From contig CAWHCF010000010.1 of the NCBI GenBank assembly GCA_963827655.1, positions 160,001-224,000 on the forward strand: a stretch of 64,000 bases of DNA, read 5' to 3'. The position numbers were made by a program, and so were the translations under genes. Positions 1 to 64,000 of this stretch are shown in pieces; within the stretch, counting starts at the first letter, position 1, and the number at the start of each line of letters is the position of its first letter. The DNA is from an uncultured Acidobacteriota bacterium. GTDB taxonomy: Bacteria > Acidobacteriota > UBA6911. The notes beneath the pieces are model-generated. The model worked only from the letters and a program-made list of their open reading frames with translations. It made no database searches and was not told the DNA's origin.

Positions 1-679
1 GCGGCACCGTTGACATGTATTCGATTTGCAAATCTTCCGTTCCGAGCATTCCCCCGGGAATCTCAGTTTTCATCGCCGCCACATAGTTGCGCCGGTTCCA
101 AAGGATGCGAGAGCCATCCTGGCTCAGCTTTGCGTTCCAGCTTTCCAGAAGCGCATCGTCGACCCTGCTGCCGCGGTCACGGCACGCCATCAGGAACTTG
201 TTTCGCTGCCTGAGCGCCCGTTCGTAGGCAGCCAGGTAGATCAGGTGACCGGGATAAGCGGTTATCATTGCGCGATCGAGAAAACTTCGCCGTTCAACGG
301 GCCCGCCCCGAATGACACTTAGCTGAGCACTGGTGAAAGCCAGGGCATGAAGCATTCCGACGAATTCATCGACCGCGACATTCTTCTGGTGCACTAACAG
401 CTTTTTTTCCGAGCGCGTGACCAGCACGCTCAAATCGCGTTCCAGGGAACCGTGCTCGACCACTCCTTCCACGCGGCACAGATTCTCTCCGAATTTGATC
501 CAGTCCTTTGGCGCGCGCGTACGGAAGCTTCGTCCGTACGCCAGCAGATAAATGGCTTCCAGGAGGTTCGTCTTTCCCTGGCCGTTTTTACCGAAGAAGA
601 GATTGGCAGCCGAAGAGAACGAAAGCGCTGCCTGGCTGAAGTTACGATACTGGAAGAGGCGGAGGCCGGTTATCCGCAC
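1..679 (-). CDS. recF: DNA replication/repair protein RecF (5' part; runs off the window edge; not in the ORF track)
   Basis: Manual translation from GTG at 679: VRITGLRLFQYRNF...FFGKNGQGKTNLLEAIYLLAYGRSFRT (RecF Walker A region); lies directly downstream of dnaN. Confidence 0.93.
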   Translation of the reverse strand, partial: MRITGLRLFQYRNFSQAALSFSSAANLFFGKNGQGKTNLLEAIYLLAYGRSFRTRAPKDWIKFGENLCRVEGVVEHGSLERDLSVLVTRSEKKLLVHQKNVAVDEFVGMLHALAFTSAQLSVIRGGPVERRSFLDRAMITAYPGHLIYLAAYERALRQRNKFLMACRDRGSRVDDALLESWNAKLSQDGSRILWNRRNYVAAMKTEIPGGMLGTEDLQIEYMSTVP

Positions 680-681
680 AC

Positions 682-1800
682 CTAAAACTTCATCGGCATG
701 ACGACGTATCGATAGTCCAGTTCCGCCGAATCGGCCGGACGAAGCATTCCCTGCGTCTCGCTGTCCTTGATGGCCAGCGAAATCGTTTCAGACCCGCACG
801 CGCCCAGAAAATCGAGCAGGTACTGCGGGTTGAACCCTATCTCGAGGCTGGGTCCCTCATACTCTATCGGGATGGTTTCGCGCGCCTCGCCGGCCTCCGC
901 GCTGCTGGCCGTGACCTCCACGCTTCCCGGACTGAATGCGAAGCGGACGGCGCGCAACTTTTCGTCGGACATCACCGCCGCCCGGCGAATCCCATCGGTC
1001 ATGTCTCGAGCCGACGCGGTTACCTTCTTGTCATTGTCTCGAGGTATGACCATCTCGTAGTTCGGAAACTGCCCGGCGAGAATTCGCGATACCAGTCTCT
1101 TGCCCCCAACGGTAAAAAAGAGGTGGTTCTCATCACGGCCAAAATCGACCAGCAGATCCTGGTCTCCAATCAGCTTTTGAATCTCGACCAGGGTCTTGCG
1201 GGGAACCAGCGCCCGAATTTCCGTGTCGACTCCGGAGAGTTCCACCCGCGTGGAAACGAGCGCCAGGCGATGGCCATCGGTCGCGACCATCCGGATTTCC
1301 TGAGGTGTCACAACCATCAGCGCCCCGTTCAGCGTGTATCTGGTTTCTTCCTGCGTGATCGCGAACATGGTGCGTTGGATCATGGGGCGAAGCACATTTC
1401 CAGGAATGGAAGTCCCGGATCCCGCGAGCTCCGGGATGGATGGGAAGTTCTCTCTGGGCAGCGCGGCGACCTTGTACTCCGAGTTTTTTGAGTGAATCTT
1501 TACCCAGTCATTTTCCATCAGCGTAAAGCGGATCTCGGCATCTTCGGGCAGGAGCCGCACAATCTCGAAAAGTCGGCGAGCGGAAAGAGTCGTGGTTCCT
1601 TCAGTGGCAATCTCGGCCGCGCAGCCGCAACAGATACTCACATCAAGGTCCGTAGCGGTAATATCGAGACGGTCGCGCCCTGCTTCCAGGAGGATGTTAG
1701 AAAGGATGGGAATCGTGGTTTTCTTTTCAATCACTCCCTGGACCAGGTTCAGTTCAGCCAGTAACGCGTTTCGCTTGACGTTGAATTCCATGAAATCCAT
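682..1800 (-). CDS. dnaN: DNA polymerase III beta sliding clamp
   Basis: TTIPILSN, ATDLD, VATDGHRL, GQFPNYE, IGFNPQYLLD and C-terminal YVVMPM motifs; start may be 1791. Confidence 0.98.
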   Translation of the reverse strand: MDFMEFNVKRNALLAELNLVQGVIEKKTTIPILSNILLEAGRDRLDITATDLDVSICCGCAAEIATEGTTTLSARRLFEIVRLLPEDAEIRFTLMENDWVKIHSKNSEYKVAALPRENFPSIPELAGSGTSIPGNVLRPMIQRTMFAITQEETRYTLNGALMVVTPQEIRMVATDGHRLALVSTRVELSGVDTEIRALVPRKTLVEIQKLIGDQDLLVDFGRDENHLFFTVGGKRLVSRILAGQFPNYEMVIPRDNDKKVTASARDMTDGIRRAAVMSDEKLRAVRFAFSPGSVEVTASSAEAGEARETIPIEYEGPSLEIGFNPQYLLDFLGACGSETISLAIKDSETQGMLRPADSAELDYRYVVMPMKF

Positions 1801-1968
1801 GCTCCTCGGATCCGACTCCGGCGCCTGAAAACCCCGCGATTATAGCATCACGCGCATGATTCAGAATCGCGAAGCTGCTTGGCGTTCGAGTCGTTCAATG
1901 ATGCCGTTTGTTTTTTGCGCACTGACCGCCCGGACACTCAGAGGCGAAGTTACTTCGTTGACCGCCGG

Positions 1969-3072
1969 TCAAGGTCTGATGACTCGGTAGAAACGGCCCA
2001 GCTCATCCACTTTTTCCCAGCTTTTGTGCAGGCTCCCCCAGGCGAACACCAAGACTCCGGTCGCCGGCGGGCGTGTCCCGTGATCGAGAACTTCGCTTAC
2101 TTGCGTTACCGGAACTGGTTCGCCCCAGTCGGAGAGCTGCACTATGGGCCAGATCTTGGACCGCTCGTTTTCCTTCCCCGAGATTCCAAGATAGCGGCCC
2201 AGCCACGACGTCTGGCGCGAAATCCACTCGGGATCCCCAGCGTGGCCAAAACGCGCATGATAGGGCATAGGACTGAAAACGTCGACATACTTCGCCTGGG
2301 CTTTCAAGTCGATTGCCAGCTTGTTTATTCTGGCCCCATCGAAATCCTCATCCGACCAGGGACAGTGAAAAGTTCCGAGCAACGCGCCAGGCCGCGTCTG
2401 GTTCACAATCATCCGGAACTCTCGCACCCAGTCGGTAAACAGATCGCAGCGCCACCGAACCCAGGTCTGTTTCAAGCTGGATAGCAGGAGCTTCGAGAGT
2501 TCCGCCACAGGACGATCAGGCAGCGAGGTTCCGGTATCTTGCTTGAACCGCGCGATGCAGCGCTGGCAGAAACAGGTATCGGGCAGGTTCGGAACCGCCT
2601 GCTCCCAGCTGGAATGACCGTGATGATAGTCGAGCCAGATTCCATCGATGGCAAATTTTTCGAGCGTGCCGCGGAAGGCATCCATGCGATGTTTTCGATA
2701 CCCCGGATGACTCGGGCAGATCCCCTGCCAGCCATTGGGCGGTGGCGAGATTTCGCCGCCAGTCCCAACCGGAGCTGCGTCGCGATTCTCCTTGAGATAG
2801 CCGGCCTCGTGCATGGTATTAAACTCGGCAAACACGAGCGCTCCCTGGCTCTTGAGCAGCTCGAGCCGGTCCTGCGTCAGGCTCCCTGAACCGATCCAGA
2901 CGGCATTCACGCCATAGTCGCTCAGGCTGTGGCCGCGATCGAACAACTGGCCGGGCACGCCTCCGTAGATGCCTCTAATGTTGACATGCGGACGCTTCTC
3001 CTGTCCGGCGATCAGGATTGCGCCGGCTAGGACCAGCCCTGCTGCAAGGACAACCCGGTTTTTATGGATCAT
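1969..3072 (-). CDS. Secreted putative glycoside-hydrolase-like TIM-barrel protein (GHL10/DUF187-like)
   Basis: N-terminal signal peptide; ICPSHPGYR, IDGIWLDY, CFCQRC and DVFSPMPYH motifs resemble GHL/GH42-like barrels. Confidence 0.6.
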   Translation of the reverse strand: MIHKNRVVLAAGLVLAGAILIAGQEKRPHVNIRGIYGGVPGQLFDRGHSLSDYGVNAVWIGSGSLTQDRLELLKSQGALVFAEFNTMHEAGYLKENRDAAPVGTGGEISPPPNGWQGICPSHPGYRKHRMDAFRGTLEKFAIDGIWLDYHHGHSSWEQAVPNLPDTCFCQRCIARFKQDTGTSLPDRPVAELSKLLLSSLKQTWVRWRCDLFTDWVREFRMIVNQTRPGALLGTFHCPWSDEDFDGARINKLAIDLKAQAKYVDVFSPMPYHARFGHAGDPEWISRQTSWLGRYLGISGKENERSKIWPIVQLSDWGEPVPVTQVSEVLDHGTRPPATGVLVFAWGSLHKSWEKVDELGRFYRVIRP

Positions 3073-3204
3073 GCTTTTCGTTGGATCTTCCCACTAATAA
3101 CACAGATCCTTTCTTTTTGTTGAACGCTTTTCGGCGGGGGCATGCATTTCTCTTCCATCACGACCCTCGGGTGTGACTCGAGCTACGTCGCCGGCTTCGT
3201 CTTC

Positions 3205-3420
3205 CTCTGTTTCTAGAATTATTATGGGTAACTTTTACCTAGAAGAATTAGTAGGACCGGTGAATTTGTTGAAAACCGGACTAAACCGTGCCGGCTCATG
3301 GCAATACCAACTGAAGAAACTCCGGGAGAGCCTGTGAAAAAGCCGGCTCCGCCTGTGGAACGCCCGGCGCGGGTAGAAATTCACAAGACATGCAATGACC
3401 CGATGTGTGGACAAAGGACT
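3205..3420. promoter_or_regulatory. Probable oriC unwinding region (AT-rich DUE, DnaA-trios, DnaA boxes) downstream of dnaA
   Basis: AT-rich stretch 3209-3240, then TAG-AAG-AAT-TAG-TAG trios (3240-3254), GACC, and tandem box-like GGTGAATTT/TGTTGAAAA (3259-3275); further boxes TGTGAAAAA, TGTGGAACG, AAATTCACA, TGTGGACAA up to ~3415. Confidence 0.85.
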
Positions 3421-3425
3421 GAAGG

Positions 3426-4745
3426 CTAGCTGAATGAATTAATTATCTTGTTAACGGCAGAGTGGATCTCGGGGTCTTTCTTCTTCAGGTATTCGATTCT
3501 GCGGATTGAATGAAGCACGGTCGTGTGGTGCTTTCCGCCGAAGTCCTTGCCGATCTGGGGCAGAGACAACGCGGTGACCTGCTTGCACACATACATCGCA
3601 ATCTGGCGAGGCTGCGCAATACGGCGGGAGTTGTTCCTGGATTTCAGCACAGCCGGTTTGAGGCCGAAATGGTTGGATACCGAGCGGATGACCATTTCGG
3701 ACGAGATCGCGCGTTTTTCGTCGATGACGATCCCTCGGAGGACTTCGCGCGCATAGTCGATGTCGATATCGGTCGAGTCGATTCCGTCAAGGGAAGCCCG
3801 AGCGATGAGACGCTTGAGCGCACCCTCCAGTTCACGGATGTTCGAGCGGATGCTGCTCGCAATATAGACAGCTACGCCATCCGGGAGAGAAAGCAATTCC
3901 AGGTCAGCCTTCTTTTTCAGAATGGCGATTTTGGTTTCCAGATCGGGAGGCTGAATGTCAGCAATCAGTCCCCATTCGAATCGTGAGTGCAGCCGCTCCT
4001 CGAGAGTTGGAATCTCTTTGGGAGGGCAATCGCTCGTGATTACGATCTGCTTCTGCGCGTCATAAAGAGCATTGAAGGTGTGGAAGAACTCTTCCTGGGT
4101 TCTTTCCTTGCCGGCAATGAACTGAATGTCATCCATGAGCAGCACGTCGATGTTGCGGTATTTCTGACGGAACTGGTTGGTCCGGTCGTATCGAATGGAA
4201 TTAACCAGCTCGTTCATGAAGCTCTCTGACGACATGTAGCTCAGGCGCAGGGCACCATTCTTCTGCCAGATGGAGTGACCTATGGCGTGCATCAGGTGAG
4301 TCTTCCCCAGACCCACTCCGCCATAAACGTATAATGGGTTATAAGCCTTCGAGGGTTGGTCTGCCACTGCGAGAGCCGCGGCCCGCGCGAATTGATTGCT
4401 GGAGCCGACTACGAACGAATTAAACGTGTACTTAGGGTTCAACCCGCGGGGCGGAATCGTCGGCCGCTGCGGGTTCGACAGGGGTTCGCGGGATTCTCCA
4501 CCGCCCGATGCTGGTTCGACCGAGACTTTGACCTGCAGCGTTCCATGTCCTGCCTCACGAACGGCGTCGCGCAAGACATTGGAGTAGTTCTCGAGGAACA
4601 GTTTCTTGAAATTTTCGTTTGGAACCGTGAGGTGAACGGCGCTCTCATCACAACCGTCAAAGACAACAGGGCGAAACCAGGTGTCAAAGCATTGCTGGTT
4701 GACGCGCTTTCCAACCTTTGACAAAACCTGAGCCCACACATCCAT
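3426..4745 (-). CDS. dnaA: Chromosomal replication initiator DnaA
   Basis: YNPLYVYGGVGLGKTHLMHA, DDIQF, TQEEFFHTFN, RLHSRFEWG, NIRELEGAL, HTTVLH; start ATG 4745 (MDVWAQ) preferred because the longer ORF start runs through DnaA boxes. Confidence 0.99.
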   Translation of the reverse strand: MDVWAQVLSKVGKRVNQQCFDTWFRPVVFDGCDESAVHLTVPNENFKKLFLENYSNVLRDAVREAGHGTLQVKVSVEPASGGGESREPLSNPQRPTIPPRGLNPKYTFNSFVVGSSNQFARAAALAVADQPSKAYNPLYVYGGVGLGKTHLMHAIGHSIWQKNGALRLSYMSSESFMNELVNSIRYDRTNQFRQKYRNIDVLLMDDIQFIAGKERTQEEFFHTFNALYDAQKQIVITSDCPPKEIPTLEERLHSRFEWGLIADIQPPDLETKIAILKKKADLELLSLPDGVAVYIASSIRSNIRELEGALKRLIARASLDGIDSTDIDIDYAREVLRGIVIDEKRAISSEMVIRSVSNHFGLKPAVLKSRNNSRRIAQPRQIAMYVCKQVTALSLPQIGKDFGGKHHTTVLHSIRRIEYLKKKDPEIHSAVNKIINSFS

Positions 4746-4821
4746 TATCGGCCCCATGCTCAGGAACAAGTGGTTGAGGGGAAGAAAGATAGAACGACAG
4801 GTTGCGAGCGACTTGCTTGAG

Positions 4822-4853
4822 TTTTCCACAGTTATTTTCACAGCTGTGGAAAA
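4822..4853. promoter_or_regulatory. DnaA-box cluster upstream of dnaA (autoregulation or second oriC half)
   Basis: TTTTCCACA, ATTTTCACA and TGTGGAAAA within 32 bp. Confidence 0.75.
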
Positions 4854-5569
4854 CACCAATCCGCTGAACAGCGGCATACCGCTGCTCCCTCGATCGTCTC
4901 AAGATCGGCGGATATCGTTTTGCGGACCGTCGTAAGGCGCGAAGCATTCAACTCAACAACGCGCGTGAAAGTAACACAGGGTTTTTACACATTTCAAGAA
5001 AAAAAGTGAAAAAAGTTTTAAGATGCGCGATGCTTTGAAAGCCAGCGCCCCATGCGGGTTTCAGCCGATCATCGCTCTGAACCCACCGCCGTTATTGGGC
5101 AAAAACGCTTAGCAAAAAAATCATAAAAAATTCTTGGTTCGGGGAAGGAGCCTAGTCTTCGGCATCTGGTGTCACGGAGGTTTCCGATCGGCACGGGAGC
5201 AACACACTCTTGATCTCCTGACGGCGGCAAGATTCCGGGTGTTTCCACTGGACTTCAACTATCCTGCACCAGGCAGTAAGCAAACCACTATCTATTCTAT
5301 GTCAGAAAGATACGCGCTATGGTCGGTCGCTGGCGCACTACCGGTCCTGGAAAAGATCGGCGCGGGGGCATGGGGTCGTCTACGGGCGCGTGACACTCGC
5401 TCGACCACGCGGCCCGCGCGGGGGACGACCGGGAAGGTTGGCTGCGCCTGGATCCGCATCTGGCGAGCATCCGGAATCACCCTCGGTTCCAGCAGATGCT
5501 GGCCTCCATGGAGTACAGCGCCAGCCTCGAGAGCCGCGAGCTTCCCGATCGTCCTTGGTGAGCGTGTGG

Positions 5570-5700
5570 GTCGCCGCGAGCTTCATGATCCGGCTGTTGA
5601 TGATGTCGGAGAAGGAGACGTTGCCCGCGGCATCGACCGCCAGGTCTTCGGTGAACGCGATCAGCGTGGCTGCGACGGGCTTCTCGGCCCCGTGGTCCAA
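5570..5700 (-). pseudogene. Short remnant resembling an SMP-30/gluconolactonase/NHL beta-propeller blade
   Basis: AFTEDLAVDAAGNVSFSDIINSRIMKL resembles the FTEGP..D..GN.YFSDI.N.RI motif; no credible start or continuation. Confidence 0.35.
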
Positions 5701-5704
5701 AGAC

Positions 5705-6194
5705 TCAAGGAGGGGAAAAATAGGGAAGGAGGCGCTGGTAGGTCTTCGGCAGATCTTCAGGCAAAACACGGGTTTCCGCGATCACCGACAGAAAGTTGGA
5801 ATCGCCGGCCCAGCGAGGCAGGACATGCATATGAAGATGGTGGGCGACGCCGGCCCCCGCCGCGCGGCCCAGATTGAATCCAAGGTTATAGCCGTCGGGC
5901 TTGTACTCTGACTCGAGCGCTTTCTCGCATCGCTGAGCAAGGTCGGCGAACTCGTGACAGCTCCTCGCTGCTGGCCTCCCGCAGGAAGGGTATGTGTCGA
6001 TTCGCGACGATCAGAATGTGGCCCGAGCAGTATGGAAAGAGGTTCAAGACGACGAACGAACTCGTGCCGCGGTGAAGCACGAAGTTAGCTTCGTCCCGGT
6101 CTTCCGACAGAATGCCGCAGAACACACAGGCATTCCCGGATCGATCGAGGTTGCTGACGTAATCGAAGCGCCACGGCGTCCAGAGACGATCCAT
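5705..6194 (-). CDS. HIT family hydrolase (Ap4A hydrolase-like), frameshifted near 5957
   Basis: MDRLWTPWR..CVFC..LNLFPYCSGH continues after a one-base shift as DGYNLGFNLGRAAGAGVAHHLHMHVLPRW, stop at 5705. Confidence 0.9.
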
Positions 6195-6470
6195 TTACAA
6201 ATTGATGAGATCCTTGATTTCCTTGCCGGGTTTGAAATAGGGGACCTTCTTGGCGGGAACGCTGACTCCTGTGCCGGTCTTCGGATTGCGTCCCTGCCGG
6301 GAGGAGCGATGCCGAATTCGGAAGGATCCGAAGCCCCGGAGTTCGATCTTTTCACCCCGCTGAAGCGAGTCGGTAATGCTGTCCAGGACCGTTTGCACGA
6401 TGACCTCAGCGTCCTTCTTGGTCAAATCCGACTGGTTAGCGACTTCTTCTACCAATTCTGCTTTAGTCAT
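6195..6470 (-). CDS. ihfB: Integration host factor beta / HU family DNA-binding protein
   Basis: MTKAELVEEV..IELRGFGSF..GRNPKTG..VPYFKPGKE; rpsA-sppA-ihfB gene order. Confidence 0.88.
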   Translation of the reverse strand: MTKAELVEEVANQSDLTKKDAEVIVQTVLDSITDSLQRGEKIELRGFGSFRIRHRSSRQGRNPKTGTGVSVPAKKVPYFKPGKEIKDLINL

Positions 6471-6475
6471 GACGT

Positions 6476-7384
6476 TCATCTCCAAAGGTATGCGAAGCGG
6501 ATTTGAGACTCCGAGCGATCAGGATTCAGGGCGACGACGCTGCGGGAATCTCCGAATAAGAGGTCGATCAGAGAAATCTTTTTCTTCGGCGGCGAGACCA
6601 GTCTGGGTTCCCCCGAGATCCCAACCATTCTGGTGGCTGCGGCAAGTGCGTCTTGAAAGGTTCCTATCTCATCAATAAGACCGTTTCCCATGGCTTCCTG
6701 GCCGGTGAAGACCCTGCCGTCGGCCAGTTTGCGGACGTTCTCGAGGTTCATTTTGCGCCCCGTCGAGACCGCCGTGACGAATTGGTCGTACATGTTATTG
6801 ATCAGGCCCTGGAAGTACGCCTTCTCGGCGTCGGTGAGCGGGCGCGTTGGAGAACCCGCGTCTTTCAGCTCTCCGCTCTTGATCACGACGCTCTGCATTT
6901 TTGCCCATTTCAGCAGGTCACCGTAGTTGTACCATTCAGCGATGACGCCGATACTTCCGGTGATGCTGCCAGGGTTGGCGAAGATCTTGTCTGCGGCGCA
7001 GGCTATGTAGTAACCGCCGGAGGCCGCTACCGATGACATGCTGACCACGACTTTCTTCCTGGTTTCGGCCCGGAACTTCTTCACGGCTTCGTAGATTTCC
7101 TGCGACGCAGCAACGCCTCCACCAGGACTGTTGATCCGCAGCACGACGGCCTTGATACCTGGACGACTTCCGTATTCTTTCAACTGATCGTTGAAGTCTC
7201 TTGAATCGAAGATTATACCTTCGAGATCGAGTACCGCAATCTGGCCGGACGAAAGCGAAAAGGAGGGGGAAGACGAGCCGCCCGAAAAAATCAGGGCGAC
7301 GGCAATGAGCGAGAGGGTAAAGAAGAGAAGAGCGCCGCCCCCCAGCACCAACCATAATAGAAAGTTCGACCTGTTTGCCGGCAT
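6476..7384 (-). CDS. sppA: Signal peptide peptidase SppA (S49, 36K type)
   Basis: LRINSPGGGV, AASGGYYIA, TGSIGVI, ADGRVFTG; N-terminal TM helix. Confidence 0.95.
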   Translation of the reverse strand: MPANRSNFLLWLVLGGGALLFFTLSLIAVALIFSGGSSSPSFSLSSGQIAVLDLEGIIFDSRDFNDQLKEYGSRPGIKAVVLRINSPGGGVAASQEIYEAVKKFRAETRKKVVVSMSSVAASGGYYIACAADKIFANPGSITGSIGVIAEWYNYGDLLKWAKMQSVVIKSGELKDAGSPTRPLTDAEKAYFQGLINNMYDQFVTAVSTGRKMNLENVRKLADGRVFTGQEAMGNGLIDEIGTFQDALAAATRMVGISGEPRLVSPPKKKISLIDLLFGDSRSVVALNPDRSESQIRFAYLWR

Positions 7385-7574
7385 AGCTCTGACCTAACTG
7401 GACACGGGACGTTATCCCTCGGCATCCGCCGAACCGCGGACCGTTAACTCATGAGCACGGTCCGCAGTCGTCCTTGGTTCTGAGTCGCAAGACGGGGGAC
7501 AAGATTCTTGTATGAAGTCGGCGATAGGCCCCTGTTCAGGGATACTCTCGGAGCGTCACCGATTCGTGAACCGG

Positions 7575-9369
7575 TTACTCCGGCTCTCCTTTCTTGAGGC
7601 GTGAGATCTCCCGAAGCTGGTCGCCGAGGCGCTCGCCCATCGAGGTGCTGCCTGAATCTGCCGAGGCCATGTACGAGGTGAATTCCAGCCTTGGTTCGTC
7701 TTCCTTCATCGCTTTGAGGCTGAGTCCAATCTTCTTTTCCGGGAGGTTCAGCTTGATGATCTTCATATCCACCTCCTGGCCTATGTTAAGGAACTCCGCC
7801 GGCTTCTCCACGTGTTTCTCGTCCAGCTCGGACACGTGGCACAGTCCTTCGATCCCTTCCTCGAGCTCGACGAATGCGCCGAAGTTTGTCATGCGCACAA
7901 CTCTTCCTTTAATCACGTCGCCCGGGTTGTGCCGGTTAAACCAGTCTTCCCATCGATCAGGCTCGAGCTGTTTGATTCCCAATGAGAGTTTCTGATTCGG
8001 GGCATCCACACTCAACACCACCGCCTGCACCTCGTCCCCTTTCTTCAGCATTTCCGAGGGGTGTTTGATCCGCTTGGTCCAGGACATGTCCGAAACATGC
8101 ACCAGGCCGTCGATACCCTCCTCTACTTCGATGAAGACCCCGAAATCAGTAACGTTTCGCACTTTGCCTGTTATCACGGTACCGGGTGCGATACTTCGAC
8201 TCGATGATGTCCCATGGATTTGGTTCGGTCTGCTTCAGGCCGAGCGAGATTCGGCGGGCTTCGGTATCGATGTCGAGCACCACGACTTCAACCGGGCTGC
8301 CGACAGAAACGATCTTTGACGGGTGTTTCACCCTCTTGTTCCACGTCATCTCGGAGATGTGAATCAATCCCTCGATGCCGGGTTCCAGTTCGACGAAGGC
8401 TCCGTAGTCGGTCAGGCTCACGACTTTGCCCTGAACCCGGATGTTCTTGGGATAGCGCATGTCGGCGTGAAGCCACGGATCTTCCGTAAGCTGCTTGTAG
8501 CCCAGGGAGACGCGGCCATCCTCGCGGTTGAACTTGATGACCTTGACTTTGACCTTATCCCCGACCGCGAAGATCTCTGATGGATGATTGACTCGTCCCC
8601 AGGACATATCCGTTATATGGAGCAAGCCATCGACGCCCCCCAGGTCAATGAACGCGCCGTAGTCGGTTATGTTCTTGACAATCCCTTCCATGACCTTCCC
8701 GTCTTCCAGGACCTCCATGGTCTTGGCTTTCTCTTCCTGCATCGCCTCTTCAAGGACTGCCTTCCGGGACAGAACGATGTTACCGCGCTTCTTGTTTACC
8801 TTGATGACGCGCATCTCGAACTCTTCGCCGCGGAGGCTATCGAGATTCCGTACCGGGCGCAGATCAATTTGGGATCCCGGGAGAAAAGCCCGCACGCCGA
8901 TGTCGACAGCCAACCCGCCCTTGATCCGTTCAATGACTCGTCCTTTCACGACAGTTCCGTCGCGGTAGGCTTTCTCAATTTCGTCCCAGATCTTCATCCT
9001 CTCGGCTTTTTCGCGCGACAACACCACGTAGCCGCTGGAGTCTTCGGTCTGCTCGAGAAAAACATCGACCACATCGCCGACCTTGATCGAGTGGCGGCCG
9101 CGGTCATCCAGAAACTGCTCGAGCGGGATGATGCCTTCGGATTTGAAGCCGACATCGACAACGACCCCGCTGCCTGAGAAGGCGATGATCTTTCCTTTGA
9201 CTACCTCTCCCTCGGAAAAACGCTGGGTTCGTCCTTCATAGGCGGCCAGCAGAGTCTTGAAGTCGTTTTCGGCCTCCTGGTCGGCGGTGACGGGCGCATC
9301 GACGGGTTGCGTGTCGCCGGGCGAAGTCGCGCTCCCTGCCAGTTGCGGATTGTTTACATCAGATGCCAT
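7575..9369 (-). CDS. rpsA: 30S ribosomal protein S1, split by a frameshift near 8190
   Basis: Successive S1 repeats (VDVGFKSEG, AFLPGSQID, DGLLHITDMSW, EGLIHISEM, DGLVHVSDMSW, EGLCHVSEL) across two overlapping ORFs; AGGAGG before ATG 9369. Confidence 0.97.
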
Positions 9370-9558
9370 TCCTGCCTCCTGACGTCCCACGGACAGAAAC
9401 TTACGGCGTTCCAATCGCGGGATTCTTTGTATTCAATTAAGAATAAGCCTAATGCGTGATCGGACCTGAAGAGGAAATTACGTGCGGCGTCGCAGTATTC
9501 CAGTTGAAGCAAATCCAAAGGTCAACATTCCTTAGATCACTAGAAATAACAGCCCTTC

Positions 9559-9587
9559 TTTATACTCTTTGCCGAAAGCTTTGTCAA
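9559..9587 (-). promoter_or_regulatory. Sigma70-type promoter for the rpsA operon
   Basis: TTGACA-N17-TATAAA on the minus strand, ~190 nt upstream of rpsA. Confidence 0.65.
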
Positions 9588-9640
9588 GTTAAGTGAATGC
9601 GCGGTTTAGCGAAGCACCTTGCGCATGCTCTCCGGATGTG

Positions 9641-9683
9641 GCGCTGCGAAAGGAATACTACCAGGACGCAAAGACACCAAGAA
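9641..9683. repeat. Half copy of the 8-nt-period REP-like element
   Basis: GCGCTGCGAAAGGAATACTACCAGGACGCAAAGACACCAAGAA matches the loop and right arm of the copies at 55687 and 62706. Confidence 0.7.
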
Positions 9684-9694
9684 GCGCGGGCCTG

Positions 9695-12600
9695 TCAATA
9701 AAGGGGCCCTGGGTCACCCTGGCAAATGAACGCTCCCCAGTAGAGCGGATCCGGATCCTCGTCCTTGAGCGCGAGTTGCGCATCGCGCAACGCATCGGCT
9801 CGCGGCTGGCCCGCCAGCATGCGGCGATAAAAGTCAGTCATGAGCTTTTGAGTCTGCTGGTCCGGTACTTTCCAGAGACTCATCACGAGGGTCTTGGCTC
9901 CCGCCAGCACGAAGGCTCTGCGCAATCCGAAGACGCCCTCGCCCGTCTTGATCTCGCCCAGCCCGGTCTCGCACGCCGACAGGGTGACGAGCTCGGTCGC
10001 CTGCAAATCCATTCCCGAAACATCCTCGGCGTTCAGGAGCGCGTCTTCGGCTTCGCCCGGCAGATCGCCGCGCTCGATCCATGTGTTTGCGCCGGCCAGC
10101 GCCAGGCCGGATCGCAGCAACGGACTCTCGATGCCCAGCGCGGCGAGACGATTGAATGCAAGACCGAATCCGGCCGCTCCGAGATCGCGCGCGCCTTGCG
10201 GGCGGCCGCCCGGCTGGTCAGACAGGAAGAATCCGTGGGTCGCGAGGTGGAGAATGCGCGGCGAACGACAGGATTTGACCCTGGACTCGAGCGCAATCGA
10301 ATCGAGCAGCGGCTTCACGCGCAGCATTTCGGCGATCCGTTCGCCTTCGATTCTGGTTCCCGGCAGACGTTTGAAATGGAGGTTCCCCCGATCGAGGTCG
10401 CGCGAAAGTCTCATGGGGGAGTCCTCGAGCGATCTGGTCGCGGCGCTCGCCGGCGCCGTCAAATCAAAATCGGGATCGGCGATGACCATGGGGTCGCCGG
10501 CCTGCCCCTTGACCGAGTTTCCGAATCGCATCACGTCGCGGCCCGTACTGAGATAACTGATGTGGTAATCGTCAATCAGCCGGCGTCCATCGCCAAGCTC
10601 CAGAACCTCGAACGGAAGGCGCGAGAGTTCGCCTTCGGGCGCGAGCAAAAGCTGCCGGCAATCGCCCAGCACCGGCAGAAGCGGGTCGAAGACGGCACGG
10701 CGCAGCGCGACGCCGCAATCCGATGTCGATTCGACCGGCGCTCGAGGCGGTGCCGCCCCAAGGTCTCTGCCGCTCCCGCCTCCGATCTCGCCGGTGAGCT
10801 GGGCGCGAAAACAGCCGACCAGGCGATCGATCTCATCGGCGTCGCCGAGGTTGATCATCCGCAGATCGTGCGGTCGTGAGGCAGGCAGCACAAAGGCGGC
10901 ATAGCGCGCCTTCACGAACAGCTCGTCCGCCAGGGCCTGCGGATTGTCGAAATCAAAATCGAAGAAATGGACGAACTCGATCAGGGCCGAGCCGGCCGGG
11001 AGAGCCGCGGCCACCTTCGTCAGATCGACCTCGCGCATCTTCTGTCCCAGCCCGACCTCGGGAATCTGGAGCGCCAGTTGCCGTTCCAAAGCTTCTCGGC
11101 GCGCCTTCAGCTCGCGCAGCGCCCGAAGGTGAACCTCGAGGCCGTCGCTCCCCGGACCTGAGAGCGTCATCTGCGAGATGCTTTGCCGCACCGAGGCCAG
11201 CTCGCGCAAGTGAGGTTCGAGGTGGGGATACTTTCCGCTGAGCACCGAATCGCGCTGGGCGGCCAGAGCCTCCGCGCCAATCCCTTTGCGCTTGAGCACG
11301 AGGTTCATCGCCGCCTGGACCGCCGGGGGGCTGCCGATCAGATGCTGCGAAACCAGGGAAATCGAGCAGAGGAACCTCGACTGGATGTGCCGGACATAAC
11401 CCATCCGCTGGCTTTCGGAGGCGAGCGAGAAGAATTCGTGAATGGATTGGTCCGTGATGGATTCAATCTGTACCATCAGCTCCCGGGCTTCTTCATAGCG
11501 CTTGGTCGCGGCGCACACAAGCAGCAGATTGCTGAGCACGGCGGCCCGCAGCGGATGCTCTTCTCCCACCAGCGCGCGATACGCCTCCGCCGCCTGGCGC
11601 AGTGCCATCTCGGCGATTTCGTAGTTGCCCAGCCGCAACAACAGCAGACCGAAACCGTTGAGGATGCTGGTGTGTTCGGGAACCGGACTCTCTTGCGCCA
11701 GGCCGATGGCCTGCTCGAAGAGCGCAAGAGCGTCATCGTACTTTTCGCGATGCGTGTATATGGTCGCCAGGTTGCCCAGGGCGGTGATGTAGTACGGTCC
11801 CCGTTCGCCCTCAACATCACGGAAGGCCGCCACGGCTCGTTTGGCGTAATGCTCGGCTTGCTCAAGCTCGAGGGTATCTATGTAGAGCTTCGCCAGGGCG
11901 TTCAAGGTTGTGGCTTTGTGCATGACCATGACGCCGGTCGCATCTTCCAGTATCTGGAGCGCCCCGAGGAAAGCCGTTTCGGCCGGCCGGTAGTCTCCAA
12001 CGTTGTGATAGAGATCTCCCAGATAGAAAAGATCCACTGCGTAGAGCCAGTGGTTTTCTCCCAGCTTCGAGCCGTGAATCCTCATCGCCTGCTGCGCGAG
12101 CGGGATCCCGGTCTTGTATTGGCCCAGGTTCCGGTAATGAATGGCCAGATTGTTAAGGCTGATCGCGAAGTCCTCGTGGTCTTCGCCGAGCACTTTGCGT
12201 CGAATCTCGATGGATTCGAACAGGCATTGTTCAGCAGACTTGAAAGCCCCGGTCCGCCCGTAGACAGTTGCCATGAGGTTGAGCGTCTGGGCATATTCCG
12301 CAGTCTCGACGCCCGCCGTTTCGCGCTGGAATTCCAGCACTCGCCTTAGAAGTTGCTCGGCTTCGTCGTACCTCCCAAGCGCCAGGGAGCTCGTGGCCAG
12401 AAGACTCAGGGTGTTGAAGTAAATGGGATGGTTCTCCCCCAGGACACGGCTTGCAAGCTCGCGCAATCGCTCCGCTCGCGGCCGGGCGTCAGCCATTTTG
12501 CCGACGTTCATCTGGAACCCGACAACGACATTCAGCAGCTCCACGTATTCGGCAGTCTCTTCCCCCCCGGCTCGCTGCTTGATCTCGAGTGTCCGTTCGA

Positions 12601-13211
12601 GCCATGGCAGCGCTTCGTGGTGTCTGCCCGCTTCCGCGTAATACCAGGCCAGCGTTTCGACCAGCTGGCCGTAAACCGGATGGTCTTCTCCGAGGTGTTT
12701 GCGGTTCGGTTCTACAGCCTGCAGAAGGAGGGGCTCCGCCTCTTCGTGGCGGCCCTGCTGCGAATAGATCAACCCGAGGGTAGCCAGATTATCGGCGTAT
12801 TGCGGGCTATCCTCGCCCAGCGCAGACGGAATCAACTCGCGCAGGGCTTCATACCACGGCAGGGCCGATTCCATTCTTCCCGTCTTCAGGTAGAGCATGG
12901 CCAGATTGGTCATGGCGGCAACGGACGAAGGATGCTGCTTGCCCGTGGTGTCGGTGTAGCAAGCGATCGCGCCCAGGTATAACTTCTCGGCATCCTCGTG
13001 GCTTCCCTGCGCCGCGTAAAGAAAGGCGAGGTTGTTCATGCTATCGCCGGTTGAAGAACCCTCCATCCCGAGGTTTTGAGAGGCCAAGGCGAATGCGAGC
13101 CTGGCGCGGGTCAGCGCTTCCTCGGTTTGCCCTTGCTGGATGAGTTCGATAACGGCTCTTGTTGAGAGTGTCAATGGTGTCGGGCGTGATCTCTGAATCC
13201 TCTTCCGGCAT
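9695..13211 (-). CDS. TPR-repeat + CHAT-domain caspase-like (clan CD) protease
   Basis: About 13 kinesin-light-chain-type ~42-aa TPRs (SLNNLA/LGEDHP), a coiled coil, then CHAT with an intact His-Cys dyad (ILHLATHGFF, LVTLSACETG), GLRRAF..AGA, SLWKV.D and YWGAF; probable true start ATG 13211 (AGAAAGGA RBS, MPEEDSEITPDTIDTLNK) joined by a one-base frameshift near 13157. Confidence 0.93.
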
Positions 13212-13272
13212 TTTAAGGGGTCCTTTCTGGAAATGATCCCATCGCGTGATTGGTCGGAAGCGCGCCAGGCCG

Positions 13273-14277
13273 TCACATCACATCGAAGTAAGTGGACAGT
13301 GCCATCCACTGATTGGCCTCCATTCCGTGAAGCCGCGCGAGTAATTCGTCAATGTCCGTTCGAGAAAGAACCCGGGCAGGAACCCGCGGATTCAGCGGCA
13401 TCCAGTCGAGCCCCAGCGGATGATCGGTGAGGACGGCCAGGAGATGCTCGCGTCCCGGCTTGCCCGTCACCACAAACGATTGGTAAGTGGATCCCGGCCG
13501 AGGCAAATAGCTGCGGCCGGCCTTGAATCGGGTGTCGGGCGCAAACCACGACGGACAGAGACAATAGATCTGGCCGCTCGTGCCCTCGTTCAGAAGCAGG
13601 AGGTCGCCTTCGCGTTCTGATTCAATGGCCAGACAGACGCGGTCGCCCGGGCGGAAGCCATGTTGCGCTTCCTCCTGCGGAGCGCCCAGGTCGCGCAGTA
13701 TGGGACGCGCGGCGCCGCGGCTTGCCGCCCCTGCGGGAACCGGCCAGATGCGGTCGGTGAATCTCGCAATCGATCTCAGGCCTTCGATCCCGTGCGCCAG
13801 GGGTTGCGGTTGAGCAACCGGCTTTGTGCCGGCGAGGTCAACCCTGGTTCGGCAATCGACGCCGGCGAGCTCGAGCGATTGCAGGACCTGAGGCAGCCAC
13901 TGCTCGGCGGCGCGATCGATGACTTCGATCCATTGCCAGCCTTCCAGCCAGTACTCGATCTGTTCGGGAAGGTTGATCGGGTCCAGCAGAATCGGCAGGT
14001 ACGGACGCTCGTACTTCCAGGCAAGCTGAATCTCCTGTTTGACGTTGCGTGAGCGCATCGAAGCGTCAGTCGTCATGAGCATCAGCACCTTGCAGTTCTT
14101 GATACCGCGAACGATTTCGGGGCCGTAGTTGAGACCTCCGGCAATCTTGTTGCGATCAAGCCAAAGCTTCACGCCGGCCTCTTCCAGCTGACCGGCGATT
14201 CTGATCACCCGTTCGCGGTCGCGGCTGGAGTAGCTTATGAAGACTTCGGCGTCATCGACTGAGACGGGTTGCTTCAT
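13273..14277 (-). CDS. TIR-domain protein with C-terminal DUF4384-like beta-sandwich domain
   Basis: VFISYSSRD..LWLDR..I..G..EI..GI..SRNVKQEI (TIR_2, catalytic-position Glu present); C-terminus F.PGDRV.L.IES..G.L.LL..GTSG.IY.L.P..LP..GKPGRE.L.AV typical of DUF4384. Confidence 0.85.
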   Translation of the reverse strand: MKQPVSVDDAEVFISYSSRDRERVIRIAGQLEEAGVKLWLDRNKIAGGLNYGPEIVRGIKNCKVLMLMTTDASMRSRNVKQEIQLAWKYERPYLPILLDPINLPEQIEYWLEGWQWIEVIDRAAEQWLPQVLQSLELAGVDCRTRVDLAGTKPVAQPQPLAHGIEGLRSIARFTDRIWPVPAGAASRGAARPILRDLGAPQEEAQHGFRPGDRVCLAIESEREGDLLLLNEGTSGQIYCLCPSWFAPDTRFKAGRSYLPRPGSTYQSFVVTGKPGREHLLAVLTDHPLGLDWMPLNPRVPARVLSRTDIDELLARLHGMEANQWMALSTYFDVM

Positions 14278-14324
14278 GGCTCAACGGGAATCAATAGAAC
14301 CGAATCGTAAAAGCAATCAAAGTG

Positions 14325-14414
14325 TCTTGGTGTTTCTTCGTGACTTGGTGTCTTTGTGGTTAGAGCTGTCAAACAAATACCACGAAGACTCAAAGACACG
14401 AAGAAACACCAGGA
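14325..14414. repeat. Full palindromic REP-like element built from 8-nt CACGAAGA-type units
   Basis: TCTTGGTGTTTCTTCGTGACTTGGTGTCTTTGTGGT-loop-ACCACGAAGACTCAAAGACACGAAGAAACACCAGGA imperfect inverted repeat. Confidence 0.85.
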
Positions 14415-14427
14415 ATCGTGCGCCAGC

Positions 14428-15934
14428 TCATAGCCGGTGAAGCCATTCGCGCAGTGCAGGGTAAAGCTCCCGATAGAGTGGAAATCGTTTAGCGTAGAAG
14501 CGGGACCGCCTGGGATTCGGCCGGTAGGTGCGTTCGATCCGCGAGATCCTCAAAGCTGCCTCGCGCGCATTGGGGTAGACCCCAATGGCCGTACCCGCAA
14601 GAATCGCGGCCCCGAGGCACACCGCTTCCGGGACGCGCATCGCCGAGACGGGTTTGCCGAGCAGGTCGGCCTTGAGCTGCATCCAGAACGCAGACTTGGC
14701 GCCGCCTCCGGTTGCGCGAAAGGCGCTGATCGAAGCTCCGCACTCGCGCAGCACCTGGACGTTGAGCGCCATCTCATAGGTGATCCCCTCCAGGATGGCG
14801 CGAATGATTTCCCCCTTGGTGGTAGAGAGTCTCAGACCTGCCAGGACGCCTTTCGATTGGGTATCAAAGTGAGGCGTGCCGGTCGAGGTGAAATGAGGAA
14901 GCAGCAGGAGGTCCGTCGGCTCTTTTGCCGCCTGGGCGATCAGCAGGGCGTAGACGTCCCGGCCGGTTTCCCGGGCGCGCGCCGTCTCTTCCGCTCCCAA
15001 AACGTCGCGGTACCACCGGAGCAGCGAGCCCCCCGAGAAATTGAACGTGAGCGCCACGTAGAGGCCCGTGACGACATGGGGGTAACAAGCGATGTTGTTC
15101 TCGAGAAGTTGCGGATGAATGACGCGCGTTCCAAGCGCCGGCGTGATGCATTCTACGGTGCCGGTCGCGTACAAGCCGACGTTGGGCTCCGACCACTCCC
15201 GCGCCGAGCGCGCCACACGGCTGGTCGTGGCCACCGGTGACGATCGCGACGCCGCGCGGGAGGCCGAAGGACCGCGCCGCCTTCGATCCAAGCTCTCCGA
15301 TTGCGGTCCCCGGGGGGTAGACGCGAGCCAGGCGTTCCGGGGCGATTCCCGCGATATTCAGCATCTTCGGGGACCAGTCGACGTGATCGACGTCCAGGAG
15401 CATTGTCCGGGAAGCCAGGGAGGAATCGATGGCGGGCTCGAGGCCTAGCCGGTAAAAGAGAAGATCCGAGTAGCACAGGAAGTAATGCGCCTTGCGGAAA
15501 ACGTCGCGCCGCTCTTTCTTCCACCACAGAATCTTGCTGGCGGTGTACATGCCGTGGAGCGGCATCCCGGTAATTTCGAAAATTTGCTGGCGCGGGATCC
15601 GCTCCTCCCACCACGCCACCCATGGAGCCGTGCGGGCATCGAACGTCACGATGGCGTTGTGCAGGAATTGGCCGTTGCGGCCGACGGGCGTAACGGCCTC
15701 GCCTTGGGCCGCGACGGAGAGCGCGCGAATCGGATCCTTTCGAGTCGCTGCCGCAACCTCGCGGATAACCTCGCGTGCCGCCCTCATGACACGGGCGCTA
15801 TCGAGTTCGATCCAGCCCGGGCGAGGAAAATGAAGCGGGTACTCCCGGTAGGCCGACGCCAGAATCCGGCCCTCTTCGTCGAAGGCGACTGCTTTGCAGC
15901 CCGTGGTGCCGATGTCGATTCCAAGTAGACTCAT
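14428..15934 (-). CDS. FGGY-family carbohydrate kinase (xylulokinase-like), frameshifted near 15190
   Basis: LLGIDIGTTGCK, GGHDQPCGALGAG, then ATGTVEC, G.LLRWYRD, RAILEG, GGGAKS.FW.Q..AD in the second frame. Confidence 0.92.
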
Positions 15935-16155
15935 TTTCTTTGGTGGTTTGCGTCCTTGCGGTAAAGTGTGCCGCCAAGCTGCGAAGGCGACTTTAGCAAG
16001 GATACGTTCCTTGTCAATCCTGTCCGGCGAGTCAAAACAACATCCACCACAAAGACGCGAAGACGCAAGGGTCGTGGTATATACTACCCGGTTGATCCAC
16101 AGGGTTCGTGCTTCGTGTCTTAGTGATAATTTGATTCAAGAAAGCCAGGTCCAAA

Positions 16156-17643
16156 ATGAAGAACAAACTTCGATTCGTTGTTGGGATCGTACTGCTGGCC
16201 GGAGCGGTTGACGTTCTCCGAAGTCAGCCCGAGCCTGGATTCGCGCCTCTTTTCAATGGCAAAGATCTCTCGGGATGGGACGGCAATCCCAAGTTCTGGT
16301 CGGTCCGAGACGGAGTCATCACAGGCCAGACAACCGTCGAGAGCCCGACCCAGGGTAACACCTTCCTGATCTGGAAGAACGGCACGGTTGAGGATTTTGA
16401 GCTTCGGCTCTCGTATCGAATCGTAGGGGGCAACTCGGGGATCCAGTATCGCAGCAAGGATCTGGGCAACTGGGTGGTCGGAGGTTACCAGGCAGATTTC
16501 GAAGCAGGCAAGACGTACTCGGGAATTCTGTACGAGGAAAAGGGCCGCGGCATTCTGGCCAAGCGCGGCGAGAAGACCGTGATCGACTCCGCGGGCAAGG
16601 TAGGGGTAGTCGGCGCTGTCGGCGATCCGGCTGAATTGCAGGCAGTCATCAAGCATGAAGACTGGAACGATTATGTGATCGTGGCCCAGGGCAATCACCT
16701 GGTGCACAAAATCAATGGCCGCGTGACCGCGGATGTGACCGACGACCAGGCTGACAAGCGAGCGATGTCCGGCATTCTCGCACTCCAACTTCACGCCGGG
16801 CCGCCCATGACGGTCCAGTTCAAAGAAGTTCGTCTGAAGCGCCTGAAGTCGGAAAAAACCAAGAAGATTGCGCTGGTGGCGGGCACCCCCAGCCACGCTG
16901 CTCTGGCGCACGAATTCAATGCCGGCGTTACTCTACTGAAAAAGTGCCTGGACGGTGTGCCGGGCGTTCAAGCCAGCGCTTACCTCAACGGCTGGCCGCG
17001 CGATCCGACTGCTTTCGATGGTGCCGATACGATCTTGCTTTACATGGATGGGGGCTCCAAACATCCCCTGATCCAGCCCGAGCGCCTGGCTCAGTTTTCC
17101 GAGTTGATGAAGAAGGGGGTGGGGCTTGCCTGCGCGCACTACGCTGTTGAAGTTCCGAAGGAGCAGGGAGGGCCCGAGCTCTTGAAATGGATCGGCGGAT
17201 TCTACGAACGCGACTACTCGATCAACCCGCACTGGACCGCGGAGATCAAGACATTACCCAAGCATCCGATCACCAGAGGCGTCGCAGCGTTCACGCTGCG
17301 CGATGAATGGTACTTCAATATGCGGTTTGCGCCCTCAAGCGCCGCCCTGGTCCCAATTCTGAAAGCCACCCCTCCCGATGATACTCGGCGCACGGCGGCG
17401 GCCAAGGAGCATCCCGGGCGTGAAGAAGTAGTCGCATGGGCTTTCGAGCGGCCCGATGGCGGCCGCGGTTTTGGTTTCACGGGAGGGCATTTCCACATCA
17501 ATTGGGGCGATGACAACTTCCGCAAGCTGGTGCTGAATGCGCTGCTCTGGACGGCAAAAATGGAAGTTCCGGCTGCCGGCGTGAGCTCCAGGGTCACGGA
17601 AGACGAACTGAAGCAGAATCTCGACCCTAAACCGCCGCAATAG
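16156..17643 (+). CDS. Secreted DUF1080 (3-keto-disaccharide hydrolase-like) + ThuA-like fusion protein
   Basis: Signal peptide; PLFNGKDLSGWDG, NSGIQYRS, GYQAD, WNDY, G.LALQLH (DUF1080); HPITRGV..F.LRDEWY, GRGFGFTGGH (ThuA). Confidence 0.85.
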   Translation: MKNKLRFVVGIVLLAGAVDVLRSQPEPGFAPLFNGKDLSGWDGNPKFWSVRDGVITGQTTVESPTQGNTFLIWKNGTVEDFELRLSYRIVGGNSGIQYRSKDLGNWVVGGYQADFEAGKTYSGILYEEKGRGILAKRGEKTVIDSAGKVGVVGAVGDPAELQAVIKHEDWNDYVIVAQGNHLVHKINGRVTADVTDDQADKRAMSGILALQLHAGPPMTVQFKEVRLKRLKSEKTKKIALVAGTPSHAALAHEFNAGVTLLKKCLDGVPGVQASAYLNGWPRDPTAFDGADTILLYMDGGSKHPLIQPERLAQFSELMKKGVGLACAHYAVEVPKEQGGPELLKWIGGFYERDYSINPHWTAEIKTLPKHPITRGVAAFTLRDEWYFNMRFAPSSAALVPILKATPPDDTRRTAAAKEHPGREEVVAWAFERPDGGRGFGFTGGHFHINWGDDNFRKLVLNALLWTAKMEVPAAGVSSRVTEDELKQNLDPKPPQ

Positions 17644-17649
17644 TACGCG

Positions 17650-18564
<915 letters not shown>

Positions 18565-18632
18565 TCAGGATTCCTCATCAAAAAAGGCGGTGGTGCGGCG
18601 CAATAAACCCACCGCTAAGACGCGAAGAAACG

Positions 18633-19799
18633 CTAAGAGCCTTTGCGCGTGTCCTTCTTGTGCTGCAGCGAGACCCACTTCTGGGATCGCGCGGATTCGA
18701 GAACCGCGTCGCAAACCCGCTGGGTCTCCAGAGCGTCGCGGAAGGTTGGCCGCGCCGGCTCGCCTCTATCCAGCCCGGCGATGAAGTCTGCCAGCGCATT
18801 GATGAAGGTGTGTTCGTAGCCGATCACGCAGCCTGGTACCCACCACTTCTTCATGTAAGGGTGCTCGAAAGCAGTCACCAGAATGGTTCGCCAGCCCTGA
18901 AGATAGGCCGGGTCGTCGTGACTGAAGTACTGAAGTTGGTGCATGTCTTCCAGATCAAAGTAGAGAGAACCCTTCTCGCCGTTAATCTCGAACGAATTCT
19001 TGTTCTTGCGTCCGCGGGCATACCGGGTCGCCTCGAAAGTGCCATTGGATCCGTTGGCGAACCTGGCAAGAAAGGTGCAAACGTCGTCGATCTCGACCTT
19101 TTTTTTCTTTCCCGGCTGGTCCTGTACGGGCCGTTCCTTGATAAAGATCTCGGTCATGCCGCACACGGTAGCAAAGGCCCCGTTGAGCCAGATGGCGGTA
19201 TCGATGTTATGAGACGAAAGATCGCCCGAAACACCAGACCCGGCCACGTCCTTATCGAGACGCCAGAGCGTCCTTCCCCCCAGAGGGACATCCGCGCTGA
19301 TCGTCCAATCCTGGAGATAGGTGGCCCGGTAGTGAAAGGTGTTGCCGATGCGGCCGTCATCAATCATCTGTCGCGCCAGCGTAATAGCCGGCACACGCCT
19401 GTAGTTGAACCAGACCATGTTCGGTACGCCGGCCTTTTCGACTGCATCGGTCATCTTTTGCCCCTCGGAAGCATTCATCGCCAGGGGCTTCTCGCATAAC
19501 ACCATCTTTCCTTTTGCGGCCGCCGCCAGAGCGATCTCGCAATGGGTGTTGTTGGGACTGCAGATATCGATCGCATCGATGTCTTTTCGGTCCACGAGTC
19601 TCTGCCAATCGGTTTCGGTGGACTCCCATCCCCAGTTAGCCGCAAATTTCTCGAGCTCGGCCTCATTTCGGGCGCAGACCGCTTTGAGAGCGGGCTTGTG
19701 GCCGAGCTCAAAAAACTGGTTCACCTTGCGATAGGCGTTCGAATGGGCACGGCCCATGAAGCCGTACCCGATCATTCCGATGTTGAGCGTCTTGGCCAT
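18633..19799 (-). CDS. Gfo/Idh/MocA family oxidoreductase
   Basis: [36 protein letters not shown]. Confidence 0.93.
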
Positions 19800-19856
19800 C
19801 GACTTTCCTCGCGCGAACAAAAATCAACCACGAAGACGCAAAGACACGAAGAAATC

Positions 19857-20780
19857 TTAGCGACGACTTCCTTCCTGCTTTGCAGTGCCGTACTTCTGGT
19901 TCAACTCATCCACGGCTTTCTTCGCTCTCTCGGTCCCTGGCCAGGCGTCGGGCCAAAAACAAAGGTCGACGGTCCACCAGTCGTGAGGAACGCCGGAACG
20001 GTTCAGCTCAGGCAGGATAGAGCTGAAATCGACCTTGCCTTCGCCAAACGGCGTGTGAGTGCTGGTCTCGTTATCGTGCAGGGTGCCGTCAGAGTCGATT
20101 AACTGGATGTGATTGATCTTGCCCTGCAGCTTTTGTGCCAGCTCCAGGATTCCCCCTTTGAGGGTTTCTTTCGGAGCATGCTGGCGCGCACCGACGACGG
20201 CCACCATGTAGGCATGGCAGGTGTCGTACATCGCGCCGAAGTTCGGGTGATTGACCTCGTCGATGATACGCAAGATCTCCGAGGGTTTGTTAAAGGCGAA
20301 CCCCGGTTCGAACTCCCAGGAAAGATTAATCCCCAGGTCAGCAGCCTCGGCGGCGCAACGCTTCCAGGTCTTGACTACGCGCTGCCGCGCCGTTTCCGGA
20401 TCCATTTCGGCGAGGATGGTTGGAGGTTGAACCGTATCGACCCGGAAGGTCTTGATTCCCAGATCATGCGTGAACTTGAGGCACTTGCGAAAAGCTTCAA
20501 GGTAGGCCGTGTTGTCGTCGGCATTGATGAGTTTTTGACTCCAAAGATCGGCGGCGATGCCGGAGAAATTCAAACCGGCGTCCTTCATGGTTTGAAGAAC
20601 CTTCTGGCGTCCCTCCGCCGTCGGTGTGTTGTCCGGGTTGGGATGGGGATTGAAGGCTCCGAGTTCCAACCCATCGAATTTCAGACCGCTAAGCTTCCGG
20701 ACAACTTCATCAAAGGGAACCGGCTTGTCTTTGTATGGTCCGATGGTATACGCCCAAGTTCCGATAGAGATCTTTTTCAT
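19857..20780 (-). CDS. Sugar phosphate isomerase/epimerase (AP_endonuc_2 TIM barrel)
   Basis: FDGLEL, WEFEPGF, YDTCH, HIQLIDSDG..H.PFGEG.VDF metal-binding motifs. Confidence 0.85.
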   Translation of the reverse strand: MKKISIGTWAYTIGPYKDKPVPFDEVVRKLSGLKFDGLELGAFNPHPNPDNTPTAEGRQKVLQTMKDAGLNFSGIAADLWSQKLINADDNTAYLEAFRKCLKFTHDLGIKTFRVDTVQPPTILAEMDPETARQRVVKTWKRCAAEAADLGINLSWEFEPGFAFNKPSEILRIIDEVNHPNFGAMYDTCHAYMVAVVGARQHAPKETLKGGILELAQKLQGKINHIQLIDSDGTLHDNETSTHTPFGEGKVDFSSILPELNRSGVPHDWWTVDLCFWPDAWPGTERAKKAVDELNQKYGTAKQEGSRR

Positions 20781-20876
20781 CTCGCCCTCTCCTGATCGAT
20801 AGACTGCCTTGCGGACTGCGGCGAGCGCGTGACAACCCCACCGCCAGGACGCGAAAGAATCCGAACAAGACCATGC

Positions 20877-22109
20877 TCATGACTTCTTGTGGTCCCCGAC
20901 TTCCGGGGCATCCGGACATGCATCCGGTCCGAAGTAGCGCAGGGTTACCAGCGGCTCGGAACCGGTATTCTCGAAAGTCACACCCTGGACGGCCGCCTCG
21001 TGTGACACAAAGACTTCGTCTTCTGTGAGCTCGCCGAACCGTATCATCGCCGGGGTGTCAAGCCGCATGGCGCCGATGCGCCCGGAACCCTGGACTGCGA
21101 TGAGGCCGTAGGCTCCGCCATCCTGAATTGCGCATTTAACACCCGGTTGCAGGGTTAATTCCTTGGCCGAAAAAAGTTGTTTCCCCCGGACGGTTCCGTA
21201 GATGATCCAGCGGTCGATCCAACCCTCGCTCTCGGATCGGGCGGCCGGAATTGGTTCCAGATAGTGATGATCCTTGAAATGGGTGTCCGTGTTCCGCTGC
21301 CAATCGAGTTGCTCGACCAGATAATCCAGATCGTGGTGTTTGGATTTGGGCACGTCTTTGACCAGTAGATCCCACGAGACGCAGCGCCCTTCGACCATCG
21401 ATTGGTACATGGCGAAAACATCGCTTCCCCACTGGGGCTCATAGGTCAGGATCGAGCCGGGGGCATGCAAGACGCGCGGCGGAACGAGCCAGCCGGTTCC
21501 CGGTTTGCAGCGGTAGGCCTTCGAGTAATCGAGGATGCCGTTGTCCCCTTTATTCCAGGTTTCGAGGCAACGGCGAATATCCTCTTTGGTTGTTCCCGGC
21601 TCCAGGCCAAAGTAAGTGTGGGGGAACGAATTGCCGCTACTGTTCAGTTGCGGAGGGAAGTAATACGACTCCGGCTTGCCCTGACGGCCGAGAAGTCTGG
21701 CCTGCTCATCGTCTTGATGCATATGGTGCGGGATCGGTCCGAGATTATCGAAGAACTTCGAATAGACCGGCCAGCGCTTGTACTCATCCCACATCCTCTT
21801 GCCGATCAGCCGGCGTCCTTCGACACCAATTGCTTCACGAAGGGTGAAGCGATTCTTCCCGGAAATCACATAGCTCAGACCCTCGTCGGGCTCGCGGTTT
21901 TCGTTAGCGGCCTCGGTCGTCGAGGCCAGCCAGCGCTCGTCGATTCCGCCACGGTGAGCGCCCATCGCATAGTAGTCGTCGGGATGAAGCTTCAATCGGC
22001 GACCCGGCATCAGGAAGGAACGCGGCACCCAGGCGGGTGCCAGGCGCAGAATCCCTTCCCCCGACTCGAGGGCCTGGGCGATTTGCGAATCCTTGGATCG
22101 TTTCGGCAT
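20877..22109 (-). CDS. Conserved cupin-like protein (distant mannose-6-phosphate-isomerase-like)
   Basis: ERWLAST, KFFDNLGPIPHHMHQ, GKPESYYF, LHAPGS..TYEPQ resemble type I PMI metal ligands; start at MPKRSK is uncertain. Confidence 0.65.
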   Translation of the reverse strand: MPKRSKDSQIAQALESGEGILRLAPAWVPRSFLMPGRRLKLHPDDYYAMGAHRGGIDERWLASTTEAANENREPDEGLSYVISGKNRFTLREAIGVEGRRLIGKRMWDEYKRWPVYSKFFDNLGPIPHHMHQDDEQARLLGRQGKPESYYFPPQLNSSGNSFPHTYFGLEPGTTKEDIRRCLETWNKGDNGILDYSKAYRCKPGTGWLVPPRVLHAPGSILTYEPQWGSDVFAMYQSMVEGRCVSWDLLVKDVPKSKHHDLDYLVEQLDWQRNTDTHFKDHHYLEPIPAARSESEGWIDRWIIYGTVRGKQLFSAKELTLQPGVKCAIQDGGAYGLIAVQGSGRIGAMRLDTPAMIRFGELTEDEVFVSHEAAVQGVTFENTGSEPLVTLRYFGPDACPDAPEVGDHKKS

Positions 22110-22275
22110 GGTTGCCGCTTTCTGCTTATGTCTCACAGCCAGGACCTCGCGGGTTATATGGTGATGCGCATGAAAAGGGCCTCCTGAACTCTTGGACAGC
22201 GCCTTATAGCAAAGGTCGATGACCCTTGGCAAGAAGTAGACGCGCCGCCCCATTCCTGACCGCGAAGGCCCGGCG

Positions 22276-23175
22276 CTACCGGCGGCGCAGTTCGTCCAGT
22301 TCCTCAAGATTGCGAGGCCAGTCGCTCTTTAACAAGCGCGACAGCGCGCGATCCGCCAGTAGCCTTCCCCCGGTTTGACAGGTTGGGCAGTAATTGGTTT
22401 CGTTTTCTGCGTACACGATTCTCTGGACGGGAGAGCCACAGGCAGGACAGGGCAAGCGATAGCGGCCGTGGACGGCCATACCCTCCCGGAAAGCGGTCAC
22501 CTTCTCCGGAAAACCTTCTCCGGCGTCGTGGCGGAGCCGCGCAATCCATTCGGTCAAGGTTTCGCGCACAGCCGAGTAGAGCCGCGCAATTTCGTCGGGC
22601 TTGAGCTGATCCGTCCGCTTGAGCGGGGAGAGCCGGGCTCTGTGCAGGATCTCATCGGAGTAGGCGTTTCCGATGCCGCTGAAGAGTCTCGGGTCCGTCA
22701 GTGCCCGCTTGAGCGTGTGGACCTCGCGTGTAAGCGCGGCGCGGAAGTCGGGCTGGCCGGCTTCGAGCACCTCCAGACCGCCGCGATCGTGTTCGAGCAT
22801 CGCCTCTTCCCCGCACACAAGATAGAGCGAGGCGCGCCGCTTTGTCCCCGCCTCGGTGAGTAGAAGTGTGCCGGTGGGAAATTCAAACGCGGCCAGCCCC
22901 ACTTTCCCCGGAATCTTCGCTTCCCGCGGGCGCCAGCGCAGCCGGCCGGCGATCATCAAGTGAAGGATCAGAAACAGCTCCGCTTCAAGCCGAAAAACGA
23001 TTCTTTTACCCAGGCGCTGGAGTCCGAGAACCTTCTTGCCGTGCGCTTCCTGGAGTGTGGGTTCGAAGGAGCGAACCAGAAACGGACTCGCGACCCGGAT
23101 GGTTTCGAGCGGCTGGCCGATGATTCGCGGTTGCAGGCACTCAATATAGACTGCAACGTCGGGAAGTTCCGGCAT
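22276..23175 (-). CDS. Fpg/Nei family DNA glycosylase
   Basis: N-terminal MPELPD, HLMIAG, GIGNAYSDEIL, C-terminal CPAC..YCPTCQ zinc finger. Confidence 0.93.
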   Translation of the reverse strand: MPELPDVAVYIECLQPRIIGQPLETIRVASPFLVRSFEPTLQEAHGKKVLGLQRLGKRIVFRLEAELFLILHLMIAGRLRWRPREAKIPGKVGLAAFEFPTGTLLLTEAGTKRRASLYLVCGEEAMLEHDRGGLEVLEAGQPDFRAALTREVHTLKRALTDPRLFSGIGNAYSDEILHRARLSPLKRTDQLKPDEIARLYSAVRETLTEWIARLRHDAGEGFPEKVTAFREGMAVHGRYRLPCPACGSPVQRIVYAENETNYCPTCQTGGRLLADRALSRLLKSDWPRNLEELDELRRR

Positions 23176-23292
23176 TGAACTACCTTACCACGAAGGCGCA
23201 AAGACCCGAGAACCCCGTAGCAAAAGGTTTTTATTGCCGATTGAGGCGAAAAAATTCAAAATCGCAGGTAAACACTGAAAGAGGAGTTCTTC

Positions 23293-26076
23293 ATGGGGAA
23301 GCACGGCGTCGGGATCTCGTTCCAACTGGTGGCGCTACTAAGCATTGTCGCAGTCCGGGCGCCGGCTCAAAACAGAATCACCAGTCCGAAAGAACAATTT
23401 GGATTCAACCTCGGGGACGACTACCAGCTGGCCAACTACGCGCAGCTGGTCCAGTACTGGAAAAAACTCGATCAGCAATCGGATCGAATGAGTCTGGTCG
23501 AGATAGGAAAGACCGCCGAAGGACGCTCTATGTTGATGGCGATCATCACCTCGCCCGAAAATCACAAGCGGCTCGACCGCTATAAAGAGACTTCCGGCCG
23601 CCTGGCTCTGGCCGAAGGGGTCGGCGACGAGCAGGCGCGCCGCCTGGCAGCCGAAGGCAAAGCGATCGTTTGGATCGATGGTGGCTTGCACGCTAACGAA
23701 GTGTTGGGCGCTCAGCAGCTGATGGAAATGGTTTACCAGATGGTGAGCCTGACGGACCCGGAAACTCTGCGCTTCCTCAACGACGTAATCCTGCTTGCGG
23801 TTTGCGTGAATCCGGACGGGCTCGACCTGGTCGCAGACTGGTACATGCGAGAATCGGAGCCCGCCCGGCGCTCCACGGCGGGTCTGCCCCGTTTGTACCA
23901 GAAGTACATAGGCCACGATAACAACCGCGACTTCTACATGTCGAACCAGCCCGAAACCGAAGCCATTAACCGCGTCTTGTATCTCGAGTGGTTTCCCCAG
24001 ATCGTTTACAATCATCATCAAACCGGTCCGCAAGGAACCGTACTCTTTGCCCCGCCGTTTCGGGATCCTTTCAACTATTACTTCGACCCGCTCGTGCCGC
24101 TTGGGATTGATCTGGTCGGGGCTGCCATCCACAGCAGGTTTGTCGCCGAAGGCAAGCCGGGGGCGACGATGAGGTCGGGAGCTAGTTACTCGACCTGGTG
24201 GAACGGCGGACTGCGAACCACAGTTTACTTTCACAACATGATCGGACTGCTGACCGAGATGATCGGCAACCCGACGCCGATCCAGATTCCATTCATCGCG
24301 CAAAAACAGCTGCCGAGCGGAGATCTTCCCTATCCGATTGCGCCTCAGAAATGGCACTTCCGCCAATCAATCGAATACTCGATCACGGCGAATCGCGCCG
24401 TCCTTGATGTCGCCTCGAGACATCGGGAGGATTTCCTTTTGAACATTTACCGGATGGGAAGAAACGCCATCGAGCGGGGAAGCCGAGACCACTGGACCGT
24501 CTCCCCCAGGCGCGTCGCTGCGGTTCAGGCAGCGTTCGGGAAGGAACTGGAGCAAGAGCCGCGGCGAGCAACGGCCGGATCCGGTGAATTCCCGATGAAA
24601 GGCTTTGAGATGCTGCGGGACCCCGCTTTTCGCGATCCGAGAGGTTACATTCTCCCTTCGGATCAGGCGGATTTCCTGACCGCGACCAAGTTCATCAACG
24701 CGCTCCTGAAAACCGGAATAACCATTCATAGAGCTACCAGCCCGTTTCAGGTCGGCGGGAAGCGTTACCCTGCAGGCTCCTACGTCGTCAAGACGGCACA
24801 GGCGTTCCGGCCGCACGTCCTGGACATGTTCGAGCCCCAGGATCATCCTCACGACCTCGCTTATCCCGGCGGCCCGCCGAAACCTCCCTATGACAGCGCC
24901 GGTTGGACGCTGGCATACCAGATGGGGGTTTCGTTCGATCGAATCCTGGAGGGCTTCGACGGACCTTTGGAAAAGGTGCCGGGCGTGGTGAAGCCTCCAC
25001 CCGGCAGGGTGGAGGCGGTCGATGGAGCCGCCGGGTTTCTTCTGAGCCATCAAATCAACGATTCTTTTGTCGCGATAAACCGGCTGCTTGCCGCCGGCGA
25101 AGATGTCTACTGGTTGAAAAATCCTTTGCAGGCAAACGGGAGATCGTTCCTGCCGGGAACCATATTCATCACGGCCAAGGGCTCAACGTTGTCAAGCGTG
25201 CAAAAGCTTTCGGCCGAGGTCGGCCTGAACTTCGACGCTTGCGCTGCGCGGCCTGCGGGCCAGGCTCTCAAGTTGCGCCGCGTGCGCATCGGGTTATGGG
25301 ACCGATACGGCGGCTCCATGCCTTCGGGCTGGATACGGTGGCTGCTGGAAAAATTTGAGTTTCCGTTTGACGTTGTGTATGCGCCGAAGCTGGATCAGGG
25401 GAACCTGTCCAGCAAATACGACGTCCTGATCTTTGCCGATGGCGCCATTTCTGAGAGCGAGGGGAGGCGCGGCACGCGGCGCGACGACTCGCCGGATCCC
25501 GCAGGGATTCCCGCGGAGTATCGCGAGCGGCTCGGCAGCCTGAGCGTCGCGAAGACGATTCCGCAATTGCGAACTTTCCTCGAAGAGGGCGGGACCATCC
25601 TCGCAATCGGAAGCTCGACCGGCGTCGGATACCACCTGGGCTTACCCATCACGAACGCATTGACGGAAAAAGCTGCGAACGGCACTGAGCGACCCCTCCC
25701 GCAGGACAAGTTCTATGTCCCGGGATCGATTCTCCAGGTCCGCGTCGATCACACAAATCCACTGGCCTATGGCGTGGGCGAAAGTGCGGATGTGTTTTTC
25801 GACAACAGTCCGGTGTTTCGTCTCAGACCCGACGCGGCGCTCAAAGGTTTACGACCGGTCGCCTGGTTCGACAGCAAGAAGCCGTTGAGAAGCGGCTGGG
25901 CCTGGGGGGAAGCCTATCTGGAACAGGGAACGGCGATCGTCGACGCCAGCGTTGGAAAAGGCAAACTCGTGCTCTTCGGACCCGAAATAGTCTTTCGGGC
26001 GCAGCCTCACGGCACCTTCAAGTTTCTCTTCAACGGGATCTACTACGGGCGGGCCGAGCCGGTGAACTTGCAGTAG
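23293..26076 (+). CDS. Secreted M14-family zinc carboxypeptidase
   Basis: Signal peptide; GGLHANE, NPDG, DNNRD, HHQ motifs; C-terminal GATase-like domain. Confidence 0.9.
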   Translation: MGKHGVGISFQLVALLSIVAVRAPAQNRITSPKEQFGFNLGDDYQLANYAQLVQYWKKLDQQSDRMSLVEIGKTAEGRSMLMAIITSPENHKRLDRYKETSGRLALAEGVGDEQARRLAAEGKAIVWIDGGLHANEVLGAQQLMEMVYQMVSLTDPETLRFLNDVILLAVCVNPDGLDLVADWYMRESEPARRSTAGLPRLYQKYIGHDNNRDFYMSNQPETEAINRVLYLEWFPQIVYNHHQTGPQGTVLFAPPFRDPFNYYFDPLVPLGIDLVGAAIHSRFVAEGKPGATMRSGASYSTWWNGGLRTTVYFHNMIGLLTEMIGNPTPIQIPFIAQKQLPSGDLPYPIAPQKWHFRQSIEYSITANRAVLDVASRHREDFLLNIYRMGRNAIERGSRDHWTVSPRRVAAVQAAFGKELEQEPRRATAGSGEFPMKGFEMLRDPAFRDPRGYILPSDQADFLTATKFINALLKTGITIHRATSPFQVGGKRYPAGSYVVKTAQAFRPHVLDMFEPQDHPHDLAYPGGPPKPPYDSAGWTLAYQMGVSFDRILEGFDGPLEKVPGVVKPPPGRVEAVDGAAGFLLSHQINDSFVAINRLLAAGEDVYWLKNPLQANGRSFLPGTIFITAKGSTLSSVQKLSAEVGLNFDACAARPAGQALKLRRVRIGLWDRYGGSMPSGWIRWLLEKFEFPFDVVYAPKLDQGNLSSKYDVLIFADGAISESEGRRGTRRDDSPDPAGIPAEYRERLGSLSVAKTIPQLRTFLEEGGTILAIGSSTGVGYHLGLPITNALTEKAANGTERPLPQDKFYVPGSILQVRVDHTNPLAYGVGESADVFFDNSPVFRLRPDAALKGLRPVAWFDSKKPLRSGWAWGEAYLEQGTAIVDASVGKGKLVLFGPEIVFRAQPHGTFKFLFNGIYYGRAEPVNLQ

Positions 26077-26086
26077 CCGCGAACCC

Positions 26087-26123
26087 AATACCACGAGGAC
26101 ACAAAGACACGAAGGAACACCAG
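26087..26123. repeat. Half copy of the 8-nt-period REP-like element between convergent genes
   Basis: AATACCACGAGGACACAAAGACACGAAGGAACACCAG. Confidence 0.75.
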
Positions 26124-26128
26124 ATGGG

Positions 26129-26722
26129 TCAAGGAATGTGAACCGGTCCCGGTGCTACGACAGGCGCGGTCATGAATCCTACGGTTTCCTTGTAGGCAAC
26201 GGCGATCGCCGCGACCGAGACTGGAATGGTCACCAGCAATCCAACCCCGAGCAGAATCAAGCCCAGCAGGTTGAACAGGAGCAGCAGAAAAACGAAAAGG
26301 ATATATCCCAGCAGGTCCTGAACTACGAGTCGGCGGCTGGACTCCATCGCCTCCCAGAATCCTAACTTGCGATCCACCAGAAAGAGGTAGGCAAAGAGAT
26401 AGAACGCGGCCACGATAAGCGCCGGAAAAATGCAGAGGGCGAGACCGACAACGGTAAAGATCGCCGTGATGATTCCAACCAGAAACGCATCGATGAACAG
26501 GTTGAATCCGGCGAACAAGTCCATCAGATCGGTACGTCCGTGCAACATGCGGCGCTTCACCGCAATGAACATTCCCGCCAGAAGGGGACCGGCCACTACG
26601 AAATTCGCCACTGACGCCAACGCACCGGCGATCAGGGTAATAAGGATGAAATTGCCAATGTCTTCCTTGAAGATGGCCCATCCCATACGGATCCACCGGC
26701 CTGGCGTCACGTTGTTTGCCAC
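26129..26722 (-). CDS. Integral membrane protein (DUF975/BPSS1780-like)
   Basis: Multiple hydrophobic helices; GPLLAG, F.GF..F, FWEAMESS motifs. Confidence 0.7.
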   Translation of the reverse strand: MANNVTPGRWIRMGWAIFKEDIGNFILITLIAGALASVANFVVAGPLLAGMFIAVKRRMLHGRTDLMDLFAGFNLFIDAFLVGIITAIFTVVGLALCIFPALIVAAFYLFAYLFLVDRKLGFWEAMESSRRLVVQDLLGYILFVFLLLLFNLLGLILLGVGLLVTIPVSVAAIAVAYKETVGFMTAPVVAPGPVHIP

Positions 26723-26990
26723 AGGTCTCTCCCTCCGTCCGCGTATTCGGTACCAGTCCTGGATTACGACTTGTCTTGCCGGAAAGTTCCAACCGGGAAG
26801 CCGGTCGGCGCTTCAGTGACGATGAAAGTTCTCGAGTCCCGCAGTCTCGGATGACATTTGTCCGAAGTTCACGAAGAGCTAAGAAATTGCCAGCCAGGCG
26901 AAATCAGAGGCACGAGGGCACAGGTAGCCCCGCTATGTAGACCTGCGCTAGGCGGTGGATTCTGACAGCCGGAGGCAGGACATTACCCGG

Positions 26991-27317
26991 CTACTCGAGA
27001 TCTACCTCGTCCGGCTCCTGGTCTTCATGCTGCTTGTACATGTACTTTATGACCTGTTTCAGAATCAGAAGATTAGGGCCGTCCTGACGATGAACCTTGA
27101 TGCAGTTCTTGTCGTACCATTCGATTACCCCCCGAATTTCTTCGCCGTCAAGCAGCTTGACCACCATCGGGGTTTTTGCGGCCATCTGCTTGATATAGTA
27201 GTAGTTCTCAGCATTGGTTACTTCGGGAGGCACTCGCTTACGCGGGGTCGTGCCGTAGCGCGGCATCTGATCCTTGATTTCAGACAGACTAGGTCGGATC
27301 AGCTTGCGATTAACCAT
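26991..27317 (-). CDS. Hfq-like Sm-fold RNA chaperone
   Basis: KTPMVVKLLDGEEIRGVIEWYD..IK....NLLILK.VI matches the Sm1/Sm2 pattern; strong AGGAGGAAGG RBS. Confidence 0.7.
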   Translation of the reverse strand: MVNRKLIRPSLSEIKDQMPRYGTTPRKRVPPEVTNAENYYYIKQMAAKTPMVVKLLDGEEIRGVIEWYDKNCIKVHRQDGPNLLILKQVIKYMYKQHEDQEPDEVDLE

Positions 27318-27525
27318 AAAGCCTTCCTCCTAGGGAGGTACATAATATGAAAACCAAAAATCTTTGGGGGAAACGCGCTGCCTGCTGTTCGTGACCGCCC
27401 AAACGGATTACAAATCGCGACAGGATCTTCCAAAGCCGGATTGCCAACATACTAGCTTGCGCTGCAACCTTTGACAAGAGAAAAATTATCCGGTACCTTA
27501 GGTTAGTCATGGATTTCCAGCAACT

Positions 27526-27563
27526 CAGGGTTCGCGCAATAATAAGCGTTACATTCTGCTGCG
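27526..27563 (+). repeat. Dispersed ~38-bp motif, IS/MITE-end-like
   Basis: AGGGTTCGCGCAATAATAAGCGTTACATTCTGCTGC; related copies at 30999 (+) and 37046-37076 (-). Confidence 0.5.
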
Positions 27564-27650
27564 GGGGCCTCCGGGCTGCAGTCCGAAGGGGCGCGATCCC
27601 GAGCGCGCCAGACTGCGCGGCGAACGGAAAACACGGTTAAAAACTGTCCA

Positions 27651-28178
27651 ATGACTTTAGCGCCACAAGGTGAAGGTATTTCAGGGCGAGCCCTTAGCTC
27701 GCGGGGAGTTCTCCCTTATCAGAGGATCGGCAGATCAGTCGTAAGACTTCGGCGCCTTGGGCTTGCCGCGGTATTCGGGATTCTGATGAGCGCGGCCGTC
27801 GTATGGCCGCAGACTAGCCAAAATCGGCCCGCTCTTATCCGGGACACAGATAAAGCCGAGGGCAAGGAAGAAGAGGCTACAAAGGAAAAGACCTACAACC
27901 CGATGGAGGCAGAGAAGAGCGTCAAAATCGGTGATTTTTACTTCAAAAAGAAGAACTACACCGCTGCCATTCAGCGTTACACGGAAGCTTTGGAATATCA
28001 TCCTACCTTCAGCGTAGCCTACGAGAACTTGGGAAAAGCCTACGAGAAAAGCAACAACTATGAAAAGGCAATCCAGGTTTATCGTGACTACGTTGAGAAG
28101 AATCCAACCTCGGGCAAGGTTCCTGAATTCCAGTCGAGGATAGCGCGGCTGGAAAAGAAACTCCCACCTAACAAGTGA
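27651..28178 (+). CDS. Exported TPR protein
   Basis: Hydrophobic signal segment followed by TPRs (IGDFYFKKKNYTAAIQRY, AYENLGKAYEK); start uncertain. Confidence 0.75.
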   Translation: MTLAPQGEGISGRALSSRGVLPYQRIGRSVVRLRRLGLAAVFGILMSAAVVWPQTSQNRPALIRDTDKAEGKEEEATKEKTYNPMEAEKSVKIGDFYFKKKNYTAAIQRYTEALEYHPTFSVAYENLGKAYEKSNNYEKAIQVYRDYVEKNPTSGKVPEFQSRIARLEKKLPPNK

Positions 28179-28231
28179 TCCCCGCGATCGGGAGCCCGCG
28201 AATCCTTCCTCAGCTGCGATTGGTCAAGAAA

Positions 28232-29224
28232 TCACCCCTGCCGAGATAAATAGAGTGACTCCAGCGCGATCTGGCGGTTTACGTTGTGCACGAGCTCCTT
28301 CTTGAGCGTCTTCATGGCTTCGATCGCAGACACTATCCGGGAGCGTGGCACTGAAGCCGCCAGCTGGGTCAACTCGTCGGCGATGTCGCTCTGGCCCATT
28401 CGCTCCGGCGCGACCTGGGCGAAGTAGACGTCCTGCAGCAGCGCCATCACGGACTCCATCCAGGGTTGAAAGCCATCCTTGTCTTTGTACTGGAGGGCTG
28501 ACAATCTGCTCGCCTCGGTGAACCTGGAGGAGGGGCTGAGCAGCAGCTGCACAAAAAGGAGCGCCTGCTTTCGCACCTTTGGATAGTGCTGCGAGTCAAA
28601 TGAAAGCGCAGCCCCGAGGCTGCCATTGCTGAAGAAAGCCGCCAGGCGAGCCTCCTTCGAATCAAATTTTTGGACGCCGATCAAATATTCTTCAATCTCT
28701 TGCTGCGGCAGGCCTCCAAACTGCAGCAGGCGGCATCGCGAACGAATCGTCGGCAAGAGCGAGTACGGATTGCTGGTTATCAGGATGAGATAGGTCCTGC
28801 TGGGCGGTTCCTCCAGTGTTTTCAGGAGACTATTCGCGGTCTCGTTTTTCATCTGATCCGCGGGATCCAGAATTGCGAACCGATAACGAGCTTCGAAGGG
28901 TTCGAAGGCGACTTCATTGATCAGCGCCCGGATCTGTTCAATCCGGATGACGGTACCTTCGGGTTTGATCTCACGGATGTCGGGATGATTTCCCTGACGA
29001 TCGAATCTTCAGGCAACTTCGACAGGCTCCGCACGCGTCTTCTCCAGCCGGGGAAAGACAATTGATTGTTGCGCCACAAGCAACGCGAGCGTTCGCTTCC
29101 CTACGCCGGAAGGTCCGGCAAAGATCAGGGCGTGGGGAAGTCGATTCCGAGCCAATGCGCCGCGCACGATGTGCACGACCGGGGCATTGCCGAGAAATGA
29201 ACCGAAAGTCGTTGGTTGCTGCAT
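28232..29224 (-). CDS. holB: DNA polymerase III delta' subunit, with two compensating frameshifts (~29066 and ~28995)
   Basis: RLPHALIFAGPSGVGK; shifted frame INC..DACGACRSC; then GNHPD..IRIEQIR..ADQM..ANSLLKTLEEPP..LLPTIRSRC; follows tmk. Confidence 0.93.
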
Positions 29225-29243
29225 CGGGCTAGCTCAATTTCGA

Positions 29244-29399
29244 AGCTATCAGCTATCACCGTCTGCTGTCAGCTGTCAGCTTCAACTTCCGAGATAGTAA
29301 TGTCGGTGCCCACAAAAGCAAAATGTTACGGGTTTGTTTTACGAAGTCTCTGAGGCCGCAACCCAGCGTTCTTCGTCCAGAAGCTGACGGCTGATAGCT
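29244..29399. repeat. Inverted heptamer tandem repeat (AGCTATC/AGCTGTC ... GCTGACG/GCTGATA)
   Basis: Left arm 29244-29281 and right arm 29382-29399, between tmk and holB. Confidence 0.7.
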
Positions 29400-29403
29400 C
29401 CTC

Positions 29404-30042
29404 TCAGGACTTCGTCGACAACCAGGTTTTGAGCAGGACCTGGATTCGGTCGAATACTTCGTCCTCGCTTCCTGACGAATCAATAACCCGGACGCGCTGG
29501 GGAGCGGATTCAGCCAGGGCGAGGTATCCTTTTCGAACGTCTCTGTGGAACGAAATGTCCTCCGCTTCGAACCGTCCTTCGTCCGTGTCCGGGCCCTTTG
29601 CTTGATCGCGAGACCGGGCGCGCGCAAGCCCGACCGTGGGATCGACGTCCAGCAGGATGGTGAGGTCGGGCTCCGGAATCCGCAGGGCGGCGGCCAGAGC
29701 ATCGATCAATTCCCGGGGCAGCCGGCGCGCGAAGCCCTGATACACGCGGGTGGCATCGTGAAATCGGTCACAGAGGACGATGATACCGCGGTCCAGGGCC
29801 GGTTGAATCACTTCGTTGACATGCTGGTAGCGGTCGGCAAGATAGAGGAGAAGCTCGGTCACCGGTTCCCGCGGCGGCCCGCCTTCTCGAAGCAGAACCT
29901 GCCTCAGGGCCAGGCCGAGCCCAGTGCCCCCGGGTTCGCGCGTGACCAGGCAACGAAGGTTTTTTTGGTTTAGATATTTCTCGACTCGTCGAATCTGCAG
30001 GCTCTTCCCTGATCCTTCAATCCCTTCAAATGTGATGAACAT
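29404..30042 (-). CDS. tmk: Thymidylate kinase
   Basis: FITFEGIEGSGKS, TREPGGT, ELLLYLADR, CDRF, PDLTILLD. Confidence 0.97.
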   Translation of the reverse strand: MFITFEGIEGSGKSLQIRRVEKYLNQKNLRCLVTREPGGTGLGLALRQVLLREGGPPREPVTELLLYLADRYQHVNEVIQPALDRGIIVLCDRFHDATRVYQGFARRLPRELIDALAAALRIPEPDLTILLDVDPTVGLARARSRDQAKGPDTDEGRFEAEDISFHRDVRKGYLALAESAPQRVRVIDSSGSEDEVFDRIQVLLKTWLSTKS

Positions 30043-30174
30043 CGGCCCGATCCCGCTGACAATGAAAACCGGACGCAGACTCCCAAGAAACGCGAACCAT
30101 CTTTACCGACGAGTTGGTACTATACAACCGGACTGGAAGCGGCAGGTCATCGAAAGCAGATCCGGGCAAGCTGA

Positions 30175-30886
30175 ATGACCGATATTTCAAGCAACGTCAA
30201 GCAAGTTTGCGAGCACATCAATCACGCTGCGGCAGCCAGCAGGCCGCGATCCCAAGGACGTCACGCTGGTCGCCATAAGCAAGACCTTTCCGGTGGAAGC
30301 AATTTCCGAAGCCATTGAGGCAGGCCTTCGAACGTTCGGCGAAAACCGCGTCCAGGAAGCTGAACCCAAGATCGGTTCGCTGGCCGCGAACCGCGCGCTC
30401 GAATGGCATCTGGTGGGGCACCTTCAATCAAACAAAGCCAAACGAGCGGTCCAACTCTTTGAGGTCATTCACTCAGTCGACAGTATCAAGCTGGCGCAAA
30501 AGCTCAGCCAGAGCTGTGTCGAGCTGGAAAAATCGGTTTCGGTCTTGATTCAGGTCAACCTTGGGTTGGAACAGACGAAATCCGGCGCAAGAAGCGAGCA
30601 GGTCGAGGAAATCGTTGATCAGGTTGCCCGTCTTCCAGGTTTGCGCCTGGATGGGTTGATGACTATTCCCCCTTTCTTCGAAAACCCGGATCAGAGCCGC
30701 CCTTTTTTCGCCCGGCTACGTGAGTTGAGGGATCGCATCGAGTCGGCTCATCCAGGCTCCCTGGGGCGGAAGCATCTTTCGATGGGTATGAGCCATGATT
30801 TCCGGGTGGCGATCGAAGAGGGCGCAACCATCGTGCGAATCGGAACGGCAATTTTCGGAAACCGCGAAGACGCAAAGCAGCCGTGA
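30175..30886 (+). CDS. yggS: PLP homeostasis protein YggS, frameshifted near 30236
   Basis: ATG 30175 (MTDISSNV), shift into AGRDP.DVTLVAISKT, FGENRVQE, WHLVGHLQSNK, LSMGMSHDF, VRIGTAIFG. Confidence 0.93.
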
Positions 30887-31085
30887 GGCCGCAACCAAAA
30901 AGAAAAAAGCACCGCAGAGACGCCCGAGGGCGCAGAGGCATGCAGAGTGTTTCACTTTTATCCGAGCTCGATCAAAGAACCAAGACAAGCCGGCCCTTTA
31001 GGGTTCGCGCAGAAATAGGTTCGCATCTGCTGCAGCCCAAAGCTGGCGCTCGAACGAATCGGCGCTGCTAGATAAAGCGCTACAT

Positions 31086-31179
31086 GGAGGCGCTCCGAGT
31101 AATCGCTCTTTCCGAATTAGAGACCTGAACCTCCGTGTGGCATTCGGACTCAGCCAGCGGAAGTGCTCTTCCTCCACCA
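31086..31179 (+). ncRNA. Candidate structured small RNA of unknown family (strand uncertain)
   Basis: Nested helices GGAGG/CCTCC, GCGCTCCG/CGGAAGTGC and TCCGAAT/ATTCGGA in a ~490-bp intergenic gap; ends in ACCA. Confidence 0.35.
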
Positions 31180-31373
31180 AATCCTCGCAAAAAGGCAAGA
31201 AGTTATGGCGAGGAATTGCAAGGCCGCAAGACCGCGGGGTTGGTGGAAATGGTGTTGAAAACCTGTGAGGATGTTGTCTGAAGCTCGAATCAAGTTACTG
31301 AAAACAGGAAACTTGGTTAACCATCGGATTTTTCCACAGGCTGCCTGGCCGGAAGGCGCGAGTAGCCCCGAAT

Positions 31374-31631
31374 CTACTCGGCTTCAACCAGGCGCAAGTG
31401 GACATGGTTGCGCCGGTGTTCTTCAAGGATGCGCCGGGCTTCCTGGGCAAGCGAGGCGGGGACGTAGATACGAATTTCTCCGAGCCCCTGGATATTGAGG
31501 GGGTAAACAACATGAAAAACCCGCGACGCGTAGTGGCAGGGGATGTTGTAGCTTTCGAGCAGGTTCTTGATGACAAAGGCTTCGCTGCCTGTGCCTGTTC
31601 TTGCGACAATGATGGGTGCTTGCTTGTCCAT
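31374..31631 (-). CDS. DUF2007-like (putative signal-transducing) small protein
   Basis: EA.VIK.LLES..IP....G...I.VP.....AR.IL pattern. Confidence 0.75.
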   Translation of the reverse strand: MDKQAPIIVARTGTGSEAFVIKNLLESYNIPCHYASRVFHVVYPLNIQGLGEIRIYVPASLAQEARRILEEHRRNHVHLRLVEAE

Positions 31632-31635
31632 CGAG

Positions 31636-32751
31636 CTAGCCTACCACTTCCTGAAAGAGTCGGAAGAAATTCCCGCCGATGATCTTGTCAATTTCGGCTT
31701 GCGTGAATCCACCGCGCGAAAGAGCGTCAGCCAAGACGACCAGGCGTTTGGGCTGGTTCAGCTCCGGTACGCGGACGTGTGACGGACGCCGCGTGTAGAT
31801 GGTTCGGTTCGTGGTGCTCTGGAAGAACTGAACGTGTCCGGCAAGCTCTTCGGCCAATCGCTGGACGCCGCCCATTGGCCCGTCGCTTCCGAAACCCACA
31901 TGGTCTATACCGGCAAGGCGGACGGCATGCTTGATATGACCAACGACGGCGTCCAGCGTGGCGGTGTCGCGGTCGGTCAGCCAGCAGGTCATATTGAAGA
32001 TGCCGATAACTCCACCCTTCTCGGCCAGGGCGCGGATTTGGGCGTCGGTCTTGTTCCGCTCCGTCGAGAGAAGCGCGCGGCAGCCCGCATGGGTGAAAGC
32101 GCACGGTCGCTTCGAGAAGCGAATAGCATCGAAGGTCGTTTGTTCGCCGCAGTGCGACAGATCCACCAGGATCCGCAATTCGTTCATAGCTTCGACAACC
32201 TGGAGGCCGAAGTCGCTCAGGCCGCCGTTTACCCTGTCGACATAGCCATCGCCGACAAAGTTGCGGCTGTTGTGCGTCAATTGGATCACGCGCACGCCAA
32301 GATCGTAAAACAGGCGCAGGCGGTGGAGATCGCGCTCAAGAGGATAGGCATCCTGAAACAGGTAAACCAGGGCATGTTTTCCGGTCTTTTTGGCGGTCAA
32401 AATATCGCGGGCGCAGTCGGCCCGCATCAGTAAATCCTTGCCGCGTGCAATCGATTCATTCCAGAGGGCGAGGCTACGAATGCAATCGTCGAAGCTGCGA
32501 CCCCTGGGCGTGATGGAAACATCATAGAACGCATACGTCATGCCCGAGTCCCGGATTGCATTCAGAGTCAGGGCGTCAAGATTCGAAGAGTAGTCTTCGG
32601 TGTATACCAGCGAATCTCCGGAAATCGACTTTCGGTAAAGGGTTTCTACTTCTTCGGGCGTGTAAGAGGCGGACTCGGGAAAACCGGCGCCCGGAACCAC
32701 CAGGGCTGCGCCGGCCGCGCGGCACAAGAAATCCCTCCGGGTTAATGCCAT
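31636..32751 (-). CDS. Tat-exported membrane dipeptidase (M19, renal dipeptidase family)
   Basis: LTRRDFL twin-arginine signal; GVRVIQLTHN, GLSDFG, VDLSH, RNKTD, DHVGFGSD, GGNF.R. Confidence 0.9.
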   Translation of the reverse strand: MALTRRDFLCRAAGAALVVPGAGFPESASYTPEEVETLYRKSISGDSLVYTEDYSSNLDALTLNAIRDSGMTYAFYDVSITPRGRSFDDCIRSLALWNESIARGKDLLMRADCARDILTAKKTGKHALVYLFQDAYPLERDLHRLRLFYDLGVRVIQLTHNSRNFVGDGYVDRVNGGLSDFGLQVVEAMNELRILVDLSHCGEQTTFDAIRFSKRPCAFTHAGCRALLSTERNKTDAQIRALAEKGGVIGIFNMTCWLTDRDTATLDAVVGHIKHAVRLAGIDHVGFGSDGPMGGVQRLAEELAGHVQFFQSTTNRTIYTRRPSHVRVPELNQPKRLVVLADALSRGGFTQAEIDKIIGGNFFRLFQEVVG

Positions 32752-32752
32752 G

Positions 32753-33070
32753 TTACTCCTTCTTCTTAAAAAGATCCTCGAAACGAGCTCGCGCGTCATC
32801 TGCGGATGAAGGCCGGCTGATTCCGGAACGGGCGCCTCGGCGGGGCTCGAAGTAGTCGCAGAAATTCGCTCGATCTTTGTCGCGAACCCATTCGGCCTGG
32901 GGCTCATTGCATTCGTTGTGCGCCGAGCGATTGTAGAGGCGGCAATTCAGGCAAGAGTGCAGGTCGGCGTCGCACTTCGGGCACGTGTCCTTGCGTCCGA
33001 TGCGGTCCTTGATCGGATACGCCGTTCCGCATTTGAAGCAATGCAACAAGGATTCAGATTGCGATGACAT
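32753..33070 (-). CDS. Small Cys-rich zinc-binding conserved hypothetical protein
   Basis: CFKC..CPKC.ADLHSCLNC.LY..EC.E..VRDKDRANFCDYF..AR..FEDLF. Confidence 0.7.
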   Translation of the reverse strand: MSSQSESLLHCFKCGTAYPIKDRIGRKDTCPKCDADLHSCLNCRLYNRSAHNECNEPQAEWVRDKDRANFCDYFEPRRGARSGISRPSSADDARARFEDLFKKKE

Positions 33071-33093
33071 AATCCACCGCCCAGAATGATGCC

Positions 33094-33165
33094 GCGCCTT
33101 CGCGCCTTTGTGGTTAGTGCGGCCGCACCAAAAGTCCACCACTAAGACTCAAAGACTCGAAGAAA
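33094..33165. repeat. Palindromic 8-nt-period REP-like element
   Basis: GCGCCTTCGCGCCTTTGTGGTTAG...ACCACTAAGACTCAAAGACTCGAAGAAA. Confidence 0.7.
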
Positions 33166-33172
33166 GTCAATG

Positions 33173-34076
33173 CTACTTTATTGTCCTCGGCGATCGCTTC
33201 TTGTGGAAGCCCTGAAATTCGTAGGTCGCTCCCACTGCGACGCCCGAATCGGGGTCGAATTGCTTCAGGCCGGCTATGGCGGCCAGATCCCACTGGAGCC
33301 CTGCGGCAAGGAACTGCGCTCCCAGTCGAATCTGGGATTGGCTCTCATTCCCCACTCGATCCGGCCCCTGCCGGCCATGAACTTCCGCGAAGACGGCCAC
33401 GCGCCGGTGAACCGGAGTGACAAAGGCGAGGCCGTACGTGAGCAGGTCTGCCTGAGCGCCGGGCGTCACGGCTGAGCCGAGTATGGCCAACCCCAGATTG
33501 CCGAGCAACTGAACTCGCCCCACGCGTTTCGAGAGCAGCACGCTTGAGAAAAAATTGGTTTCGTCCGTTCCCAGGCCGCTTTTCGTTGCTGGCGTTTGGC
33601 AGCTGGACGGCGAACTTGAGGCCCAGCGCGGGCCGCCGGTTCCCTTCACGCGCAAACCTTAGTCTCGTAGCCAGGATAAGATCCCCAACATCGCTGGTTG
33701 CATTACCTGCAAAATCGGGCGCGATTACCGGTGGATACCGTCGGGAGACGGAAAGGAAATCCTGCACCACGCCCGAAACTTCAAAGTCTGCGTACTCCCC
33801 AACGCCAAAGCGCAAGCTGGCAACTCCGACGCGCGTCAAATCGCCTTCCAGTCCAGATAATGAGTACCGCTGCCCCTGCAGAAACTCCACTCCAAATTCG
33901 AGGCGTATTCGACCGAGCTCGAGTAGATCGGTATCTTCGGTTTTGAGGGATCGCTGCTGGGCCGGAAGAGATTCACAAAAAATCCAGGACACAAGTGCCC
34001 AGACACAGACTGCTGTGACGGGTCGTGTCCTTCTGGAGGTGTATGTACGGGACCGCTTGAAGTCCCCGAAAGTCAC
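33173..34076 (-). CDS. Putative outer-membrane beta-barrel (MetA-pathway/transporter-like), frameshifted near 33582
   Basis: Signal peptide; alternating beta-strand pattern; GD..L..R.RF, V.LP.A..E.GLGTD across two frames; start uncertain. Confidence 0.6.
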
Positions 34077-34831
34077 GCCGTCTCCCCTCTTTGAGCAGTA
34101 CCGAGGCCACCACCTTGAAATTGGAGGATCGCCAGTGCCGCCACGGCGGCCGTTTCCGTGCGTAGTATCCTGGGACCCAGGTTGCGAATCTGGTAACCGG
34201 CTCGGTCCGCCGCCTCCACTTCGGCTTGATCCCAACCACCCTCCGGACCGATACAAACGACGAATCGAGCCGAGCGGCCGAAGGTGCTTCCCCAGCATTC
34301 TGGCGACTTCTCGTCAAAAAACAACCTGGCTGAATTGGGAAATTCTTTACCGGTGAGGAAGTCGAGCACCTGACGGGCTTGATGAATTCTGGGTATGGAG
34401 ACGCGGCCGCACTGTTTCGAGGCTTCCTGGACGATGCGGCGCCACCGTTCCATACTCGCTTGGAGCTTGTCCTCGGTGAGGCGGACGGGAGAAAAACGCG
34501 CCTGGAGGGGCACGATCTCCTGAACGCCCAATTCCGTTGTCTTTTGTAAGGCCCACGCGAACCGATCGGGCTTCGCCAACGCCAGCGCCAGAACGACGTG
34601 GACCGGTGATTCCGTGGCGGCTTCGATCCTTTGCAGGGAGCCAACAACTAATTCGGAGCCGGACGCTTCCACCCTGCCAACGTAACCGTTTCCCTCGCCG
34701 TCGAAAATCTCGACCTGATCGCCTGGCCGGAGCCTCAGGACATCGCGCAGGTGATGGATCTGATCGAAGGAAAGCCGGGCAACCCCGTCGCGTATCTTGT
34801 CGAGGGGAACGAAGAATCGTCTTCGGGTCAT
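34073..34831 (-). CDS. rsmE: 16S rRNA m3U1498 methyltransferase
   Basis: HHLRDVLRL, QK.TELGV, EASKQCGR, IGPEGG, LGPRILRTETA. Confidence 0.96.
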   Translation of the reverse strand: MTRRRFFVPLDKIRDGVARLSFDQIHHLRDVLRLRPGDQVEIFDGEGNGYVGRVEASGSELVVGSLQRIEAATESPVHVVLALALAKPDRFAWALQKTTELGVQEIVPLQARFSPVRLTEDKLQASMERWRRIVQEASKQCGRVSIPRIHQARQVLDFLTGKEFPNSARLFFDEKSPECWGSTFGRSARFVVCIGPEGGWDQAEVEAADRAGYQIRNLGPRILRTETAAVAALAILQFQGGGLGTAQRGETA

Positions 34832-34839
34832 GGGTTCTA

Positions 34840-35952
34840 CTACCCGAAGATATCTTTTACCTTGTCGAACAGGTTTCGTTCCTGTGAGAGTTCGTCGTCC
34901 TTGCTTACTCGGGCAAGGTCTTCGAAAAGCTGTCGCTGCTCTTTGGTGAGCTTGGTGGGAATTGCGACGTTTACAGCGACGAACTGGTCGCCGTGGCCGC
35001 GCTCGCCGAGACTCACGATCCCTTTATTGCGAAGCCGGAATACCGACCCGGTTTGGGTTCCTGCGGGAATCTTGAGTTTTTCGTCACCTTCCAGCGTGGG
35101 GACAATGATCTCGCCGCCCAACACAGCCTGGGTGATGGCAATGGGCACCTGGCAATAAATATTGTTCCCCTGCCGCTGAAAGAAATCATGCTCTTCTACG
35201 TAGATCACGACGTAAAGGTCCCCAGGCGGCCCCCCCTGGGTGCCGGCCTCTCCCTCGTTCTGGATGCGCAGCTTGGCGCCGTTGTCCACACCCGCTGGAA
35301 TCTTGATCTCGAGGACCTTTTCTTTTTGGACGCGCCCGCGTCCCTGGCAGTTTTCGCACGGATCTCGAATAATCTTGCCGCCGCCCTGGCATTGGCTGCA
35401 GGTTCGGCTGATCGAGAAGAAGCCCTGCTGGTAGCGGACCTGGCCGGTTCCGTGGCAAACCTGGCAGATGACAGGCTGTTTTCCCTTGGCGGTTCCCCGC
35501 CCCTCGCAGCTCGAGCAAGTATCCTGCCGCGGGATCTTGACCTTGGTCCTGAGTCCGAAGGCCGCCTCACGAAAGGAAATCTTTAAATCGTAGCGCAGGT
35601 CCGCGCCCCGGTCCGGACCCCCGCGCCGGCGTGCGCCAAAGATGTCGCCGAAGCCGAAGAACTCTCCCAGGATATCACCGAAATCGCCGAAGGTGGCCGG
35701 GTCAAACCCGGTAAAACCGCCTTGCATGCCGCCGTGCCCGAAGCGATCGTAACGGGACCGCTTTTCCTGATCGCTCAAGACGGAATATGCTTCAGCAGCC
35801 TCCTTGAACTTTTCTTCCGCCTCCTTCTGGTTTGGATTCTTGTCCGGGTGATATCTAATGGCGAGTTTCCGGTAAGCGCTCTTGATCTCCTGGTCGCTGG
35901 CGTTCTGATGGACGCCCAATACCTCGTAGTAGTCTCGTTTATGATTCATCAA
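34840..35952 (-). CDS. dnaJ: Chaperone DnaJ
   Basis: [15 protein letters not shown]-rich region, four CxxCxGxG repeats. Confidence 0.98.
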
Positions 35953-36222
35953 TGTGAACTCCGCGCACGCTGCGTGGCTGCGACATCGTAAAGTATGTGA
36001 TCTGGTTTGTTATCTTGCAATCTCGCGCTCTCAATTCGCGCAGGGCAACGTGCCGGCTTTTGGGTCGCGCCTGGCCATGCCATCCATTCGACGCCAGCAA
36101 CCCATTCATTTTAGACATGTTGTATTGTTTTGAGCGCCTTATGGGAAGCGGTTATTTTTAACATTTCCGGATGAACTGTGTCAAGAAATCCAGCCAAACC
36201 GGTCGATCGCAAGGCCTCGGGG

Positions 36223-36291
36223 GTTCCTGGAGTCTTCGTGGTTAGCGCTGCGAAATACCACTAGGACGCAAGGACACGAAGAAACACCAGG
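36223..36291. repeat. Palindromic 8-nt-period REP-like element downstream of grpE
   Basis: TCCTGGAGTCTTCGTGGTTAGCGCTGCGAAATACCACTAGGACGCAAGGACACGAAGAAACACCAGG. Confidence 0.8.
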
Positions 36292-36302
36292 TGCTTGTTC
36301 GC

Positions 36303-36899
36303 TTAATCTTTGGGCGGTGTTGCGACCTTTACCTGCGCAGGACGAAGGAGACGGCCTTTGAAGAGATACCCGCGCTGCAATTCCTCGACGATGGTGTTTT
36401 CCTCGTACTCGTCGCTCTCTTCGCGGACCACGGCTTCATGAAGATGAGGATCGAATTTCTCGCCGCGAACTTCCATGGCAGTTACGCCGATTCGAGACAA
36501 CGCATCGTTGAGCTGCTTGTAAAGGAGCTGGAACCCCTGGCGGTATTGATCAAGGCCCTCGACGGTCTCAGTGGCTTCGGGGAAACTGCTAAGAGCCCTT
36601 TCACAAGCATCGACAATGGGAAGAATCTCGGACAGTACCGAACTCTTTGCCAGTGTGGCGGACTCGGTTCTTTCCTTTTCGGTTCGCTTGCGAAAATTCT
36701 CAAATTCAGCTGCTTTGCGCAGATAGCGGTCGTGCCAATCTTTGGTTTCACTCCTGGCGGCGGCGAGGTCCGCCTGAAGTTGGGCCGAAGCGTCCGCCGC
36801 TTCTGACGGGCTTGTCGCCGGACTCTCTTCAGTAGTAGTTGGCCCCTCAGGAGGAGGTCCGCCGGATTCGGAGGGGCGTCGAAAGAGTTTCCACGTCAT
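36303..36899 (-). CDS. grpE: Nucleotide exchange factor GrpE
   Basis: AEFENFRKR, FDPHLHEAV, QRGY..GRLLRPAQVKV. Confidence 0.97.
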   Translation of the reverse strand: MTWKLFRRPSESGGPPPEGPTTTEESPATSPSEAADASAQLQADLAAARSETKDWHDRYLRKAAEFENFRKRTEKERTESATLAKSSVLSEILPIVDACERALSSFPEATETVEGLDQYRQGFQLLYKQLNDALSRIGVTAMEVRGEKFDPHLHEAVVREESDEYEENTIVEELQRGYLFKGRLLRPAQVKVATPPKD

Positions 36900-36918
36900 G
36901 CTTTTAGCGCCCCTTCCA

Positions 36919-37011
36919 ATTGCAGATTGCGGATTGCAGATTGCGGATTGTTTTTATTGATCAATTGCTGCATCCCTGTAATCGCAATCCAAAATCCGAA
37001 ATCCGCAATCG
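36919..37011. repeat. Inverted heptamer tandem repeat (ATTGCAG/ATTGCGG ... CGCAATC/CGAAATC)
   Basis: Left arm 36919-36950 and right arm 36980-37011, between hrcA and grpE. Confidence 0.8.
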
Positions 37012-37074
37012 GGTCGCTCGTGTCTCGCCCAGGAGCTTGGGGGAACTGCAGAACATCTATTTCCTCGCGAACCC

Positions 37075-38175
37075 TCAGGAGACCTGATTGCCCAGCACCC
37101 GCCCGAACAATCTGGCTACATAGTCCACAAGAGATATGGCGCGCCCGTATTCCATTCGGGTGGGACCTAAGATTCCGAGTGAGCCGTGGGTTTTCTCATC
37201 CACCACGTAGCGGGAGGTGATAATGGTACAGTCTTCAATCGCCGGAAGGGCGTTTTCAGCTCCGATTGTGATTCGAACCTCTTGAGTGTCTCCCTTGATG
37301 CACTCCGAAATCAGCGACGCCAGACGGCTCTTCTCTTCGATCGTTTCGAAGAGCGTTCGCATCCGGTTGATATCGGAGAATTCCGGATTCTTGATCAGGT
37401 TCGACGCGCCTTCCAGGTAGATTTCCGAGTGGACGTCGTCTGAAGCTTCGGCGAACGTCTGGGTGCTCAAGACAATCACTCGCTGCATGAATTTATCGTA
37501 AAGGGCTCGGTCCTGTTTGATCATTTGCAGGATCAGAGCCCTGATTTCCATAAGAGTCTTGTCCTTGAAACGTTCGATGATAAAACGCGCGGCCTGATCA
37601 AGTTCTGTCTGGGAAAAATCCTGTCTGACATGAATCACGCGGTTTTGAACGATCCCCGAGCGAGACACCAGAATCACCAGAATCCTATCGTCCGTCAATT
37701 GGACAAACTGAATATATTGGAGAGCCACGAGGCTGATCGGGGGAGAGACCACGATCCCCAGGCTGTTGGATACGCGCGACAAGACGTTACTGGTCCGTGC
37801 CATCAGGTGTTCGGCACTGTCGTCGGGACGTAAGTTCCGGTCGACGATATCGCGGTCGCGCGCCGATATTTCGGTCCGCTTCAGCATGTAATCGACGTAA
37901 AACCGGTATGCCTTATCGGTGGGAACTCGGCCGGCCGACGCATGGGGCTGTTTCAGGTAGCCCATTTCTTCCAGGTCGGCCATGATGTTCCGCACCGTGG
38001 CCGCGCTCAGATGTTCCCGGCTGTGACGCGCAATTTTCCTCGATCCGACCGGCTTTCTGGTCGAAACAAACGTGGAGATGACCCACTCCAGAATCTCCCG
38101 TGAGCGCTCGTTGAGGGTAAAGTGCTCGTTAGCCTGAATTCTCATACCTGCTTTCTCGCGCCCAGCGTCGGACAC
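37075..38175 (-). CDS. hrcA: Heat-inducible transcription repressor HrcA
   Basis: PVGS, SAATVRN.MADLE.MGYL.QPH.SAGRVPTDK.YR.YVD, LGILGPTRMEY; start may be ~38145. Confidence 0.97.
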   Translation of the reverse strand: MSDAGREKAGMRIQANEHFTLNERSREILEWVISTFVSTRKPVGSRKIARHSREHLSAATVRNIMADLEEMGYLKQPHASAGRVPTDKAYRFYVDYMLKRTEISARDRDIVDRNLRPDDSAEHLMARTSNVLSRVSNSLGIVVSPPISLVALQYIQFVQLTDDRILVILVSRSGIVQNRVIHVRQDFSQTELDQAARFIIERFKDKTLMEIRALILQMIKQDRALYDKFMQRVIVLSTQTFAEASDDVHSEIYLEGASNLIKNPEFSDINRMRTLFETIEEKSRLASLISECIKGDTQEVRITIGAENALPAIEDCTIITSRYVVDEKTHGSLGILGPTRMEYGRAISLVDYVARLFGRVLGNQVS

Positions 38176-38216
38176 GAGACCAGCTTGAAAAGAGCCCGAA
38201 ATCTACTGATTACCGG

Positions 38217-38246
38217 ATTTTATAGTACAGGCCGAGGCAAAGTCAA
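38217..38246 (-). promoter_or_regulatory. Sigma70-type promoter for hrcA
   Basis: TTGACT followed after 16-18 nt by TATAAAAT on the minus strand. Confidence 0.5.
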
Positions 38247-38293
38247 ATCGTGCTCGAGCGGACCTGACCGGCAGGACGCCAGACACCAGGCTT

Positions 38294-39406
38294 TCAAAGC
38301 AGGGAGTCAATAGGGGTCTCGGGAAGCTCCTGGGCCTGGGCTACGGGCTTGCACGTGACGTGACCCCGGTAGACATTCACCCCCTGTTTCAGGGCAGGGT
38401 CCTTTCGTACTGCGTGCGCTAATCCGAGGCCCGCAAGGCGGCGCGCATAGGGGAGCGTAACGTTGGTTAAGGCGAAAGTGGAGGTCCTTGGAACCGCTCC
38501 GGGCATATTGGCGACACAGTAATGCACGACTCCGTCGACTATAAAAATCGGGTCGCTGTGGGTCGTGGGGCGAGTTGTCTCCAGGCACCCACCCTGATCA
38601 ACGGCCACGTCGACCACGACCGCTCCTTTTTGCATAGTCGAGATCATTCGCCGGCTGATGAGCTTGGGTGCTTCAGCTCCAACGATAAGAACGGCTCCGA
38701 TGAGAAGGTCGGCCTTCGCCACGGACTCCTCGATGTTGTAGGGGTTCGACATGAGGGTTTCAATCTGCCCGAAGAAGATATCGTCCAGATAGCGAAGGCG
38801 GTCAGCATCCAGGTCAATGATCGTCACTCGGGCACCCAGCCCCACGGCCATTTTGGCGGCATGTGTGCCAACCGTGCCGGCCCCGATGATAACCACGTTG
38901 GCCGGGGGCACGCCGGGCACGCCGCCCAGGAGTTCGCCTCGCCCTCCGTTCGGTTTTTGGAGATAGAAGGCGCCAACCTGAATGGACATCCGGCCCGCCA
39001 CCTCGCTCATCGGCGTGAGGAGAGGCAAGGAACCATTGGGTAATCGGATGGTTTCGTAAGCGATCCCTGTGACCTTCTTGTTGAGCAGCACCCTTGTCAG
39101 ATCGGGAGCCGGAGCAAGGTGCAGATAGGTAAAGAGAATTTGCTCGCTGCGGAGCATCTCGTACTCGGGACCTACAGGCTCCTTTACTTTGATGATCATC
39201 TCCGCGCGTTCATAAACCGTCGAAGCCGAGGAGACGATTTCGGCCCCCGCCGCGGCGTATTCGGCGTCAGCGATCCCGCTTTCTTCGCCGCTCTGCGTTT
39301 CCACCAATACCTTGTGGCCATCCTGTACCAGGGCATGCGCCCCGGCCGGGACCAGTCCCACGCGAGACTCGTTGTCTTTGATTTCCCTGGGAACTCCGAC
39401 AATCAT
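38294..39406 (-). CDS. ald: Alanine dehydrogenase
   Basis: [51 protein letters not shown]. Confidence 0.97.
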
Positions 39407-39409
39407 GCT

Positions 39410-40906
39410 CTACATGGCCTCAGTGTCAATCTGCGCCCTTTGCAACTTGCCGCTGTAATCAATGTAGATGGACTTCCATTCTGAGAAGGTATCCAGGGCT
39501 GCCTGCCCGGCTTCGCGATGGCCATTCCCAGTCTGTTTGGTGCCCCCGAAGGGAAGATGAACCTCCGCTCCAATGGTGGAAGCGTTGACATAGAAGATGC
39601 CGGTATTCATGTCTCGCATGGCCTGGAACGCGGCGTTGATATTCTGAGTGTAGATGGCGGACGACAGCCCGTAAACGACGCCGTTGCCGATCTCGATCGC
39701 GCTTTCAAGATCGTCGCAGGGAATAACTGAGACGACCGGGCCAAAGATTTCCTCCTGGGCAATTCGCATTCTGGGATCCACGTCGGCGAAGATCGTGGGC
39801 TCGTGGAAGAAACCCTTGGCATATTCCCCGTCGGAGAGTCGGCGGCCGCCGCAGACCAGCCTGGCGCCTTCATCTCGGCCGATCCTGACATATTCTTCGA
39901 CGGTCCGGAGTTGATTGTCACTGATCATCGGCCCCATTTCCGTCGAGGGATCCAAGCCATTCCCCACGCGAAGGGCTTTGGCGCGGCAAGAGAACTTTTC
40001 GAGGAATTCCGGATAGACGGTCTTGTGCACGACCACACGGCTTGCGGCCGTGCATCGCTGGCCGGAGGTTCCGAATCCTCCCCAGACGGCCCCATCTACG
40101 GCCAGGTCGAGCCTGGCATCATCCATCACGATGATGACGTTCTTGCCGCCCATTTCCAGGTGATGATGCTTGAAAGAGGGGGCGCATTCCCGGGCAACCT
40201 CGTGCCCCACTTCCGTGGAACCGGTGAATGAGACCAGCTTCACCTCCTTGTGGCGGATCAGGGGCAGACCGACCGCAGTCCCTGCACCTGTAACCAGGTT
40301 GACGACGCCGCGCGGAACTCCGGCGTCTTCGAGAACCTTGACCAGGTTGAGGGCGGAGTGAGGCGTGTCCGTGGCCGGCTTGATCACCGCGGTATTTCCG
40401 CAAACCAACGCGGGCATTATTTTCCACGACGGTATCGCCATGGGAAAATTCCACGGCGTTATCAGTCCGCACACTCCCACAGGCATTCGCATGGACATGG
40501 CGAACTTGTTCCTCAGCTCCGATGGGACGGTCTGTCCGAATTGCCGTCGACCCTCGCCCGCCATGTAGTAGCTCATATCGATGGCTTCCTGAGCATCGCC
40601 TCTGGTTTCAGTCAGGATTTTACCCATCTCTTGCGTCATCTGGCGCGCAAACTCTTCCTTGTGGCGCACGAGCATTTCGGCGGCGCGAAAGACGATCTCC
40701 GCGCGTCCTGGCGCCGGCACCAGGCTCCACGATTTGAGCGCGCGGGCGGCGGCGTCCACGGCCCTGTCGATATCCTCGGGTCCTGATCGCGGGAACAGCC
40801 CGAGCACCTGCTGGTGAAGCGCGGGATTCCGATTTTCATACGTGGCGCCGGAAGCGGCTGGCACCCACTCTCCGTCAATGAAGTTCTGGAAAACTGGCGT
40901 ACTCAT
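39410..40906 (-). CDS. NAD-dependent aldehyde dehydrogenase
   Basis: ITPWNFP, SFTGST, LEMGGKN, GQRCTA, EEIFGPV, PFGG.K. Confidence 0.95.
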
Positions 40907-40911
40907 GATGT

Positions 40912-41022
40912 CGATTTACGATTGACGATTTACGATTGACGATTGACGATTGTACGAACGACATGAGGTCATGCTTTCCATTCTTGTACAATCGTCAATC
41001 GTAAATCGTCAATCGTCAATCG
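40912..41022. repeat. Inverted heptamer tandem repeat (CGATTGA/CGATTTA ... TCAATCG)
   Basis: Arms 40912-40955 and 40986-41022 form a near-perfect ~37-bp stem filling the intergenic gap. Confidence 0.9.
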
Positions 41023-42231
41023 TTAGATTTGGTCCTTCAGCAGGTGCAGGAAGGTTCCGACATCGGTAACGATGCCCACAGTCTGAGAGGAGCCTCGATC
41101 GGAGAGCTTCGTCACCACGGCGGGGTTGATGTCGATGCAGATCGTCCGCACCCACGAGGGGATCATGTTGCCCGCGCCAATCCCGTGCAGCATCGTCCCC
41201 AGGATCATGATCAACTCGGCGTCCTTGAGCAGCTCGGCGTAGCGCGCTTGCGCTTCGATCATGTCGCAGATCGTCTCGGGCAGGGGGCCGTCATCTCGGA
41301 TGCTGCCGGCGAGCGCGAAGGGGATGCGATTCTTTATCAACTGGTACATGATGCCGGATTGGAGCGCGCCGGCCCCAACCGCCTGCTCGATTCCGCCGAA
41401 ATTATTGATGAGATTGATGGCGCGCATGTGGTTTCGATGTCCTTCGTGCGCCGGCATCCCCGTCTCCAAATGAACCCCGAGCGACGTCTTGTATAGCGCA
41501 TATTCGATATCATGGATGGCGATCGCATTCCCGCCGAGAAACGCCTGGATATAGCCGGCCTCAATCATCTTGGCCAACCCTTCCACTCCTCCGGTGTGCA
41601 CCACCACAGGTCCCGCGACCACCACGATCTTGCCGCCGGCGTCATGGGTGTGCCGGAGCATCTCGGCCAGCTGGCGCACAACCACTTCCACTCGGCGCTC
41701 GGAAGAGATCTCGCTGGCCATGAAGGTGAAGTCCTTCCGATCGCGATCCTTGTACTCCCGAACCACCTTGATTCCCGCATGGCCGCACACGACCGGGTCG
41801 CCCGTACGGATGTCGCGCAGCTTGACGCATCTCGGACCCTCGGAATCGATGCGGATAACCGCATCCATGCGCTGGTCGGCTACGAGCGTCCAGTTTCCTT
41901 CGTGGCGGACAAAGGTGCGAAAGTTTGTTGTGGAGTAAAAGTCGTCGGGGACCCGACCGGTTCCAAGCGCAGGGGCCAGGCGCGCGTCTTCCTCTTTGGT
42001 GAGGTAGCAGCCCAGGGGCACCAGGAGATCGAGTAACTCGCTCAGGGATTCTTGATGGGGAGACCGTATCTTTATGCGGGCTACAGACTCGTCGACATTG
42101 GTCTTGCCGACCTCGAATTTCTCGATCTTGAAGCTACACTTCTGTTCGATGATCCGATCGAGGATCTGAGACATGATCCCGGAATCGATCAGGTGTCCTT
42201 TGGCTTCAACAACCTGCTCGAAGGGAGTCAT
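41023..42231 (-). CDS. TIGR00300-family protein (LOR/SDH-related; homologous to the ornithine-cyclodeaminase part of ArgZ/AgrE)
   Basis: GHLIDS, PDDFYSTTN, F.FM..EISSER, GPVVVHTG, LAGSIRDDGPLP, KLSDRGS.Q. Confidence 0.85.
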   Translation of the reverse strand: MTPFEQVVEAKGHLIDSGIMSQILDRIIEQKCSFKIEKFEVGKTNVDESVARIKIRSPHQESLSELLDLLVPLGCYLTKEEDARLAPALGTGRVPDDFYSTTNFRTFVRHEGNWTLVADQRMDAVIRIDSEGPRCVKLRDIRTGDPVVCGHAGIKVVREYKDRDRKDFTFMASEISSERRVEVVVRQLAEMLRHTHDAGGKIVVVAGPVVVHTGGVEGLAKMIEAGYIQAFLGGNAIAIHDIEYALYKTSLGVHLETGMPAHEGHRNHMRAINLINNFGGIEQAVGAGALQSGIMYQLIKNRIPFALAGSIRDDGPLPETICDMIEAQARYAELLKDAELIMILGTMLHGIGAGNMIPSWVRTICIDINPAVVTKLSDRGSSQTVGIVTDVGTFLHLLKDQI

Positions 42232-42341
42232 GTCCCGCCTCCGGCATTAACGAAGCGCCGCCGGCTCTACGCGTCTGGGTAGTGAGTTCTATGATCGCCC
42301 TTTGCCACGAAGACGCGAAGACGCAAACGCGCCGGGGCAGT

Positions 42342-43965
42342 TTACGGCTTCATTATACTGGTGTAGTAAGTCGCGGGAGGAGAAGACGCGCCGGGATTCC
42401 TTCGCACGCGCAGAAATTTCACGACCGCGGTTTCGCCGCTTCTCAGACTCTTGATCAGATTGAAGAGGTCCTGGGCCGCGTTGATCGGCTTTCCATTAGC
42501 CGCGACGATAATGTCGGTTTCCCATCCCTGATCCGGGCTGGCGAATCCAGCCTCATCCGCGAGGCTTCCGGGTTTTACCTCCTCCACGACCGCCCCTCCG
42601 GAAATGTTGAGTTCCTGGGCAAGGCGAGCGGGAACCGTGTCGAACCGGAGCCCGATTTCTGGCTTTGGTTGTTCCTCTTTTTCCTCGAAGCTGAAGGTGC
42701 CCTTTTCGCGTTCCTGATCCTCTAGCTTTCGCTCGGCAACCGCCACTTCAAGCTCCTTCTCGACTCCATAGCGAACAACTTTCACTTTCGCCTTGCGACC
42801 CGGCGGGCGTGTTGGCTACGGCGAGCCGCAGGTCCTGAACTGAAAGTATTTTCTTTCCGTCAAATTCGACCACAACGTCCTCTGGTTTCATGCCGGCCTG
42901 CGCCGCAGGACCGCGGTCCACTACCTTTCCGCTATCATCGCTGAGTCCCGTGATCAGGACACCGGACTCTTGCTTGACGCCGAAGAACTGGGCCATCGCC
43001 GGGGTGAACGGGAGCGTGTTCATGTTGACGCCAATGTAACCGCGGGTAACCTTTCCCTTGTTGAGAATCTGATTGTAGGCGTTGACAAAGATGTGGGACG
43101 GAACGGCGAATCCTACCCCTGCGTTGGAGCGGGTCGTGGTCTGGATGAACGTATTGATTCCCACGACCTCTCCCTTCATGTTCACCAGCGGCCCGCCGCT
43201 ATTGCCCGGGTTAATGGCAGCATCGGTCTGCAGGTAATCGTTAAAGAGCATCGCCATCGACGCGGTCGAGGGATCGGGAAAAACCCGCCCGGTGGCCGAG
43301 ATAATGCCCGCAGTCACAGTCTGCTCCAGACCGAAAGGACTTCCGATCGCAAGCACCCAGTCGCCGACTTTAAGGGATTTGGCGTCTCCTATCTTGGCGT
43401 AGGAAAATTCCCTTGCCCCCTCGATCTTGATTACGGCGATATCCGAAAGCGAGTCGGCGGCAATAATCTGAGCCGTGTACTGCTGTCCCTCCTTGAGGCC
43501 GACCTTGATTTTCGTGGCGCCTTCGACAACGTGGCTGTTGGTAATGATGTAACCCTTAGGGTCCACGATGATGCCGGACCCAAGGCTCTGGCGGGTATAG
43601 TTGTCGGGAAGGTTTGGATTATTGAAGAACTTGCGGAAGAAATCCTCCATCGGGTCCTCGCGCTCCGGCGTTTCTCGGCGCTTCGTTTGCCTGCGGACGA
43701 CGGCTTCGGTGTTTATGTTGACCACCGCCGGTTCAACGAGGTTGGCCACTTCTTCGAAAGCCTGCGAGAGAGCCAGGGCGCCCGCTCCTACGAGCGGTTT
43801 GCCGTCGGTCTGTACCCGAAGCTGGCTGTCGCCCGGGGCGACGGCGCCGACACGGTAGGAGATGAGTGTGCCGATGCCGATTCCCAAGGTAAGAATAAAC
43901 AACACCATGAAAAACGAGATCAGTCGCTTTCCAGGTTTCAAGTCGTGGCTGTACCGGTTACGCAT
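42342..43965 (-). CDS. Do/DegP (HtrA) serine protease with two PDZ domains, frameshifted near 42805
   Basis: SLGSG.I, ITNSHVV, DIAVIK, QTDAAINPGNSGGPL; second PDZ in ORF 42342..42785. Confidence 0.93.
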
Positions 43966-44079
43966 GCAAGATCCTCCGCTGCAAAGTTGCGCTTCAATTC
44001 TACGCGATAAAAGGCGCGGAGTTCCATCAATTTAGCTGCCGTGGGATCCTCTTGGCGTCTTCGGACCCGTGGTAAGAAG

Positions 44080-44940
44080 CTATTCGCGTCTCATCTCCGA
44101 GGTCAGAATCCCCGCCAGCACCAGGCTTCCGCCCAGCCACTCTTTCTTCGTGGGGGTCTGATCCAGTAATAGATAGGCGAACAGAACGGCGAAAATCGGT
44201 TCAAGACTGAAGATCAGCGCCGTGCGATTTGCGGTTGTCAATCGCTGAGCCCGGTTCTGTATGTAGAAACCGAGGGCTGTGGCCAGCACTCCGGTTATTA
44301 ACAAATAGATGGAGAAGAGCACATCCCAGACAAGAAAAGGAGTTTCCACGATAGGCGTCGCCACCGCCGCCACGCCCGCGCTCAGCGCTAGCTGAAGCAT
44401 AAACAACTGCCGGTAATCGCTGACGGGAGAGTACCGTCCGACGAAGAGGATGTGAAGGGCAAACGAAACGGCGCACATCAGCGTAAGGCCATCACCCGAG
44501 CTCAACTTCAGCTCGAGCCTATCGAGAGTCAGAAAGGCGAGCCCTATGGTAGCAATCAGGACACCGGCCAGCGTCTGAGGTCTTGGGCGATGCCGGAAAA
44601 GAAAGAAGCCCAGGATAGGAACCAGCAGCACGGAAAGACTGGTGATGAACGCAGACCTGGAAGGTGTGGTTCCTTGCAACCCCAGTGTCTGGAAGAAGAA
44701 TCCACCGAGAAGAAAGGCCGCCAGTGTCGAACCCCGCCGGAAGGTCTCGACGGAAATGTTCCGCAAGACCCCGGGCATGAAAGCGACCGTCACGCTGGTC
44801 GCAACCAAAAAGCGGAGCGTGATGAAAAGCATCGGCGAAACCTGAGCCAGGGTTTGCTTCACGATAGTGAAGGTGCTGCCCCATATGAGGGTAGCGAGAA
44901 TCAGGGCTAGATCTGCTTGTACGGGCCTTGGGATTCTCAT
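44080..44940 (-). CDS. EamA/DMT family transporter
   Basis: IWGSTF, SAFITSL, SLEPIFA; about 10 TM helices. Confidence 0.92.
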   Translation of the reverse strand: MRIPRPVQADLALILATLIWGSTFTIVKQTLAQVSPMLFITLRFLVATSVTVAFMPGVLRNISVETFRRGSTLAAFLLGGFFFQTLGLQGTTPSRSAFITSLSVLLVPILGFFLFRHRPRPQTLAGVLIATIGLAFLTLDRLELKLSSGDGLTLMCAVSFALHILFVGRYSPVSDYRQLFMLQLALSAGVAAVATPIVETPFLVWDVLFSIYLLITGVLATALGFYIQNRAQRLTTANRTALIFSLEPIFAVLFAYLLLDQTPTKKEWLGGSLVLAGILTSEMRRE

Positions 44941-45088
44941 GGCGACCGGGAATCTTAGCCCAACTTCGTTTGCGGAGTGCGTGAAAACAAAATCAACCAC
45001 CAGGACGCGAAGACGCAGACAAGGGATTTTTCTCTTGCTGTGCCGAAAAGGTGAAGACCGGCGCGGGGTGGTATACTCCATTCCAATA

Positions 45089-46456
45089 ATGCGCGAGCGA
45101 GTCTTTCAATATCTGGAGCAGGCGAAGAAGGCTGTTCCGTGTGACCAGATTCTTCGCGATGCGCTGAAGATCCGTTCGTTGAACGCCCTTGCTGCCGAGC
45201 GGGTTGTGGGTGGAATTCTTGCGCAGGATCCTCGATTTCAGCGGGATGCGAGAGGGTTCTGGCACATCGCCGCCCCGTTTCCTCAAGACGCGCCGACTGC
45301 CTTGTCCCACCGCGCCACTCTCTTTATTCAGTTTGCCGGCGGCCGGATCGACGATCTCTATGTTCGTGGAGCGATCCACATCTCAGAGAAAGACCGTGCC
45401 TGGGAGTTCGCTCTGGCAGGCGCGGCCACTCCGGGGATGCTGGGCGGAACTCGGGCAGAGGCCGATGGGCGAATTCTGGCAGCGTGGAATCCAGGAGATG
45501 TGAAGCGATGGAACTACTTGCTGCAGCGCTGCGCGCTCCCCGCCTGGAGTGGTGAAACGGTGTTTATCGAAGCCCTCGCCGGCAGGGTCCTCCGGCGCAC
45601 CCTGTCACCGGAAGATCTGTCGGGTCATCTGGGCGTCTCGCCGGCCGACGGGGATCGGCCTGCGGCCATGGCGCGATGTCTGGACGATTGCTTGACACAG
45701 CTGATCGAGCTTATCCCCCTCGATCATCGGCAGAACATCGCGCAGCTTCAGCAGTGGGTTGACGCCGGAACAGGGAGAATAGACTTCACCCGGTTTAGTT
45801 TTGGCCCCGACCTGCTAGCCCGAATTCCGGACTCCCCGGGTGTGTACGTCATGAAAAATCGGGCCGCTAGCGTCTTGTACGTCGGGAAAGCCCGCAACCT
45901 GAAGGGGCGTATGCGCGCCTATTTCACCCCTCGCGCGCTGAAGGACTCCAGAGTTGCGCGGATTCATCAGGGGCTCCACTCTCTGGAATTCTTTTCCACG
46001 CCCTCCGAAATTGAAGCTTTGCTCCTGGAGATGCGCTTGATACGAGAATTCCATCCGTCCATTAACATTCAAACCGAGGTTCACGAGCGCCCGCGCAGCT
46101 ACGGCAGGGAAGACAATCTTGTCGTCCTGGTACCCGAACCCGGCAGCGGGAAGGCCCAGGCCTATTTCCTATCCCAGGGCTCGTTTGTCGGCCAGCTCTC
46201 GATCAGGCTGGGCCGGGAGCCCGGAACAAGAGTGACAAAGAAGATCCAGTCGATCTACTTCGGATCTCGAGGAACAAAAAAGCTACGAAGAGAGGCCTGG
46301 GAACTCGAGCTGGTGTCCCGCTGGATTGCGGCAAACAGGAAGCGTCTCAACTGCGTGGACGTCGATGAAGCCGGCAGCTTCGACACGGTCGTTCGTCAAT
46401 TGAGCCAATACTTGAAAGATCCCGATCTGCTTTCGCGCAAGGTCTACTACCGGTAG
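45089..46456 (+). CDS. GIY-YIG nuclease (UvrC/Cho-like) with a degenerate N-terminal region
   Basis: IPDSPGVYVM..VLYVGKARNLKGRM..YF..SEIEALLLE..LI....P.IN; start ATG 45089 preferred. Confidence 0.8.
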   Translation: MRERVFQYLEQAKKAVPCDQILRDALKIRSLNALAAERVVGGILAQDPRFQRDARGFWHIAAPFPQDAPTALSHRATLFIQFAGGRIDDLYVRGAIHISEKDRAWEFALAGAATPGMLGGTRAEADGRILAAWNPGDVKRWNYLLQRCALPAWSGETVFIEALAGRVLRRTLSPEDLSGHLGVSPADGDRPAAMARCLDDCLTQLIELIPLDHRQNIAQLQQWVDAGTGRIDFTRFSFGPDLLARIPDSPGVYVMKNRAASVLYVGKARNLKGRMRAYFTPRALKDSRVARIHQGLHSLEFFSTPSEIEALLLEMRLIREFHPSINIQTEVHERPRSYGREDNLVVLVPEPGSGKAQAYFLSQGSFVGQLSIRLGREPGTRVTKKIQSIYFGSRGTKKLRREAWELELVSRWIAANRKRLNCVDVDEAGSFDTVVRQLSQYLKDPDLLSRKVYYR

Positions 46457-46459
46457 ACG

Positions 46460-46527
46460 CTTAGTGTTCCTTCGTGTCTTTGCGTCCTAGAGGTGTTGTT
46501 TCGGCTCTAACCACGAAGACACGAAGA
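46460..46527. repeat. Palindromic 8-nt-period REP-like element between convergent genes
   Basis: TTAGTGTTCCTTCGTGTCTTTGCGTCCTAGAGGTG...AACCACGAAGACACGAAGA. Confidence 0.75.
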
Positions 46528-47238
46528 TTAGGACGTTCGAGTGACTTCGAGCGAAAGGCTGGGGATTGCAATCTTGCGCAGGATCCGCTGTTTATCCACC
46601 CAAAGGTGAATGGACACCGAGCCGGAGTCGAGCAGGAGGTGATGACACTCCGTTTTCTTGCTGCCCACCACTAGCGTTTCCTTCTCCAGTTCACTCGCCT
46701 TGAGAACTCCGGTGTCGGCCGCTTGGGGAATCACGACCTCGAAGCGCTGAACGGCCTCCTGGTTGTCAAATTTGAAAAGCCTGACCAGGAAGACGAAATG
46801 GTGAAAGATATTGGTGTCGAGAATTGTATAGTCCGTTCCGACCAGCAGTCCGGTTTTCTTGGGCTTCCCTTCATGGCCATACTCGAGTATCACCTGTTTC
46901 GGGGGAAAGGTTCCGACGATCGCCCCTTTTTTTCCGTCCACGTCGCTCCGGAGACTGTAGCCCCGTGGACGAAAGTGACCGTCCATCTCGAGCTTGGATT
47001 CGAGGCGCACCCTTTGCCGTGTGTTGGCCGGATTGCGGAAATCGAGCAGGCAGGAGGAGCTGGCCGAGTCACCAGCTATAGCAACCGAGTACTTCTCGGT
47101 GCCGATTTTCTCTCCCTGGACCGAAATCTGGAAAGTTCCCTCTTCGGTTGGAGCGCTCTTTTCATCAAGACCTGCGCCGGGTCCCGCAGACAACCAGATT
47201 CCAATCAGGAGAGATGCTAACAACCGTACGTTCCGCAT
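46528..47238 (-). CDS. Exported beta-rich hypothetical protein
   Basis: Signal peptide; G.KIG.E.Y and LWVD...L.KI patterns; no firm family. Confidence 0.6.
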   Translation of the reverse strand: MRNVRLLASLLIGIWLSAGPGAGLDEKSAPTEEGTFQISVQGEKIGTEKYSVAIAGDSASSSCLLDFRNPANTRQRVRLESKLEMDGHFRPRGYSLRSDVDGKKGAIVGTFPPKQVILEYGHEGKPKKTGLLVGTDYTILDTNIFHHFVFLVRLFKFDNQEAVQRFEVVIPQAADTGVLKASELEKETLVVGSKKTECHHLLLDSGSVSIHLWVDKQRILRKIAIPSLSLEVTRTS

Positions 47239-47538
47239 CTGACTCGAGCTCCGCCAGGCTATCAGAATAGTACAACCCTACCGGGAATCGGAACAGTTAT
47301 GTCGGTGCAAAGGTCTGCGTCTTCGCGTCCGGGCGGCTTGCCGCGGCCCGGTCAGCAGCGACAGCCAGGACCGAAGGACGTGGAACACGGAGCCGGCGGT
47401 GCGGCGTTGCTTGAAATCTCGCGCAGCTCGCCTATATAATGGCTTCAGTTTTGAAGTCCCAACCGGGAAATCAGCGATTTGTTGGAGTATCCAAGTCTTG
47501 AGGCGCTGATTTCGATTGGCATTCCGGGAGTATTTCCT

Positions 47539-48636
47539 ATGTCTGCTTCAATTGCGGTGGATTCCACGAATACGATTTCGACGATTGAGAGATTGCTCGG
47601 GGACAACGCGAGACACTTGCTGGAGCACGAGTGCAAGACTATTTCAAAAGAGCAGCTCCAGGTACCAGGCCCGGACTTCATCGAGCGTGTTTGCCTGGTG
47701 AACGACCGGCCCGCGCCCGTGCTGCGAAATCTGCAGGCCCTTTTCGACCATGGAAGGTTGAGAGGCACGGGCTATCTATCGATACTTCCGGTTGATCAGG
47801 GAATCGAGCACTCAGCCGGAGCGTCGTTCGCGCCCAACCCGGTCTATTTCGACGGCGAAAACCTCGTCAAGCTGGCGATCGAGGGTGGCTGCAACGCCGT
47901 CGCGTCAACCCTCGGAGTGCTGGGCTCGGTTTGCCGGAAGTATGCTTACAGGATTCCGTTTATCCTCAAAATCAACCATAACGAATTCATCTCCTACCCC
48001 AACTCGTACGACCAGATCATGTTCGCCAACGTAAAGCAGGCGTTCGATATGGGCGCGGTAGCGGTCGGCGCCACGGTTTACTTTGGATCGGAAGAGTCGA
48101 AGCGGCAAATCCAGGAGATCACCGCAGCGTTTCATAGCGCCCACCAGTTGGGTATGGTCACAATCCTGTGGTGCTACCTCCGCAATGCGGCCTTCAACAA
48201 GACCAAGGAAGGGGGGCCCGACTACCACGTGTCGGCGGACCTGACCGGACAGGCAAACCACTTGGGTGCAACCCTCGAAGCCGATATCATCAAACAAAAG
48301 CTTCCGGAGAATAACCACGGTTACGAAGCCTTGAAATTCGGAAAGACGCACAAGAAGGTCTATTCTGATCTCACCAGCGACCATCCCATCGATATGACTC
48401 GTTATCAAGTGGTTAATTGCTATATGGGTCGCGCGGGTCTGATCAATTCCGGCGGCGCCAGCTCGGGAGAAAGTGATCTCACCGAAGCGGTCAAGACAGC
48501 TGTGATCAACAAGCGCGCGGGGGGCATGGGTTTGATTTCAGGGCGCAAGGCGTTCCAGCGCTCGATGAAAGAGGGCATCGCTATTCTTAACGCGATTCAG
48601 GATGTGTACCTGAGCAAAGACGTCACAATCGCATAG
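47539..48636 (+). CDS. fbaB: Class I fructose-bisphosphate aldolase (DhnA type)
   Basis: [53 protein letters not shown]. Confidence 0.96.
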
Positions 48637-48774
48637 CCGGTCTCAAGGGCCGAGCTTGATTCTTCCAATCCAGGAACCCAATCGCGTCACCGCGAACTGA
48701 GATTTTTCAGCGTCTTCGTCCTTTTGTGGTGATTGCGTTAGCTTATCCGATCCGAATCTGAAGGGGGAAAAGGC

Positions 48775-49752
48775 ATGGAGCATGACCTGGGCTCGCAGTT
48801 CGTCTCCGTTGTCGAAAAAGCTGCCGTAGCCTGCGCCCATACCATGGGTACCGGGGATCGCCGCCACTCAGATCATGTCGCTACCGAAGCCATGAGGGGC
48901 GCCATGCAGACGATTGCGATGGACGGAACGATCGTCATTGGCGAGGGCGAGCGGGACGAGGCGCCGATGTTGTTTATCGGGGAGAAGGTCGGGAATAACT
49001 CGGGAAACAAGGAAATACCAGTCATCGACATTGCGGTGGACCCGCTCGAAGGAACGAATCTCTGCGCCACGGGCACAAACAACGCGATCACGGTTCTGGC
49101 TGCATCCGAGAAAGGGGGACTCCTCCATGCGCCCGATTGTTACATGCAGAAGATTATCGTGGGACCCTCGAGTCGCGGCGCAATCGATATTGATGCGCCG
49201 GCCAAAGATAACCTGAAAGCGATCGCCAAGCGCCTGGATCGGAGCGTCGACGATCTGGTGGTAATCGTGCTCGATCGACCGCGCCATGAAGAACTCATCC
49301 GAGAGATTCGCCAGGCCGGAGCGCGCATCCGTTTGATTGGCGACGGCGACCTTTCGGCAGGAATCTCGGCGGCGGTTCTGGGCACGGGCGTTCACGCAGT
49401 CATGGGGGTGGGAGGCGCGCCCGAGGGTGTCCTTGCGGCTGCGGCGCTCCGCTGTCTGAACGGAGAGATCCAGGCTCGCCTTGTGGTTGCAAAGCCGGAC
49501 CAGGAAAAGCGGCTTCGCGATATGGGCATTGACGATTTGAAGAGGGTCTACGCGACGGAAGATCTTGCTCCGGGCAGGAAAATGATTTTTGCGGCGTGCG
49601 GCGTGACCGATGGGACCTTGCTCAAAGGAGTGCGTTTCTTTGGCGGCGGCGCCCGCACCCACACTCTGATCATGACGCTCGCGTCCAGAAAGATCAGTTT
49701 TATCGATACCGTTCACCTGGAGCGACGGCCCGACTTGAAAGTCCGCTTTTAA
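48775..49752 (+). CDS. glpX: Class II fructose-1,6-bisphosphatase
   Basis: [48 protein letters not shown]. Confidence 0.97.
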
Positions 49753-49764
49753 CCGCAAGCACCA

Positions 49765-51270
49765 CTAAGACAGCACCGAAGGTGGATTTCTCCGCCCGTC
49801 CACCACCGGACGCCCGGGAAAGGTCTTGACGTCTCGTTCTTTGAATGCACGCTTCCAGGTCGCAAAACTACCGCCGCTACGCCAGGCGTCCATGGCCGCC
49901 AACCCGGCGTCTTCTCCCCCCTGGGATAGCATATGCTCGACCCATGCCCAGCGCGCTGAAGTCGGCCGGATTTCCACCTTTCCCCTGACTCCGCGTCTCA
50001 GCCGCGACAGCTTTGCCTCGATTGATGCGATAGACTCGAAAGGAACGCCGTCCAAGGGCGTATTTCGCTTGGCGACAAACGGTGACACTCCAAGGGACAC
50101 GGGGACGATTTGCGCGAGTTCCAATGAGAACCGGATCAGCTCGTCGATATCCGCCGACGTCTCTCCCGGAAGCCCGACCATTTCATAAAGCTTAAGCCGC
50201 TTGAGCTTGAACTTTCGTGCCAGCTCCGCAGCGCGAACCAGGTGTTCTTCCGCGGTCCTTCGAGACACGAAATTCCGCAGACGCTGCGAAGCCCCATCGG
50301 AGGCGGTAGTGAGAGTTTGATAACCCCCTTTGGCAAGCAATCCGACGAACTCTTCGTCCAGGCGGTCTGCCCGCAGGCTCGAGATGCCGACTTCACGCGC
50401 GCTGGCCACGAGGCTTGCCACGATTTCTTTGATCTTCGGATGATCGGTGACCGCAGCCCCCACCAGACCGACACGACGGGCATGCTCAGGAACGAACGAA
50501 AGAACATCCTCGGGCCGAACCAGTCTCATGCCCCCGTTGGTTGTGCGTCGCATAACGCAATACGTGCACCCGCGAGAGCACCCGCGTTCGGGCTCGATCA
50601 GAAACATTGATGACAGGACAGTGTTCCGAGTGACGATCTGGGAGCGAGCCGGCAGGCGTATCGCGGACGCCATGGCGATCTCCCCCAAAGCCGGCGTGCG
50701 TCCCGGCACGTAACATCCGCGCGTCCGGGCGAAGCGGGAAAGCAGCGCTTCACGATCCAGGGTCGCCGCCGCATCGAGGAAGACATGGATCAGCTCTTCC
50801 GCTTCTCCCATGATGATGAGATCGGCGAACGGAGCCAGGGGCATGGGATTCGAGTTCGTGAGCGGCCCACCGACGACCACCAGGGGATGTTGAATCCCCC
50901 GCTCGTTTCGCAGCACCGGGATTCCGCTCAAGTCCAGCATCTCCAAAACTCCAGGTATCTCCAATTCGTACGAGACTGAGAACGCCAGGATGGGGAACTC
51001 GCCAAGAGGCGTCTCACTTTCATACGTGAACACCGGAGTCCTCGAGCCGCGATAGTCATCGCCGGCATCTGGAAGAAAGGCTCGTTCGGCTGTGACATCG
51101 GGATGAAGATGTATTTCGCGATAAATGGTCTGAAAGCCCAGGGAGCTCATCCCGACCGAATAAGGACTGGGATAGCAAAGAGCGATCCGCAGGGATGCTT
51201 GCCGGCGCAGCGTGCCGTGCTCGTCAGAGACCAGCCGCCGGATTTTTTCCAGGTGTTTCCAGGTACTCAT
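49765..51270 (-). CDS. Radical SAM protein (TIGR03960-like)
   Basis: YP..Y.VGMSSLG, RGCSRGCTYC (CxxxCxxC), SSLRAD, LY.MVGLPGET. Confidence 0.88.
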   Translation of the reverse strand: MSTWKHLEKIRRLVSDEHGTLRRQASLRIALCYPSPYSVGMSSLGFQTIYREIHLHPDVTAERAFLPDAGDDYRGSRTPVFTYESETPLGEFPILAFSVSYELEIPGVLEMLDLSGIPVLRNERGIQHPLVVVGGPLTNSNPMPLAPFADLIIMGEAEELIHVFLDAAATLDREALLSRFARTRGCYVPGRTPALGEIAMASAIRLPARSQIVTRNTVLSSMFLIEPERGCSRGCTYCVMRRTTNGGMRLVRPEDVLSFVPEHARRVGLVGAAVTDHPKIKEIVASLVASAREVGISSLRADRLDEEFVGLLAKGGYQTLTTASDGASQRLRNFVSRRTAEEHLVRAAELARKFKLKRLKLYEMVGLPGETSADIDELIRFSLELAQIVPVSLGVSPFVAKRNTPLDGVPFESIASIEAKLSRLRRGVRGKVEIRPTSARWAWVEHMLSQGGEDAGLAAMDAWRSGGSFATWKRAFKERDVKTFPGRPVVDGRRNPPSVLS

Positions 51271-51294
51271 CGGTTGATTAATGCCCCTACCGGC

Positions 51295-51942
51295 TCAAAC
51301 GCCACGCGGGATCGAAGGCCAGATGATCTTGTGCAGTTGAAGTTGCAGGCGGACCGACAGCGCCGAATCCAATACCCAGCGGGCCAGCTGCTCGTAGGGA
51401 AGCTCTCCGTAGACCGGCGAGAATAGGACCGTTCCAACTCCAGAGGTCAAGTTGTAGGCTCGGATTTTTTCGCAGGCCCAGTCGAAATCCGCTCGCGTGC
51501 CTACAACGAATTTTACTTCGTCATTATGCGTCAAATACTCGATATTGCCGTAGTCATTGTGTTCCAACATGCCGCTCGAGGGGCACTTCAGATCCATGAT
51601 CTTGTGGACGCGTGGGTCAACATCTTTTAGCGAGACGTGACCACCCGTCTCCAGCGCGACGGTGTAGCCTCGATCCAGCAGCCCTCCGAAGAGTGCGTGA
51701 ACACCCTTTTGCAGCATGGGCTCACCACCCGTGACCAGCGCAAGCCTCGTAGGATAGGGTTCGATCGCGTGAAGAATCTGGTCGACTGACATCTCCCTGC
51801 CTTCGAAGAAGGCATACTCGGTGTCGCAGTAGGTACAGCGCAGGTCGCAAGCCGTGAGACGGATGAACGCGCAGGGCCAGCCCATGAAGCTGGACTCGCC
51901 CTGAATGCTGTAAAAGATCTCGTTAACTTTCATCGCCGACAT
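51295..51942 (-). CDS. queE: 7-carboxy-7-deazaguanine synthase-like radical SAM protein
   Basis: EIFYSIQGE, FIRLTACDLRCTYCDT, TGGEP, QLQLHK. Confidence 0.88.
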   Translation of the reverse strand: MSAMKVNEIFYSIQGESSFMGWPCAFIRLTACDLRCTYCDTEYAFFEGREMSVDQILHAIEPYPTRLALVTGGEPMLQKGVHALFGGLLDRGYTVALETGGHVSLKDVDPRVHKIMDLKCPSSGMLEHNDYGNIEYLTHNDEVKFVVGTRADFDWACEKIRAYNLTSGVGTVLFSPVYGELPYEQLARWVLDSALSVRLQLQLHKIIWPSIPRGV

Positions 51943-52000
51943 AGCCTGGCTGCTGCGAAACCACTCATTTTAGCAACCACCATGGGCAGGAGACAAAAGT

Positions 52001-52082
52001 TCTTAGCGTTTCTTCGAGTCTGGTGTCTTGGAGGTGGGTTTTTGCTCTGCGGCACTAACCACGAAGACGCGAAGACACCAGG
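52001..52082. repeat. Palindromic 8-nt-period REP-like element
   Basis: TCTTAGCGTTTCTTCGAGTCTGGTGTCTTGGAGGTG...AACCACGAAGACGCGAAGACACCAGG. Confidence 0.75.
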
Positions 52083-52083
52083 C

Positions 52084-53325
52084 CTAGTATACCGAGCGTT
52101 TATGAACCTTGTCTTTGGTGGCCAGCGTGAAACGCGGGTCCACCTCCCCGCCATCCAGTTTAGTCGAGACGTATTCTCCCAGCGCGGGTCCGTGTTTGAA
52201 GCCGTGACCCGAGCCGCCTCCAACCAGCCAGACATTCTCCAGTCCGGGGTGACGATCGATAAGAAAATCGCCGTTGGACGTGTTTTCGTACTGGCAAACT
52301 CGTGCCTCGACCAGGGGGGCGTTGCGCAGCCCTGGGAAACGCCTGGCCAGAATCTTGCGCATCGCCTCAACGCTCTCGCTTCCCACCAGCCGATTCCCCG
52401 AGTCGGCGTCGAAGTGAGGACCGTGCCGATCGAGCGCGATCTTGAAACCGCGGTTTTCGAGATCCGGCACTCCGTACACTTCCTCACCGAAGTCGATCCA
52501 AACTGGCAGGGCGGGGGACGTAAAACGAGCGTCTCCAGCGGGTGGGCCAAAAAAGAGGATTTCCTGGCGCGTCGGGTAGACTCGGTTTTGGAGCAGCTCG
52601 GGAAAAATCTTTGGCAGCCATGGGCCACAGGCGAATACAAAGGTTTCCGCGTGAATGTTATTTCCGCTCCGGGTCTTGAGCGCGGCCAACCGGCCTTTGG
52701 CGCGAGGCGTCTCGACTGCCTCCTTGAAGTAGGCAGTTCCAATCGCGACGGCCTGCTCGACGACCGCCAGAACGCACCGTCGCGCCATGAGCGCTCCACT
52801 GTCGGGCTCGAGCAGACCCCACGTCACCGACCCGAAAGCAATCTGAGGGTATCGCTTCTCAAGCTGCGGGCGCGTCATCTTCTCGAAGGGAACGCCCAGT
52901 TTCTCGAGCGTCGCCATTGTCTTGTTTGCGTACTCGTCGCCGTCGCGCGCCATCCACAGCACTCCGGTGGGGTGAAAGAGCTTTTGGTGGATTTGATCGA
53001 AGAAAGACTTCCACATCTCAAGCGACCGGATCGACCAGCGGGTGTAAATCTCGTCGGCTCCGTAGCCCATCCGGATGATGCGGGATTCACCCCCGGAACT
53101 GGCCCGGCTGTTGCCCGGTCCATAGGCATCGAGCACAACGACTCTTCTTCCGGCCTGTTGCAGGCGATAGGCAATCCAGGCGCCAAAGACACCGGCTCCG
53201 ATGACGGCTACATCGTAGGTTTTTTCCGTTTTCAATGCTGCTGCTCCCGCGTGTGGCCTCCGAATCCCAAAATGAGAGGCCACGCAAGTCAGAGATCGTA
53301 CAAAGTCACGTCGGTTGATGGGCAT
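52084..53325 (-). CDS. FAD-dependent oxidoreductase (monomeric sarcosine oxidase/SolA-like) with Tat-type signal
   Basis: INRRDFV; VIGAGVFG, SSGGESRIIR, C.YENT..GDF.ID, GGSGHGFK. Confidence 0.88.
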   Translation of the reverse strand: MPINRRDFVRSLTCVASHFGIRRPHAGAAALKTEKTYDVAVIGAGVFGAWIAYRLQQAGRRVVVLDAYGPGNSRASSGGESRIIRMGYGADEIYTRWSIRSLEMWKSFFDQIHQKLFHPTGVLWMARDGDEYANKTMATLEKLGVPFEKMTRPQLEKRYPQIAFGSVTWGLLEPDSGALMARRCVLAVVEQAVAIGTAYFKEAVETPRAKGRLAALKTRSGNNIHAETFVFACGPWLPKIFPELLQNRVYPTRQEILFFGPPAGDARFTSPALPVWIDFGEEVYGVPDLENRGFKIALDRHGPHFDADSGNRLVGSESVEAMRKILARRFPGLRNAPLVEARVCQYENTSNGDFLIDRHPGLENVWLVGGGSGHGFKHGPALGEYVSTKLDGGEVDPRFTLATKDKVHKRSVY

Positions 53326-53429
53326 ACCGTAGGGGCCGGTATATCCAAGCCCTCCGCGAAAGTCAAGGCGCCCTCACTTCCGGCGCCCTGGGGCATTGTT
53401 TCGAAAGAGCCGAAGCCTTCCGTTCGCTG

Positions 53430-54428
53430 CTATTTTAGTCCTTCGGACCATCGTGCGGGTGTGATGCGGGCGCGGAGTTCGGCCGCCTTCTCCTCGGCAA
53501 GCGTGTCGTTGATAAACATTCCGGCGCCAGTCTCGCTCCCGGCGAGGTACTTGAGACGGTTGAAGGAGCGGAGCGGTGGATAGAACTCGATGTGGAAGTG
53601 ATAGTGATCGTACACGCCGCCGTCCGTCGGGCGCTGGTGAATTACCATCATGTAAGGAAACGAGAGGTTGAACAGCCGGTCATAAGCGACCAGCAGGGAC
53701 TTGAGCATCGAAGCCAGGTCTCTTTGCTCCTCGCGGCCGAGATCCGTAAGGGCCTGGATATGTCGCTGCGCGGCGATGTGTACTTCGTAGGGCCAGCGCG
53801 CGAAAAAAGGAATATAACCGATAAAGGAACCGTTCTCCGCGATCATCCTGCGCCCATCGCGGCGCTCTTCGGTCATGACGTCACAAATGAGACAACGTCC
53901 CGTCCGCTCCCGGTGACGGCTCGATCGCTCGAGTTCTTGCCGGATGCGAGGCGGGATGAAGGGATAGGCGTAAATCTGGCTGTGGGGATGATGGAGCGTG
54001 ACTCCGATCGACTCCCCCTTATTCTCGAACACGAAAACGTAATCCACAAAATCCAGGGCCCCCAGCTCCTCGAAGCGGTCAGTCCAAACTCGGACCACCT
54101 TGTCAATCTGTTCCACCGGCTCTTCCGCCAGGGTCGAAGTATGGCGGGGAGCATAGAGCACCACCTCGCAGACACCCCGGGCAGGGCGAACCGGATAGAG
54201 GTCGGTTGTCTCGATGCTCGGAGCCTCGGGACTGGACTGGAGGCTTGGAAAGCGATTCTCGAAAACCACGATATCGTAGGCGCTGTCGGGTACTTCGGTA
54301 GAAAACCCGCCGGGCTCCGTAGGGCAGAGGGGGCAGTATCCCGGGGGAGGTAGAAATGTCCGCTCTTGACGGTGCGTTGCGGTAGCCACCCATTCCCCTA
54401 GCAACGGATTCCAGCGCAGCTCGCTCAT
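53430..54428 (-). CDS. galT: Galactose-1-phosphate uridylyltransferase
   Basis: ELRWNPLLGEWV, CPLCP, FENRFP, FENKG..IGVTLHHPHSQ (HPH active site). Confidence 0.95.
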   Translation of the reverse strand: MSELRWNPLLGEWVATATHRQERTFLPPPGYCPLCPTEPGGFSTEVPDSAYDIVVFENRFPSLQSSPEAPSIETTDLYPVRPARGVCEVVLYAPRHTSTLAEEPVEQIDKVVRVWTDRFEELGALDFVDYVFVFENKGESIGVTLHHPHSQIYAYPFIPPRIRQELERSSRHRERTGRCLICDVMTEERRDGRRMIAENGSFIGYIPFFARWPYEVHIAAQRHIQALTDLGREEQRDLASMLKSLLVAYDRLFNLSFPYMMVIHQRPTDGGVYDHYHFHIEFYPPLRSFNRLKYLAGSETGAGMFINDTLAEEKAAELRARITPARWSEGLK

Positions 54429-54430
54429 TT

Positions 54431-54610
54431 TTATTGCTTCTTGCGCCTATTTTCCGGAGGTGGCCTCATTTTGGGGCTTTCTTCTTTGGACTTATCTTCA
54501 TTGTCCCGGGGAGTGGTTTCCAGTTCCTTTTCCGCTCCAGAGCGCTCGTCGTCAAATGTGTAGAAGATCAGATAGCGCCCGTCCGGCAGCTTGATGCAAC
54601 GTTTTTGCAT
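54431..54610 (-). CDS. Small protein (59 aa) between galE and galT
   Basis: MQKRCIKLPDGRYLIFYTFDDE...; stop lies 2 nt before the galT ATG. Confidence 0.55.
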   Translation of the reverse strand: MQKRCIKLPDGRYLIFYTFDDERSGAEKELETTPRDNEDKSKEESPKMRPPPENRRKKQ

Positions 54611-54631
54611 GAAGGTCGTGGGCCGGTCCAT

Positions 54632-54668
54632 AACACCGAGACTCAAAGACACGAAGAAACACCAGGAA
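54632..54668. repeat. Half copy of the 8-nt-period REP-like element
   Basis: ACACCGAGACTCAAAGACACGAAGAAACACCAGGAA. Confidence 0.7.
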
Positions 54669-54681
54669 TCTTTGCAACGTC

Positions 54682-55671
54682 TCAACCGCCCTTTGAGTCG
54701 TAACCGAACGGGTGATCCTGCATCCAGATCCAGGCCGAACCAATCATCGTGTCCAATTGTTGGAATTGAGGGTCCCATCCCAGCTCGCGTCTGATCTTAT
54801 CAGAGCTGGCAACGAGCACCGCGGGATCGCCCGGTCTGCGAGGTCCGAACCGAAGTGGAATCTCGCGCCCCGTTACCGCGCGAGCCGTCTCGATGACCTC
54901 GAGCACCGAGTAGCCGTTGCCCCCGCATCCCAGGTTGTATGTCGCACTGCGGTGGTCTAGAAGACCAAGCGCAAGCACGTGGGCGCGCGCCAGGTCGACA
55001 ACATGGACGTAGTCTCGCACGCAGGTTCCGTCGGGCGTGGAATAGTCGTCTCCGTAGACCTCGACCAACCCTCTGCGTCCGGCGGCTGCCTCGAGTACCA
55101 GAGGGATCAGATGGGTTTCAGGATGGTGCCATTCGCCGCGCCTCCGGCTTGCCCCGGCGGCGTTGAAGTAGCGCAACGAAGCATGACGCAGGCCGTAAGC
55201 TTCCCCGTACCATTGCAGCGCGCGCTCCAGAGCGAGCTTGGTTTCGCCGTACGGATTGGTCGGATACACCGGATCAGTCTCATCGATTGGCTGTTTCTCC
55301 CGGTCACCATAGACCGCCGCCGTTGATGAGAAGACCAGTCGCGCGACGCCACACTCCTTCATGGCATCGAGCAGCGAAAGACCGGCACTTACGTTGTTTC
55401 GATAATACCGCTGAGGGTCTGAGAAGGATTCTCCCACGAGCGAATCCGCCGCCATGTGAATTACGGCTTCGATCTTGTAGTGAGACAGAACGTGGCACAG
55501 GGCTCCCCTGTCGGCCAGTTCCGCCCTCACCAGCGGAGTTTCAGCGCCAACCGCTCCGGCGTGACCCTTGCTGAGATTGTCGTAGACGACGGCTTCGTGT
55601 CCATGACCCGTTAATTCTTCGGTCACGACGCTTCCAATATAACCCGCTCCGCCGGTGACCAGAACACGCAT
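54682..55671 (-). CDS. galE: UDP-glucose 4-epimerase
   Basis: LVTGGAGYIGS, FSSTAAVYG, YGETK, LRYFNAAGA, DGTCVRDYVHV, RRPGDP. Confidence 0.97.
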   Translation of the reverse strand: MRVLVTGGAGYIGSVVTEELTGHGHEAVVYDNLSKGHAGAVGAETPLVRAELADRGALCHVLSHYKIEAVIHMAADSLVGESFSDPQRYYRNNVSAGLSLLDAMKECGVARLVFSSTAAVYGDREKQPIDETDPVYPTNPYGETKLALERALQWYGEAYGLRHASLRYFNAAGASRRRGEWHHPETHLIPLVLEAAAGRRGLVEVYGDDYSTPDGTCVRDYVHVVDLARAHVLALGLLDHRSATYNLGCGGNGYSVLEVIETARAVTGREIPLRFGPRRPGDPAVLVASSDKIRRELGWDPQFQQLDTMIGSAWIWMQDHPFGYDSKGG

Positions 55672-55686
55672 GAGTACTCAGTCCTA

Positions 55687-55762
55687 GCGTCTTCGTGTCT
55701 TCGTGGTTAGCGCTGCGAAACAAATACCGCCAAGACAGGAAGACACCAAGAAACACCAAGAA
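55687..55762. repeat. Palindromic 8-nt-period REP-like element
   Basis: GCGTCTTCGTGTCTTCGTGGTTAGCGCTGCGAAACAAATACCGCCAAGACAGGAAGACACCAAGAAACACCAAGAA. Confidence 0.85.
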
Positions 55763-55764
55763 TC

Positions 55765-56538
55765 TTAAGAAGGAGGATTCTCTTCGACCGGGTTCGGCGC
55801 CGCTCCGGAGATTTCGTGCTCTCCGAGCCTGACGACCACGACCGTTACATTGTCGGGGCCACCGGCCCGGTTCGCCGTCGTTACCAGAGCTTCCCCCATG
55901 GCCTGGGGAGACTTCTGACTATCTGAGAGAATCTCGCGGATGGTGTCGTCCGGAACTACGTCGGTCAGCCCATCGGAGCAGAGAAGATAGACGTCGCCTT
56001 CTCGTGCCTCTCCGCGCTCCAGGTCTATCTCGACCTGTGGATGCGGGCCGATCGATCGCGTGATCAGGTTTTTTTGAGGATGACTTGAGAGTTCTTCTTT
56101 TCTAAGTATGCCGCTTTCGAACAGATGCCAGACCAGGGAGTGGTCACGTGTGAGTTGGTCCAGAACCCCGTCCCGCAACAGGTACGCCCTCGAGTCCCCC
56201 ACGTGAGCGATGTAGTAGCGGTTGTCTTTAAACGATAAGGCCGTTAGCGTGCTGCCCATCCCCGCCAGTTCCGGTTCCAGAGATTGGGTCTCGTGTATCC
56301 GGGCGTTAGCCTTCACCGCTGCTGAAAACAGGGCAGCTTCAGGTTGATCATTGCTGCTGTGCGCGATCGATTCTTCCATTGTCGAAGCAGCTATCTTGCT
56401 CGCTACTTCTCCAGCGGCGTGTCCTCCCATCCCGTCTGCCACGAGAAAGAGTCTTCGATCAGCGTTGGCGGCGTAAGAATCTTCATTCGAAGTTCTGACT
56501 TTGCCCTGGTCGGATAGGATGCCGTACTGAATGTCCAA
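55765..56538 (-). CDS. PP2C-family Ser/Thr phosphatase (Stp1/PrpC-like)
   Basis: R..NED, VADGMGGH.AGEVAS, HVGDSRAY, LLCSDGL, GGPDNVT. Confidence 0.95.
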   Translation of the reverse strand: MDIQYGILSDQGKVRTSNEDSYAANADRRLFLVADGMGGHAAGEVASKIAASTMEESIAHSSNDQPEAALFSAAVKANARIHETQSLEPELAGMGSTLTALSFKDNRYYIAHVGDSRAYLLRDGVLDQLTRDHSLVWHLFESGILRKEELSSHPQKNLITRSIGPHPQVEIDLERGEAREGDVYLLCSDGLTDVVPDDTIREILSDSQKSPQAMGEALVTTANRAGGPDNVTVVVVRLGEHEISGAAPNPVEENPPS

Positions 56539-56716
56539 GGAATTCGTCGCCTTTGAAAGCCCATTGAGGCGGAGTTCTTATAGCACGCAGGACTCTGTTC
56601 TATCAAGCCTCGCCAGCCACTGCTGGCTGAGACGGCTCGTCTACCGAGGAACGGTCGTCGCCTCGAGGCCCGGCAGTTTTCAGGGAGATTCAATCGGGGA
56701 TCCAATCGGTTGGATC

Positions 56717-56751
56717 AAAAACAAAAGGCAGGCGCTCATCGCACCTGCCTT
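56717..56751 (-). terminator. Rho-independent terminator after the small ORF
   Basis: AAGGCAGGTGCGATGAGCGCCTGCCTTTTGTTTTT on the minus strand. Confidence 0.75.
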
Positions 56752-56779
56752 CGATGTACTCGTGTGTTGTGGTTTCGAT

Positions 56780-56962
56780 TTACGCTCCGACCATATGAGC
56801 GCGAGAAAGTGTGACCCGACTTGTCCGCGTCTGGCGCTCCGCACGGCGAAGCTTCACTCTCTGAACCATCTCGCGTCGCGCGCTTACGAAGGAATCAAAG
56901 GTCTTGCCGTCGAACATGTACAAATCGCATCCAATTTTTTCAATGCGGGCCACGATTTTCAT
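56780..56962 (-). CDS. Small basic hypothetical protein (60 aa)
   Basis: AGAGAGGAAG RBS, MKIVARIEKIGCDLYMFDG..., own terminator and upstream sigma54-like promoter. Confidence 0.55.
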   Translation of the reverse strand: MKIVARIEKIGCDLYMFDGKTFDSFVSARREMVQRVKLRRAERQTRTSRVTLSRAHMVGA

Positions 56963-57089
56963 GCTTCCTCCTCTCTGGGCACGGCGCGGGAGGGAGGCAT
57001 GCAAGAGCCTCTACATCTCCCGGTTCTTCTGCATTCTGACCCGTCCCTTCAACAGCATCGGCGCTTGATCCGCCCGACGCTACCAGCAA

Positions 57090-57106
57090 ATGCAATTTCC
57101 ATGCCC
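57090..57106 (-). promoter_or_regulatory. Sigma54-type (-24/-12) promoter
   Basis: GGGCATGGAAATTGCAT = GG-N10-GC with TTGC. Confidence 0.5.
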
Positions 57107-57446
57107 GATGCCCGGAAACATTTGCGATCGCTTGATTCCTAAAAGGTTCCGGGCGAACCCTTATCGTTTCCGCTCTTCACAAGCGCTTTGAGACGGTCGG
57201 AATTATTTCCCGCGGCGATAAATTTCATTAAGCTTGTGCTCGTGTTATTCCCAGTCCTCATATGCCTTTAACGTTTCCGGGGCTTCTCGTGCCCATTACC
57301 AAAATGGAACGAAAGTCGTGGAATCGACTACTCCTTTTCTATTTCAGATCCCACGTCTTCCTTTGTGCTAGAATTCTTTCATTCGTATCATGGAAAAGCA
57401 CAACCTTGCCTGGTCGGATCAAGGAGGCTAACCTTAAGGAAGTCGT

Positions 57447-59222
57447 ATGTCTTTCAAATATTCGCGATTTCGACGATGCGTTCCATGGGTCGCCTTGGTT
57501 CTGCTGATCGCCCAGGTGGGCCTGGCCGGGATATCTCGGACCTTGCAAGATCAGTATCGGCGGCGTTACCAGAATAAGGCGCTGTTTCTCAAGGTTCCGA
57601 TTTTTTCCGAGAGGCACCTCATTGCGGTCGGAAGTCGTCTTCCGCAATCGTCCGCATCGACTCCGCCTCGTTTCAAGGTTGGAGATCAAGTGCGTATCCT
57701 CGGTATCGAGTTCGGAGGGGACGAAATCAAGTTCCAGGTCGGATCCATTGCGGGGACCAGTCCTTCGGAAATCTTGTTCAAGTTTGATGGTGATCTGGCT
57801 GAGGAATTTCCCAACCGGAATGAGTTTGAGGCCGCTCTGGCGGCTACCTTCACCGAAGGTCTCCGATACAGCGATCTCGAAGACGCGAAGAAGGGTTATG
57901 TAGAAGATGCTTTCGAGCGGGCAGTTCGCGAGATTTCTTCAACCAGCGGGGCAAGCCGCGAGACGGTGCTCAAGAACATGGCTCCGCGGCTTCCCGCCTA
58001 CCAGGATGCGCTGCGCGATCTTGAAAACCTCAAAGTCAAGAACCAGGATCTGACGGGCCAGGTCGCACAGCTTCAGTCGGAAAATAAACGGGTCGAGACT
58101 GAACTGCGGCAGCATCAGGCGGAAGTTTCCAAGCTTCGAGGTCTAAGCGCGACATTGCAGGAAAAAACCGACAGCTCGTCTACACAGCTAACCCGCCTCG
58201 GCGATGACCTTAAGAATCTTCGAGGACAAGTTCAGGCATACCAAAGTCAGTTCGCGAATCTGCAGCGCTCGCTCAATATCAGAGTAGATCCGAAAGGCGA
58301 GCTGGCTTCGCAGTTCGGCGAGGTGGTCCAGGCAACGAAGAAACTGCAGAAGGACGGCGAGACTCTCGCGGAGCAGAATAACACTCTTCGCACCAACCTG
58401 GAGAAAGAGCAAGCCGCCAGCAAGCGGCTCTCAGGTGAGATTGAAGACGCCAAGAATTCCAACCGCCAGATGCGCGAAACAATCGAAACCTTGAGCTCGA
58501 AGGAAGATTCGCTCGCCCGGCAGTACCTGAAACTCAAGCAGGTAAAAGAAAACCTGGAGAATGTCACCCTTTCGATGGGAAGTCTGACCACCCAGACGGT
58601 CGACGACAAATCTCAGGCGGGCATACGGAGTCGCAAGGCGAATGTTTATCTGCGGAGCATTCTTCTTGGTACTCTGGAATGGAAACTTCCGGAGCGCTTG
58701 AGTCCCAATGGGACCGGCGGTGGAGAAGCGCGCTTCGCCACCGAATCAATCGATTACGTGCGTGTCGCGCCCGAGGAGCGGCACGTTCTCAGGTCGCTGG
58801 GAGAACGATTCAAGGTTGGGATGAAACTTTCTTCGCTGTCTTCCGGGATGGAAGTTAGACCTGGCGCGGGGGAGGCTTTGCAAGAAGTCGGAGAGCGTGA
58901 CCAGGCGACCTGGCGATGGAACATCGTCAACCGCGGCACGGAGGACACCCGCGTGGTAATTGCCGTCACACTGCTTAATGGCAATGGTGATGAGATTCCG
59001 CTGGCGAAAGACGACCACGTAGTCTTGTCTTCCAGTGTTGTCCGCCAGGCGCGAAATTATTTACAGCCCGTACCTATTGGCCTGGGAGCGCTCCTGGGAC
59101 TCCTGGCAATGGCAATTGTCGGAGTCTTTCGAAGGGGGAGGAGATCAGAGCACGCCCGCAGCCATCCTGAAAGCCCTCGCTCCGAGCCCCCCTCATACGT
59201 CGGTCAGCGAAAACAACTCTAA
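57447..59222 (+). CDS. Exported long coiled-coil protein with C-terminal membrane anchor
   Basis: Signal peptide; ~190-aa heptad-rich region; beta-rich domain (W.WNI); C-terminal TM followed by a basic tail. Confidence 0.7.
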   Translation: MSFKYSRFRRCVPWVALVLLIAQVGLAGISRTLQDQYRRRYQNKALFLKVPIFSERHLIAVGSRLPQSSASTPPRFKVGDQVRILGIEFGGDEIKFQVGSIAGTSPSEILFKFDGDLAEEFPNRNEFEAALAATFTEGLRYSDLEDAKKGYVEDAFERAVREISSTSGASRETVLKNMAPRLPAYQDALRDLENLKVKNQDLTGQVAQLQSENKRVETELRQHQAEVSKLRGLSATLQEKTDSSSTQLTRLGDDLKNLRGQVQAYQSQFANLQRSLNIRVDPKGELASQFGEVVQATKKLQKDGETLAEQNNTLRTNLEKEQAASKRLSGEIEDAKNSNRQMRETIETLSSKEDSLARQYLKLKQVKENLENVTLSMGSLTTQTVDDKSQAGIRSRKANVYLRSILLGTLEWKLPERLSPNGTGGGEARFATESIDYVRVAPEERHVLRSLGERFKVGMKLSSLSSGMEVRPGAGEALQEVGERDQATWRWNIVNRGTEDTRVVIAVTLLNGNGDEIPLAKDDHVVLSSSVVRQARNYLQPVPIGLGALLGLLAMAIVGVFRRGRRSEHARSHPESPRSEPPSYVGQRKQL

Positions 59223-59475
59223 CGATTTACGATTTACGATTGACGATTGCGAGCTTGGCGGCAGCTGGTCAATCGTCATTCTAATCGGTAGAGTCCGGAC
59301 AAGCGCCGGAAACTCCCGCCAATCTTTCGTCCGAGCCCGCAGAATTACGATCGACGATTGACGATTGCAGCTTGCCGGTGGTTGTTCAATCGTGTGCCGC
59401 AAGATATCCCTTCCATCTCAGTCCGCAAACCTCGTAAATACCGTCAAATCGTAACGTCAATCGTCAATCGTCAAT
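59222..59475. repeat. Heptamer (CGATTGA/TCAATCG) inverted repeat cluster between convergent genes
   Basis: ACGATTTACGATTTACGATTGACGATTG at 59222, ATTACGATCGACGATTGACGATTG at ~59344, CGTCAATCGTCAATCGTCAAT at ~59455. Confidence 0.8.
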
Positions 59476-61290
59476 TTGAACATGCCGGGCAGCCAGGCTG
59501 CGAATAATATTCCCGTGGCTTGGGTTGACGAGCCTGAAGTTGTACTTCTTGTTATTCCGGGTGCGGATCGCGATGTCGTCTCCTTGCACCCCCAGGTTGC
59601 GAAGACTGGCGTAAGCCTCGTAGAAACTGTGGTCGTTCTCGGTTGTCTTGTATTCCACGCCTTGTTCCGTAATCAGAAGATTCCCCTTGCAACTGGAGAA
59701 CGCATGCTTGTGTTCTACAGCGAAGGGAGCATTCTCCATCGATGCGAGACGGCTTCGCTGCTGCAAGTCTTGAACCATTGCTTGCAACCGGTCGGGCGTG
59801 TATTTGTCGACCCCGCCGAGTTTTTCCACCTTCCTTAAATGGTCGACGGCGTTCGCGATGTCGTTCCGGTGACGATCGTAAAGAAGGCCCAGGTTTAAGT
59901 GCGCCATGGCGTGGTTCGGGTTGAGCGAGGCGGCCTTCTCGAAATTGAGTATGGCGGTATCCAGTTGCTTCTGCTCCATGTGCGCAGCGCCCAGGTAGAA
60001 ATAGGCCTCGTCGCTGTTGGCATCAAATTTTAGAAACTCTCGCCACTCGACGATTGCTTTGTCATAAGCGCCGGAACGATAGGAATTGATGGCAGACTGG
60101 CGCAGAGTGGCGACCTTCTGGCCCAACTGTTGCTCCTCCTGCTTGCGCAGGAGACCCTGCTGTTCTTTAAGAGCGATTTCGGCCAGCTTGGCCTTCGCTT
60201 CCGCCACTTCAAGGCGCGACTTGCTGTAATTGTCCTCGGGAAAGTACTGCAGTACGAGTTTGAAATCGTTCCTCGCCCCCTGCCAATCGGCGCTGCTGAT
60301 CTTCGTGTCGCCGCGATTCTGCAGCAGCTCCTTTACGCGGAGAAGGGCTCCCTTCGCATACACGTTTTTCTTGTCGAGACGCTCTATGTTGCGAATTGCG
60401 TCCAGCGCATTGTCCTTTTCAGGAGGAACGAGACTCCCGGCTTTCACGGCAGCTTCGGCCTTAGCCGTCCACTCGGCCACCTGTTTCTCGCGATCCTTCA
60501 AGCTGGCGTCAATCTTGCCCGCTAGGTCGGTAAGTCGTTCGTTGATGGAGATATCGTCCGGAAGGATAGCAGCCAGCTGTTTGTAGTGTTTCTCGGCTTC
60601 GAGCCAGTCTTCGCGCGCGTAGGATACGTCTGCGCTGCGGCGCAGCCCTTCGGCGAGCTTTCCTTTCACTTCCTGGGCATGGGGATTCGCCGGATCGATA
60701 GCCAGAATCTTGTTGGCGAAGTAGAGAACATTGTAGTCGTCCGGAGGCGGGAGCAGGATGTTCTCCTTCTGCGCAGTCTCCAGCTTCTTCCTCCACGACT
60801 CGACTTCGGCAAGCTGTTCGTTGCTCAATTTGGCGATCAAAGGTTCAAGTTTCCAGTGAAGGTTCTCGGTCGCGTAGGGGATAACCTCCACTTGTTGGAC
60901 TCTCTCCTTGTATCCCTCCTTGACCGCCTTGATCTGGTATCCACCCGAACGCAGTTCTTCCACTGTGAGCGGACTGGAGCCCCTTGATTTACCGTCGACA
61001 AAAATGGTTGCTCCGGCCGGCGTGGTCTTCACGACGAGCCCGCCATACTTCGGTTTGAGCGACAGGTAGAAGAATGCGGCCGCGGCGCTCAGGAAAGCCA
61101 CGACGACGAGGAGTCCGAGGCTGAGGACCAGCGTGCGAACGGTTACGACCGCCGGCTCCGAACCGTTTCGAGGGGAATGATACGCGGGGGGCTGGAACGA
61201 CTCGACCGCCACATCCAGTTCGGCGCCGTCAACGGGACAGAAGCGGTAGCGATCTTCGTAACTTTCGCCGCATTTACTGCAACTTCTCAT
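59464..61290 (-). CDS. Membrane-anchored zinc-ribbon/PEGA/TPR protein
   Basis: N-terminal CSKC..RFCPVDG, TM helix, PEGA (TTPAGA.IFVDG..RG.SPL..L.SG.Y), several TPRs, beta-rich C-terminus. Confidence 0.8.
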   Translation of the reverse strand: MRSCSKCGESYEDRYRFCPVDGAELDVAVESFQPPAYHSPRNGSEPAVVTVRTLVLSLGLLVVVAFLSAAAAFFYLSLKPKYGGLVVKTTPAGATIFVDGKSRGSSPLTVEELRSGGYQIKAVKEGYKERVQQVEVIPYATENLHWKLEPLIAKLSNEQLAEVESWRKKLETAQKENILLPPPDDYNVLYFANKILAIDPANPHAQEVKGKLAEGLRRSADVSYAREDWLEAEKHYKQLAAILPDDISINERLTDLAGKIDASLKDREKQVAEWTAKAEAAVKAGSLVPPEKDNALDAIRNIERLDKKNVYAKGALLRVKELLQNRGDTKISSADWQGARNDFKLVLQYFPEDNYSKSRLEVAEAKAKLAEIALKEQQGLLRKQEEQQLGQKVATLRQSAINSYRSGAYDKAIVEWREFLKFDANSDEAYFYLGAAHMEQKQLDTAILNFEKAASLNPNHAMAHLNLGLLYDRHRNDIANAVDHLRKVEKLGGVDKYTPDRLQAMVQDLQQRSRLASMENAPFAVEHKHAFSSCKGNLLITEQGVEYKTTENDHSFYEAYASLRNLGVQGDDIAIRTRNNKKYNFRLVNPSHGNIIRSLAARHVQIDD

Positions 61291-61382
61291 GCACGGTAAG
61301 ATAGCATACCGTCTTGAACAGTTGAATACGGGCGCGCTCCGCCAACGACGCGCGCTGAAGTACGTGTTTCAGGTGTGAAACC

Positions 61383-61421
61383 AATACCACCAGGACACCA
61401 AGACACGAAGAAACACCAGGA
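61383..61421. repeat. Half copy of the 8-nt-period REP-like element
   Basis: AATACCACCAGGACACCAAGACACGAAGAAACACCAGGA. Confidence 0.75.
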
Positions 61422-61424
61422 GTC

Positions 61425-62615
61425 TCAGTGCACGCGCTCGTAATCACTCTGGAAGCAGCGCCTGATTCCGTAGACCAGAAGGATCGCTGCCGCAATGCAA
61501 ACAAGCGCTGCGGAACTCATCAAGGCGTCAAGTCCAAAGTTCTGTTTCCACATGCCTCCGAAGAGGGCCGCAAAACCCGAAACGAACGCTCCTATCAAGT
61601 TCAGGCATCCCACCGCCGAGGCTCGCGTGTCCGCGGGAACTACCTCGAAAGATGACACCATGAGATTGGCGATGAACAAGCCGCTCCCCAGACCGAATCC
61701 CACCGCAGCAATCTTGGTAAACAGGAGCGAGCTGCTGCTTCCGATCAGGTGAACGCACGGAGCCGAAAGGAAAAGGCCGGCGCAGACCAGCCACAGTCGG
61801 GCTGCCTTCGTGCGACGATAGAGCCGATCGGCCATGGCTCCACCCGCAAGCAAGCCAACCAGCGTGGCCGACTGAAGGTAGACCGTCGCCGTAAAACCTG
61901 CGTCGGCAAGAGTGAGTGAGAACTTTTCGTAGAGGAAATTGGGCAGCCAGGTATAGAGCAGCCAGAGAACGAAGGTAAAAGCCGGAAAAACGACGCAGAG
62001 AAAACGGTAGGTCGGAATTCCCGCAAGCACTCTTATGGCCAGGCGCCCGCCTGAGGTCTTGGTCTCGGCCCGCGCCTCTTCCCCCACGGTTCTCAGGAAT
62101 GCCAGGTAAGGAAAGGCAAAGATGATTCCGAAAACGCCAAGAGAGTAGAAGGCAAACCTCCAGTGATATTCCTGAGCCATGAAGCCGCCGTACCAACCCC
62201 CCATCACGACTCCGGCGAGCTGAGCCGTATCGAAAACCGCGATCGCTCGCGACCGGCTTTCGGGAGGATGAGCGTTGGCCGTCAGCGCAACGGCCGCCGG
62301 CATGAAGAGCGATTCCGTCACTCCAATGAGAGCCCGGCAGGCGAGCAGCATGAATGCCGAGTTCGACAGACCCGTCAAGGCGGTCACGCCGCTCCACAGG
62401 ACCAGGCTCACGACTACCAGCAGCCGCTTGGAGAAACGGTCGCCGATTTGCCCGGCAATGGGAGAACAGATCGCGTAAACCCAGAGGAAGATCGATCCGG
62501 TCAACCCAAGCTCGGTGTCGGTAAACTGGAGCTCTCGCTTGAGCAGAGGAAAGATCGAAAAGACCACCTGGCGGTCGGAATAATTGAGGAAGTAGGCGAC
62601 CCACATCAGGCCCAC
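61425..62615 (-). CDS. MFS transporter (Spinster/ACS-like)
   Basis: LNYSDRQ, G.IGDRFSKR, R.L.GV.ES; about 12 TM helices; true start slightly uncertain. Confidence 0.93.
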   Translation of the reverse strand: MGLMWVAYFLNYSDRQVVFSIFPLLKRELQFTDTELGLTGSIFLWVYAICSPIAGQIGDRFSKRLLVVVSLVLWSGVTALTGLSNSAFMLLACRALIGVTESLFMPAAVALTANAHPPESRSRAIAVFDTAQLAGVVMGGWYGGFMAQEYHWRFAFYSLGVFGIIFAFPYLAFLRTVGEEARAETKTSGGRLAIRVLAGIPTYRFLCVVFPAFTFVLWLLYTWLPNFLYEKFSLTLADAGFTATVYLQSATLVGLLAGGAMADRLYRRTKAARLWLVCAGLFLSAPCVHLIGSSSSLLFTKIAAVGFGLGSGLFIANLMVSSFEVVPADTRASAVGCLNLIGAFVSGFAALFGGMWKQNFGLDALMSSAALVCIAAAILLVYGIRRCFQSDYERVH

Positions 62616-62705
62616 AAGGAACCAGGCCTGTCTGGCATTGCGATCCGGGTGACTGGTAATGTTGTCGGTCAGGCTCGATTCCCTCGTATTTGCTGTTCTT
62701 CGTAT

Positions 62706-62785
62706 TAGCGTTTTTCGTGTCTTCGTGGTTTAGCGCTGCGAAACAAATACCACCAGGACACTAAGACACGGAGAAACACCAAGAA
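62706..62785. repeat. Palindromic 8-nt-period REP-like element
   Basis: GCGTTTTTCGTGTCTTCGTGGTTTAGCGCTGCGAAACAAATACCACCAGGACACTAAGACACGGAGAAACACCAAGAA. Confidence 0.85.
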
Positions 62786-62918
62786 TTTTGGGCGCGGTAG
62801 GACCCGCAATCTATAAACCTCACGAAATTTGCAGTCAAGCGGCAACTGTGGCAGACTGCGCTGCACCAAGAGACGCCGAGGGCTTGCCGTCCCATCCGCC
62901 ATCCTGAGGGAAAACGCG

Positions 62919-63764
62919 GTGCTGGTTGACGTACACAGTCATTTCTTTAGAGATCCCGAGCATTTTACCGCCGATTTCCGACGGCAGGCCCGCCGTGCCC
63001 GCAACGCCGACATCGATCTCACGGTCCGCTGGGAGGAATACCATGCCACGGCGACCCAGTGCGACAAGACCATCGTATTCGGCGGGAAAGCAAAGTTGTC
63101 GGGTCTCTGGGTGCCGGATCGAGACGTTGCCGAGTATGTAAAACTCCATCCTGACCGGCTGATCGGCTTTCTCTCGGTTGATCCCACGCAGGCCGGTTGG
63201 CAGGGCGAGCTCGAGCACGGCCACCAGGATCTGAAGCTTAAAGGGATCAAGCTCATGCCGATGTACGGCGGGTACAAGCCAAACCAGCCGGAGATCGATT
63301 ATGTCTGGGAATATGCCAGCCGGCACGGTCTGCCGGTGCTGGTGCATACCGGCACGACTTTCATCGACCGGGCGCCCCTGGAGTGCACCCTGCCGCGCCT
63401 TCTCGATGACGTCAGCACGCGGTTCCCGGAGCTCCGTCTGATTCTTGCGCATCTTTCGCATCCCTACGAAGGAGAATGTGTGGTCACGATTCGGAAGCAT
63501 CCGAATGTGTATGCGGACTGTTCGGCCCTTCACTACCGCCCATTCCAGCTCTACCAATCCCTCATGCTGGTCCAGGAGTATGGCGTGTGGAACAAAGTCC
63601 TGTTCGGCAGCGATTATCCGTTCACCACGGTGGACGCGAGTGTCGCGGCGATGCGCAAGTTGAACGAAATGCTCGACGGTACCGCTCTCCCTCGTCTGAA
63701 AATGGAACAGATGGAGGAGATGTTCCAGCGCGATACTCTCCACCTTCTTGGAATCTCCGCCTGA
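62919..63764 (+). CDS. Amidohydrolase_2 family metallohydrolase
   Basis: VDVHSH, GIKL.P, PVLVHTG, ILAH, NVYADCS, LFGSDYP; GTG 62919 with GAGGGA RBS. Confidence 0.9.
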   Translation: MLVDVHSHFFRDPEHFTADFRRQARRARNADIDLTVRWEEYHATATQCDKTIVFGGKAKLSGLWVPDRDVAEYVKLHPDRLIGFLSVDPTQAGWQGELEHGHQDLKLKGIKLMPMYGGYKPNQPEIDYVWEYASRHGLPVLVHTGTTFIDRAPLECTLPRLLDDVSTRFPELRLILAHLSHPYEGECVVTIRKHPNVYADCSALHYRPFQLYQSLMLVQEYGVWNKVLFGSDYPFTTVDASVAAMRKLNEMLDGTALPRLKMEQMEEMFQRDTLHLLGISA

Positions 63765-63784
63765 AGCCGGAGGCAATCCTCAGA

Positions 63785-64000
63785 GTGATCTCGGACGCCG
63801 GCCTCTCTAACCAGGAACACGCGAACAAGCGAGGAATCAAAGCGTTCTTACCGGCCGGGAAGAGCGAATGGCAGCGCTGGACTATCGTCCTCTATCTCTG
63901 GGGCGCTTTCTTCCTTGCCTATATCGGCCGGCAATCGATGTTTTCGATTTTTCCGGTCCTGCGTCGCGAACTGGGTTTCACGGAGGTCCAGCTCGGACTG
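63785..64000 (+). CDS. MFS transporter, 5' part (paralogue of 61425..62615; runs off the window edge)
   Basis: Manual translation: WTIVLYLWGAFFLAYIGRQSMFSIFPVLRRELGFTEVQLGL; GGAGG RBS before GTG. Confidence 0.8.
   Translation, partial: MISDAGLSNQEHANKRGIKAFLPAGKSEWQRWTIVLYLWGAFFLAYIGRQSMFSIFPVLRRELGFTEVQLGL

Follow-up and report, generated by a model that had tools for sequence, protein, structure and literature searches.

Two adjacent genes in the genome of an uncultured soil acidobacterium, one encoding a TIR protein and the other a CHAT protease, raise the question of whether they belong together and, if so, which of the two would act on the other. A preliminary description, made from the letters of a 64-kb stretch of one contig (hereafter the window), had read them as a candidate undescribed defence or cell-death signalling pair in which the protease processes the TIR protein. 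We followed up this reading by analysing the locus, the two proteins and the neighbourhoods of their homologues.

Genomic setting of the gene pair

As previously described, the two genes are co-oriented, both on the minus strand, and lie between rpsA, identified by its S1 domains, and a sugar kinase gene, which domain annotation assigns to the FGGY family (Table 1). The ORF list places only these two genes between rpsA and the kinase gene, with no gasdermin gene in that interval. Annotation of ten flanking proteins gave dnaA, an S49 peptidase, rpsA and sugar-metabolism enzymes, that is, a housekeeping context, and there was no cas gene among the ten. In agreement with the earlier remark that CRISPR is missing here, no CRISPR-like array of spaced repeats was found in the 64-kb window. 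Inspection by eye showed no hydrophobic N-terminal stretch in the product of gene 1 or gene 2. A defence-island setting, which had been suggested as a check, finds no support here: the window context is housekeeping, and PADLOC returned no convincing match among ten neighbours in related loci. In addition, no relatives were found on viral contigs, and the defence reading lacks context support at the window locus.

REP-like repeats had also been taken to bracket the module. The repeats themselves are real, but they are not its borders: the element is dispersed genome-wide, with at least 40 scored genome copies (from 793 first-look candidates) and nine pattern matches in the window, and is not part of the module. 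In soil metagenome runs, the hairpin shows very high depth and many loose ends.

Table 1. Positions in the window of the two genes, their domains and motifs, and the neighbouring repeats
Feature	Position	Strand	Basis
Gene 1, TIR_2 + linker + DUF4384 + C-terminal helix/strand, 334 aa	13273..14277	-	ORF, Pfam
TIR_2 domain of gene 1	13915..14244	-	Pfam
Codon of candidate catalytic Glu E82	14032-14034	-	alignment
Portable C-terminal cassette, residues 160-334: linker motif, DUF4384 beta-sandwich, C-terminal helix and strand	13276..13800	-	model
DUF4384 Pfam match inside the cassette	13417-13656	-	Pfam
Linker motif R195-D-L-G-A199, proposed recognition/cleavage site	13681..13695	-	conservation; predicted coil
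Gene 2, TPR-CHAT protease, longest ORF 1204 aa	9695..13309	-	ORF, Pfam
Homologue-type ATG start of gene 2	13211-13209	-	N-termini of P0121, P0122
Ribosome-binding-like AAAGGA before the gene 2 ATG	13226-13221	-	
TPR array, kinesin-light-chain-type TPR_12/TPR_10, ~13-14 repeats	11417..13159	-	Pfam
CHAT domain	9713..10717	-	Pfam, E 2.6e-69
Codon of CHAT catalytic His	10235-10237	-	alignment
Codon of CHAT catalytic Cys	9971-9973	-	alignment
R-D-L-G-A copy 1 in gene 2, gap-rich stretch ~175 residues before the catalytic His	10754..10768	-	
R-D-L-G-A copy 2 in gene 2, between catalytic His and Cys	10175..10189	-	
Extra base (~13155) in gene 2	13150..13160	-	DNA alignment with L026
REP-like hairpin between kinase gene and gene 1; 36-nt arms, 86% complementary	14325..14414		
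Half copy of the REP-like repeat, just past the gene 2 stop codon	9643..9683		

Gene 1 joins a TIR domain to a portable cassette

Profile searches for TIR_2, DUF4384, CHAT and TPR_12 all gave matches, in line with the domains previously read from the sequence. In the product of gene 1, TIR_2 (residues 12-121, E 4.9e-21) scores 75.9 bits against a curated cut-off of 28, and DUF4384 (residues 208-287, E 3.2e-11) scores 43.6 bits against a cut-off of 27. Both Pfam families occur in 119 of 120 gene-1 homologues among the matches listed, which are 51-96% identical. The TIR fold is also matched in the PDB (best E 1.1e-6). Residue E82 is the glutamate of the 'NVKQE' stretch that had been assigned to the catalytic position. 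All 40 aligned homologues have it, and PDB alignments pair it with the glutamates of C. elegans TIR-1 and Cat1. To judge from this invariance, the TIR domain is probably an enzyme. Of its nearest TIR-only relatives, 8 of the 10 tested form the N-terminal domain of a STAND NTPase, where a TIR occupies the effector position.

The C-terminal cassette (structure model with pLDDT 89.9 and pTM 0.87) is also fused to Pkinase, PNP_UDP_1, Trans_reg_C and unrecognised heads, and has a mean column identity of 58% across 56 sequences. Foldseek returned no match to it at E <= 1e-3; its best VIA-align comparison, with a complement C5 MG domain, gave Z 7.4 with 86 residues superposed at an rmsd of 1.8 A, and a Z under 8 may reflect no more than a common beta-sandwich.

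Gene 2 encodes a TPR-CHAT protease

In the product of gene 2, TPR_12 (276.2 bits) is matched in eight stretches and TPR_10 in nine, over roughly residues 51-631, a span that by arithmetic holds about 13-14 repeats of 42 residues, while the CHAT match (residues 865-1199) reaches 234.3 bits against a cut-off of 24. This agrees with the approximately 13 TPRs and the intact His/Cys dyad noted before; all 13 partner CHAT proteins have both residues of the dyad. Compared with PDB sequences, the profile of these 13 proteins matched kinesin light chain TPRs (E 5e-24) and 8rot_B as its sole CHAT chain (E 2.6e-4); none of the matches is named Csx29. The length of the TPR array differs among gene-2 homologues, whose total lengths range from 659 to 1694 aa, and a conserved cassette alongside a protease of variable length fits a 'constant handle, variable sensor' arrangement.

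The start of gene 2 is complicated by a single base. Two homologues, P0121 and P0122 (92% and 88% identical), begin at an ATG equivalent to window position 13211, and the frame from this ATG is broken after 56 codons by an extra base near 13155: DNA alignment gives the window one base more than L026, a locus whose gene 1 is 96% identical, and contigs from run X4 are without one base at 13154 or 13156. Upstream, the long ORF continues without a stop as far as GTG codons in frame at 13276 and 13309. In this assembly rpsA and the FGGY kinase gene are each split into two ORFs too, so that assembly indel errors are likely and may account for the extra base.

The CHAT gene accompanies the DUF4384 tail

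We then asked how often the pairing recurs, taking 55 non-redundant loci in which a gene-1 homologue is present at full length. A CHAT gene was present in 24 of them, lying within 150 bp on the same strand in 13 (8 downstream and 5 upstream of the gene-1 homologue), within 600 bp on the opposite strand in two, and 0.7-5.6 kb away on the same strand in nine. Two loci hold a partial CHAT at a contig end and eight an adjacent TPR gene broken by a contig end; CHAT is absent from the remaining 21, 18 of which have short flanks. The background is low, since six CHAT matches in the 8.18-Mb genome correspond to a chance of about 1.5% per random 20-kb stretch. Where about 4 kb was available on both sides (n=15), ten loci have CHAT, two a partial CHAT and three none. 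These three are L034, where a 2107-aa DUF4062-AAA_16-WD40 protein is encoded instead, along with a NUDIX gene; L065, with a recombinase between the gene-1 homologue and a truncated TPR gene; and L068, which is unannotated.

Homologous loci also show short spacers and ribosome-binding-like sites between both genes, and gene 1 shares 50-68% identity with proteins whose labels place them in other phyla. A search of 40 relatives from its own class yielded no full-length homologue. On this sequence evidence, gene 1 and gene 2 form a conserved unit that recurs across many bacterial phyla, so that the neighbourhood survey bears out the anticipated recurrence. The companion idea that the pair works alone stands in part: there are only two genes at the window locus, but nine of the 55 loci hold one or two further conserved genes between gene 1 and CHAT. 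Soil, sediment and similar metagenomes, along with MAGs of complex-lifestyle phyla, are the source of the loci, and in some of these the neighbours include STAND-TIR, DUF4062-STAND and RHS proteins.

CHAT is linked to the DUF4384 tail, whatever head domain that tail carries, and not to the TIR head. Kinase-TIR-DUF4384 loci (L019, L024 and L085) have CHAT; at the loci combining an ECF sigma factor with Pkinase-DUF4384 (L095 and L104), CHAT lies 2.7 and 1.8 kb downstream; and at L100, where an unknown head precedes DUF4384, the TPR gene is broken by the contig end. An ECF sigma factor precedes the Ser/Thr kinase relatives at L065, L095 and L104, and also at L019. The same genome contains a second pairing: a Peptidase_C14-PEGA-TPR protein is encoded directly behind two DUF4384 proteins, its gene overlapping by 4 nt. 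Orthocaspases carry DUF4384, and the domain is described as often fused to protease domains.

A motif common to both proteins

The linker of gene 1 and the protease share the motif R-[DG]-L-G-A. Among the matches listed, it occurs in 113 of 120 gene-1 homologues, against 0.0025 per protein expected from shuffles, and in 38 of 120 TPR-CHAT homologues, against 0.015 per protein expected; the strict form is absent from the other 7 and 82, respectively. In gene 1 it falls within a predicted coil (residues 189-206; DSSP on an AlphaFold2 model), with R195, L197 and G198 invariant in 40 of 40 sequences; 13 of 15 cassette proteins with other heads also have it, immediately ahead of DUF4384. In the protease the motif stands at two fixed positions, both of them stretches of variable length. 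At copy 1 the 13 partner CHAT proteins all have the Arg and nearly all the Gly; copy 2 in homologues starts 20 residues past the first His of the catalytic H-x-A-T-H-G motif. One partner protein, P0231, has no motif copy and its presumed partner P0099 retains one; given this mismatch and the motif losses, the motif is therefore not strictly co-inherited.

A possible proteolytic switch

We see about an even chance that the TIR effector, with its tail, is a target of the protease in the way that Csx30 is of Csx29, and that the pair would constitute a cytoplasmic proteolytic switch. This direction is proposed because CHAT follows the DUF4384 tail, because the two proteins share a motif and because some Csx30 proteins end in DUF4384. 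The pairing above background, the short spacers, the portable and highly conserved cassette, the second DUF4384-protease pairing in the genome, the effector position of the nearest TIR relatives and the invariant E82 also speak for the switch. The processing of the TIR protein suggested in the preliminary description fits the proposed direction; cleavage and its site, like binding, NADase activity, the trigger and an outcome in defence or cell death, are our inferences.

Gene 2 would supply a caspase-like CHAT protease with the long, variable TPR array as its regulatory or sensing part, and gene 1 a dedicated partner composed of a TIR 'head', a flexible linker and the highly conserved DUF4384 cassette. 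A trigger, infection or other stress, would work on the TPR array and render the protease active, which may then recognise the cassette and cut the linker at or beside the putative cleavage site R195-A199. The TIR head would be released from the cassette, and the freed domain could self-associate and degrade NAD+, leading to a growth stop or cell death. The two R-D-L-G-A copies in the protease may be self-processing or pseudo-substrate stretches.

The three well-flanked loci of 15 without CHAT, the 21 of 55 loci that lack it overall (most with short flanks), the motif's incomplete co-inheritance, the housekeeping context of the window, the dearth of PADLOC matches among neighbours elsewhere, the missing relatives on viral contigs and the frame-breaking base count against the switch reading.

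Comparison with named systems

None of the PADLOC and NCBIfam models of named systems reaches significance for gene 1 or gene 2, in keeping with the earlier view that the pair may be undescribed. One of the closest parallels is the type III-E Craspase, which comprises the TPR-CHAT protease Csx29, its substrate Csx30, Csx31 and a sigma factor. There, too, a TPR-CHAT protease is encoded beside a two-part, flexibly linked substrate, and the C-terminal domain of one Csx30 group is DUF4384, which in gene 1 likewise stands behind a disordered or coil linker; moreover, the kinase-headed relatives of gene 1 adjoin an ECF sigma factor, echoing that of the Csx30 complex. Unlike Craspase, however, the locus has neither an array in the window nor a cas gene among the flanking proteins, the protease here would need a trigger other than an RNA-guided complex, and the head of gene 1 would be a TIR enzyme rather than the Csx30 N-terminal domain.

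Type IV Thoeris likewise consists of two genes, one for a TIR protein and the other for a clan-CD (caspase-like) protease. In Thoeris the TIR signals to the protease, whereas the present evidence points the other way, from the protease to the TIR protein; the Thoeris TIR is without DUF4384 as far as described; and the Thoeris effector has a C-terminal ligand-binding domain, whereas gene 2 ends in CHAT, with the TPRs before it. No Thoeris model reaches its cut-off: the best NCBIfam model is type III ThcB4 (21.8 bits against 220), PADLOC ThsB matches to gene 1 reach E 1.7e-5 at best and are confined to the TIR core, and gene 2 has no Thoeris match in NCBIfam or in PADLOC 2.0.0, which dates from 2023, before type IV Thoeris.

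Bacterial gasdermin operons encode a repeat-sensor caspase-like or CHAT protease that frees a neighbouring killer effector by removing its inhibitory C-terminal part. The arrangement proposed here would be similar, except that the effector is a TIR domain and not a pore former, that the part removed would be a folded cassette of 175 residues, and that the interval between rpsA and the kinase gene holds no gasdermin gene. In the cascade from type III-B SAVED-CHAT to PCaspase, a CHAT protease again specifically processes a partner as a switch; there cA3 activates through SAVED and the substrate is another protease, whereas we propose TPRs and a TIR-protein substrate. Finally, the gene 1 TIR is closest to the N-terminal TIRs of TIR-STAND (NLR-like) proteins combining NB-ARC or AAA_16 with TPRs, but neither product has a Pfam match to an NTPase family, and control would lie in proteolysis and not in nucleotide-driven oligomerisation.

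Alternative explanations

The relationship could run in the reverse direction, with the TIR-DUF4384 protein as a sensor whose DUF4384 recognises the trigger, its TIR making an NAD-derived signal, and the TPR-CHAT protein as the signal-bound effector that cuts cellular proteins. Type IV Thoeris, where N7-cADPR activates the caspase-like protease, and the TPR domain proposed as a cADPR receptor in the type VIII effector ThsI provide precedents; the invariant E82, with its probable enzymatic role, and the weak ThsB-like models among the best PADLOC/NCBIfam TIR matches would suit it too. We nevertheless consider it unlikely: CHAT also accompanies Pkinase-DUF4384 proteins without a TIR, the cassette heads include kinase and winged-helix domains unable to make a nucleotide signal, the nearest TIR relatives are effector-position domains, and the motif common to the gene-1 linker and the protease is left unexplained. 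The cassette is, moreover, highly conserved, which is unusual for invader-sensing domains.

Similarly improbable, in our estimate, is a role in regulatory proteolysis outside immunity, where in a stress or developmental pathway the TIR would tune NAD+ metabolism or make a second messenger without killing. Many relatives are Ser/Thr kinases behind an ECF sigma factor and so resemble regulatory circuits; the arrangement also recalls the sigma factor linked to Csx30. The housekeeping context, without defence-island signs or phage carriage, and the soil and sediment origin of the 55 loci among complex-lifestyle phyla are consistent with this explanation. Against it, the distribution is patchy within the class yet identity across phyla reaches 50-68%, a combination typical of horizontally moving conflict genes; some loci have STAND-TIR, DUF4062-STAND and RHS neighbours, and TIR and PNP domains are listed as typical conflict-system effectors (PMC7159879). 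The module might, alternatively, be decaying in this genome, gene 2 being a pseudogene through the extra base and the pair without current function. The early stop in the homologue-type frame and the absence of the base from L026 and the X4 contigs point that way, and if the base is real the window copy of gene 2 may be defective. However, rpsA, which is essential and has intact open frames of 485-659 aa in 23 relatives, is split here like the FGGY kinase gene, and indel errors therefore account for the base more simply. Apart from it, gene 2 reads through without interruption for over 1150 codons and retains every conserved residue, and upstream in-frame GTG starts exist. Decay thus appears very unlikely.

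The proteolytic switch remains our preferred reading. The pair matches no named system among the PADLOC and NCBIfam models, and the switch that it probably forms would be related in logic to the CRISPR-linked one of Craspase.

Domain architecture and reading frames of the pair

The interval between rpsA and the FGGY sugar kinase gene is occupied on the minus strand by two ORFs, gene 1 and gene 2, as judged from ORF calls and annotation. In Pfam searches the gene 1 protein carries a TIR_2 domain (residues 12-121, E 4.9e-21) followed by a DUF4384 domain (residues 208-287, E 3.2e-11), and its AlphaFold2 model (pLDDT 83.4) matches TIR structures such as SARM1 and AbTir. The preliminary description had placed a glutamate at the catalytic position of this TIR domain, and the comparison is consistent with this: E82 is kept in all 40 aligned gene 1 homologues and, in alignments with PDB chains, falls opposite the Glu of C. 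elegans TIR-1 and Cat1 that we take to be catalytic in those enzymes. Searched against PDB sequences, the gene 1 profile returned TIR chains only, without any match to the C-terminal cassette (residues 160-334: a linker motif, DUF4384 and a terminal helix and strand), hereafter the tail, the domain in front of it being the head. Among the nearest TIR-only relatives, 8 of the 10 tested have their TIR domain in the effector position of STAND NTPases. Three further TIR-domain matches lie within 3 kb on contig C7 of the same genome (75290-78133; 32-34% identical to the gene 1 TIR), and others are found on C45, C46, C50 and further contigs, giving 12 in total with gene 1.

Gene 2 encodes eight TPR_12 and nine TPR_10 stretches and a C-terminal CHAT domain (Pfam, E 2.6e-69). 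The intact His/Cys dyad ascribed to it at the outset (codons 10235-10237 and 9971-9973, respectively) is kept in 13 of 13 partner CHAT proteins. The proteins closest to it are P0121 and P0122, with 92% and 88% identity across the C-terminal 574 residues. Both start at an ATG that corresponds to position 13211 of the window, behind an AAAGGA site; comparison with these close homologues speaks against a GTG start at 13276, which would overlap the gene 1 stop by 4 nt. Read from the ATG at 13211, the window frame meets a stop after 56 codons. Alignment with a related locus (L026) places one extra base near 13155 in the window, and contigs from a rhizosphere sequencing run (X4) have one base fewer, at 13154 or 13156. 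Because rpsA and the kinase gene are also split (see table), and because rpsA is a single open frame of 485-659 aa in 23 relatives, assembly indel errors are the likeliest cause of the gene 2 frame break, with a real mutation as the alternative; the rpsA split is probably an indel error of assembly as well. The kinase split represents a second frame break within 8 kb, beside rpsA, and six relatives have one TGA within the matched rpsA frame. Between 13154 and 13257, the X4 contigs also show small deletions of 1, 1, 18, 1, 2 and 5 bases relative to the window, affecting the spacer between the two genes and the first gene 2 codons, a stretch that varies between strains.

A scan for promoters and terminators gave counts at chance level. 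In a soil metatranscriptome run (X20), four 151-nt contigs fall on the module, each differing at 2-4 of 151 letters, and one of them spans 13246-13391, reaching past the junction into gene 2 by fewer than 31 letters. Libraries of this kind may contain DNA, and these contigs are a weak hint of expression; module parts without cover in runs X19 and X20 carry no information.

Features of the module, its surroundings and related loci (window positions unless a locus is named)
Feature	Position	Strand	Basis or remark
dnaA	3426-4877	-	annotation; ~5 kb from module
rpsA	7575-9414	-	ORF call; split into overlapping ORFs 8146-9414 (422 aa) and 7575-8177 (200 aa)
gene 2	9695-13309	-	ORF call; longest ORF
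R-D-L-G-A copy in gene 2	10175-10189	-	motif search; between catalytic His and Cys
R-D-L-G-A copy in gene 2	10754-10768	-	motif search
gene 1	13273-14277	-	ORF, 334 aa
R195-D-L-G-A199	gene 1 linker	-	R195, L197 and G198 invariant in 40 sequences
FGGY sugar kinase	14428-15934	-	ORF call, annotation; split into 14864-15934 (FGGY_N) and 14428-15291 (overlapping, other frame)
hairpin repeat (~100 nt, 36-nt arms)	14318-14420; also 9660, 19830, 26093, 33141, 36260, 54635, 61389		repeat search
intervening genes, second operon type	L022 9104-13436; L023 9102-13449; L047 5241-8933; L050 4693-10268; L024 9286-13044		
ECF sigma factor (PF07638 type)	L065 2700-3257; L095 7135-7698; L104 7116-7694		directly before Pkinase-(TIR)-DUF4384 genes

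Recurrence of the pair and variants of the locus

Within 40 genomes drawn from the same family or class, no full-length gene 1 homologue was found, the best match besides the genome's own (E 3.2e-10) covering the TIR domain only. A large protein collection contains 334 gene 1 relatives at E <= 0.001; the best 120 of these have 51-96% identity across almost their whole length, both Pfam families being present in 119 of them, and the source labels among those listed comprise Acidobacteriota, Gemmatimonadota, Armatimonadetes, Anaerolineales, Thermodesulfobacteriota and a Methyloprofundus. Near-identical DNA, in whole or in part, was also detected in soil and rhizosphere metagenomes (20 run rows, 18 studies).

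We retrieved 11 loci from species genomes and 79 from metagenomes and scanned them with a profile built from seven CHAT domains; leaving out 29 with partial matches only and 6 exact duplicates, 55 remained. A CHAT gene on the same strand lies within 150 bp of the gene 1 homologue in 13 of these (downstream in 8, upstream in 5) and 0.7-5.6 kb off in another 9, while two loci have a convergent CHAT gene within 600 bp, two a partial CHAT at the contig end and eight an adjoining TPR gene that runs off the contig; the remaining 21 have no CHAT, just 3 of them with 4 kb on both sides. When only the 15 loci with ~4 kb on both sides are considered, CHAT is present in 10, partial in 2 and absent from 3. 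The window's own genome, of 8.18 Mb, contains 6 CHAT matches, so that by our own arithmetic chance co-occurrence would be ~1-2% per 20-kb stretch. The spacers between gene 1 and gene 2 are short, with ribosome-binding-like sites. In addition, for 12 gene 1 homologues and 12 TPR-CHAT homologues the longest contig of the source is equally long, an indirect sign that they share a contig. The pair, whose recurrence elsewhere had been left to such a neighbourhood survey, is a real, conserved and uncharacterised two-gene module.

The survey also identified variants of this arrangement. In a second operon type (L022, L023, L047, L050 and L024), proteins of ~165 aa (L022, L023) and ~1250 aa (range ~1230-1270 aa) are encoded between gene 1 and the CHAT gene; Pfam and PADLOC gave no match for the 165-aa and 1267-aa proteins of L022 or the 1230-aa protein of L047, and Pfam a weak TPR_19 match alone for the 1252-aa protein of L024. 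In a third type, gene 1 has an N-terminal Ser/Thr kinase (L065 and L019, the latter with a 185-aa ORF in front); L085 is placed here by ORF length alone. Among loci without CHAT, the contig of L057 breaks off inside a 761-aa TPR gene, a serine recombinase separates gene 1 from a truncated TPR gene in L065, and L034 combines a NUDIX gene with one for a 2107-aa DUF4062-AAA_16-WD40 protein. In two loci unrelated to each other (L016 1636-4632 and L043 7314-8990), the gene immediately upstream of TIR-DUF4384 encodes an AAA and RyR-domain protein, which is a possible further accessory component.

Genomic setting and dispersed repeats

As dnaA is close to the module, the window probably lies near the replication origin. 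The synteny of rpsA and sppA is kept in relatives, and the kinase, gene 1 and gene 2 occur in none of 23 rpsA loci of relatives (1.5 kb flanks), so no clean insertion site can be demonstrated. The REP-like repeats reported to bracket the pair are present, with 9 pattern matches in the window versus 0.00 expected, but they do not mark the module's borders: at least 40 copies, 85-95% identical, were scored across the genome among 793 first-look candidates, and the depth of the repeat in soil metagenome contigs is several hundred-fold. The repeat is a REP- or MITE-like element, and because its copies are scattered genome-wide it is uninformative on the borders or mobility of the pair; the idea that the repeats delimit a mobile island was ruled out on the same ground. 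A different, 27-nt repeat of the GATT(T/G)ACGATT type occurs in short tandem or paired copies at 40906-40946 and 59224-59368, 18 kb apart.

The DUF4384 tail as the constant part

Searched against 1.84 billion representatives, the gene 1 profile detected 778 proteins at E <= 1e-30. Of the best 150, 32 span both domains in one stretch, and many others among the matches listed cover only profile positions ~150-335, a span made up of the linker, DUF4384 and the C-terminus. Ten such tail-only or mixed proteins have as their head a Pkinase (four), Pkinase-TIR, PNP_UDP_1 or Trans_reg_C (one each) or an unrecognised domain (three). Two loci with Pkinase-DUF4384 proteins that lack a TIR domain have CHAT genes downstream, encoding a 1304-aa CHAT protein at 2.7 kb (L095) and a TPR-CHAT protein at 1.8 kb with a second CHAT beyond (L104); next to an unknown head (L100) a TPR gene is cut by the contig end, and L102 has too short a flank for CHAT presence to be judged. 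Fusions of CHAT with the cassette or with this TIR domain were found neither among the 120 longer proteins listed nor among the 10 TIR-only relatives. At E <= 1e-10, ~220 proteins with the DUF4384 cassette were detected.

Modelled alone, the tail folds into a beta-sandwich followed by a helix and a strand at the C-terminus (pLDDT 89.9, pTM 0.87). Foldseek gave no PDB match at E <= 1e-3. A wide VIA-align search ranked macroglobulin domains of complement C5, C4 and C3 and of alpha-2-macroglobulin at the top (Z 7.4-7.1, rmsd ~2 A over ~85 residues), where Z below 8 may reflect a common arrangement; no chain named Csx30 is among the matches listed by either tool. The same genome probably also holds an extracytoplasmic cousin of the pair that combines DUF4384 with a caspase-like protein. 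On contig C22 (locus L105, 5146-15054), two to three DUF4384 proteins (240, 249 and 245 aa) with signal-like or hydrophobic N-termini and no linker motif are followed by a 719-aa Peptidase_C14-PEGA-TPR protein, its N-terminus hydrophobic too, whose gene overlaps the last DUF4384 gene by 4 nt. Published work is in agreement as far as domains are concerned: cyanobacterial orthocaspases with DUF4384, and one bacterial kinase family containing it, are described in the accessible parts of earlier reports.

A motif common to both proteins

In the gene 1 model the linker motif is part of a coil (residues 189-206), with a disordered stretch (149-160) before it and the beta-sandwich after it. R[DG]LGA is present in 113 of 120 gene 1 homologues (0.0025 per protein expected from shuffles) and in 38 of 120 TPR-CHAT homologues, 18 of them with two copies (0.015 expected), and a loose form just before DUF4384 is kept in 13 of 15 cassette proteins with other heads. 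Both gene 2 copies fall in gap-rich parts of the alignment, the second beginning 20 residues past the first His of the H-x-A-T-H-G motif. The strict motif was found in 9 of the 12 CHAT proteins tied to a gene 1 homologue by equal longest contig versus 29 of 108 others, a difference that is suggestive of co-inheritance at most because the partners of the 108 are not known. Since the motif sits at the head-tail boundary of the client and is repeated in variable-length stretches of the protease, this is the pattern expected if it were a recognition or cleavage site, the protease copies then serving self-processing or as pseudo-substrates. An equally possible reading is that TPRs of the kinesin-light-chain type bind the motif as a peptide.

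Comparison with known systems

For the two proteins, searches with PADLOC and NCBIfam yielded only generic TIR and TPR matches, all of them weak, in line with the initial view of the pair as a candidate undescribed system. Its proposed logic would resemble that of protease-released gasdermins and of Craspase (the type III-E CRISPR protease Csx29 and its substrate Csx30); the pair, however, comes without a gasdermin, and the 64-kb window contains no CRISPR-like array, as previously noted. The ECF sigma factor that precedes the kinase-headed genes is reminiscent of type III-E, where a sigma factor is attached to Csx30. Type IV Thoeris, as far as its description is accessible, has both domain superfamilies in common with the pair, but no match to a Thoeris model passed the cut-off in PADLOC or NCBIfam; STAND TIR proteins differ in their NTPase domain, which Pfam detects in neither protein. 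We found no description of a TIR-DUF4384 and TPR-CHAT pair in the literature, subscription journals being outside the scope of the survey, and the supplementary tables of the TIR-survey preprint may name it. 'CHAT' does not occur in the main text of PMC7159879, nor in the accessible main text of a preprint that presents 29 putative Thoeris types (10.64898/2025.12.03.692087).

Signal direction and possible roles

The pair is best read as a protease-gated TIR effector, a reading to which we give about an even chance. That the protease acts on the TIR protein is favoured by the association of CHAT with the tail and not with the TIR head, by heads that include domains making no nucleotide signal, by the strong conservation of the tail alongside the variable length of the protease's TPR part, by the motif common to both proteins and by the STAND effector position of the nearest TIR-only relatives. 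The opposite order, in which the TIR protein would signal to the protease, has a real precedent in type IV Thoeris, to the extent that its account is available; given these points we consider it unlikely here. More tentatively, and rather doubtfully, the cassette of linker motif, DUF4384 and helix/strand may serve clan-CD proteases (CHAT, caspase-like) as a general handle for recognising and cutting their clients, defining a large CRISPR-independent switch family. The released heads (TIR, PNP, Ser/Thr kinase with ECF sigma factor, winged-helix regulators) would be interchangeable, and Csx29-Csx30 would be one recruited offshoot.

A regulatory rather than an immune role seems improbable to us, with observations on either side. 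The window neighbours (dnaA, an S49 peptidase, rpsA and sugar enzymes), ten neighbours in related loci with no notable PADLOC match, and viral contigs on which 10 stretches fit the search pattern and none was confirmed as a relative are against, or neutral to, a role in conflict, and the kinase and ECF-sigma variants look regulatory. Points that speak for conflict are a patchy distribution combined with high identity to proteins whose labels name several other phyla, the TIR and PNP heads, and the STAND-TIR, DUF4062-STAND and RHS neighbours of some loci. Were the module not immune, it would still represent a widespread, uncharacterised pathway of regulatory proteolysis tied to ECF sigma factors and kinases.

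Ligand-driven filaments, Argonaute complexes and STAND oligomers are known means of activating bacterial TIR enzymes. If the tail is indeed a general handle, proteolytic release would be a new way to switch on a bacterial TIR NADase, and a TIR whose release depends on a dedicated caspase-like protease would mirror the protease-gated death effectors of animals. For DUF4384 this would suggest a role that can be tested, as the part of client proteins that faces the protease, with a candidate cleavage motif named. The Craspase switch, already in use as a programmable protease tool, would be connected with a far broader range of stand-alone modules from soil bacteria, and these could yield new protease/substrate pairs with defined recognition sites.

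What the first reader, a model, noticed from the sequence alone, without database searches (positions are those of the whole stretch)
10175..13695. Shared pentapeptide RDLGA occurs three times across the TIR protein and the CHAT protease: putative cleavage or docking motif
Seen: RDLGA occurs in the TIR protein linker just before the DUF4384-like domain (PILRDLGAP, nt 13681-13695). It occurs twice more in Gly/Pro-rich loops of the CHAT region: GSGRDLGAAP (nt 10754-10768) and QGARDLGAAG (nt 10175-10189, just after the catalytic His). The three copies use different codons, so conservation is at protein level and not a DNA duplication. Related TRSLE and SRDLD lie in a third CHAT loop. Known: several clan CD proteases (separase, metacaspases) cut after Arg. 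Inference: R|DLGA is the protease recognition site, giving self-processing and release of the TIR domain from DUF4384; alternatively the new DLGA N-terminus acts as a tethered ligand.
Basis: partly seen in the sequence, partly recalled or inferred. Interest (0 to 1): 0.8.

Follow-up and report, generated by a model that had tools for sequence, protein, structure and literature searches.

The report
Shared protease motif, TIR–CHAT gene pair
Two neighbouring bacterial genes, a TIR–DUF4384 protein and a TPR–CHAT caspase-like protease, share a short conserved peptide (R-D/G-L-G-A) that most likely marks where the protease recognises, and probably cuts, its partner and itself.

Summary
RDLGA occurs three times at the stated coordinates with different codons, and nowhere else in the six frames of the window.

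The motif is conserved far beyond chance:
- R[D/G][L/M/I]G sits at the aligned linker position, just before DUF4384, in 121 of 121 family members. It is a low-entropy island in a variable linker.
- The same motif recurs in two loops of the partner TPR-CHAT proteases. AlphaFold2 predicts both loops as disordered (pLDDT below 50).
- It also sits just upstream of the CHAT domain in a divergent CHAT subfamily that partners TIR-DUF4384.
- It is absent from 12 of 14 other CHATs; the two exceptions are tied to TIR-DUF4384 genomes.

The D or G variant matches between partners in 21 of 23 loci. That rests on only about 3 switches on the tree, so co-evolution is not statistically shown.

Motif+DUF4384 follows TIR, kinase-TIR, kinase or CHAT domains.

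Precedents are Csx29 cutting Csx30 at the edge of a C-terminal domain that is DUF4384 in some orthologues, and separase autocleavage and autoinhibitory loops.

Cleavage itself and the P1 residue remain untested. I rate this a new variant of protease-gated bacterial effector systems.

The parts
13273..14277 (-). Gene for the TIR-DUF4384 protein (334 aa, P0001)
   Evidence: ORF, translation. Pfam TIR_2 E 4.9e-21 and DUF4384 E 3.2e-11. 334 homologues at E<=0.001, the best 120 at 51-96% identity.
13915..14244 (-). TIR domain (aa 12-121); conserved Glu82 at 14032-14034
   Evidence: Pfam. E82 is invariant in 49 sequences. Fold matches TIR domains: Foldseek 4w8g E 1.9e-5; VIA 4w8h_A Z 15.3, rmsd 2.5, 123 aligned. 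Coordinates checked.
13681..13695 (-). Motif copy in the TIR protein: RDLGA (aa 195-199), start of the conserved block R-[D/G]-L-G-A-P-Q
   Evidence: R[DG][LMI]G is present in 121 of 121 aligned family members; column entropy is 0-1 bit against 2-3.6 bits in the 12 columns upstream. The AF2 model places it in coil, with block pLDDT 75-77.
13417..13656 (-). DUF4384 domain (aa 208-287 by Pfam; the conserved fold continues to the C-terminus)
   Evidence: Pfam. AF2 pLDDT is about 90 or higher over 201-334.
9695..13309 (-). Gene for the TPR-CHAT protease (in-frame ORF of 1204 aa from GTG 13309, P0002). The homologue-supported start is ATG 13211, with a 1-base insertion near 13150-13155.
   Evidence: Pfam TPR_12 E 8.8e-84 and CHAT E 2.6e-69. 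Start and frameshift.
11390..13159 (-). TPR array (about aa 51-640)
   Evidence: Pfam TPR_12, TPR_10 and TPR_MalT matches. Boundaries are approximate.
10754..10768 (-). Motif copy 1 in the CHAT protein (aa 848-852), in the loop just before the CHAT domain
   Evidence: The loop has pLDDT below 50 (model residues 153-172). Arg at this column in 111 of 121 homologues and the strict motif in 48 of 121. The same position carries RGLG in a divergent CHAT subfamily.
10391..10405 (-). Third loop element SRDLD (aa 969-973), part of a family-wide G-R-x-S-R-D-[LFMI]-[DN]-R block
   Evidence: It lies next to or partly within the low-confidence segment 264-284 of the model.
10175..10189 (-). Motif copy 2 in the CHAT protein (aa 1041-1045), beginning 16 residues after the catalytic His
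   Evidence: The loop has pLDDT below 50 (model residues 342-372). The strict motif is present in 50 of 121 homologues; at this column R 76, L 16, F 6.
9713..10717 (-). CHAT protease domain (aa 865-1199) with His1025 (10235-10237) and Cys1113 (9971-9973)
   Evidence: Pfam. ATHG and SACETG located. H and C are invariant in alignment A2. The fold is nearest Csx29 of Craspase (8d9f_A E 6.4e-12), then separase.

Best explanation
The two genes form a protease-gated effector module. The TPR-CHAT protein is a Csx29/separase-like cysteine protease. Its TPR array is inferred to sense a trigger.

R-[D/G]-[L/M]-G-A is the short linear motif through which the CHAT active-site region recognises its targets. 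The copy in the TIR protein, at the N-terminal edge of DUF4384, is the substrate site. Cutting there would separate the TIR NADase domain from DUF4384 and so switch the effector.

The two copies in flexible loops of the protease itself would be autoprocessing sites or uncleaved pseudo-substrate loops that keep the enzyme in check, as in separase.

Shown here: the motif, its conservation, its loop location, its co-occurrence with the partner, and the modular use of motif+DUF4384.

Inferred: that it is bound by the active site, that it is cleaved, which bond is cut, and what cleavage does to TIR.
For: 1. Conservation in the substrate. R[DG][LMI]G is present in 121 of 121 TIR-DUF4384 homologues, with R and G invariant, L in 117 and Q in 117. 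It sits directly after a highly variable linker.

2. The same motif in the partner. It occurs at two loops of the adjacent CHAT in L002, L003, L007, L013, L032, L072 and others. Across the 121 nearest CHAT homologues the site-1 column is R in 111, and 66 of 121 carry the strict motif at one or both sites.

3. A divergent subfamily. Four partners from another CHAT subfamily (L008, L010, L055, L071; Pfam CHAT E 1e-40 to 1e-64) carry RGLG 22-35 residues before the CHAT domain.

4. Specificity. Among 14 other CHAT proteins examined, 12 have no motif. The two that do are L119, in the gene cluster of L025's TIR-DUF4384, and L128, from the genome of L008.

5. Variant matching in 23 unique pairs: DUF-D with CHAT-D-only 11; DUF-D with a CHAT G site 0; DUF-G with CHAT-D-only 2; DUF-G with a CHAT G site 10.

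6. Accessibility. Both CHAT copies lie in pLDDT<50 loops. The TIR copy lies in coil.

7. Modularity. Motif+DUF4384 follows TIR, Pkinase-TIR, Pkinase, unknown domains, and in P0279 a CHAT domain itself. Five loci have 2-3 copies, two of them with a copy inserted inside a DUF4384 hairpin.

8. Linkage. A CHAT hit lies on the same locus in 42 of 88 unique loci, and in 17 of 27 with at least 4 kb on both sides. It is on the same strand in 38 of 41 fetched loci.

9. Fold. The CHAT model is nearest Csx29 (E 6.4e-12) and separase.

10. Precedents. Csx29 cuts Csx30 at M427|K428 at the start of its C-terminal domain, one group of which is DUF4384. Separase has substrate-like autocleavage sites, and its AIL3 loop occupies the ExxR-binding site.
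Against: - No cleavage data exist.
- On a tree of the 23 pairs the D/G state changes only 3 times in the DUF4384 protein and 5 times in CHAT. Independent contrasts number 1-3, so the sign test cannot reach significance. The match may be shared ancestry.
- 55 of the 121 nearest CHAT homologues lack the strict motif at both sites.
- L017 has degenerate sites beside an intact TIR motif.
- 10 of 27 loci with long flanks show no CHAT hit. One of them, L025, has a CHAT just beyond the locus.
- The TIR copy is continuous with the conserved DUF4384 block and has pLDDT of about 77, so part of its conservation could be structural.
- Retention patterns disagree on the key residue. Arg is best kept at site 1, whereas [DG]-L-G is better kept than Arg at site 2.
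Confidence: 0.55

Rival explanations
1. The motif is a non-cleaved docking peptide. The TPR array, or DUF4384, binds R-[D/G]-L-G-A. The protease's own loop copies compete with the TIR protein's copy for that site, so the motif controls assembly or release rather than proteolysis.
For: TPR_12/TPR_10 arrays are peptide-binding scaffolds (general knowledge). The motif always travels with DUF4384 at a fixed spacing. The copies are in flexible loops. Multiple tandem copies occur.
Against: P0279 carries motif+DUF4384 fused to a CHAT domain, and Pfam reports no TPR in it. The partner always has an intact His/Cys dyad in alignment A2. The closest solved analogue uses this geometry for cleavage.
Confidence: 0.2
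2. This is Thoeris-like signalling. The TIR protein senses infection and makes an NAD-derived signal that activates the CHAT protease, which then degrades cellular proteins. The shared motif is incidental to this, or only an autoprocessing site.
For: Type IV Thoeris pairs a TIR with an Arg-specific caspase-like protease activated by N7-cADPR (passages read). The TIR Glu82 is invariant. The TIR domain has weak ThsB-like PADLOC hits.
Against: This does not explain why the same motif is conserved in the TIR protein and its partner, or why it also follows kinase and CHAT domains. No Thoeris NCBIfam model comes near its cut-off; the best is ThcB4 at 21.8 bits against a cut-off of 220. The protease here is TPR-CHAT, not the C14 caspase with the C-terminal sensor domain described for type IV.
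Confidence: 0.12
3. The conservation is structural and the rest is coincidence. The motif in the TIR protein is simply the N-terminal cap of the DUF4384 fold, and the CHAT loop copies are lineage-specific chance matches inherited by descent.
For: The motif is continuous with the conserved DUF4384 block and is modelled at pLDDT of about 77. There are few independent D/G switches. A shared pentapeptide between two such proteins is common by chance (755 of 2000 shuffles).
Against: The motif recurs at the same place in two CHAT subfamilies. It is absent from 12 unrelated CHATs. Extra copies are inserted in linkers and in a DUF4384 hairpin. Three copies by chance occurred in 12 of 2000 shuffles.
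Confidence: 0.07
4. The motif is a tripwire or decoy for a foreign (phage) protease. Both proteins display a bait sequence, and cutting by an invader's protease triggers the system.
For: Only the exposed, repeated nature of the motif.
Against: The module encodes its own protease. D/G variants track between partners across phyla. No candidate foreign protease is known. No tool result supports this reading.
Confidence: 0.04

Closest known systems
Craspase (type III-E CRISPR): Csx29 TPR-CHAT protease cutting Csx30
   Same: - TPR + CHAT architecture. Csx29 chains are the best structural matches of the CHAT model (8d9f_A E 6.4e-12).
- The substrate is a two-part protein cut at the N-terminal edge of its C-terminal domain.
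- One group of Csx30 C-terminal domains is DUF4384 (passages read).
   Different: - No Cas7-11 or CRISPR context was seen next to the genes. The flanking ORFs look like rpsA and a sugar kinase by eye; this was not tested by family search.
- The substrate's N-terminal part is a TIR domain, not the RpoE-binding Csx30 N-terminal domain.
- Csx29 was reported not to cut its own complex, whereas here the protease carries the motif itself.
- The reported P1 is Met427; here P1 is unknown.
Separase (clan CD, C50): autocleavage sites and autoinhibitory loops
   Same: - Helical/TPR-like domain plus a CHAT-like protease fold (9hm7 E 4.5e-9).
- Substrate-consensus sites sit in a disordered insert of the enzyme itself.
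- The AIL3 loop occupies the substrate-motif site next to the active site, and securin acts as a pseudosubstrate (passages read).
   Different: - Separase is eukaryotic.
- Its motif is (S/D/E)xExxR with P1 Arg.
- Its substrate is cohesin.
- There is no TIR or DUF4384 partner.
Type IV Thoeris (TIR + caspase-like protease)
   Same: A TIR protein and a clan-CD protease are encoded together in a presumed defence operon. The Thoeris protease is Arg-specific (passages read).
   Different: - There the TIR is upstream and makes N7-cADPR, and the protease is a promiscuous C14 caspase with a C-terminal sensor domain.
- No shared motif, TPR, CHAT partner or DUF4384 appears in the passages I read.
- The direction of control proposed here is the opposite: protease acts on TIR.
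SAVED-CHAT to PCaspase cascade (type III-B CRISPR)
   Same: A CHAT protease specifically processes one dedicated partner protein encoded nearby (passages read).
   Different: - Activation is by cA3 through a SAVED domain.
- The substrate is another protease.
- No cleavage motif was given in the passages I read.
Bacterial gasdermin systems
   Same: An associated caspase-like or CHAT protease removes an inhibitory C-terminal part of an effector to activate it.
   Different: The effector is a pore-former and no DUF4384 is involved. This comparison rests on recall only.

Membership tests
CHAT / clan CD cysteine protease | Pfam CHAT domain match above the gathering score | tested here: met
   PF12770 E 2.6e-69, 234 bits against a cut-off of 24, aa 865-1199.
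CHAT / clan CD cysteine protease | Catalytic His and Cys dyad present | tested here: met
   ATHG (His1025) and SACETG (Cys1113) located. Both residues are invariant in the 35 sequences of A2. That these are the catalytic residues is inferred from the family pattern.
CHAT / clan CD cysteine protease | Caspase-hemoglobinase fold like Csx29 and separase | tested here: met
   Foldseek: 8d9f_A E 6.4e-12, TMq 0.44; separase 9hm7 E 4.5e-9; gingipain R 1cvr E 1.6e-5. The model has mean pLDDT 75.5.
TIR domain NADase | TIR domain match and fold | tested here: met
   PF13676 E 4.9e-21. VIA 4w8h_A Z 15.3, rmsd 2.5, 123 aligned. PDB profile hit Cat1 E 8.6e-9.
TIR domain NADase | Conserved catalytic glutamate | tested here: inconclusive
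   E82 is invariant in 49 sequences. That it is equivalent to the catalytic Glu of enzymatic TIRs is inferred from its position, not shown by superposition. NADase activity was not tested.
DUF4384 (PF14326) | Pfam match above the gathering score | tested here: met
   E 3.2e-11, 43.6 bits against a cut-off of 27, aa 208-287.
DUF4384 = Csx30 C-terminal-domain-like module | Fold similarity of the C-terminal domain to a solved Csx30 C-terminal domain | tested here: inconclusive
   The Foldseek and VIA lists were filled by TIR matches. Model residues beyond about 160 were barely tested.
Type III-E Craspase system | Association with Cas7-11 (gRAMP) and a CRISPR array | not tested
   No search for Cas7-11 or CRISPR repeats was run. 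The ORFs flanking the pair look like rpsA and a sugar kinase by eye.
Thoeris (any typed form in NCBIfam or PADLOC) | Match to a curated Thoeris protein model above its cut-off | tested here: not met
   NCBIfam: best is Thoeris_type3_ThcB4 at 21.8 bits against a cut-off of 220. PADLOC 2.0: only weak ThsB TIR-domain hits (E 1.7e-5 or weaker), and no hit for the CHAT protein other than TPR. PADLOC 2.0 dates from 2023 and may lack type IV.
Protease with substrate-like self sites (separase-type regulation) | The same consensus is present in the substrate and in disordered inserts of the enzyme | tested here: met
Protease with substrate-like self sites (separase-type regulation) | Demonstrated autocleavage or active-site occupancy by those loops | not testable with these tools
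   This needs biochemistry or a structure.

The most novel reading that the evidence does not exclude
R-[D/G]-[L/M]-G-A plus DUF4384 is a portable 'protease address tag'. One family of TPR-CHAT sensor-proteases uses it to gate many different effectors: TIR NADases, Ser/Thr kinases, kinase-TIR fusions and even other CHAT domains. The protease's own loop copies act as securin-like pseudo-substrates or autocleavage switches. This would be a bacterial counterpart of separase-securin logic and a generalisation of the Csx29-Csx30 step outside CRISPR.
Probability: 0.35. Interest if true: 0.8.

Novelty: new variant of a known kind. Interest (0 to 1): 0.7.

Why it matters
Protease-gated effectors (Craspase, gasdermin, the SAVED-CHAT cascade) are a recent theme in bacterial immunity. 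For most CHAT proteases neither the substrate nor the recognition sequence is known.

Here sequence comparison alone nominates four things:
- a substrate (TIR-DUF4384);
- a precise site;
- a role for the uncharacterised DUF4384 domain as the module that accompanies the site;
- a self-regulation mechanism through the protease's own loop copies.

All four can be tested directly with a few point mutants.

If true, this links TIR NADase activation to caspase-like proteolysis in the opposite direction to type IV Thoeris. It would also explain why DUF4384 is so often fused to, or encoded beside, clan-CD proteases.

My searches of the held library found no paper describing the motif or a TIR-DUF4384/CHAT pair. 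Subscription journals and supplementary files were not searchable.

Tried and rejected
- Complex prediction, with the CHAT region (A2) and linker+DUF4384 (A1, residues 150-334), returned 'no answer' (ipSAE 0.00 in both runs). It is neither evidence for nor against binding.
- Fold searches of the TIR-DUF4384 model (Foldseek pdb; pdb_via_wide) listed only TIR-like folds. The DUF4384 part was not effectively tested, so nothing can be said about its likeness to Csx30's C-terminal domain.
- The PDB sequence profile search found only TIR hits.
- The independent-contrast test for D/G co-variation was underpowered, with 1-3 contrasts. I do not claim co-evolution.
- PADLOC and NCBIfam placed the pair in no named defence system.
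- Literature searches for DUF4384+CHAT, TPR-CHAT+TIR, DUF4384 alone, CHAT domain+autocleavage, and the motif letters found no description of this pair or motif. The six motif hits were unrelated papers.
- I considered using contig-length matches between the two homologue lists as extra gene pairs.
- A possible alternative shared motif in a pair that lacks the Arg motif (L040: a [ST]-L-[DE]-M-G stretch in both the DUF4384 linker and CHAT loop 1) is a single case and is only a hint.
- Supplementary files of papers were not consulted. Those of the Csx29/Csx30 paper (Csx30 C-terminal domain groups) may bear on the DUF4384 comparison.

Full report
THE GENES

The finding spans two minus-strand genes.

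- Gene 1, 13273-14277, encodes a 334-aa protein (P0001) with TIR_2 (aa 12-121, E 4.9e-21) and DUF4384 (aa 208-287, E 3.2e-11).
- Gene 2 is an open frame at 9695-13309 (P0002, 1204 aa) with a long TPR array (TPR_12 E 8.8e-84) and a C-terminal CHAT domain (aa 865-1199, E 2.6e-69).
- The catalytic-type His (ATHG, His1025) and Cys (SACETG, Cys1113) are present and invariant in 35 relatives.
- The pair sits between ORFs that look like ribosomal protein S1 and a sugar kinase (by eye). It is richer in G+C (0.63 and 0.60) than the sequence on its rpsA side (about 0.56).
- In the whole 8.18-Mb genome there is one member of this TPR-CHAT subfamily and one TIR-DUF4384 of this family.

THE OBSERVATION

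RDLGA occurs three times at exactly the stated coordinates. The codons differ between copies, and the pentapeptide occurs nowhere else in the six frames of the window.

On its own this is moderately unusual:
- Any pentapeptide occurred three times or more in 12 of 2000 shuffles of the two proteins. A pentapeptide merely shared between the two proteins is common (755 of 2000).
- Genome-wide, 3 of the 21 RDLGA occurrences in six-frame ORFs of at least 100 aa lie in these two genes.

CONSERVATION IN THE TIR-DUF4384 FAMILY

- The word-index search found 334 homologues. The best 120 are 51-96% identical and come from many phyla.
- In an alignment of these 120 plus the query, R[DG][LMI]G is present at the aligned position in 121 of 121. 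The columns read R 121; G 62 / D 59; L 117 / M 4; G 121; A 114; P 108; Q 117.
- The 12 columns just upstream have entropies of 2-3.6 bits, against 0-1 bit in the motif (listing; invariant columns).
- The motif is therefore the sharp N-terminal boundary of a conserved block that runs into DUF4384.
- AlphaFold2 (49-row alignment, mean pLDDT 86.5, pTM 0.81) places it in coil between strands 177-181 and 213-220, with block pLDDT 75-77.

CONSERVATION IN THE PARTNER PROTEASE

- In loci fetched with the TIR-DUF4384 protein, the adjacent TPR-CHAT carries the motif in the same two loops as in the window. Examples are L002, L003, L007, L013, L032, L056, L058, L072 and L093.
- Among the 121 nearest CHAT homologues, whose genomic context is unknown:
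  - the strict motif is at site 1 in 48, at site 2 in 50, and at neither in 55;
  - in looser form the loops are family-wide. Site 1 reads R 111/121, then D 62 / G 17 / N 14, then L 75 / M 23. Site 2 reads R 76 / L 16 / F 6, then G 51 / D 41, then L 73 / F 18, then G 80.
- In the AlphaFold2 model of aa 690-1204 (mean pLDDT 75.5), both RDLGA copies fall in segments with pLDDT below 50: model residues 153-172 and 342-372. Two further low-confidence segments are 264-284 and 425-437, the latter just after the Cys.

SPECIFICITY AND LINKAGE

- Four TIR-DUF4384 loci (L008, L010, L055, L071) have a partner from a different CHAT subfamily (Pfam CHAT E 1e-40 to 1e-64). Each has RGLG 22-35 residues before the CHAT domain.
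- Of 14 other CHAT proteins (12 loci from five genomes that hold a TIR-DUF4384, plus two from the window's genome), 12 have no motif. The two that do are L119, which turned out to lie about 6 kb downstream of L025's kinase-TIR-DUF4384 gene, and L128, from the genome of L008.
- Of 88 unique loci with a DUF4384-family gene, 42 have a CHAT hit on the locus. Of the 27 with at least 4 kb on both sides, 17 do.
- In 38 of the 41 fetched loci with a hit, the CHAT gene is on the same strand, often within 0-54 bases.
- My CHAT profile was built from the close subfamily, so these counts are lower bounds.

CO-VARIATION

- In 23 unique pairs the second motif residue matches. DUF-D with a D-only CHAT: 11. 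DUF-D with a G site in CHAT: 0. DUF-G with a D-only CHAT: 2. DUF-G with a G site in CHAT: 10 (Fisher p = 6.7e-5). For site 1 alone the counts are 10/0/2/8.
- On a tree of the DUF4384 parts, with the motif masked, the state changes only 3 times in the DUF4384 protein and 5 times in CHAT. Independent contrasts number 1-3, too few for a sign test.
- The pattern therefore agrees with co-evolution but does not prove it.
- Within single CHAT proteins that have both sites, the variants agree in 26 of 32.

MODULARITY

- An exhaustive search with linker+DUF4384 (aa 160-334) found 435 cluster representatives at E<=0.001. By my reading of the listing, about 44 of the 54 with E<=1e-30 show an R-x-[LMIV]-G motif just upstream of DUF4384.
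- N-terminal domains include TIR, Pkinase-TIR, Pkinase, regions with no Pfam match, and in P0279 a CHAT domain (aa 85-355) followed by the motif and DUF4384 (aa 447-525).
- Five loci have two or three copies in the DUF4384 protein (L010, L037, L067, L102, L109). In L037 and L109 one copy is inserted in a hairpin inside DUF4384.
- More distant DUF4384 proteins (L038, L040, L042, L107, L113) lack the motif, and the CHATs beside L038 and L040 lack it too.

WHAT IT MOST LIKELY IS

- The CHAT model's best structural matches are the Csx29 chains of Craspase (8d9f_A E 6.4e-12), then human separase (9hm7 E 4.5e-9), DdvA, gingipain R and SAVED-CHAT.
- In Craspase, Csx29 cuts Csx30 between M427 and K428, at a hairpin at the start of the Csx30 C-terminal domain (418-565). 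[quoted passage not shown]
- Separase has three autocleavage sites with the substrate consensus in a disordered insert. Its AIL3 loop binds the substrate-motif site next to the active site. Securin is a pseudosubstrate made uncleavable by a hydrophobic residue in place of P1 Arg (passages read).

The anatomy here fits both precedents. There is a substrate site at the N-terminal edge of DUF4384, and substrate-like copies sit in flexible inserts of the enzyme.

I therefore read the motif as the recognition, and probably cleavage, site of the TPR-CHAT protease. Cleavage would separate TIR from DUF4384, and the enzyme's own copies would serve autoprocessing or pseudo-substrate inhibition.

This is inference; no step of proteolysis was tested. 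The scissile bond is open:
- The Met/Leu P1 of Csx29, the invariant Gly, and one pair with an L-[DE]-M-G stretch instead (L040) leave L|G open.
- At site 2, Arg is replaced by Leu or Phe in 22 of 121. Under P1 = Arg that would resemble securin's uncleavable pseudosubstrate. This is speculation.

RIVALS

- A non-cleaved docking peptide for the TPR array or DUF4384.
- A Thoeris-like order of events, in which the TIR's product activates the protease (type IV Thoeris).
- Structural conservation plus coincidence.
- A bait for a foreign protease.
Each is weighed in its own section. The first two are not excluded, and the second is not exclusive of the main model.

STATE OF THE GENE IN THIS ASSEMBLY

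- Close homologues (P0123, P0124) start with a conserved N-terminus. In the window this is encoded from ATG 13211, but in another frame than the main ORF.
- Aligned with a 96%-identical relative (L043), the window has one extra base near 13150-13155.
- Either the gene is frameshifted or the assembly has an indel error.
- The neighbouring S1-like and sugar-kinase-like genes are also split into two ORFs each, which points to assembly errors.
- This does not affect the motif argument, which rests on homologues.

NOVELTY

The searches found no paper in the held library that describes the motif, a TIR-DUF4384 protein, or its pairing with TPR-CHAT. Seven papers mention DUF4384 at all.

I place this as a new variant of a known kind, namely protease-gated effectors of bacterial conflict systems. 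The concrete, testable features are a defined shared motif, DUF4384 as its companion module, and substrate-like loops in the protease.

Noticed in passing
window 13142-13211 (minus strand): The homologue-supported start of the CHAT gene (ATG at 13211) is out of frame with the main ORF. Relative to L043 and to P0123/P0124 there is one extra base near 13150-13155. This is either a frameshifted gene or an assembly indel.
   Followed up: yes
window 7575-9414 and 14428-15934 (minus strand): The S1-like gene and the sugar-kinase-like gene flanking the pair are each split into two overlapping ORFs. This suggests indel errors in the assembly rather than three real pseudogenes. The names are by eye and were not tested.
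   Followed up: no
own genome G000, contig C22 about 147000-157100: Three small DUF4384 proteins with signal-peptide-like N-termini lie next to a Peptidase-C14-like protein with TPRs (C22 154894-157050). Each DUF4384 paralogue has an [A/P]-R-D-L-V-[F/L] stretch C-terminal to the domain. This may be a strand of the fold or a related protease motif.
   Followed up: partly
P0279 (574 aa): This is a single protein with a CHAT domain (85-355), then the RDLGA motif, then DUF4384 (447-525). It is a fusion that links protease, motif and DUF4384 in one chain.
   Followed up: partly
L008, L009, L010, L011 (downstream of the TIR-DUF4384 gene): These loci show a conserved gene order: TIR-DUF4384 (or kinase-TIR-DUF4384), a small membrane-like protein, and a protein of about 1280 aa with a hydrophobic N-terminus and no Pfam match. 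In L008 and L010 a CHAT protein of another subfamily follows.
   Followed up: partly
window 10391-10405; the same column in 121 homologues: The third CHAT loop holds G-R-x-S-R-D-[LFMI]-[DN]-R in almost every member of the subfamily, whether or not the RDLGA sites are present. It is a separate, unexplained conserved element in a low-confidence loop.
   Followed up: partly
L040:5509-6393 and L040:6477-9797: This is a cyanobacterial pair without the Arg motif. The DUF4384 protein's linker and the CHAT loop at site 1 both hold an [S/T]-L-[D/E]-M-G stretch, a possible alternative shared motif. It is a single case.
   Followed up: partly
L038:2159-4390: The CHAT protein beside a motif-less DUF4384 gene has Ser in place of the catalytic His (ASSG instead of ATHG). 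It may be an inactive protease homologue.
   Followed up: no
L107:3-1997 and L107:6541-8535: The same 665-aa TPR ORF occurs on opposite strands either side of a DUF4384 gene. This is an inverted duplication or an assembly artefact.
   Followed up: no
L128 (G004:C52:11940-15290): A second CHAT protein in the genome of L008 carries two RGLG motifs upstream of its catalytic His. It has no DUF4384 gene on the 3.4-kb locus fetched.
   Followed up: no
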